NCBI GenBank assembly: GCA_005222975.1
Contig: NJBI01000038.1
Location: 1-34,132, forward strand
DNA: 34,132 bases
Source: Promethearchaeota archaeon Loki_b31
GTDB taxonomy: Archaea > Asgardarchaeota > Lokiarchaeia > Sigyniarchaeales > SOKP01
Direction: 5' to 3'
Shown here one piece after another: positions 1 to 34,132 of the stretch (its first letter is position 1; the number at the start of each line of letters is the position of its first letter). Position numbers and translations under genes: made by a program. The notes below the pieces were generated by a model. That model saw only the letters and a list, made by a program, of their open reading frames with translations. It was not told the origin of the DNA and searched no databases.

Positions 1-230
1 AACCTTTCGCTGGCACTATCTATAGATCTTCCGGTCATTTCGGAATAAAAAAAGACTCTAAGAAAATCCTCAGCGTCATATCTTGCGTTTTTACCTTTTC
101 TACACCCCCACATTTGAGATTCGATTGCGTCACAAAAGTTTTTAAAAAATGCTAACATATATTCATTAGAGAAAAGTGGTTTTAACTCAGCTTCCAAATC
201 TGAAAGTGGAGATAAATATTTTATGCGCAT
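1..230 (-). mobile_element. N-terminal part of an ISH3-like (IS4 superfamily) transposase, running off the window start
   Basis: Not in the ORF track. The frame is open from ATG at 230: MRIKYLSPLSDLEAELKPLFSNEYMLAFFKNFCDAIESQMWGCRKGKNARYDAEDFLRVFFYSEMTGRSIDSASER. The 'NARYDAEDFLRV...SIDSASE' block resembles ISH3-type transposase N-termini. A CAGTA... candidate left terminus starts at 388 on the minus strand. Confidence 0.55.
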
Positions 231-494
231 ACATAAATATAACCACTTTTCTCTTATAAATTTTTAGATAGATTCCCACTGGAAACAAGTGGAAAAAATT
301 AATAGTTAAATAATAAAAATTAGAAGTAATTATTTATAGAAAAAGATTCAGTTAAAGAGGATTTAGAGTTCTACTTCCTTTGATACTGATATTATAAAAA
401 GAATTTTTGCCTAATTTTTAAACATAGCAAAGTTTAATTTAATTATAATTTCAGATACTTCTTATTTTTATTAAATCGTAAGCAGGATTCTTCA

Positions 495-1646
495 ATGAAT
501 GGAATTTGGGATATAAAAGCCGACGCAGTAGAAAAGGGAGATAACCACAGAGATGTTTCACCCCTAACAGATAAAACTTGGAAAGATGATAATGGTTTTA
601 CTCATTACATTTTTAGTAAGACTGCTTTTAATAATCCTTGGTATTCGATTCAAGAAAATGATTTTGAACTTTTTGAAAATTTTATTGAAGGAGGGTCAAG
701 AGCTTATCCTTCCGATGGAAGTATCCCCTGTGATATTATAGCTGAAGAAGCTCGTAAAATTCTTAAGAAACTAGAAGAATGTTCAAATGATCCTAATCAC
801 CATTATTGTGAATTAGCCCGCGACTCGTTAAAACATGGAAAATTTTCTTTAGTTAGAGGTACATTGAAACTCTATTTAGGTAAGTATACTACGAGAGATT
901 GGAGAAGGAAAAGATTCACAGACGACATTGATTTTTGGATGTTTCAGATAATTTTATTGGATTCAACATTGAGAGATTGTAGCTTCATAAAAAATAAAAA
1001 TACAGGAGAATGGGAAAAAACAATTGAATGGAAAAATCCAATCACTAAAGAATTTAGGCGCGAAACATTATTTGCTGCAAATAACCTTAATCAATTACTT
1101 GATTTTGGGGCGGGGAGCTATCTTGAAGGGTCAAGCCTTAAGGAAATATTTGATAAAAAAATTAAAAGAGGTCATGATGTAGATTTGAGCGATATTATAA
1201 ATGTAGCAATGGTGAATAACGGAACCGACGGCTCTCATAAAGAAGAATGGTTAGAAGCATTGTCATCTTTTGAACAAGCAGCAAATACACGAAATATAAG
1301 AACTACATCTAATTTAATAAGTTTGTACCGCTATTCCTTTGCTATAGCGGATTATCTTAAAAGAGTTAGTGAAGCCATAAAGAGATACAATGATCTTATT
1401 TTTGATAAATCTAAATATCCTGATAAAACGTTAAAAAAGTTATGCAGATTTTCCAAACATTGGGTAAATTTTCTTAATATTAATGGACCAGAAGAAACAA
1501 GGAAGATACTTCACGAGTTTTACCTCGAGCAAGCAGAAGAAAAGCTAACACACGCAGAAAACCTAAAACTTTTTTCTAATAAGATACTAAAATTACTTAA
1601 TTCCAAATATGAATACCTTAAGGTAACATTTGATATTGAAACCTAA
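495..1646 (+). CDS. putative nucleotidyltransferase, AbiEii/MenT (DUF1814)-like, Pol-beta superfamily
   Basis: SLVRGTLKLYL...RRKRFTDDIDFW matches the hGG(T/S)...RxT/SxDxDF signature. EIFDKKIKRGHDVDLSDI resembles the C-terminal 'EK...R...DhxD' motif. Confidence 0.55.
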   Translation: MNGIWDIKADAVEKGDNHRDVSPLTDKTWKDDNGFTHYIFSKTAFNNPWYSIQENDFELFENFIEGGSRAYPSDGSIPCDIIAEEARKILKKLEECSNDPNHHYCELARDSLKHGKFSLVRGTLKLYLGKYTTRDWRRKRFTDDIDFWMFQIILLDSTLRDCSFIKNKNTGEWEKTIEWKNPITKEFRRETLFAANNLNQLLDFGAGSYLEGSSLKEIFDKKIKRGHDVDLSDIINVAMVNNGTDGSHKEEWLEALSSFEQAANTRNIRTTSNLISLYRYSFAIADYLKRVSEAIKRYNDLIFDKSKYPDKTLKKLCRFSKHWVNFLNINGPEETRKILHEFYLEQAEEKLTHAENLKLFSNKILKLLNSKYEYLKVTFDIET

Positions 1647-1671
1647 TTTAAAATTAAAGTAAAAATTAAAG

Positions 1672-1699
1672 ATCGTGAAACTGAACTTTCACGGTTTTT
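1672..1699 (+). terminator. hairpin followed by a T-run between convergent genes
   Basis: ATCGTGAAA-CTGAAC-TTTCACGGT (9-bp stem with one G:U) followed by TTTT, about 25 nt after the stop at 1646. Confidence 0.45.
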
Positions 1700-1817
1700 C
1701 ATATATCCCTCTATATTATCTCAGTATTGTTCTTAGTCGTTCAAAAAGCTATTCGTTTAAAAAGTGTTTTATGATGAGATAAATATAATAAATATCTTCT
1801 CTTAATTGAACTAAGAT

Positions 1818-3068
1818 CTATGCTTCAAGAATGTCTCCAAGTACAATTTCCTTTTCTTTTGAAAATCGAGCTTTTGTAATTCCATGAAGTAGCCAGAATC
1901 CTATCGCTGCAAAGAGTGATAAAATACCTGCGATATACCAAACCCAATTTGGTCCTATATTCTCCCAGATAAGTCCAGCAACTAAAATCGCAAATAAATT
2001 AGGGATCGCCCAGTGGAAGCCAAACACTGCCATATACCGTCCTCGTTTATCTTCAGGAGCAAGAAATGCAGCTGCAGTTAGCCCAATAGGCATCTCAATC
2101 ATTTCCCCTATAGTAATAATTGCCATAGCGATAAAAAATAGGTACGACTCTGAAACAAAACCGTACATACTAAATCCAACCATATAAAACAGAGTTCCTA
2201 CAGCCATCACCTTCATAGGAGAAAATTTTGACATCTTCCTAGTTATCCAAAATTGAAATACTACCACCATCACCGCGTTCATACTTAACAAAAAACCAAA
2301 ATTCAGCGTAGGAAATCCATGGACATCACGCAAATATACCGACAAGGTGGCGTTCATTTGCATATATACAATCACCGTTATAGCAGACACAGAGAGAAAC
2401 AACATGTATCTCCAATCTTTTAAAACTTCTTTGTATCCTATCACGGTTTTCACAACTGTTTCTTCTGCTTCGCCTTCTTTTTTTTCAGGTTTCGTTTCTG
2501 GAATGACAAAAAATACGATAATTCCTGTAATTAAGCTACTTACAGCATCTGCAATAAATAAAAACAGATAAGATTGAGTCGCTATAAATCCACCAAAGAT
2601 AGGACCGACCACTGCTGAAAGATTAACAGCCACCCGTAGAATCCCAAATCCCTCTGCTTGTTTCTCTTTGGGAAGCAAATCTGCTACCATTGCTTGTCTC
2701 GCAGGACCTCCAAAATTCCCCATTAAACCCATAAACGCAGCGAGGATGTAAAAAATATTCAAATCATCGACTAATCCCATGAAGATGCTGCTTACACCGC
2801 TAGAAATCAACCCAATAAGTAGCATAGCACGACGCCCATATTTATCGGCTAACGCACCTCCGATTATACCACCGATTATATTTCCTGCCGAAAATATCGC
2901 AAATAGAAATCCTACCTCGGTCATTCCTACATTAAAACGTGCGGTTACATACAATGCAAAAAAAGGAAATAATAAAAAACTTCCAAACCTATCAATGAAA
3001 GTGGCGAGGACTAACACTTTAAAGGCATTAGGATATTCTTTATAACTATTTTTAATTTTTGTAAGCAT
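1818..3068 (-). CDS. MFS transporter (multidrug/DHA1-like)
   Basis: About 12 hydrophobic segments; motif A GALADKYGRR; second-half APEDKRGRY. Confidence 0.92.
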   Translation of the reverse strand: MLTKIKNSYKEYPNAFKVLVLATFIDRFGSFLLFPFFALYVTARFNVGMTEVGFLFAIFSAGNIIGGIIGGALADKYGRRAMLLIGLISSGVSSIFMGLVDDLNIFYILAAFMGLMGNFGGPARQAMVADLLPKEKQAEGFGILRVAVNLSAVVGPIFGGFIATQSYLFLFIADAVSSLITGIIVFFVIPETKPEKKEGEAEETVVKTVIGYKEVLKDWRYMLFLSVSAITVIVYMQMNATLSVYLRDVHGFPTLNFGFLLSMNAVMVVVFQFWITRKMSKFSPMKVMAVGTLFYMVGFSMYGFVSESYLFFIAMAIITIGEMIEMPIGLTAAAFLAPEDKRGRYMAVFGFHWAIPNLFAILVAGLIWENIGPNWVWYIAGILSLFAAIGFWLLHGITKARFSKEKEIVLGDILEA

Positions 3069-3220
3069 AATTAGACCACTAATTTACGAATTCAATAATA
3101 TATCCAATATCTAATGATCAATTTAAATAATGGTAAACTAATAAAGTTAGATTTATCTATTGTTTTTATTAGACCTATCATTACTTTATAGTAGTATAAA
3201 TCATCTAAGGAGAATCGAAA

Positions 3221-4459
3221 ATGTATGATTATTTAATAAGCGAAGAAAATAAAAAATTAAGAGAAGAAGTTCGAGAGTTCGTTAAAAATGCTGTACCACC
3301 TTCATTATTAAAACAAATGGATAAAGATGAGATTCAATATCCAAGTGAGTGGATGGAGGCATTAGCTAAACAAAATTTGATTGGAATAAGGTTTCCAAAG
3401 AAATATGGGGGTCGTGGATTAAATTGGGAAAGTGAAATTATTGCTCAAGAAGAAGTTGGTGTACTAGGAAGTTCCCTAACTTGTTTATTTTCATTACCGA
3501 GTATATGTGGGGAAGCGCTTAATAAATTTGGCACAGAAGACCAAAAGTTAAATTATTTAAAGCCTATGTGTGAGGGTAAGAAATTTACTGCTGAAGCGTT
3601 AACTGAACCAAGAGGAGGTTCGGACTTTTTTGGAGCTACTTCTACTGCTGTAAAAGAAGGAGATCACTACATATTAAATGGAGAAAAACGATTCGTTGTT
3701 GGCGCTGAAGGTGCTGATTTCTTTTTGGTTTACGCTAAAACGGATCCTAAAGCCCCTCCTCGCGATTCTTTAAGTTTATTTATTGTTGATAAAAGCGATG
3801 CAGTTGACGCGGCATATATATACGGTTTGTTAGGTACTAGAGGCGGTGGAGCAGGTAGGATAGTTTTTAAAGATGTAGAAGTCCCTAAGGAGAACTTAAT
3901 TCTGGGAGAAGGAGATGGGGGTAAAATATTTTACCACATGATGGTTCCAGAACGATTGACTACAGCTTCTGGGTTTCTCGGATTAGCACGCGCTTGTTTT
4001 CAAATAGCAACCAAATATAGCACCAAAAGAAAAGCATTTGGACAGATTATAAAGAATTTTCAAGCCGTTAACTTCATGATAGCGGATTGCATTACTTATT
4101 TAGATGCAACAAGAGCAATTGTGTTTACTACTGCGAAATCTATAGATGCAGGAGCGCCACCCGCTCTTCAAAGAAGATTAGTGTCTGAATCCAAAAAATT
4201 TTCAACTAAAGCATGCTGGAAAGTTATTAACAAATCAATGCAGATAATGGGTGGTATCGGGTATACTACCGTCTATCCTATAGAACGCCTTTTGAGAGAC
4301 GCTCGTATAGGAGAGATTTGGACCGGAACAACAGAAATTATGAATTTAATTATCCAACACGAATATTATAAAGAAACCTTAAGTGAAAAATGGCTTGGTC
4401 GTGATGTAGAGCAAGACGCAATTGACGCTGATGCTGAAATTGAAAAACACTATGGTTAA
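3221..4459 (+). CDS. acyl-CoA dehydrogenase
   Basis: ALTEPRGGSD, YILNGEKRFV, RKAFGQII..FQAV, QIMGGIGY, ERLLRDARI..I..GT.EI. Confidence 0.95.
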   Translation: MYDYLISEENKKLREEVREFVKNAVPPSLLKQMDKDEIQYPSEWMEALAKQNLIGIRFPKKYGGRGLNWESEIIAQEEVGVLGSSLTCLFSLPSICGEALNKFGTEDQKLNYLKPMCEGKKFTAEALTEPRGGSDFFGATSTAVKEGDHYILNGEKRFVVGAEGADFFLVYAKTDPKAPPRDSLSLFIVDKSDAVDAAYIYGLLGTRGGGAGRIVFKDVEVPKENLILGEGDGGKIFYHMMVPERLTTASGFLGLARACFQIATKYSTKRKAFGQIIKNFQAVNFMIADCITYLDATRAIVFTTAKSIDAGAPPALQRRLVSESKKFSTKACWKVINKSMQIMGGIGYTTVYPIERLLRDARIGEIWTGTTEIMNLIIQHEYYKETLSEKWLGRDVEQDAIDADAEIEKHYG

Positions 4460-4515
4460 TTTATATTTCTTTTTTTAAATTTAAATCCAAAACAATTAAA
4501 AAAAAAACAGTGGAA

Positions 4516-5664
4516 TTATTTTTGTTTCGATAGATATCTAATTTTCACTAATAGGTCTCGTAATTCCATTTTGTCACTATCCGAGGTAATGTATTTCTTT
4601 TTTACCCCTTCTGAAAGTGGTATAGTTTCAATTTTATTTCCTTGAAGCGAAACCATATTCCCAAATTTAGATTTCAAAACAAGATTCATAGCTGCTAATC
4701 CAAATCTCAATCCTAAGATTCTATCGAACGAATTAGGTGTTCCTGCTCGCATTGTGTGGCCCAGGACTACGCTTCTACACTCAAAATCCACACCATTATT
4801 CTGAAATTCCTTTTTCAAATCTTCTCTTAAGTTGAGTTCGTCAACAATTATTTTAGATATATTTAATTTTACAAGCAAAGGGTTTCCATATGTATCCTTA
4901 GGTAATTTATCTATCGTTTCTTTTGATATTGTTTTAAAATCCTTTTTCAACGACTCTGAATTTGGATAAGCTCCTTCCGAGGTGGCAATGATGTGATATT
5001 TGTACCCTGAATTGACTCTTTTTTTAAGCACGTCAATAATGTCCTTTTCTAAACTAAATGGTGTTTCAGGAACTAATATTATATCGGCACCAGCAGAAAT
5101 TCCACTATACATTGTAAGAAATCCTGCGTCTCTTCCCATAACTTCTACTACAAATACCCTTTGATGAGACCTTGCGGTAGTCGTTAAGTTATCCATCGCA
5201 TTGGAAGCTAGTTGCACAGCGCTCCAAAACCCGAACGTGTAATGCGTTCCAGCTAAATCGTTATCTATCGTTTTTGGACAACCAATTACATTCGCTTTTG
5301 AATATTTGCACATAGCATCCGCAACGCTTAAGGTATCATCGCCGCCAATAGCTATTAGCGCATCTATACCTAACTCATCAAATTTAGCTACCAGATCTTT
5401 TGCTACTTTTTCTTTGGATTCTGCTCCCTTAAAGGGATTAGTTCTACTCGTATATAATATAGTCCCGCCAATAGTATGTAAGTCATCGTGTTCTGCAATT
5501 TTAAGAGGTATTGTTAGATTCTCCATGAGACCCTTCCAACCTTTAAGGATTCCAACACATTCTATGCCCGCATCATAAGCCTTCAACATTATTCCATATA
5601 TAACGGAGTTTAAACCCGGGCAATCTCCACCTCCCGTAAGGATTCCAACTTTTTTAATTACCAT
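4516..5664 (-). CDS. pfp: 6-phosphofructokinase, PfkA family, probably PPi-dependent
   Basis: TGGGDCPGLN, GGTILYTSR, GGDDT, PKTIDND, VEVMGR, VLGHTMRAG. Asp in GGDD and Lys in PKTIDND are the PPi-type residues. Confidence 0.88.
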   Translation of the reverse strand: MVIKKVGILTGGGDCPGLNSVIYGIMLKAYDAGIECVGILKGWKGLMENLTIPLKIAEHDDLHTIGGTILYTSRTNPFKGAESKEKVAKDLVAKFDELGIDALIAIGGDDTLSVADAMCKYSKANVIGCPKTIDNDLAGTHYTFGFWSAVQLASNAMDNLTTTARSHQRVFVVEVMGRDAGFLTMYSGISAGADIILVPETPFSLEKDIIDVLKKRVNSGYKYHIIATSEGAYPNSESLKKDFKTISKETIDKLPKDTYGNPLLVKLNISKIIVDELNLREDLKKEFQNNGVDFECRSVVLGHTMRAGTPNSFDRILGLRFGLAAMNLVLKSKFGNMVSLQGNKIETIPLSEGVKKKYITSDSDKMELRDLLVKIRYLSKQK

Positions 5665-5741
5665 TTGATTTCACATTTTTAATAATTTAATTTTTTTCAT
5701 TAATACTTATTAAAAAATAATGATGATTTCCTTTATTATTT

Positions 5742-6311
5742 TTAATTTAATTCTTTTGGCTCAAATTTTTCGAATGAATATTTTGATTTATCGTTAGGAA
5801 TAATATAACTTCCCCCTCCAGTATCAGTTATAATTAAAGTGAACTTAAATTCTCCCTTTAATGCCTTTCCCAAGTCCTGCAAAATTTTATCAATTTCTTC
5901 TATTTGAGCATCATCTTCTTCGAGATTTTTACGATAAATTGAAACTGCGTTTTCAAATCGAAACAAAATACCCTCTACATTTGTATAATAAAAATCAGCT
6001 CTAGGACCCGGGTTAACAACTAATTCTAATTCGGGAATTTCTAAAGAACCTACTGGGGAACGATATATTTTAGATTTTAAGTCGTCTTCATTTGTAACCT
6101 TTAACTTCATAATACCTGGAGTAAAATTAGTAGTTAAAGGGATTATATCATTATTGGAATAATAACATATGTTACATTCAAATTTAATAATTAATATTTT
6201 ATCTCCGTCTGGTACATCATATGTCACCTTACTGATTTCAATTTTTCCTTCGCTACAAATTGGACATTTAAAGGAATAATTAATTTCGGTTTTTTCAGCT
6301 CTCTTTGACAT
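5742..6311 (-). CDS. zpr1: ZPR1 zinc-finger domain protein (single archaeal ZPR1 module)
   Basis: CPIC...CNIC, 'DL...IYRS....EIPELEL.V.PG....TNVEGIL', 'FTLII.D..G.SYI'. Confidence 0.9.
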   Translation of the reverse strand: MSKRAEKTEINYSFKCPICSEGKIEISKVTYDVPDGDKILIIKFECNICYYSNNDIIPLTTNFTPGIMKLKVTNEDDLKSKIYRSPVGSLEIPELELVVNPGPRADFYYTNVEGILFRFENAVSIYRKNLEEDDAQIEEIDKILQDLGKALKGEFKFTLIITDTGGGSYIIPNDKSKYSFEKFEPKELN

Positions 6312-6574
6312 AATTTCACATATATATATAGATAAATTATTGTAAGTGATGTAAAAATTCTAAAACTTCTTTGATTCAATTAAGCGAGAATTTCTTTGCG
6401 TAATTTATTCTTTATAGTGGTCTATTGCTTATTAAACGGCTTACTTATAAATTTTTTCCAGAAATTTTTAATGTATTGGAAATAATTAATAGTACAACAA
6501 TAATTTTATGTGAAAATCACTAGAATAACCGTAATAGTACAAATTTAATGTTTATAATTTTCTATAACGAATAA

Positions 6575-7162
6575 GTGAAAAAAAATTTGACAGATAATGA
6601 AATTGTAGAAATAACCTACCATGGTCGGGGTGGTCAGACTGCTATTACTGCCAGTCAGTTATTAGCACAATTAGCTTTTGAAAAAGGATTTAAGGATGCT
6701 ATTGCGATCCCAATTATAGGTGCTGAAAGAAGAGGTGCTCCAATTCAAGCATTCACTAAAATTTCAAAGAATAAACCTATAAAAACTTACGACAGTGTAG
6801 TCAATCCTGATTACATCATGGTTTTTGATACTTCTTTGTTAGAGATTCCAAGAGTGAAAGAAACGATTAAAGAAGGAGTTACACTTTTAATTAATAGCGC
6901 TAAACCGATCGATTTAAGTTTATTTCCAAAAAACCTAAAGATCTATTTAGTAGATGCAACTGGGATTTGCATTAATAGAGGATTCATGCATTCTAGTGGA
7001 CCAATTCTAAATATTCCTATGTTAGGGGCTTTTGGTAAAATTACGGGGTATTACGATCTTAAGATTATGGAAAAAGTTCTAAAAAAAGAATTTGGAGAAA
7101 ATAGGTTAGAAAAAAACATGTCTGTGGCAAACGACGGTTATGAGTCTGTAAGGGAGGCATAA
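6575..7162 (+). CDS. porG: 2-oxoacid:ferredoxin oxidoreductase gamma subunit
   Basis: HGRGGQ, GAERRGAP, NIPMLGA; GTG start. Pyruvate versus ketoisovalerate specificity is not resolvable. Confidence 0.9.
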   Translation: MKKNLTDNEIVEITYHGRGGQTAITASQLLAQLAFEKGFKDAIAIPIIGAERRGAPIQAFTKISKNKPIKTYDSVVNPDYIMVFDTSLLEIPRVKETIKEGVTLLINSAKPIDLSLFPKNLKIYLVDATGICINRGFMHSSGPILNIPMLGAFGKITGYYDLKIMEKVLKKEFGENRLEKNMSVANDGYESVREA

Positions 7163-7164
7163 AT

Positions 7165-7515
7165 ATGTCTGAATCTGAAAAATGGAAAAAGATTAATAAA
7201 TCTAAAGAAGAACGTCCTAAAGTTCAAGAATATAAAAATTGGAAAGAACTATCTCCAATTCCTATTTCCCTACCAATTGAAGGAAATATGGGAACGACTG
7301 GAGATTGGAGAACGTTTAGACCCGTAATAGATCAAGAAAATTGTAATAAATGCGGATTTTGTTGGATGTACTGTCCCGAAGGTGTTATTGAAAAGAAGGA
7401 AGATGGGCATTTTGAAATTGATTTATTATATTGTAAAGGTTGTGGAATCTGCGCAAAAGAATGTCCTACTAAAAATATTGAAATGGTTAGAGAGAGTGAT
7501 ATAAAAGATGGTTGA
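7165..7515 (+). CDS. porD: 2-oxoacid:ferredoxin oxidoreductase delta subunit (2x[4Fe-4S])
   Basis: TGDWRTFRP, CNKCGFCWMYCP, YCKGCGICAKECP. Confidence 0.93.
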   Translation: MSESEKWKKINKSKEERPKVQEYKNWKELSPIPISLPIEGNMGTTGDWRTFRPVIDQENCNKCGFCWMYCPEGVIEKKEDGHFEIDLLYCKGCGICAKECPTKNIEMVRESDIKDG

Positions 7516-8764
7516 AGCCACAAATGATTTTGTTCAAGAAAAAGAAACTATAGTAATAAAAGGAAATATCTCTGCTGCTTATGCTGCTAAGTCTGCTAGG
7601 GTTCAAGTAATAAGTGCTTACCCAATTACGCCTCAAACAACAGTAGTAGAAAAGCTTTCTGAATTTGTTGATAATGGATTAATGCCAGGAACTCAGTATA
7701 TAAAAGTGGAGTCTGAACATTCTGTAATGGCCTCAGTAATTACAGCAAGTATGGCTGGAACTCGAACTTTTACAGCAACGGCAGGACAAGGTCTTTTTTA
7801 CATGTTTGAGATGCTTCATTGGGCTAGTGGGTCCAGATTACCAATTGTCACCACCATCGCATCAAGGGGGGCAGCTCCACCATGGAATATATGGGCAGAT
7901 TTTACAGATGTTATTAGTTGCCGGGACACTGGATGGATGACTGCGTTTTGTGCGACTCACCAAGAAATTTACGACGAAGTATTAATGTCCTATAAGATAT
8001 GCGAAGATTACGATGTTTTATTGCCTAAGTTCGTTGCTTATGGAGGATTTATATTATCTCACACATCTAAACCTGTAATAATTGAAGATCAAGATCTAGT
8101 TGATTCATTTTTACCACCTTTGCCAGATGAAAAGGGATGGCCTCATATGTGGATTGATCCGGAAAGGCCTCTAATGTTTGGAAATCTCATTATGCCATCG
8201 GGATTCTATTACGAATTCAGAATGAAAATCCACGATGCCATGGTTAGAGCTAAAGAGAAAATCAAGAGTGTAGCAAAAGATTTTGAAAAAATCTTTGGTA
8301 GAAATTACGGAAATGGTTTAATTCAAGAATATAAAATGGATGGGGCAGATATAGGAATGGTAATTTATGGGGACTTAGCTCTACAAATGGAACAAGCAGT
8401 TGATGATTTGAGAGAAGAAGGATATAAAGTTGGTATGGTTAAATTAAGGCATTTTAGACCTTTTCCAGTTGAAGATATTATTGAAATTGCAAAAAAAGTG
8501 CCACTTCTTGGAGTAGTTGACAGAGCAACGGCGTTTGGAAGCCCAACGGGAGGACCCGTGAGTTGTGAGGTAAAGACAGCTTTATACGATGTTAAGGGTA
8601 CCGCTAAAATATTGCCAATGATAAACGGTTTAGGCGGAAGAGAAGTTACTTTGGAACAACAAAAAAATCAATTAAAAATGTTAATAAAACTAAACGAAAC
8701 CGGAGAGCTCCCAAAAGATATGCTTTATGGCACTTTTTGGGACGGATTATTAGAGGTGAAATAG
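7508..8764 (+). CDS. porA: 2-oxoacid:ferredoxin oxidoreductase alpha subunit
   Basis: AYPITPQT, VESEHS, FTATAGQGL, RPFP, GLGGRE. Confidence 0.93.
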   Translation: MVEATNDFVQEKETIVIKGNISAAYAAKSARVQVISAYPITPQTTVVEKLSEFVDNGLMPGTQYIKVESEHSVMASVITASMAGTRTFTATAGQGLFYMFEMLHWASGSRLPIVTTIASRGAAPPWNIWADFTDVISCRDTGWMTAFCATHQEIYDEVLMSYKICEDYDVLLPKFVAYGGFILSHTSKPVIIEDQDLVDSFLPPLPDEKGWPHMWIDPERPLMFGNLIMPSGFYYEFRMKIHDAMVRAKEKIKSVAKDFEKIFGRNYGNGLIQEYKMDGADIGMVIYGDLALQMEQAVDDLREEGYKVGMVKLRHFRPFPVEDIIEIAKKVPLLGVVDRATAFGSPTGGPVSCEVKTALYDVKGTAKILPMINGLGGREVTLEQQKNQLKMLIKLNETGELPKDMLYGTFWDGLLEVK

Positions 8765-8767
8765 GTA

Positions 8768-9709
8768 ATGGTAAAAATAAAAGAAGCATTAGAATCTTGT
8801 CAAGAAGAATTTTTTCTTCCAGGTAATTCTTGTTGTGCTGGTTGCGGTCTCGAAATTGCTCTACGATGGGCAATGAAAGCATTAGGACATAATACAGCGT
8901 TAGTAACGCCAGCTAGTTGTTTAAATGTAGTAGTAGGATTATGGCCTAAAGCTGCACCAAATTTTCCCTTTACAAACATGGCATTTGCAGCGGCAGCAGC
9001 GGCAGCAACTGGGATGTCTGCTGCCTTCAAAGCAAAGGATTATAGATTTCCAGGTAAAGTATGGGGGGAAATGACAACTCTAGTTTTTGCTGGAGATGGA
9101 GGTACGACAGACATTGGTATTCAAGGTCTAAGTGGAGCTGCTGAAAGGAATTCTGATTTTATTTATTGCTGTTACGATAACGAGGCCTACATGAATACAG
9201 GTATTCAGAGGTCATCAAGCACGCCTCATGGAGCTGTTACGACGACGACAACGCTTGGGAAAGAAAGGTACAAGAAAAATCTTCCAGCTATAATGGCAGC
9301 TCACGAGATTCCATATGTTGCCACATGTAGTGTTAGTGAACCGCTTGATCTTTACGATAAATTTAAGAAAGCAAAATCAATTAAGGGATGTAGATACATT
9401 CACATTCTAGCACCATGTCCACCAGGATGGGGATATCAATCCGAAAGTACAATTGAACTAGCGCGCTTGGCCGTTAAAACGGGTTCTTGGATATTATATG
9501 AGATTGAAAATGGTATAATGAAACTTTCAAAAAAGAGCCAACCACTATTAGACCCATCTAAGAGGACACCTTTGATCGAATATCTTTCGAATCAAAAAAG
9601 ATTCTCAAAACTTTCGGAAAAGGGTTTAATTGAACTACAAGAACGCCTTGATCGCAATTGGGAACGAATTACTGCTGAGTTAAGTTGTCAGGAAGGCTAC
9701 CAAAAATAG
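8768..9709 (+). CDS. porB: 2-oxoacid:ferredoxin oxidoreductase beta subunit (TPP-binding)
   Basis: CAGCG, AGDGGTTDIG, DNEAYMNTGIQRS, PCPPGW. Confidence 0.93.
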   Translation: MVKIKEALESCQEEFFLPGNSCCAGCGLEIALRWAMKALGHNTALVTPASCLNVVVGLWPKAAPNFPFTNMAFAAAAAAATGMSAAFKAKDYRFPGKVWGEMTTLVFAGDGGTTDIGIQGLSGAAERNSDFIYCCYDNEAYMNTGIQRSSSTPHGAVTTTTTLGKERYKKNLPAIMAAHEIPYVATCSVSEPLDLYDKFKKAKSIKGCRYIHILAPCPPGWGYQSESTIELARLAVKTGSWILYEIENGIMKLSKKSQPLLDPSKRTPLIEYLSNQKRFSKLSEKGLIELQERLDRNWERITAELSCQEGYQK

Positions 9710-9774
9710 TCTTGAAATTATTACTCTCTTCATTTTCTATTATTAATTTAAATTTACATTTTTAACCAAATATT

Positions 9775-10443
9775 ATGGGTTTTTTAATTAAATTAGCGGG
9801 AAAAAAAATAGAAGAAATTGAATATTTTCTAGATATTGTAGTGGAAAACATAATAGAAGGAAAAGTTATCGCTTTTCCTACCAATTCTGTCTACGGGCTT
9901 GGATGTGATCCAACAAATCTAAATGCTATTGAAAAAATTTACGAAATAAAATTTCGAGAACGATCTAAAGGATTATTACTGTTAGTAGCTGATGTTGAAG
10001 AAGCTTCTAAAATTGCTGAGTTTAACATTTTAGGTAGAAAGCTAGCAGATCATTTTTGGCCTGGTCAACTAACCTTAATTTTAAAAAAAAAAGAACCAAA
10101 TATCATTCCTCCAGAAGTTACTGCTTCTCAGAATACTATTGGTATCCGTGTTCCTGAAAACGAGATCGTTTTACATATTTTAAAAAAGCTGAAATTAAAA
10201 GGATGTTTTGGTGGGATAATCGGAACTTCGGCAAACTATTCTGGAGAGACTGCATCTATTAGTGGAAGTGAAGTTGCGAAAAAATTTTTAACTCCTATTG
10301 ACTTAATAATTGATGGAGGAAAATCACAATCGAAAGTTCCTACGACAATCGTTGATTGTAGCTCAGAAAAGTTAAAATTATTGCGAATTGGGTTGATAAA
10401 AGAAGAAGATATCGAAAGCATTTTAAAAATAAAGGAAGATTAA
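9775..10443 (+). CDS. tsaC: L-threonylcarbamoyladenylate synthase (TsaC/YrdC/Sua5 family, single-domain)
   Basis: FPTNSVYGLG, IKFR, FWPGQLTLIL, IGIRVP, TSAN.SG, TTIVD, LRIG. At 222 aa it has no C-terminal SUA5 domain. Confidence 0.9.
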   Translation: MGFLIKLAGKKIEEIEYFLDIVVENIIEGKVIAFPTNSVYGLGCDPTNLNAIEKIYEIKFRERSKGLLLLVADVEEASKIAEFNILGRKLADHFWPGQLTLILKKKEPNIIPPEVTASQNTIGIRVPENEIVLHILKKLKLKGCFGGIIGTSANYSGETASISGSEVAKKFLTPIDLIIDGGKSQSKVPTTIVDCSSEKLKLLRIGLIKEEDIESILKIKED

Positions 10444-10459
10444 ATATGGGGAGTATAAT

Positions 10460-10990
10460 TTGAACAACTTTAATTTATTGATCTCCACCTCAAGATATAA
10501 CGAGACAAACGCAAAAGCAGAAATCTGGTTTACTCTGTTAATGTGTGGCGACAAATACCCCATTATTTCAGGGATAAAGTATCCTGGATTGATAACAGCA
10601 CTAACTAATATTGATAGTAAAGAAGTTATTTATAAAATTAAAAAGATAATAGAAAATGATTCTAATTTTTTTCAGTTCATTTTAAAAATTATTCCAATTG
10701 ATTATATTTGTGAAACTAATATTAAAACTATCAAAGAATTCGTAGAGAAATATTATCGTATCTATATTAATGAAGATCAGTCGTTTAAGATTGAGTTAAT
10801 ACGTAGGAAAAATGAGCTAGTAGAAAGAGACACTGTTATTGAATCGATTGCTAAAATTGTTAATAATAAAGTTAATTTGGATAATCCAGACAAAATTATA
10901 AGAATAGAAATCCTTGGAAATGTTACTGGAATTTCTTTTTTAAATCCAGACGATTTAATTAGAATTATTAATAAGTTCAATAGGCTCTAA
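10460..10990 (+). CDS. stand-alone THUMP-domain protein (Tan1-like)
   Basis: LKIIPID, SFKIEL.RR, KVNLDNPDKIIRIEILG..TGIS. TTG start preceded by GGGAG. Confidence 0.85.
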   Translation: MNNFNLLISTSRYNETNAKAEIWFTLLMCGDKYPIISGIKYPGLITALTNIDSKEVIYKIKKIIENDSNFFQFILKIIPIDYICETNIKTIKEFVEKYYRIYINEDQSFKIELIRRKNELVERDTVIESIAKIVNNKVNLDNPDKIIRIEILGNVTGISFLNPDDLIRIINKFNRL

Positions 10991-11643
10991 TTAGATCTCG
11001 TTTTCTCTAAACTTAACAAAGCCATTTCTTCACATACTAAATCGTTTAAAGCTTTAAACAGATTAACGATATTTTTCTCGTTCGGTTCTATGTAATTTAT
11101 TTTAATTCCATATGACTTTAACACAGTTAAAATTTGCTTATTAGAAAAATTAAAATAATTTTTAATGATTTTGTATTTTTCTATAGACATCTCTTCTAAA
11201 TTTAAACTCATATCTTTAGAACCTAAATACTTATTTACTTCCAAATTAATTTGCTTAATGTTATTTTTCGAGGAGATTATACAAAAACTAATTCTACGAT
11301 TATTAATATTATAATTATCTATCCCAAAATCTTCGAGACCTAACTTAATTTGCCTTTTAGCAGCCAAATATAAAAAAAATTCAATATTTTTTTTATTTGA
11401 AATATTAGTTTTATTAAAAAAAGCGTTTTGCACGAAATAACAAGCGTGAAATATATGTTCTTTATTTAGAATATACTTTTCGTTGAAAAATTGTAATATA
11501 GTGTCTTTATGATTTTTTTGTATAACTTCAATTAATTTTAATAGTTTATCTAGAGATAATTCTTCTGGATCAACCTCAATTTGATTAATTCCTACGCAAT
11601 ACTTAAGATTTTCGGTTAAACATTTAAAAGAATTTATGATCAT
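10987..11643 (-). CDS. cgi121: KEOPS complex subunit Cgi121
   Basis: QFFN...I...EHI..A...NISNKKNIEFFLYLAAKRQIK.GL..FGI and C-terminal 'LVCEEMALL'. Start set to ATG 11643 (ATGA overlap with the ecfT stop). Confidence 0.85.
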   Translation of the reverse strand: MIINSFKCLTENLKYCVGINQIEVDPEELSLDKLLKLIEVIQKNHKDTILQFFNEKYILNKEHIFHACYFVQNAFFNKTNISNKKNIEFFLYLAAKRQIKLGLEDFGIDNYNINNRRISFCIISSKNNIKQINLEVNKYLGSKDMSLNLEEMSIEKYKIIKNYFNFSNKQILTVLKSYGIKINYIEPNEKNIVNLFKALNDLVCEEMALLSLEKTRSN

Positions 11644-12416
11644 ACAGGTAAACTCCATCTAAACCATAATGGCATTGAAATAAAGTGGATCTTGATAAAA
11701 ATTAGAGTAATCGAAAACAAAATCAAATATATCGTAAATATCCAATCTTTAGTTGAATATTTAATAGTAAAATAAAAAGTACGCTCCTTTTTACTTCCAA
11801 AACCCCTTGATTCCAGAGCCTCTGCGACGTTAAAAGCTCTTTTTATAGAGCTTATTATTAGAGGGACTAAGAGAGGAAATAGATTTTTTATTTGATTAAT
11901 AATGCCTTTTTTTTGCATTTCATAACCTCGACTCTGTTGAGCGTCCATAATATTTTGAGCCTCTATTGCAATCGTTGGTACGAATCTAAAAGCTAATGAA
12001 AAGGCAAATGCATATTCATAGGAAATCTTCATAGAAATCAAAGAAAGAGTCAAATCATTTGGGTCGACAGTTAAGAAAAACAATGAAAATGCTGAAATCA
12101 TTATGGAGATTCTTAAAATCATGGCAAATGCAAATGATAACCCCCTGTCCTTGATAAATAGGGTGTTCAAAACAATTATAAAAATATAGAGAAAGGACAT
12201 TCCTTTGATACTTTTTAACCATTGTTTAAATAAGCGTCCTAAAAGTATTATGGGTAGTAAAGTTATTAAAATTAATATTAAAGGGACAATTTCTTGGAAC
12301 AACAAGGCGTTAATAGTGTATGTTATTGCTAACAATAATTTAGTTCTTGGATCTAGATTATGTAAAAAAGTATCTTTTTTCAAAAATTTGAATGCACTGA
12401 GAAATTCTAAAGACAT
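11640..12416 (-). CDS. ecfT: ECF transporter transmembrane component
   Basis: LDPRTKL, RFVP, AQQSRG and ALESRGF coupling motifs. Confidence 0.93.
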   Translation of the reverse strand: MSLEFLSAFKFLKKDTFLHNLDPRTKLLLAITYTINALLFQEIVPLILILITLLPIILLGRLFKQWLKSIKGMSFLYIFIIVLNTLFIKDRGLSFAFAMILRISIMISAFSLFFLTVDPNDLTLSLISMKISYEYAFAFSLAFRFVPTIAIEAQNIMDAQQSRGYEMQKKGIINQIKNLFPLLVPLIISSIKRAFNVAEALESRGFGSKKERTFYFTIKYSTKDWIFTIYLILFSITLIFIKIHFISMPLWFRWSLPV

Positions 12417-13292
12417 TTATAGACGACCCTCGGGCATAGTTGTTGTTTTATTTTCCAAATAATTGTTAAGAAAATTTATCATTTCTTGCTCCTTTACAAC
12501 TTCTTTAGGGACGTCAATTCCAATTTTTTGAAGTTCTATTCTAAGTTGATAAATTTGTGGCATAATTAGCGATGAGTTTTCTACTAAAAATTCATTAGTA
12601 AGAATATTTTTTGTTGGGCCATCAGCAATAATTCTTCCTTTGCTCATTAAAACAGTCCTTGGGGAGTGCTCTATAGTAAATTCTATACTATGAGTTACTA
12701 CAATTATTGTTTTCCCCTTTTTCAATTCATTATGTATTAATTTAACAAAAAATCTAATTTCTTTTGCATCCTGACCCAATGTTGGCTCGTCAAAAACTAA
12801 AATTTCGGGGTCGCGGCATATAATTGAAGCAATAGCTATTTTTTTTGATTCTCCACCAGATAGGTTTAATGGCGATCGCTTTCGATACTTTTCAAGATTA
12901 AATTCTTTTAATACTTTATCAACTTTTATCTGAATTTCTTCTCTGTCCAAATTAAGATTTTTCAACGAAAATTTAATTTCATCCTCAACTGTGTTAGAAA
13001 ATAGTTGATGTGAAGGATTTTGAAAAATAATTCCTACTTTTTTAGATAAAGTAGCAATAGTTTTAGAGTCGATATTTTCACCCTCTAAAAAAATTTCTCC
13101 CTTAGTAGGACGGATTAAGCCGTTAATAGTTCGAATTAATGTCGTTTTTCCCGCTCCGTTTTGTCCCATTATTGCTACAAACTCGCCTTTATTGATATTG
13201 AGAGAGACTTTTCTTAATGCTACCGTCCCATTTGAATAAACATATTCAACATCATGCATCATTATTAAAGGTAACGAGTTATTTTCTTTCAT
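12417..13292 (-). CDS. ecfA: ECF transporter ATPase
   Basis: GQNGAGKT, FQNPSHQLF, LSGGE, FDEPT, VTH. Confidence 0.92.
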   Translation of the reverse strand: MKENNSLPLIMMHDVEYVYSNGTVALRKVSLNINKGEFVAIMGQNGAGKTTLIRTINGLIRPTKGEIFLEGENIDSKTIATLSKKVGIIFQNPSHQLFSNTVEDEIKFSLKNLNLDREEIQIKVDKVLKEFNLEKYRKRSPLNLSGGESKKIAIASIICRDPEILVFDEPTLGQDAKEIRFFVKLIHNELKKGKTIIVVTHSIEFTIEHSPRTVLMSKGRIIADGPTKNILTNEFLVENSSLIMPQIYQLRIELQKIGIDVPKEVVKEQEMINFLNNYLENKTTTMPEGRL

Positions 13293-13304
13293 AGCCTTTT
13301 TAAT

Positions 13305-14144
13305 TTAATTGATAGTTTTTAATAAATTAATAGCATCTTGAATCGATATTGGAATATTTTGTCCAAATAAATTTCTTTTTTTCAATTTATTAAAAATTGA
13401 ATATATTTTTGGTTTATTGATATTTAAATTCTCAAAAATGTCATCACCAATTATCTTATTTTTATTGTCGTAAGCGATAACCTCACCTTCTTTCATCAAG
13501 ATTATATCATCCACAATTGGGACAAGTAAGTCCATTCGATGTTCGCTAATTATAACGGTAATTTTCTTTTCAATTTGGATTTTTTTCAATAAAGTAATTA
13601 TTTTTTGAGCAAAAAAAGGGTCTAAATTTGCGGTAGGCTCGTCTAGAACGATAATTTTAGGCTCTAATACTAAAATTGAAGCAATAGCAACTCGTTGTTG
13701 CTCACCGCCACTAATCTCAAAAGGTGCTTTATCCATTATGTTTTCAATTTCAGTAATTTCTACAACTTCTTCAATTCTTTCTTTAATAACATCCCTCGAA
13801 AATCCAAGGTTTTCCAAGCCAAAAGCAATTTCGTGTTCTACATTCATTGCAATTAATTGGTTTTCAGGATTTTGAAATACAATTCCAATATCTTTAGATA
13901 AACTCGATATAGATGTTTCAGTAGTATTTTTTCCTGAGATTTCCACAGATCCCTTATAATAACCCGCATAAAATTGTGGGATTAACCCATTCATGCATCT
14001 GATTAACGAAGTTTTTCCAGATCCAGTCTCTCCGGCTAACAAAATAAATTTATTAGATTCAATTTTTAAATTAATATTATTTAAAGCATATTCTTCGTTT
14101 CCTTTGTATCGAAAATGAAAATTGCTAAATTTAATTAGGCTCAT
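13305..14144 (-). CDS. ecfA: ECF transporter ATPase
   Basis: GETGSGKT, FQNPENQL, ISGGEQQR, LDEPT, SEHR. Confidence 0.92.
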   Translation of the reverse strand: MSLIKFSNFHFRYKGNEEYALNNINLKIESNKFILLAGETGSGKTSLIRCMNGLIPQFYAGYYKGSVEISGKNTTETSISSLSKDIGIVFQNPENQLIAMNVEHEIAFGLENLGFSRDVIKERIEEVVEITEIENIMDKAPFEISGGEQQRVAIASILVLEPKIIVLDEPTANLDPFFAQKIITLLKKIQIEKKITVIISEHRMDLLVPIVDDIILMKEGEVIAYDNKNKIIGDDIFENLNINKPKIYSIFNKLKKRNLFGQNIPISIQDAINLLKTIN

Positions 14145-14174
14145 TATATAAGGATATCTACATATCTTTTTGCT

Positions 14175-15182
14175 TTATAACGGTTGATAATTAATTAAAG
14201 TTCGCTTTATATTATCTACTATTTCGTTAAGATTACGCTCTAAATCATTCTCGCCGTTTAAAGTCGCAGCGCCATCATGTCCGCCACCATCTGCATTACT
14301 TATTCCATTTAAAATTTTCCCAAGATGCAACCCAGTTTTTAAACATACATTTTTTTTTGCTCGAGCGCTGATTCTATATTTAGATTTTTCTTTTGTATAA
14401 ACAATTCCAACATCAAATCCAACTTTTATTAAAGTTGAAGCAACGGAAGCGCTAAAACTACTAACTTGTGAAATACCAATTAACCAACTATCAACTCGAA
14501 TTAGTTTAGCTCTTTGCAACCCTTTAATACTTGCAATTTTTTTAGAGATATCAGTTTCGTTCTCTAATAAAAGTAGAACATCTTGAAAATCAATTTCATC
14601 TTGCAAAATATTTAATAAATGCTTGATAGTCTCGGTATTTCCATATTTAAGAAACCCTGAATCGGTTAATATTGCCGATATTAAAAGATATTTGTATGGG
14701 ATTGGAAGATCGAAGTTATAATTATCAATTAACTCTAATATTATCTCTGCTGTCGAAGAATAATTTTCAAATATTAAATTTAATGATGTTATATTTCCTC
14801 CATAATTCTTTTTTAAATCTAGATGATGATCTACAAAAATAAAGGGGACATCCAAATTTAAAGTACTTAACAATTTTATTTGTTCTAAATTATTTGAGTC
14901 GACTATTACTATAATGTCAATATTCGAGAAGTTTTCGTCATTTTTAGAAGGAAAATTAAAGTCTGGAAATTTTTGGAGAAATTTTACCACGAAATTTTTA
15001 GTATATTTAGATAATTTTGAGAATGTCAAAAATATATTTTGATTTGTAAAAAAATTCTCACAAAAGAATTTTAAAACTAAAGCAGACACAAAACCGTCAA
15101 GATCAGCTGAATCATGAGTGGCAATTAAGAGATTTTTTCCCTTTAAATAATTTAAAAAATCTTCTTTTTTAGAATTAAGCAT
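14175..15182 (-). CDS. DHH/DHHA1 family phosphoesterase
   Basis: THDSADLDG, IVDSN, VDHH, ILTDSG, GGGHDGAA. Conserved position after pfdB. Start trimmed to ATG 15182 to avoid the pfdB overlap. Confidence 0.88.
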   Translation of the reverse strand: MLNSKKEDFLNYLKGKNLLIATHDSADLDGFVSALVLKFFCENFFTNQNIFLTFSKLSKYTKNFVVKFLQKFPDFNFPSKNDENFSNIDIIVIVDSNNLEQIKLLSTLNLDVPFIFVDHHLDLKKNYGGNITSLNLIFENYSSTAEIILELIDNYNFDLPIPYKYLLISAILTDSGFLKYGNTETIKHLLNILQDEIDFQDVLLLLENETDISKKIASIKGLQRAKLIRVDSWLIGISQVSSFSASVASTLIKVGFDVGIVYTKEKSKYRISARAKKNVCLKTGLHLGKILNGISNADGGGHDGAATLNGENDLERNLNEIVDNIKRTLINYQPL

Positions 15183-15198
15183 AAAAATATTAAATATA

Positions 15199-15555
15199 TT
15201 ATTGATTTTGTAAATCTTCTTGAAGAGATCTCTGCATGTTCTCAAAAGTGCTCTTGGTTCTTTCGATTTTTTGAGCAAGCGTTTTAGATTGCATGGTTAG
15301 AGTTTCTTTATTAGATTTTTTCTCGTCAAGTAGTTTGTCTCGAGTGCTTTTTACCATCACGCCACCAATACTCTTGTAAACAGGTGTATCTGGAGTAGCT
15401 TCAGTTAGACTTTCTATTGCTAGTTCTGTTTCTCTAATATTACTATCAATTTGTAACTTCTGTTGTGTAAGGATCTCTAAGGTTTGACCAAATTGAGTTA
15501 GAGTTTGAAATTTCTTCTTTGTTTCTTCATTTAATGATTCAAAATTTATTGTCAA
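15199..15555 (-). CDS. pfdB: prefoldin beta subunit
   Basis: Coiled coil - VYKSIGGVMVK hairpin - coiled coil; conserved gene context. Confidence 0.92.
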   Translation of the reverse strand: MTINFESLNEETKKKFQTLTQFGQTLEILTQQKLQIDSNIRETELAIESLTEATPDTPVYKSIGGVMVKSTRDKLLDEKKSNKETLTMQSKTLAQKIERTKSTFENMQRSLQEDLQNQ

Positions 15556-15608
15556 CGATAATCACATAATATTTTTTATAATAGAAAATGAAATTTCTAA
15601 TATCAAAT

Positions 15609-15878
15609 TTACGAATTTTCAACAATTTTTAGCGTATTATCAATAACCTTTCCGAAACTGATTATCTCATTAATACTTGCCCTGAAAGCAGTGATATCGT
15701 TGCTATTGATTTGAAATATTAACGAATATTTCTCTTTTTTCATCGCTATTGTAGATCTTTTCGATTTCACTATATTAAATTCAGGTAAAAATGAGTTATA
15801 AGAAATATCGCACAGTTTAGAAGTTTTAAATTTAAGCTCTAAAGTAGATTTTATTGTATAAAAATTATTTTTATTCAT
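15609..15878 (-). CDS. pcc1: KEOPS complex subunit Pcc1
   Basis: 89 aa, 'SFLPE...RS......L...I.S.DITAFRASIN'; sits between rpl37ae and pfdB as in the archaeal superoperon. Confidence 0.85.
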   Translation of the reverse strand: MNKNNFYTIKSTLELKFKTSKLCDISYNSFLPEFNIVKSKRSTIAMKKEKYSLIFQINSNDITAFRASINEIISFGKVIDNTLKIVENS

Positions 15879-16168
15879 TATTCTTCAATTACTTCTGATT
15901 CTCTTTGTTTTCGCTTCGCTATTCTAAAGGACTCTGCGCCTCGAGGTGTTTGTGTGTTATATGCCCCTCCTGTAAATTTAGCATTACATTTTTTACAATG
16001 CCATATACCAGTCGAAATTCTATGGATCGATCCTCTTGTTTCGCAACGAGGGCATTTTAAATTTCCACCTTTTTGTTTTTCCATGATTAGTCTCCATTTT
16101 TTACGAACATTAGAGCCATAGCGAGCTCCGAAAGTGGCGGAAAGACCGGTTTTTTTCGTTTTACCCAT
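15878..16168 (-). CDS. rpl37ae: 50S ribosomal protein L37Ae (eL43)
   Basis: MGKTKKTG...FGARYG, CPRC...TGIWHCKKC..KFTGGAY. Confidence 0.96.
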   Translation of the reverse strand: MGKTKKTGLSATFGARYGSNVRKKWRLIMEKQKGGNLKCPRCETRGSIHRISTGIWHCKKCNAKFTGGAYNTQTPRGAESFRIAKRKQRESEVIEE

Positions 16169-16377
16169 AAATATCACTAATTTCTTTTAATATGTTGTGT
16201 TTAAATAAAAACTACTATAAACTTTAAATTTTTCCAATTAAGAAAAATCAATTTCCCCTAAATTCGTTAATTTCTAGTTTAAGTCAAATTAACTTTTATA
16301 AACAACTTTAAACAAAGATGTATTAAAGTTTTTAATTTAAAATTAGAATCATATACAAAATTTTATGGTGGATTTAT

Positions 16378-19107
16378 TTGGTTGTAGAAGGTCCTTTTAC
16401 AGTAAGTTTTACTGATATATCAACTGATGATGTTAAAAAGATCGGCAATAAAGCTGCTAATCTGAGCTTTCTAATGGCAAAAGATTTTTCTGTTCCAGAA
16501 GGATACGTCATAAAAACTTCGGCTTACACTTTATTTCTAAAGTGTAATAAGCTTGATAATATTATCCAAGATTCATTAAATAAAATCAAAGATAATGATT
16601 ATAACTCTATTGAAGTAGCAGCGAAATCAATTAAAAACGCTGTTGAGGGCAGCCCACTTCCTATTGAACTCACTAATGAAATCTCTGCTAAATACCCTCA
16701 TTATGATTCTTATTATGTTGCAGTAAGATCGTCGGCTACGGCGGAAGATTTACCTTCAGCTTCATTTGCTGGTCAATATGATACTTATTTAAATCTTAAA
16801 GGTCTCAAGCAGATTTTTCATCACATTAAACAGTGCTATGCCTCTCTTTGGACGGGTAGAGCAATATCTTATAGGATAAAGAATATGATTCCTCATAACA
16901 GCGTTAAAATTGCTACCATTGTTCAAAAAATGATTTCACCAAAATCTGCAGGTGTTTTATTTACAGCTAATCCAATTACTTCGGATATTTCAGAAATTCT
17001 TATTGAATCCAATTTTGGATTGGGAGAATCCTTAGTGTCTGGCCAGATTAATCCAGATCAATACATTATTCAAAAAATACTTAAAAAAGGAAAAAAAGTA
17101 TTTAGAATCATTAACAAACGAATAGGAAAAAAAAAATTTGCCACTTTTTCAAAAGAGACTAATGGTGATAGTGGTATCGAGCAAAAAATCCTCTCCGAAC
17201 AAAAAAGCACGGAATCTTCTCTCTCAGATAAAATCATTATTAAACTTGCTAGAATTGGGAGCGAAATTGAAAATATCTTTGGAGGAAAGCCTCAAGATAT
17301 CGAATGGGCTATAGATCAAGACGATCGAATCCATCTTCTTCAATCGCGCCCTATAACCTCAATGAGTCCCCAAAAAAACAGAGAAAAAAAAATGTGGAGT
17401 CGAGGCTATAGCGACGATTATTGGAATGATCCTGTTAGTCCTCTCTTTTTCGAATTATTAGGCGAGAATTTAACCAAAATTGTTAATATCGAGCTTAATA
17501 GTATTTTGGGCTATGAAAATATAGATAATAAGCTTTTAAAGCTTTATAATGGTCATGTGTATTTCAATTTAAATGTTCTTAAACTTAAAGTAGAAAATGA
17601 AATTCCAAAAATGTTGCGAAATGAAGATCTTTTAAATTACTTTCCAGATGGTTATGGATACTATGGTAAGGAAACAATTAAAAACCTTCCTTTCCATATT
17701 AAGAATCGTGTAATTGCAGAAATTCGAGTAATGTTTTATGATCCTGATGGTAGTATTACTAAAACTGCGGTAAAATACGATGAGTGGACTAATATGATAT
17801 TTTATCCGTTTTGCATAAATTTTGATTTAAAATTAAAAAAAATCGAAGATACAAGCGATGGACTAGCTTTATTTTCACTTGCAGAAGATCTCAATCGTGC
17901 AATGGTTCCTCATTTCTGTCTAGTAAGATATGGGATCCCCGTTCACAATATTGGAATGAATTTAATGACACAATATCTTCTAACTCGTTTTCTAGGGAAA
18001 AATGAATCACTACTATATTATCCCGTTTTAATATCAGGCTTAAAACATAAGTTAACTGAAACAAATGAGGGAATTCATTCATTAGCGGCCTTAATTCAAG
18101 ATAATTCTAACTTAAAGTCAATAATACTCGATAATAAATCTGAAAACATTTATGACATACTAAAACATGAAAAAAATTCACAAATTCACAATTTTCTATT
18201 AGAATTTGATAATTTTTTAAAGAAATTTGGCGATCGTGGATTCACTAGAGAGCCATATTACCCCCGTTGGAGCGAAAAACCAATGATTCACATATTTAAT
18301 ATCTTAAAATCATTAACCACGGAAACAACACATGAAAAAATTAGTAAAAATTTTTTCAGCTGTGAGATCCAAGAAAAATCTGAGAAGATTGTTGAATATA
18401 AAATTAGATCACAGCGATTTGGTTTTATAAAATGGAAAATCTTAAGTGTTATTTTAAAACTAAGCCGATTATACATAATCTTTAGAGAAAATCAGAGATT
18501 TAACTTGGATCGCTGGATTACAAGAAATCGAATGGTTTTTTTAGAAATAGGGAAACTATTAACTAATGAGGGAATTCTAAAGGAGTCAAATGATATATTT
18601 TTTCTAAAAAAAAGAGAGATTGAAGATTTATTACATCATAGATTTAATGAGAGCGAAATGTCCAAATTACAGATTGAAATCAGTAATAGAAAAAGAGATT
18701 TTCTAAAATTTGAGCATGAAGTTCCTCCAAAATTTCTTTTAGATTCCCATGAATTTAACGATGTTTTAAAGTACTCAAAAGATAGTTTAATTTTCCAAGG
18801 AATACCAGCAAGCCATGGAATAATTACTGGGAGAATTCATATAATTCGAACTATTAATCAAATCTCTACAGTTAAAACAAACGAGATCCTTGTAGTACCT
18901 CGAACAGATCCAGGATGGACTCCTGTATTTTCAAAAATAGGCGGTCTTATCACTGAAACGGGAGGGATACTTAGCCATGGTGCAGTAGTGGCTCGAGAAT
19001 ATGGTATACCCGCAGTTATTAACGTTCCAAACGCCTGTAAACTCTTTAAAAACGGTCAAATTGTAAATATTAATGGCTATAATGGAATTATTACAATTAA
19101 AAATTAA
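16378..19107 (+). CDS. PEP-utilising/dikinase-family enzyme with RPH/PigC-like layout (ATP-grasp, substrate domain, C-terminal His swivel)
   Basis: IGNKAANL, VAVRSSATAED...SFAGQYDT, GLGESLVSG, DIEWA, LLQSRPIT. The C-terminal TDPGWTP...GGILSHGAVVAREYGIPAV is present; there is no PEP/pyruvate TIM barrel after the His domain. Confidence 0.85.
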   Translation: MVVEGPFTVSFTDISTDDVKKIGNKAANLSFLMAKDFSVPEGYVIKTSAYTLFLKCNKLDNIIQDSLNKIKDNDYNSIEVAAKSIKNAVEGSPLPIELTNEISAKYPHYDSYYVAVRSSATAEDLPSASFAGQYDTYLNLKGLKQIFHHIKQCYASLWTGRAISYRIKNMIPHNSVKIATIVQKMISPKSAGVLFTANPITSDISEILIESNFGLGESLVSGQINPDQYIIQKILKKGKKVFRIINKRIGKKKFATFSKETNGDSGIEQKILSEQKSTESSLSDKIIIKLARIGSEIENIFGGKPQDIEWAIDQDDRIHLLQSRPITSMSPQKNREKKMWSRGYSDDYWNDPVSPLFFELLGENLTKIVNIELNSILGYENIDNKLLKLYNGHVYFNLNVLKLKVENEIPKMLRNEDLLNYFPDGYGYYGKETIKNLPFHIKNRVIAEIRVMFYDPDGSITKTAVKYDEWTNMIFYPFCINFDLKLKKIEDTSDGLALFSLAEDLNRAMVPHFCLVRYGIPVHNIGMNLMTQYLLTRFLGKNESLLYYPVLISGLKHKLTETNEGIHSLAALIQDNSNLKSIILDNKSENIYDILKHEKNSQIHNFLLEFDNFLKKFGDRGFTREPYYPRWSEKPMIHIFNILKSLTTETTHEKISKNFFSCEIQEKSEKIVEYKIRSQRFGFIKWKILSVILKLSRLYIIFRENQRFNLDRWITRNRMVFLEIGKLLTNEGILKESNDIFFLKKREIEDLLHHRFNESEMSKLQIEISNRKRDFLKFEHEVPPKFLLDSHEFNDVLKYSKDSLIFQGIPASHGIITGRIHIIRTINQISTVKTNEILVVPRTDPGWTPVFSKIGGLITETGGILSHGAVVAREYGIPAVINVPNACKLFKNGQIVNINGYNGIITIKN

Positions 19108-19125
19108 CAAAGGTTTAAAATAAAA

Positions 19126-20097
19126 ATGGAAAAAATAACTCATATAGATAAATCAACCAAACATCTTGAATGGAACGAAAGTTATTATTTTGTTTTTTAT
19201 AGTAAAAAGGACAAATTGGGGGGCATGTCTAGAATTGGTTTTAAACCAAATAAACAGGAGGGCATGACTTTTTTCTTTCTTTTTCTGCCTGATGGTTCCG
19301 TAGCAGGATATCATCAACAGATTAAAATAAAAGATTATTCAGATGCCCTTAAAGTAAAAGGAATGGTACATGGTTGGCAATCAGATGGAAATTGGAATTT
19401 TAAATTTAAAGGTAATATGGTTTTTGTAAAGAACTCGTTAGACTTACCAAAAGTGCGTGAAAACCCAAAACTCATTTCAAAAGTCCAATCTATTAAAATG
19501 GACTTATCATTTAATCCTATCAACGAACCATACGAATATAGCAAATATATGACTCCAGAATCACTAGAAATCGGTAAAAAATCAGGAGATAAACATTGGG
19601 AACAAATAGGACTCGTTTCTGGGGAATTAATAGTAGGCGATGAAATTTTTTACATTAAACGGGTTTTAGGACAACGAGATCACACTTATGGGGTAAGAGA
19701 TTGGACTGGCATTGGAGATTGGTTTTATTATGTAGTATGGTTTAACGAAAATTTAGCAATTAATCCTGCTGCGATTATTACTGATGATGGCAGATTATCT
19801 ACGGGTGGTTTTTTATTTAAAGATGGAAAAAATATTCCTTTAAAGACGCTACGAATAATAAATCAAAAATTTCAACAAGATGGTATTTTTCCTATAAGTT
19901 CAGAGTTAGAATTGATCGACAATCTCGGCGATCGGCATATACTCAAAGCTAATGTAGGCTCAATTATCCCAGTCAATTTTCAAGATGATGAAGGTAATCA
20001 ATCAATCTTGGTACAAGCATTTGGAACATTTGAACTTGATGGAATTTCGGGAGGATATGGCACATTTGAAACTCTAAGAAAAGTTAGAAAACAATAA
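19126..20097 (+). CDS. uncharacterised beta-rich protein, possibly AttH/CrtC/tocopherol-cyclase-like fold
   Basis: WNESYYFVF, HWEQIG.VSG.L.V, GQRDHTYGVRDW motifs; 18 nt downstream of the dikinase, so probably co-transcribed. Confidence 0.5.
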   Translation: MEKITHIDKSTKHLEWNESYYFVFYSKKDKLGGMSRIGFKPNKQEGMTFFFLFLPDGSVAGYHQQIKIKDYSDALKVKGMVHGWQSDGNWNFKFKGNMVFVKNSLDLPKVRENPKLISKVQSIKMDLSFNPINEPYEYSKYMTPESLEIGKKSGDKHWEQIGLVSGELIVGDEIFYIKRVLGQRDHTYGVRDWTGIGDWFYYVVWFNENLAINPAAIITDDGRLSTGGFLFKDGKNIPLKTLRIINQKFQQDGIFPISSELELIDNLGDRHILKANVGSIIPVNFQDDEGNQSILVQAFGTFELDGISGGYGTFETLRKVRKQ

Positions 20098-20180
20098 TTT
20101 TGATTTAAAGAATAATCTTAAAATAATGTTTAAAACAAATAAAAAATAAAATTTTAAAAAAATACAATTAAATCAAAGTT

Positions 20181-21005
20181 TTAAATTTTAACTTTATATT
20201 GCCAAAGATTTAATTCCTTCCTAAGTTTTTTACCCATCTCCATAGATTTCTTGGTCAACATATCTATTTCTTCTATAGAAAATGTAGCAAGACCACTTTT
20301 TTGAATAGATACTATTTTATTTTCTGTAACAGAAATGGAGATTTTTCCATCACTCACTAGTTCTTCTGGTAAAGTAGGGTCTAAAAAGATGATATCGCCG
20401 ATTTTTCCATATGTTGTAACAATTGGTAGTTCATTTACAATAGTTTCTCCGGTTAAATATTTACCCGTCCATTCAATTTGATCGTCCACCCATTTTCCTT
20501 CGGGAATGTGACTTGAGATTAATGTAGTTAACGAACTTATTCCACCTGCATCAATTAAATTCCCCGAATAATTAATAACATATAGATCTACAAATAAAAT
20601 ATACACAGCTTTATTTGCTTTTATACATAGTTTTTTTGTTTGGACGCAGTCTGCATGTCGAATCCCTCTATCAACAACACGTGCAAGTTCAATTGATTGC
20701 TCGCTTGGAGGACCTCTTTCAAATATAGGAGATGCTAAAGGTAGCAGTTCCGCCATAAAAGTACAAACGCCTTCTTCAGGAAGGTCGGGAAAGGGTGTTC
20801 CTACATCGTATTTTAACCCCGTAATTATTCTTGTATCTCCTAATGTTACGTCAGCAGATCCTTCTGCTGAAGTAATAACATCTGGTTTTATAGTCCAATC
20901 TCGATATTCCCAAAGTCCTCTACCGTCAATTCTTTCTTCTTTCCTCAAATTATTGAGAATGTAATTTTTTTCTATTGTCGAGATTACGCGTTTTGTATTC
21001 ATCAT
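20181..21005 (-). CDS. rrp42: exosome complex component Rrp42
   Basis: RIDGRGL.EYR, AEGSA.V.LGDT, ELARVVDRGIR, GNLIDA, DPT..EE. Confidence 0.95.
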   Translation of the reverse strand: MMNTKRVISTIEKNYILNNLRKEERIDGRGLWEYRDWTIKPDVITSAEGSADVTLGDTRIITGLKYDVGTPFPDLPEEGVCTFMAELLPLASPIFERGPPSEQSIELARVVDRGIRHADCVQTKKLCIKANKAVYILFVDLYVINYSGNLIDAGGISSLTTLISSHIPEGKWVDDQIEWTGKYLTGETIVNELPIVTTYGKIGDIIFLDPTLPEELVSDGKISISVTENKIVSIQKSGLATFSIEEIDMLTKKSMEMGKKLRKELNLWQYKVKI

Positions 21006-21769
21006 TTTTTTTTCTTTCCTCCGGAATATTCTTCTTGAATTGCAATATATTTATTTTTTAGCGTGTTTAATTGCATTTCATGGATCTTTATTAGAGCATT
21101 TTTAGCAAGAGTTAAAACCTCGTCAAACTCTTTTAAATCCATACTGCCATCGAATTGGAGTAATGAAATTTCCTCATTAAACCATGTTATCGCACACGGT
21201 AAATCTGCATCACCCGCTTTATCTTCAATTCCTGATAAGTCTGTTACTAATTCCCCATCGATTTTTCCAACGGCAACAGCTGTTACTAGACTCCTCATTG
21301 GAACTCCCGCATCAGCGAGTGCTAAGGCAGCAACCGTGGCACATCCGCACCGTGTTCCGCCATCAGCATCCATCACATTAATAAAAACCTCAAACGAATT
21401 ACCAGGATAAAGTTCAAGAAAAAGCAAAGGTTCTAAGCAATCTGCTAATACCATTGAAATTTCTTTTTCTCGGCGTCCAGGGGCTGGGCGTTTTCTATCA
21501 AACACTGAAAAGGTTGCCATTCTATAAAAAACTCTCAGAATTCCTTTATCTGGTTTCGCTAAATAATGAGGATGAACATCTCTAGGTCCGTAAACAGCGC
21601 AAAAAATTTTGTTATTGCCCCATTCTAAATATGCTGAACCATCTGCATTTTTTACTACTCCTACTTCCATTTTTATAGGTCTTAACTCGTGTTTGTCTCG
21701 ACCATCAAGTCTCTTCCCATCTTCACGAAATAATTTTTCTGGGTACTCATCTTTAATAATTAGTGGCAT
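21002..21769 (-). CDS. rrp41: exosome complex exonuclease Rrp41
   Basis: RLDGR...ELRPI, ADGSAY.E.G.NK, VYGPR, RREKEIS, ADGGTR, DLSGIED..GDADLP. Confidence 0.96.
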   Translation of the reverse strand: MPLIIKDEYPEKLFREDGKRLDGRDKHELRPIKMEVGVVKNADGSAYLEWGNNKIFCAVYGPRDVHPHYLAKPDKGILRVFYRMATFSVFDRKRPAPGRREKEISMVLADCLEPLLFLELYPGNSFEVFINVMDADGGTRCGCATVAALALADAGVPMRSLVTAVAVGKIDGELVTDLSGIEDKAGDADLPCAITWFNEEISLLQFDGSMDLKEFDEVLTLAKNALIKIHEMQLNTLKNKYIAIQEEYSGGKKKK

Positions 21770-22579
21770 TTAATTTATACCTCTTATCTTTTTTTCATTA
21801 TCAATATATTCTGAAATTCGGTCTGTTAACCCAACCGTATGGGCTTCTCTTTCAATTTTCTTTATTGCGTCAATTAATAACCTTTCATAAGCAATATTTT
21901 CACCTTTTAACCAAATACGCCCATTTTGCGTTACAAATATATTACTTTTAGTTAAATTTTTTAACATTTTAATCATAGAACCATTACGTCCAATAACTCG
22001 TGGAATTTTTGGAGGATTAATTGAGATAACTATGCCATCTCTTCTTTTGCCTAAATATTGACCAACGGTTGTTAATTCAGGTTGGTTTAGACGATCTGCA
22101 GAAAGTACTTTTACAATTAATATATCTCCAATTTGATACTTATCAGTTGAAGGAGCTGCAGAATCTGAACCTCCCCCCCTAAATCCTCTCGTTTTATTTC
22201 TCTTTACTGTATTTTTTGGTTTTAAAATCCCTTCATCTTTAGCGTTAATGTCTAATCTATATTTGACTGGGTTTTTATCTGTAACTAAAGCAATAACCTT
22301 ATCTCCTGCTCGAGGCGTATAAGACCCTTTAAGAGGGATAACATTAATGTAATTTTTATTAATCTGCTTTAAACCAATGTTTAACGATATTATTTTTGTT
22401 CTTTCTTTATTTAAAATTGTACCTCTTCCGGGTAAGAAATTTTTTGTATCTTCTGTCAATACCTCTCCTGGCACGACAACCTCCCGAGAAATATCTTCAC
22501 CATCGAACTCAGCTCTTTCTTCAGCTTCATCATTATTTGTAATAGTTTCTTCTATTGATTCATCTTCTTCATTTTCCAT
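21770..22579 (-). CDS. rrp4: exosome RNA-binding cap protein Rrp4
   Basis: VVPGE, Y.PR.GD.VI, S1 domain, KH motif PRVIGRNGSM, QNGRIW, EAHT.GLTDRI. Confidence 0.95.
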   Translation of the reverse strand: MENEEDESIEETITNNDEAEERAEFDGEDISREVVVPGEVLTEDTKNFLPGRGTILNKERTKIISLNIGLKQINKNYINVIPLKGSYTPRAGDKVIALVTDKNPVKYRLDINAKDEGILKPKNTVKRNKTRGFRGGGSDSAAPSTDKYQIGDILIVKVLSADRLNQPELTTVGQYLGKRRDGIVISINPPKIPRVIGRNGSMIKMLKNLTKSNIFVTQNGRIWLKGENIAYERLLIDAIKKIEREAHTVGLTDRISEYIDNEKKIRGIN

Positions 22580-22668
22580 TTATTTTTAATCACTCTCTAT
22601 TTATAATTTATACATTTGATTAATTATCGTAAAAAACCATTAAGGAAAATTAGTTAAAAATTATCTGG

Positions 22669-23460
22669 TTAGGACTTCATTAATTTAGTTTGAACTCGTC
22701 CGTGAGTTAACTTATTCAATTTATCAATCAATTCCATTTGCAATCCTGCAGGTAAACTAACAACTGAAACCCAAGATCCATCCGATTGCCACTCCTCCTT
22801 TTTAATTTGTGCTAATTGCGCAACAACATTATAACCCTTTGCAGTAAAGACCGAAGGTATTTTTATCGCAATTTGCACTTGCTCCATTCGAATAGGTATG
22901 ATTGCTCGTATCTGTTTAAGTACATCGTCAACTTGTTCTTCCGCACTTCTCATTAAGTCAACTTTAACTTTTGCTTCCTCTATAGCTTTTTCAATTCTTT
23001 GATAAGGGTGTGGTTTTTTATTTTGAGGATTTATCGCGTTTTTAGTGATAATTGTAATTATCTGCTTTAATTTTTTATCTCTTTCATCATCTCGTTGGGT
23101 TCGAGTCCATTGTATTTCTCCTTCTAATAAAACGTTACTCGCGATAATTCTTCCGTCTGTAGTATTAAATACAGCTTCCATATCGCCGTCAGTTGCTTTT
23201 TTTCCCCTTCTCAAATCTTCAAACACGGTAAAACTTTCAAAAATTAATTCAATTGTAATTTTAGGATTTTTTAAGAGTTCTTCAGCAGAAACGCGAGATT
23301 TTTTACTTCCTTCCATAAGACGTTTGTTTATTTCTTCTCGAATGATTTTTTTGGCTTCCCATGCTTTGTCAGGGGCTAATAACATCTCAAAGGTGCGCCC
23401 CTCTTTTACTATGCGCCCAACAATGAAACCACCTAAATCTATTCTTGCTCTGTCTATCAT
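22669..23460 (-). CDS. sdo1: ribosome maturation factor SBDS/Sdo1
   Basis: G..FE, F.TTD, GEIQ.T..QR, NPQ..KPHP..RIE.A, EEWQSDGSW, PAGLQ. Confidence 0.95.
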   Translation of the reverse strand: MIDRARIDLGGFIVGRIVKEGRTFEMLLAPDKAWEAKKIIREEINKRLMEGSKKSRVSAEELLKNPKITIELIFESFTVFEDLRRGKKATDGDMEAVFNTTDGRIIASNVLLEGEIQWTRTQRDDERDKKLKQIITIITKNAINPQNKKPHPYQRIEKAIEEAKVKVDLMRSAEEQVDDVLKQIRAIIPIRMEQVQIAIKIPSVFTAKGYNVVAQLAQIKKEEWQSDGSWVSVVSLPAGLQMELIDKLNKLTHGRVQTKLMKS

Positions 23461-23577
23461 TTAAATTTTTCACTAACGACCTTATTGAATGATCTCGCTT
23501 TTTACTATTTTTTGCCTTATATTAATTGATAAATTTTAATGAGGGTTAACCTTGAACCTTAAATATTTTATAGAAGA

Positions 23578-24300
23578 TTATAACTTATTCAATAAATCTT
23601 CCTTTTCTTCATTACTCAATAATTTAAATTTAATATCGTCTTTCATAATGAAAGCTACATCACAAGTTTCTTTATTCAAATTATCACCCATTAATTCTTT
23701 TAAAGTTCTTAAAGGTAATAATTTTAATTCATCATCACTAATATCCTCTTTATAATTTTCTTCAAGGTAAACCCGCGCCTCAGTTGCACCTGAACCTATC
23801 GCAAAAGCTTTATAGCCCCAACTAGCGCCACTGGGATCCGTCAAATAGAGGACAGCTCGCTTCTCATTACCCGGATCAACTCCAGCTATGAGGAAACTCA
23901 CTCCAAAAGGTCTTACACCTGCATTCTGCGTGAAAAGTTGGAGATATTCGCAGATATTAAGCGTACTATCTTTAACCGAAATTTTCTCGTCGTAATTTAA
24001 AATATTAACTTGTGCCTGAACTCTTGCTCGGTCTATAAGCACCCTTGCGTCAGCAGTGAGCCCAGCGATAGCTGCGCCAATGTGGTCGTCAACTTTAAAT
24101 ATTTTTTCCGAGCCAATAATTTCTTGAAGTTCGGAACTCTTTTTTTCGACGGCAAAAACTACTGAATGACTATTCCTACAAACAATAGCCGCTGTTCCTC
24201 TTCTCACAGCTTCTATAGCGTACTCGACCTGAAACAGCCTCCCCTCTGGAGAAAACTGAGTTATAGCCATGTCATACCCTCGTCCTGCTTGCTGGAACAT
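23578..24300 (-). CDS. psmA: proteasome subunit alpha
   Basis: GYD.AIT.FSPEGRLFQVEYA.EAV, GLTADAR, RPFGVS, TDPSG. Confidence 0.97.
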   Translation of the reverse strand: MFQQAGRGYDMAITQFSPEGRLFQVEYAIEAVRRGTAAIVCRNSHSVVFAVEKKSSELQEIIGSEKIFKVDDHIGAAIAGLTADARVLIDRARVQAQVNILNYDEKISVKDSTLNICEYLQLFTQNAGVRPFGVSFLIAGVDPGNEKRAVLYLTDPSGASWGYKAFAIGSGATEARVYLEENYKEDISDDELKLLPLRTLKELMGDNLNKETCDVAFIMKDDIKFKLLSNEEKEDLLNKL

Positions 24301-24529
24301 GATATATATCCCTTTTTAATTTTTAATTAATTATCTTATTTTTTTTTTACTATTAAAATATTGAAATTTTTAATAAAATTTATATTTTGTCTAAATAAAG
24401 TATTAGCTTTTGAACACAAATTCGTAAAAAAAATAAAATCTATTTGTTCAAATTCGGGATATAAATAAAAAAGAAATAAAATGTAATTTTAAAAGCCTTG
24501 ATAATGATTAGGTGAATTCTTCAAACTGT

Positions 24530-24901
24530 TTAACTCCAAGCAACCTTATTAATAAAAATTGACCACTCAAGCAAAATCATACCTTCGTCTCGAGTATGTG
24601 CTATGAGGTAATCCCCGTCTTTTGAAATCGATCCAACTATATTACCCTTCCCCCCAACTATATTTTTTGCCGCTAATTGAATGTCATCATTTTTTAATAT
24701 CGCAAATCTATAATTCTGAAAGTTAAGAGCTGGTTCTTTTTGTTTCCACGCTACAAGCATAGCTTTAGCTTCTTCGTTTGATAATGAGAATTTTTCGGAT
24801 TTAAAAAGAATCTCGCCGTTAGAATCCAACAAGAAAATTTCTTCCGTACCATCGTATTTTCTTAGTTCTTCAACTAAATAATTAAATCGTTGTTGTTCCA
24901 T
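24530..24901 (-). CDS. profilin-like protein (Asgard eukaryotic-signature protein)
   Basis: 123 aa. N-terminal helix, 'IFLLDSNGEILFKSEKFSLS', 'ALNFQNYRFAILKND..QLAAKNI.GGKGNIV' and a C-terminal helix follow the Asgard profilin pattern (hhh..DG.h...o..a.h; h.h.g.ky.h.......h.g.n..gkG.h). Confidence 0.7.
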   Translation of the reverse strand: MEQQRFNYLVEELRKYDGTEEIFLLDSNGEILFKSEKFSLSNEEAKAMLVAWKQKEPALNFQNYRFAILKNDDIQLAAKNIVGGKGNIVGSISKDGDYLIAHTRDEGMILLEWSIFINKVAWS

Positions 24902-25087
24902 AACTCACATCAACAAAATCTTATGCTTTTCTTTAAACTATCATAAAAGTTCATCAATTTAAATTTTATCAGAACGAAATTAAGTTAAAATTAACTAATA
25001 TAATAAGAGAAAATAAGAAATATTACGCTATACTTACTATTATAATAATTATTATTAGGATTCATATTTCTACATATAGGAATTTTT

Positions 25088-25873
25088 ATGGTAAAAAATT
25101 TAGTTCTATACGATAAAATTTATAATGTCTATACAGATAAAGATAAAACAGAAATTTCAATAAGATATCGAAAGTATTTAAACGAATTAGCTCAAAGTTT
25201 TCCAAATACAAAAGTCCAAATAAAAAAAGTAAGACAATTTGACGATAGAGTAGAGATTCTAATATCGGGACCAGAAGAAATCTTCCTTCTTAATTTATTT
25301 AAAAAAGAAGTTGGAACTATCGTTGAGTTCGATGGGGTTGAAATAAATCAAACATATAAAGGAGTCTTATTAGATGTAGGAAAAGTAGGGTTTGGAATTT
25401 TTGTGGATTGCGCTATTTTAAACCCTAAAACGGATGTTTTACTTAATCTTCACGCTCTTAGGAAACAATTATGTAAAGGAAGGGATGTTTCGCTACCAGA
25501 GATTATTAAAGCTTACGATTTTATCGATCATTTTCCTGTTTATATAAAAATTACTTCAATCGATAAAGAAAAAGAACAAATACAAGGCAATCTAGATCAG
25601 AAGACTTTAGCACTATACGGTAAATTAGTTGTGGAAAATCTCGAAGGTGTTTTTGTAAGTGGTGAAACAAAAGGTCAGTTCAAAAAAGCGCTTCTAAGGA
25701 CCGGTCATTATCGAGACATCGCGTCAATTGAACGATTCGGATTTCTGGAGAACATCGTAATTCTAAGACAAAACACAAGCGCTCCAGGAATTATTGCAGA
25801 TATCGGCAAATACCTTAAAAATTGTAAGTTGAGCGCAATTAGATCTGAAAGAATCAGAAAATTATTTGTATAG
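25088..25873 (+). CDS. DUF2110-family protein (OB/S1-like)
   Basis: 'Y.G.L.DVGKVGFGIFVD', 'FIDHFPV.IKI', 'GH.RDI..IER.G.LE', 'APGII..IG..L'. Confidence 0.75.
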   Translation: MVKNLVLYDKIYNVYTDKDKTEISIRYRKYLNELAQSFPNTKVQIKKVRQFDDRVEILISGPEEIFLLNLFKKEVGTIVEFDGVEINQTYKGVLLDVGKVGFGIFVDCAILNPKTDVLLNLHALRKQLCKGRDVSLPEIIKAYDFIDHFPVYIKITSIDKEKEQIQGNLDQKTLALYGKLVVENLEGVFVSGETKGQFKKALLRTGHYRDIASIERFGFLENIVILRQNTSAPGIIADIGKYLKNCKLSAIRSERIRKLFV

Positions 25874-25883
25874 AATGGAAAAA

Positions 25884-25989
25884 TGGTGGGCCCAGGGAGG
25901 TTTTCGTATAAGCGATAGATTCGCTCTGATATCGAACTCCCGATCTTCTCGGTGTAAGCGAGACGTCATAACCACTAAACCATGGGCCC
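25884..25989 (-). tRNA. tRNA-Val(TAC) with a 30-nt T-loop intron at 59/60 (25901-25930); CCA encoded
   Basis: GGGCCCA/TGGGCCC acceptor, TCTCG-CTTACAC-CGAGA anticodon arm, GGGAG/CTCCC T-stem. BHB is TTCG[AT^A]...CGAA[AA^C]; the mature tRNA is 76 nt. Confidence 0.93.
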
Positions 25990-26196
25990 TATTAGTGCTT
26001 ATTATATCAAATTATTTAGATATAAGATAGTAATTTAATACTTTAATATTTTTTTAAAGCGATTTGAGGATATTTTTACTTATAAGGATGGTTATTATCT
26101 CAACGATTAAAAATTATCTAGTTTTTTATAATTTCATTCAGAATATTTTCTAAAGACAATGCCTTTAATCAAATTTTTATCAATAAGTGTTAAGCA

Positions 26197-27549
26197 ATGA
26201 AAGACCATAATGATAATGAATATAAGGATGAAGAAAATAAGTTAGATATCAATGATGAAGATGTAATTGAAAACTATGATCTTGAAAACGATTTTGAACC
26301 AGAAGATGAAATTAGATTAGATGAAAATGATTCCGAATTTGAGTTTGAACCCAGAGATGAAAGCAAATATAGATCACTAAAGAAATCAAGAAGAGATAAA
26401 TCCCATTATCATAATGTTAGAAAAGAATTAAATGAGTATCTTGATTCTATTTTAAAAAATTATCCCGAGAATATCAGAGAAGATAAAATATTAAGTATGA
26501 ATAAACTTGCAGATAAATTTGATGTTTCAAAACCGTTTGTTATAGATTTTCTTAATAACTACATTAAACTAAGATATACTAAACAGGAAATGATGAGAAT
26601 TAAGAAAGATCTATGGCCTCAAGGTTCTTTAGTAAACAAAATTAAAAGAGAAAAATTTTACCAAATTTTACCTGAATGCATTGAAAATTATCCTAATGAT
26701 ATTTCAAAGATTCCTTCATTACAAGATTTTGCAGATATGATAAATGTTGAAAGAAACACCATCACAAATTGGATAAAAAAATACTTATTGAGGGAATTTG
26801 GGTCAGAAGAGTCTGCAATAAGATTTAAAGAAATTTGGACTAACAGACAAGGTGGTCAAAATGTAAGATTAAAGTATGAAAAATTAAAAACTTTTATTAG
26901 AAATAGAAGAGGGACCTTATTAACATCAAAAGAGCAATTCGATTCTATGAAATTTCCTAGTCAACAACATATTGATATTGTCTGTGAAGAAAACCATACT
27001 TTTTCACCTCAAATCCTTCACATTTTATACCATAATCAATGGTGTCCTACATGTAAAGAATATTTCTGTCAAAAAATTACGCGTTTATATATGGAAGCAA
27101 TATTTGATGCAGAATTTCCAGAAACTTCGTTAAAAAATGCATATGGTCTCTCTACAGAGGAAGGAGGTCAGTTAAGATGGGATGGTTATAATAATAAGGT
27201 TTCTATGAAAGGAGAGATTTTTAAGATTTCATTTGAATATGATGGTCTTCAACACGATAGATGGCCAAATTGGATTCATAAATCTTGGGAAGATTTTAAA
27301 AAACAACAGGAAAATGATCAAAAGAAGAATGTTATAGCTGGTCTTTCTGATTACAATACAGTTGTAATAAGGTTAAAGGAAATTAATGGATTTAATAAAA
27401 AGACTATAAATATGTTCCAAACAGAAATATTAAAACAATTTTACGAGCAGACGGGTATAAAATATCCGTTTGATTATGATTTAGATTATGATCCTTTTAC
27501 AAATTCTTTGAAGCTGAAAAAGGGAGGTTTAGACAATTTTTTAGGTTAA
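26197..27549 (+). CDS. putative endonuclease: acidic N-tail, two HTH repeats, Zn-ribbon and Vsr/EDxHD-like PD-(D/E)XK domain
   Basis: KIPSLQDFADMINVERNTI (GntR-like HTH) with an upstream repeat; CEENH...WCPTC; LRWDGYN...ISFEYDGLQH...ND..K...VIRL. Confidence 0.6.
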   Translation: MKDHNDNEYKDEENKLDINDEDVIENYDLENDFEPEDEIRLDENDSEFEFEPRDESKYRSLKKSRRDKSHYHNVRKELNEYLDSILKNYPENIREDKILSMNKLADKFDVSKPFVIDFLNNYIKLRYTKQEMMRIKKDLWPQGSLVNKIKREKFYQILPECIENYPNDISKIPSLQDFADMINVERNTITNWIKKYLLREFGSEESAIRFKEIWTNRQGGQNVRLKYEKLKTFIRNRRGTLLTSKEQFDSMKFPSQQHIDIVCEENHTFSPQILHILYHNQWCPTCKEYFCQKITRLYMEAIFDAEFPETSLKNAYGLSTEEGGQLRWDGYNNKVSMKGEIFKISFEYDGLQHDRWPNWIHKSWEDFKKQQENDQKKNVIAGLSDYNTVVIRLKEINGFNKKTINMFQTEILKQFYEQTGIKYPFDYDLDYDPFTNSLKLKKGGLDNFLG

Positions 27550-27597
27550 AAACAAAGAAAAGCTATTAATTAACAATCAAAACTTTAAAATTAGATA

Positions 27598-27711
27598 CGC
27601 TCAGGGTGGGATTCGAACCCACGCATCCGATGGACACTGGATTAGCAATCCAGCGCTCTACCAGGCTAAGCGACGAACTTTCACTAGCACGAAGAGGCTA
27701 ATAAGCTGAGC
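27598..27711 (-). tRNA. tRNA-Ser(GCT) with a predicted 31-nt intron in the acceptor stem at 6/7 (27675-27705)
   Basis: The spliced form is GCTCAG^G TC GCTT AGCCTGGTAGAGC G CTGGA TTGCTAA TCCAG, then a long variable arm, GTGGG TTCGAAT CCCAC CCTGAGC G. It has a fully Watson-Crick acceptor stem and G73. tRNA identity is secure; the exact intron boundaries are inferred from BHB geometry. Confidence 0.85.
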
Positions 27712-27872
27712 TCCTTATAATCCCGAGCATAAATACAATTTTTTTAGGTGTGTTTCTTTTTTCATTATAACGATTTAAAATTTTAATACTTTTTCATTGG
27801 AATGAGCAGTTCATATTAAAGATAAATAAATGGATAAAAAAAAATAAAGTAGATTTTGTATTTTTAAACCTA

Positions 27873-29056
27873 TTATTCTTCTTTTCTGGGCTTATTTTTT
27901 TTATAAAGCATGTAATAATTTCTTAGCTTGAAATCAACATAATACCAGAAAACGCCAAACGGAACACATATCACCCAGTTGATGATTAAGTACAAATAAA
28001 TGGTTAAATCATATGACAAATCAATTCCTAAGATACTTGCTCCGTAATGATCTCCATAAACTGAATAAACAACTGAAAAATATAAAATCTGTGTTAGTAG
28101 GATGTGATATGTAGATTTTCCTATTGTAGATATTGCTTTAGCAAACCAATTGTCCCATCTCTTTGGTATTAGTTTGATTCCCAATAAAACTAAAAACGCT
28201 GAATAAGGAAAAACGAATAAATTATAATCCCCTCTTATGAATTCAAAACGAAAATCAAAAAATTGGTATTGGATTAAGTAATAAAGGCTTACTGGGAAGA
28301 TAATCCACATAAAAATATTCTGTTTAGCAAAAAGATTAGGTCTTTTTGAAAACCACATCCCTAACCCGATAGCAGAAAGCATGAAAAACGGAGTTGTAGC
28401 TACAAACAAGAACCAATATAGATATTCGAAATACGCTTCCCAAGTTGGAAATGGAGGTGCACCAAATATATTAAAGAGCGTCAATTGTAGCGACAATTCT
28501 ATGACATAACATAAAAGAAGTGTAAGAATTTTCCAAATTAATTTACCAGAAAATCCTTTATACAGCAATGGTAAGAGTAGTATTGCCCAGAATATTACGG
28601 GTAAAAACCAATTCCCTGGCCCCAAAAAGGCAATATTCCAATAAATAAATGATCGAAATCCCAATTCGCTTCTTTATACTGATTTAGCGCGTTCCAATCG
28701 AATCCGTTGATCGCCAAGCCAATTAAAGAAGATACTAACCATAACACGATAAATGGATAGATATACCGCCAAAACTTTCTTTTAAAATATCGCCAAGAAT
28801 ACAGTTTTCTTAACCTTTTATCTTCCATTTTGCTAAACGATATACCCATATTAAAACCCATAATTACTAAGAATACGGAAATCGATATTCTTTCCCAAAG
28901 CGCAACCCCCATTACTCCTTTGACGGTCCAAGGAATGGTGTGGTCGAAAATAACTAAAAATATCATTATCGCTTTTAAAAAATCGACTTGGAAATATCGT
29001 TCCTTATTAATCTCGATTAGTTCGTTTTTAATAATATTTTGGTCGTCTGCTTCCAT
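27873..29056 (-). pseudogene. acyltransferase-3 (OafA/YrhL-like) membrane acyltransferase, split by a 1-nt frameshift
   Basis: The first ORF has RYFQVDFLKAIMIFLVIFDH and VFLVIMGF; the second has GPGNWFL and IGKSTYHILLTQ. Adding one G to the G4 run (plus-strand C 28620-28623) gives a continuous ILPFWGPGNWFLPV and a 394-aa ORF. Confidence 0.75.
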
Positions 29057-29204
29057 AATATTATGCCCTTCTTTCTAATAAACTAATTCGAATATCATTA
29101 AGATTAATGATGTTCATAGTATGTATCAATATAAGTTTTGCTTAATCTCATAAATTAGAAAATATTAAATTTTAAAAAGAAAAGAGAGAAATTTAAGCTC
29201 AAAA

Positions 29205-29693
29205 TCACTCTTGGATTATCTCAAACACCATTTTCTCGATAATTGGCTTCTTCGTGTATCGCTTATCGTAATACCAACCAACTAAATGAGCTTTTAAAGG
29301 AGGATCATTTTTGGGAAGATTAGGAATTACGATTATCATTACACCATTTGAGAGATATTTTAAAATTTTTTTATCGATTGCGTGTAATTTATCGTTTCCT
29401 GAAGGGTGTGTATGAGCCTGCCAGATTATATCTACTCCAAGCTCTTGTTTAAACTTCCGCATATTGTAGATTTTCGATTTCTTATATCGCATCCAACTTC
29501 TAGGTTTTACATGAGTTTTGGTTTTTCTCAAATCGGGATTGATAATAAATTTATTAACTATTCCGAAGTTTTCTTTACGATCTGCAAAAATCCAGTAATT
29601 TTCGATGTTAGGATAAACTTCTGTGGCTCTGTTAGTGATTTCTTTAAAAATTCGATCTGGTATTAAATATCTAAAATCTTTTGCCCCGCTCAT
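29205..29693 (-). CDS. JAB/MPN (JAMM-like) domain protein
   Basis: 'A...YP.IE' followed by AHTHPSGNDKLHAID (HxH-x10-D). Confidence 0.7.
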   Translation of the reverse strand: MSGAKDFRYLIPDRIFKEITNRATEVYPNIENYWIFADRKENFGIVNKFIINPDLRKTKTHVKPRSWMRYKKSKIYNMRKFKQELGVDIIWQAHTHPSGNDKLHAIDKKILKYLSNGVMIIVIPNLPKNDPPLKAHLVGWYYDKRYTKKPIIEKMVFEIIQE

Positions 29694-29935
29694 TTTTTAT
29701 ATCATCTCAAGTGTAAGTCAATGAAACATAAAATTTATATTTTTCTTTTAAGTGTTCCTTAAAGTATGAATTACGAGAGTAAAATAAAAAAAAATTTATT
29801 TTATTAAATATAATCTATTTTAATACCTATATCATAATTAAAAAAAACATTGAAAATATAGATCATCCATTAAACATGGATAATTCGGTGGAGTGTGATA
29901 TTAATACCACTTTGTCGAAAAACCATAATTCCAGA

Positions 29936-30040
29936 GCACCTGTAGCCTAGTGGTAAGACGCTGGCCTTGAGTGTGCAATAGAAACTATCAAGTAAGCCAG
30001 TGCGCGTAAGCGCTCGGGGGTTCAAATCCCTCCAGGTGCG
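29936..30040 (+). tRNA. tRNA-Ser(TGA) with a canonical 37/38 intron of 23 nt (29972-29994)
   Basis: GCACCTG/CAGGTGC acceptor and G73; CTGGC/GCCAG anticodon stem; BHB CTTG[AG^T]...CAAG[TA^A]; long variable arm GCGC-GTAA-GCGC. Confidence 0.93.
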
Positions 30041-30065
30041 TTTTCAATGGTGGTTTTAGTAAACA

Positions 30066-30169
30066 GGGCTATTAGCGCAGGCAGGTAGCGCATCCGGCTC
30101 TTAACCGGCAGGTCGGGGGTTCGATACTTCCATCCTTATCAGATGGAGGCGAAAGTCCCTCATAGCCCG
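30066..30169 (+). tRNA. tRNA-Lys(CTT) with a 30-nt T-loop intron at 59/60 (30126-30155)
   Basis: GGGCTAT/ATAGCCC acceptor, GCGC D-stem, CCGG-CTCTTAA-CCGG. BHB is TTCG[AT^A]CTTCCATC..GATGGAGG CGAA[AG^T]. Confidence 0.93.
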
Positions 30170-30206
30170 CTTATTTTTTAAAATAAAAGAAAAAAGATTT
30201 ATCTCT

Positions 30207-31211
30207 TTATAAATATTGAAATATTACTTCAAAATCAGAGAAATCAAATGGTTTTAAGATGTAGCCATTGGCTTGACTTTCCTCAAAATTTTTTTCTACT
30301 TCAGAACCCGGGATAGCTGTTAGTAAAAAGACTTTTATGTCTTTAAGATTTCTATTTGATTTAATTTTTTTACAGATGTCGTAACCGCTATAATCTGGCA
30401 AAATAATATCGAGTAGAACTAATTTACATGGGTTATTGGCTAATTCTTGCAATCCTTTTGTTCCACTTACGACACCCTTACAAGAAAAACCTTTGCTATC
30501 AAAATAGCTCGTTAACAAACGAATAGTTGCTAAATCATCTTCGATTAGCAAAATATCGTATTGAGAGCTTTCCGTTTTTATATTGTCTAATATGCTAATA
30601 ATTCTATTCTCGAGAAGTAAAGATTGGTCGAAGATATTTTGAATTGTATTAAATACATCATCCACCAATTCCTCCCTATAATTCTCAATTAATAGTTGTG
30701 AAAACCCCTTAATTGATGTTAATGGCTCTTTCAACGCGTGGGATATGTTCGTAAGAGTTTTCTCGTCTAGTTTATGCAAATCTTCACCGATTAAACCAGA
30801 TTTCTGCTTAATAAAGTAATTTACGCTTTCTCTTATGAGTTTTGATACGGTTTTGTATTTATCCTTATGAGTATTTATAAAATCCTGCCAGTCAGCTTTA
30901 GTTTCATCGGCTACATACAACGAAATTCGCTCTTTTTCGCGATCATAAATTTTTTCTCCTTTCAACCATTTAATAAAGCCTTCGGTTATTGAACCGCGCC
31001 AGATAGCGTATTTATCGGTTTCCTCTTCGTATTCTTTCATTAGTTTTTTAGTTTTTTCGCTCTTCAAATCAAGATTTTTTAATTCATTTTCAGTCAATTT
31101 AGGCATAGAATAGTTATTCGCATCGTTCGAATTACTATTGCGTTTCTTTTCGTCAGGAATTTTTAACACCTTTATTTTTATTTTGTGATTTAATTGTTTT
31201 TTACCGTTCAA
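30207..31211 (-). CDS. response regulator with RHH-like, HisKA (DHp) and receiver domains; no HATPase
   Basis: RISLYVADETK..W..F...VSKLIRESV; ISHALKEPLTSIKGFSQLL; ILLIEDD, LLDIILPD, LLTA, ILKPF. Confidence 0.8.
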   Translation of the reverse strand: MNGKKQLNHKIKIKVLKIPDEKKRNSNSNDANNYSMPKLTENELKNLDLKSEKTKKLMKEYEEETDKYAIWRGSITEGFIKWLKGEKIYDREKERISLYVADETKADWQDFINTHKDKYKTVSKLIRESVNYFIKQKSGLIGEDLHKLDEKTLTNISHALKEPLTSIKGFSQLLIENYREELVDDVFNTIQNIFDQSLLLENRIISILDNIKTESSQYDILLIEDDLATIRLLTSYFDSKGFSCKGVVSGTKGLQELANNPCKLVLLDIILPDYSGYDICKKIKSNRNLKDIKVFLLTAIPGSEVEKNFEESQANGYILKPFDFSDFEVIFQYL

Positions 31212-31406
31212 AATTTAATATAAATATTTACTCATTGTAAAAAATTCTATCTTTGTTATATCAAATATTACATAAAAGTAATTTTTTACAAAAAATAAAC
31301 ATTGTTTATTTTAATAATAAGTAAGTAATCTATAATATTTTATCTTTAAATGTAAGCATTTCTTTCTCTTATAATAAAGGATTATTATAGTAGAATCTGA
31401 ATCTAA

Positions 31407-32315
31407 TTATTTTGCTCTTCCGTTTAATATTTTAAAAATAACGTCAAAATCAGAAAAGTTAAAAGGTTTAAGAATAAACCCATCTACTTTTGTTTCTTCA
31501 AGGTGTTTTTTTACCTCAGACGCCGAAATGGCCGTAAGAAAGTACACAGGAATTTTTTTATAAGAGTTATCAGTTTTTATGGTTTTACAAATATCGTAAC
31601 CACTTAAATCTGGCAAAATTATGTCTAATAAAATGACTTTAGGTATGGTTCTTCGTAGTTCTTCTAATCCTTTCGCTCCGCTAACTACACCCTTACAAGA
31701 GAATTTTTTACTGCTAAAATAACTAGTAATCAATTTAATTGTCGCTAAATCGTCTTCAATTAATAAAATGTCGTATGGAGCACTATCAGGTTTGATGTTG
31801 TCCAAGAAATTCTTTATAATATTCTCTAATAAATTACTTTGATCAAAGATATTTTTCACAGTTTCTTTTATGTGCTTACTCAATTTATCTTTATATTCTT
31901 CGCTCTCAAGCAATAATTGAGAGTACCCTTTAATAGAAGTTAACGGTTCTTTTAACGCGTGAGATATGTTGGATATTGTTTTCGGGTTAAGTTTTGATAA
32001 TTCGCTCGAAACTTTACTAGAGTCTTCAATAAACGACTTGACGCTCTGCCTTATTAGCTCAGAAAAAGTAGGAAAATCTCCTTTGTTTGTGTTGATGAAT
32101 TCCTGCCACTCATCCTTAGTGTCGTCAGCTACATATAAAGAAATTCTTTCTTTATCTCGCGTATATATTTTTTCGCCTTTTAGCCATTTCTTAAATCCCT
32201 CTGTTACGGCCCCCCGCCAAATCGCGTATTTACCCGTTTCTCTCTCGTATTTCTTCATGAGACGTTTAATTTTTTCATCGTTCAAATCAAGTTTTTTAAT
32301 TTCTTCTTCGGTCAT
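31407..32315 (-). CDS. paralogous RHH-HisKA-REC response regulator (may start at ATC 32450)
   Basis: Same motif series as 30207-31211 (KYAIWRG.vTEGF.KWLKGEKIY, RISLYVAD, SHALKEPLTSIKG, IEDD, LDIILPD, KPF). Confidence 0.8.
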   Translation of the reverse strand: MTEEEIKKLDLNDEKIKRLMKKYERETGKYAIWRGAVTEGFKKWLKGEKIYTRDKERISLYVADDTKDEWQEFINTNKGDFPTFSELIRQSVKSFIEDSSKVSSELSKLNPKTISNISHALKEPLTSIKGYSQLLLESEEYKDKLSKHIKETVKNIFDQSNLLENIIKNFLDNIKPDSAPYDILLIEDDLATIKLITSYFSSKKFSCKGVVSGAKGLEELRRTIPKVILLDIILPDLSGYDICKTIKTDNSYKKIPVYFLTAISASEVKKHLEETKVDGFILKPFNFSDFDVIFKILNGRAK

Positions 32316-32790
32316 TCGAGGACTATCACCGTCTTTTTCAGTTTTTCCCCCCTTCTTAATTTCAAGTTGCTCCTTCTCCGTTTTTGAATTATTGCTTCCT
32401 TTTTTTGACTTATCTTCCGATTTGTCCGAGTTTCTACGTTCTTCTGTGATTAGTATCTCACCTCAACACACGATTTTTTCCAAAAAATTAGTGAAAGAAG
32501 TATTATTTAATATTATCTAAATAGAAATTTTTTGCTCACACTTAAGCAATTAATTTTTTTTGAGTAATTTAAGTCGCGCCATCTTACGAAAAAAATGAAG
32601 ATTTAACAGATTTCCACATTCCAAAATAATTCCTTGTTATGAATCGAAAAATTCAATCACGACAAAAAAGAATCTTTATTTATGGTATATATCGATATTA
32701 TATAGATTTTTAATCCCATTAAAAATATTTATATTCAAATTCATTTTTTTCACAGAAAAATATTGAATTAGTTATCAAAAAAAAAGTTTT

Positions 32791-32830
32791 GTTACTATTA
32801 TTAGTAAATAGTTACTATTATTAGTAAATA
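32791..32830. repeat. exact 2 x 20-bp tandem repeat, each unit containing a palindrome (candidate operator)
   Basis: GTTACTATTATTAGTAAATA at 32791-32810 and 32811-32830; each holds TTACTA-N4-TAGTAA. Confidence 0.85.
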
Positions 32831-33009
32831 TTTGATTTACAATCGTAATGTTTAAATATGTATGTAGACTAATTTGTTATAACAATCAAAATTATGTGTG
32901 TACAAATTTTTTTTTTGTTATCAATTAATTCCTATGAAAATTAGGAAAATGAAAAAAAAAAATTTAAAAAAAGATAATTTTTACATGGTTTGGAAAGAGG
33001 TATGTTAAA

Positions 33010-33903
33010 ATGGTCGTAGAAATAGATATGTTATCAAATTTATGCCCCGAATGCGGGGGAAGTACAATCAATGTTCTAGAAAGAGGGGAAACAGTCTGCC
33101 AACAATGTGGTTTGGTTGTAGGTGAAAGAAATTTAGACATTAACCATAGCGGAATTAGAGCCTATTCTAAACACGAAAAAGATAGAAAGGAGCGTACTGG
33201 ATCTCCTATGTCGATTTTGATGCCAGATATTGGCTTAAGTACTGTTATTGATAGGACAAAAATCAAAAACCCAGATTTAAGACGGGCTGCTAAGTGGAAT
33301 ACGCACTTGTCTTGGGAGAAACGCAACATGTTAATGGCTATAACCGAATTAAAAAGAATTGGTGGTAACTTAAATTTTCCTGAAAGAGTAAAAAAATCAG
33401 CAGTACGATTGTATAAAGAAGTTTTTAAAAGACAACTATTAAGAGGCAGGTCAATTAATGGCATGGTTGCGGCGTGTGCTTATTACGCGTGTAAAGACGA
33501 AAAAGTACCTATTACTCTTCAAGAGATTTTAGCGGAAGCTTCTATTAATGATAATATCGTAAAAAAGTGCTATAAAATATTGGTTCGGGAGTTAAATTTA
33601 AAAATATCGCATATCGATCCAATTACACTCATTCCACGTTATTGTGCAGATTTGAATTTAGGGATTGAGGTCGAAAAAGAAGCGATGCGCGTACTTCAAA
33701 ATTTTATTAAAACTACATCGATATCTGGTAAGGATCCTAAAGGATTGTGTGCGGGCGCCATATATCTTGTTGCGAAGTTGAGAAATGTTAAAGTGAGTCA
33801 GAAAGATATTTCGCGCGTAATTTCCGTTACGGAAGTCACATTACGCTCAAGGTATAAAGAACTCCTTAAAAATATCAGTTTTAATTTTGCTCCATCAAAT
33901 TAA
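33010..33903 (+). CDS. tfb: transcription initiation factor IIB
   Basis: CPECG...RGETVCQQCGLV Zn ribbon, ERTGSP B-reader, LRGRSI, GKDPKGLCAGAIY, VTEVTLRSRYKEL. Confidence 0.96.
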   Translation: MVVEIDMLSNLCPECGGSTINVLERGETVCQQCGLVVGERNLDINHSGIRAYSKHEKDRKERTGSPMSILMPDIGLSTVIDRTKIKNPDLRRAAKWNTHLSWEKRNMLMAITELKRIGGNLNFPERVKKSAVRLYKEVFKRQLLRGRSINGMVAACAYYACKDEKVPITLQEILAEASINDNIVKKCYKILVRELNLKISHIDPITLIPRYCADLNLGIEVEKEAMRVLQNFIKTTSISGKDPKGLCAGAIYLVAKLRNVKVSQKDISRVISVTEVTLRSRYKELLKNISFNFAPSN

Positions 33904-33968
33904 TTAATAATTTGAAAGATTTTTTCATTATTTTTCTTTATTTTTTGAGTATGATCTTTGAATAATAG

Positions 33969-34132
33969 CTAACTTTTTAATTCTTCCAAAACGCTTGGAA
34001 CTATAATGAAAGGACACTCAAGATAGTGTTTAAGTCTCATCTCCAGAGTTTCAACCGTTCGCATCCCGAACTGCGTTTGATACAGTTTGTTAATCTTTCT
34101 CATGGTCGATTCATCAACTACTTTTATCGACT
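33969..34132 (-). CDS. C-terminal fragment of an unidentified protein
   Basis: Open frame from the window end to TAG at 33969: SIKVVDESTMRKINKLYQTQFGMRTVETLEMRLKHYLECPFIIVPSVLEELKS. Confidence 0.5.
   Translation of the reverse strand, partial: SIKVVDESTMRKINKLYQTQFGMRTVETLEMRLKHYLECPFIIVPSVLEELKS

Follow-up and report, generated by a model that had tools for sequence, protein, structure and literature searches.

An interrupted tRNA-Ser(GCU) gene and its intron

The window analyzed here, a 34,132-nt stretch of DNA from Promethearchaeota archaeon Loki_b31 (contig NJBI01000038.1; the source genome is designated G000, and other G numbers denote the genomes of related species), carries on its minus strand a tRNA-Ser(GCU) locus with an interrupted 5' part. 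In the direction of transcription, the locus begins with a spare acceptor strand, GCTCGGG (GCUCGGG in the RNA; 27728-27722), which pairs at 7 of 7 positions with the 3' acceptor strand. It is followed by a 10-nt spacer, ATTATAAGGA (27721-27712), and by exon 1, GCTCAG (GCUCAG; 27711-27706), which supplies tRNA nucleotides 1-6 and is invariant in nine species. A 31-nt intron at position 6/7 (27705-27675), supported by motif geometry and by compensatory changes in its inner helix, separates exon 1 from exon 2 (27674-27598). Exon 2 covers tRNA nucleotides 7-73 and contains the D arm, the anticodon arm (GCU), the long variable arm and the T arm, followed by the 3' acceptor strand CCTGAGC (CCUGAGC; 27605-27599) and the discriminator G73 (27598). 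The coordinates and letters that an earlier, sequence-only reading had given for the locus were all correct. All of the parts are collinear, span 131 nt and lie downstream of one promoter-like block; the locus has neither the separate transcripts of a split tRNA gene nor the rearranged exons of a permuted one.

The GCU anticodon in a 7-nt loop, the long variable arm and G73 place the gene in the class II tRNA-Ser(GCU) group, as judged by Rfam alignment and ARAGORN. The Rfam tRNA model RF00005 matched the locus at 41.1 bits over model positions 7-64 only (27674-27605), and ARAGORN made zero tRNA calls on the unspliced genomic sequence of the window. After deletion of the 31 nt, ARAGORN recognized a tRNA-Ser(gct) of 83 nt, a canonical cloverleaf whose acceptor stem consists of seven Watson-Crick pairs. 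The 5' strand is uninterrupted in 47 related loci, 24 from the same genus and 23 from the neighbouring genus; those that share this acceptor read GCTCAGG directly, then TCGCTTAG, and their junction reads GCTCAGGTCGCTTAG. The restored cloverleaf and the GCTCAGG of the intact relatives bear out the proposed tRNA-Ser(GCU) with an intron at 6/7; with any other boundary, position 7 would be left unpaired. One of the relatives, G034, has an uninterrupted 5' strand and a T-loop intron, and its gene is 100% identical to exon 2 over the first 63 nt (G7 to the T loop).

The failure of ARAGORN and of the full Rfam model on the genomic sequence, together with an imperfect central helix in the splice motif (see below), could mean that the locus is a decaying pseudogene with fortuitous motif-like pairing. 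This we consider highly improbable. The interrupted locus is the sole Ser(GCU) match in a 92%-complete genome, nine species have identical or almost identical exons despite divergence in the intron loop and the leader, the intron helix carries compensatory changes, the promoter-like block is conserved, and many tRNA genes of G000 are interrupted. The locus is probably a working tRNA-Ser(GCU) gene of the Promethearchaeota with a 31-nt intron of the EndA type at 6/7, and its leader heptamer would act as a substitute on the 3' acceptor strand. For annotation, this means that an essential Ser(GCU) gene is missed by both ARAGORN and the full Rfam model.

The insert conforms to a bulge-helix-bulge motif of the relaxed kind, and the motif classifier of a preprint on Asgard tRNA introns (10.64898/2026.10.13.758758) would grade it 'relaxed' in G000. 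In the central helix (H), nucleotides 1-4 of exon 1 serve as the 5' strand and AAGU (27680-27677) as the 3' strand; with G1.U, C2-G, U3-A and C4.A, 3 of the 4 positions are paired in G000. A5, G6 and the first intron base make up the 5' bulge, and U27676, C27675 and G7 (27674) the 3' bulge, giving two bulges of 3 nt each on opposite strands (A5 G6|C and U C|G7). If each bulge is cut behind its second base, a rule that follows the canonical 37/38 geometry and the definition given in the same preprint, both ends have exactly the junction required. Within the intron, an 8-bp inner helix (h') joins 27704-27697 to 27688-27681; this helix and the central helix had been drawn correctly in the sequence-only reading. 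An H of at least 3 with an h' of at least 4 is reached by 0.27% of dinucleotide shuffles of the intron.

The outer helix (h) draws one of its strands from the leader. The last two bases (27713-27712) of the spacer, AUUAUAAGGA in RNA letters (27712..27721, minus strand), pair with C9 and U8, and in G000 the pairs A(-1)-U8 and G(-2)-C9 are followed by a bulged G10 and then by four further pairs. A helix TAAGGA/TC(G)CTTA had been proposed here; two contiguous pairs of it stand, but a 1-nt bulge precedes the other four, and as a conserved feature the 6-bp helix had to be given up, since it is confined to G000 and G150. The outer-helix pairs that recur are A(-1)-U8 (9/9 species) and G(-2)-C9 (7/9).

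Splicing of the intron by EndA is predicted from these features. Two PF01974 matches in G000 score 97.7 and 70.5 bits; they lie in open reading frames of 200 and 202 amino acids (contigs C13:36116-36340 and C79:5005-5253), and such a pair of paralogues would be compatible with a two-subunit EndA of broad specificity.

The intron and the upstream heptamer occur together in nine species that belong to two genera within a single Promethearchaeota family (one genus with G000 and G017; the other with G150, G145, G144, G100, G148, G136 and G126), and the nine loci represent one intron gain, so that counts across them are non-independent and independence rests on the three tRNA families considered below. 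A pattern scan of 185,579 species genomes (one per prokaryotic species) returned eight archaeal loci that had already been found, chance bacterial matches and two non-tRNA archaeal matches, and no further lineage with the exact acceptor sequence. In the nine-species alignment (A1), the specified structure is paired in 87.8% of cells, a share that drops to 30-43% if the partners are shifted by 1-3 columns. Three pairs of the inner helix show compensatory changes on both sides. The central helix has 4 of 4 pairs in G136 and G126, 3 of 4 in G000, G017, G145 and G144, and 2 of 4 in G150, G100 and G148.

A different choice of the 5' exon has to be weighed against the 31-nt intron. The upstream heptamer could be the true exon, with a 48-nt intron (27722-27675), a mature tRNA that starts with GCUCGGG and has a G5.U68 pair, and the inner GCUCAG as an intronic structural mimic. 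ARAGORN likewise calls a tRNA-Ser(gct) after removal of the 48 nt, the heptamer is the thermodynamically favoured partner of the 3' strand, its conservation is compatible with an exon, and in genus g28 the heptamer is identical to nucleotides 1-7, so that either intron leaves the same product. With the 48-nt boundaries, however, the motif scores H 3/4, h' 0 and h 0, that is, the flanking helices are missing, in contrast to H 3/4, h' 8 and h 2 for the 31-nt model. The inner GCUCAG is constant in the nine species while its partner varies (AAGU, AAGG, AAGA, GAGU, GGGU), a pattern that is exon-like and unlike that of a structural strand. The changes in G017 strengthen the inner helix of the 31-nt model (U.G to C-G) and weaken the pairing of the 48-nt model. 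At tRNA-Ile (see below), the upstream copy varies (GGGGAAG, GGGAAAG, GGGAAUG, GGGAAGG) whereas the inner copy is the invariant GGGAGAG of the intron-less genes. The longer intron is therefore unlikely, and we retain GCTCAG, the 5' exon of the sequence-only reading, together with the 31-nt intron.

Ser(GCU) introns differ by species. An 18-nt D-loop insert is present in many g1 species (loci L027-L051), and a 30-nt T-loop insert in G034, G150, G100, G148 and G126 (loci L025, L132, L133, L135 and L136). These other introns are occasionally combined with the 6/7 intron.

The spare acceptor strand in the leader

Both GCTCGGG and GCTCAG can pair with CCTGAGC, as had been noticed from the letters of the locus, the upstream strand doing so through a G5.U68 wobble. 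The upstream heptamer lies 10 or 12 nt from exon 1; its sequence (GCUCRGG) is GCUCGGG in four of the species and GCUCAGG in the other five. It pairs with the 3' acceptor strand at 7 of 7 positions in all nine species (63 of 63 cells). Six of the seven heptamer columns are invariant, compared to 5 of 40 in the flanks (2 of 30 in the leader and 3 of 10 in the spacer; Fisher p 0.0003), and the single variable column is an A/G that faces U68, with which both bases pair. The sequence-only reading had named loss of the heptamer from intron-bearing relatives as one of the findings that would refute it; all nine have kept it. The base that precedes the heptamer is U eight times and C once, and could pair with G73 in 9/9 species; in G000 this base is U(-1) at 27729.

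A fully pairing heptamer was found at 0 of the 47 uninterrupted Ser(GCU) loci, scanned over ~60 to 100 nt upstream, and at 0 of 15 control tRNA genes of G000, scanned over 45-nt leaders. The chance expectation in G000 is 0.008 per 45-nt leader. Conservation well above the flanks, combined with a distribution linked to the intron, marks the spare strand as an element under selection that goes with the intron and has the capacity to pair with the 3' acceptor strand.

Farther upstream lies the promoter-like block. As the segment AATGAAAAAGTATTAAAATTTTAAAT (window positions 27771-27800, minus strand) it is near-invariant upstream of the Ser(GCU) genes of two genera, in ~40 related loci, in contrast to the leader that follows, in which changes are saturated. 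Its core, TATTAAAA (27781..27788, minus strand), within the block AAAGTATTAAAATTTT, was placed by conservation and spacing, and we infer a promoter role for this candidate from what is known of archaeal BRE/TATA elements. The block lies 52 nt upstream of the spare strand in G000, and the spare strand would therefore be within the transcript. Across loci, the spacing from the block to tRNA position +1 falls into discrete classes of about 50-52, 61-62 and 69-70 nt.

This spacing raises the question of whether the heptamer is a functionless footprint of the arrival of the intron, either a partial 5' duplication or the old 5' strand, that still pairs by chance. The heptamer is a near copy of nucleotides 1-7, it lies exactly 52 nt from the block in G000, where most intron-less relatives in the genus (13) have tRNA position +1, and at tRNA-Ile the upstream copy resembles nucleotides 1-13. 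The spacing argument fails in genus g28, the second of the two genera, though, where exon 1 is at +51 and the heptamer at +32, and the idea of an ancestral 5' strand left at the 52-nt position was set aside as not general. A footprint would also have to account for a heptamer that is conserved far above its flanks in two genera with a sole change that is neutral for pairing, and for a spare strand that recurs at three unrelated tRNA genes, always with a 5'-proximal intron. We therefore regard the footprint as improbable and treat the heptamer as a selected element in what follows. An origin of the intron itself from a duplicated 5' part of a tRNA was also dropped: the two share the 7-mer TTAGCCT and, by eye rather than by a formal test, ~50% identity in one register, which is within chance for 31 nt.

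Corresponding loci of tRNA-Ile and tRNA-Cys

The tRNA-Ile(GAU) gene of G000 (contig C92, about 600-720, minus strand; loci L055-L083 in the comparison) has a 30-nt intron at 7/8. Ten species carry this intron, accounting for 10 of the 27 loci that were scored in the genus. A heptamer lies 13-14 nt upstream of the invariant exon GGGAGAG and pairs with the 3' strand CUUUCCC, at 7 of 7 positions in seven of the intron-bearing loci and at 6 of 7 in the other three. Its G's opposite C are constant, and the sites opposite U vary between A, G and, once, U. At the intron-less Ile loci, a 7/7 heptamer was found in 0 of 17.

Two further observations concern the Ile locus. In G000, the leader mimics tRNA nucleotides 1-13 (GGGGAAG CGGCTT). 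In G009, the tRNA body and the 3' flank are 100% identical to those of G000, but the intron is absent and the 5' flank is unrelated, and it therefore seems likely that presence or absence of the Ile intron was swapped as a 5' cassette by recombination inside the tRNA body.

The tRNA-Cys(GCA) gene of G000 (contig C87, 100980-101100, plus strand; loci L208-L237) has a 31-nt intron at 10/11, and its central helix is built from nucleotides 5-8. Here the spare strand abuts the exon directly (GCCAGC|GCCAGCG), in 6/6 full-length intron-bearing loci from three genera. None of the ~24 loci lacking the 10/11 intron has the spare strand, including four that have a D-loop intron further 3'.

On the sequence comparisons made here, the three unrelated tRNA genes follow one rule: a spare strand accompanies the gene if, and only if, the splice motif overlaps the 5' strand of the acceptor stem. 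The tRNA-His gene (contig C99) was considered as a further case after a truncated Rfam match hinted at an acceptor-stem intron, and was rejected; its orthologues place the intron in the D loop and have a continuous 5' strand.

Folding and a model for maturation of the precursor

Calculated nearest-neighbour energies fit a switch. Before splicing, the heptamer-bound folds reach -38.6 to -40.7 kcal/mol, compared to -28.9 for the cloverleaf with exon 1. After splicing, the heptamer fold and the cloverleaf are near equal (-30.1 against -32.9, within 3 kcal/mol). The predicted competition of the heptamer for the 3' strand at this stage is a cost to the model, and tertiary contacts, which are absent from the folding model, should favour the true cloverleaf after splicing. 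In the folding ensembles of the nine species, the heptamer is paired to the 3' strand with P of at least 0.97, and upon its replacement exon 1 takes the 3' strand with P 0.2-0.99. Occupancy of the splice helix with the heptamer against none was 0.09 against 0.01 with the arms constrained and 0.10 against 0.42 in unconstrained folding of G000; since the two set-ups disagree, we did not count this measure as evidence either way. Of the earlier suggestion that the decoy frees exon 1, the capture of the 3' strand by the heptamer holds up in the folding models, and a higher occupancy of the splice helix is not robust.

The central helix uses tRNA nucleotides 1-4 and the outer helix uses the leader and nucleotides 8-9; the acceptor stem is therefore absent from the splicing-competent fold. 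The same bases are needed for the splice motif and for the acceptor stem, a conflict that the conserved extra strand would resolve. In the precursor, the heptamer would pair with 27605-27599, leaving nucleotides 1-4 free for the central helix and nucleotides 8-9 for the spacer, and would thereby keep exon 1 from being trapped by the 3' acceptor strand. After the EndA cuts, the leader and the 6-nt micro-exon would stay on the tRNA body via the heptamer helix, and ligation would close a 7-nt loop (nucleotides 1-7) on the outer helix, with a geometry like that of the anticodon loop in canonical splicing. The ligated nucleotides 1-7 would then displace the heptamer, and RNase P would take off the 17-nt leader. 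We infer these modes of action, that is, the freeing of exon 1, the tethering of the micro-exon and RNase P cleavage after splicing, from the arrangement of the locus. If they hold, the elements known to take part in pre-tRNA processing would include one more, a cis-acting leader element; splicing and 5' maturation would be predicted to follow a fixed, obligatory order; and the Asgard introns that lie a few bases from the tRNA 5' end would be explained.

Current thinking holds that an archaeal tRNA intron survives only where the tRNA sequence around it can build the motif for the endonuclease. A broader form of the model would make the leader spare strand an obligatory cis helper for every EndA intron whose motif uses acceptor-stem bases (~3/4 to 12/13), standing in for nucleotides 1-7 on the 3' strand and tethering the micro-exon, with splicing first and RNase P second; our own judgment on this generalization is evenly balanced. 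If true, the maturation of archaeal tRNAs would obey a general rule that has yet to be described, one that also limits the sites at which introns can be gained.

Non-canonical tRNA introns, including 3/4 introns in Thermoproteales, have been published (PMC4090602), and 6/7 is not named among the intron positions in the portion of that article available to us, where the lists end in 'etc.'. The Ser(GCU) intron resembles them in being short, in lying off 37/38, and in having a predicted EndA cut, by an enzyme that may be of the two-subunit type, and a motif in which flanking helices and two bulges of 3 nt surround a central helix of 4 bp. It differs from them in that 6/7 is the most 5' site allowing the whole central helix to be made from mature tRNA bases, in that the outer helix comes from the leader, and in that a conserved copy of the acceptor strand accompanies the intron. 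Our literature searches found no published description of a leader copy of the acceptor strand. In the split tRNA genes of Nanoarchaeum equitans and Caldivirga (PMC4090602, PMC4033280), sequence that is not part of the mature tRNA likewise pairs, holds the exons and presents a relaxed motif. Unlike those genes, the present locus would use a single transcript, and its helper mimics nucleotides 1-7 on the 3' strand of its own tRNA rather than being the flank of another RNA; the helper here has to give way at a later stage and be taken off, presumably through RNase P cleavage.

There is also a likeness to bacterial pre-tRNAs in which the leader pairs with the 3' end: in both cases the leader meets the 3' side of the acceptor stem, here with a U/C(-1) that can pair with G73 in 9/9 species. 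Extension of the acceptor stem by the leader is reported to inhibit formation of the catalytic RNase P complex (PMC9433436). The bacterial case has no intron and its leader extends the true stem, whereas here the 5' strand is replaced. By analogy with this bacterial result, and assuming that it has some relevance to archaeal RNase P, we speculate that RNase P may be impeded at the surrogate stem by the -1:73 pair.

The tRNA genes of Asgard archaea are reported to be heavily interrupted (PMC11291895; preprint 10.64898/2026.10.13.758758). According to the preprint, most tRNA genes of Asgard archaea are interrupted, and the route and the limits of intron gain are open; the word 'leader' occurs 0 times in it, and introns are evaluated only in the context of the spliced gene. 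In G000 (3.5 Mb), only 22 places score at or above the threshold of the Rfam tRNA model, and several of these matches are truncated; most tRNA genes of this genome are evidently interrupted beyond recognition by standard tools. The window has three tRNA genes besides the Ser gene, at 29936-30040 (plus strand), 30066-30137 (plus strand) and 25933-25989 (minus strand). In one of them (Rfam 46.6 bits), 26 nt are inserted at the position of the anticodon loop, and the other two apparently carry T-loop inserts, with weak or truncated Rfam matches.
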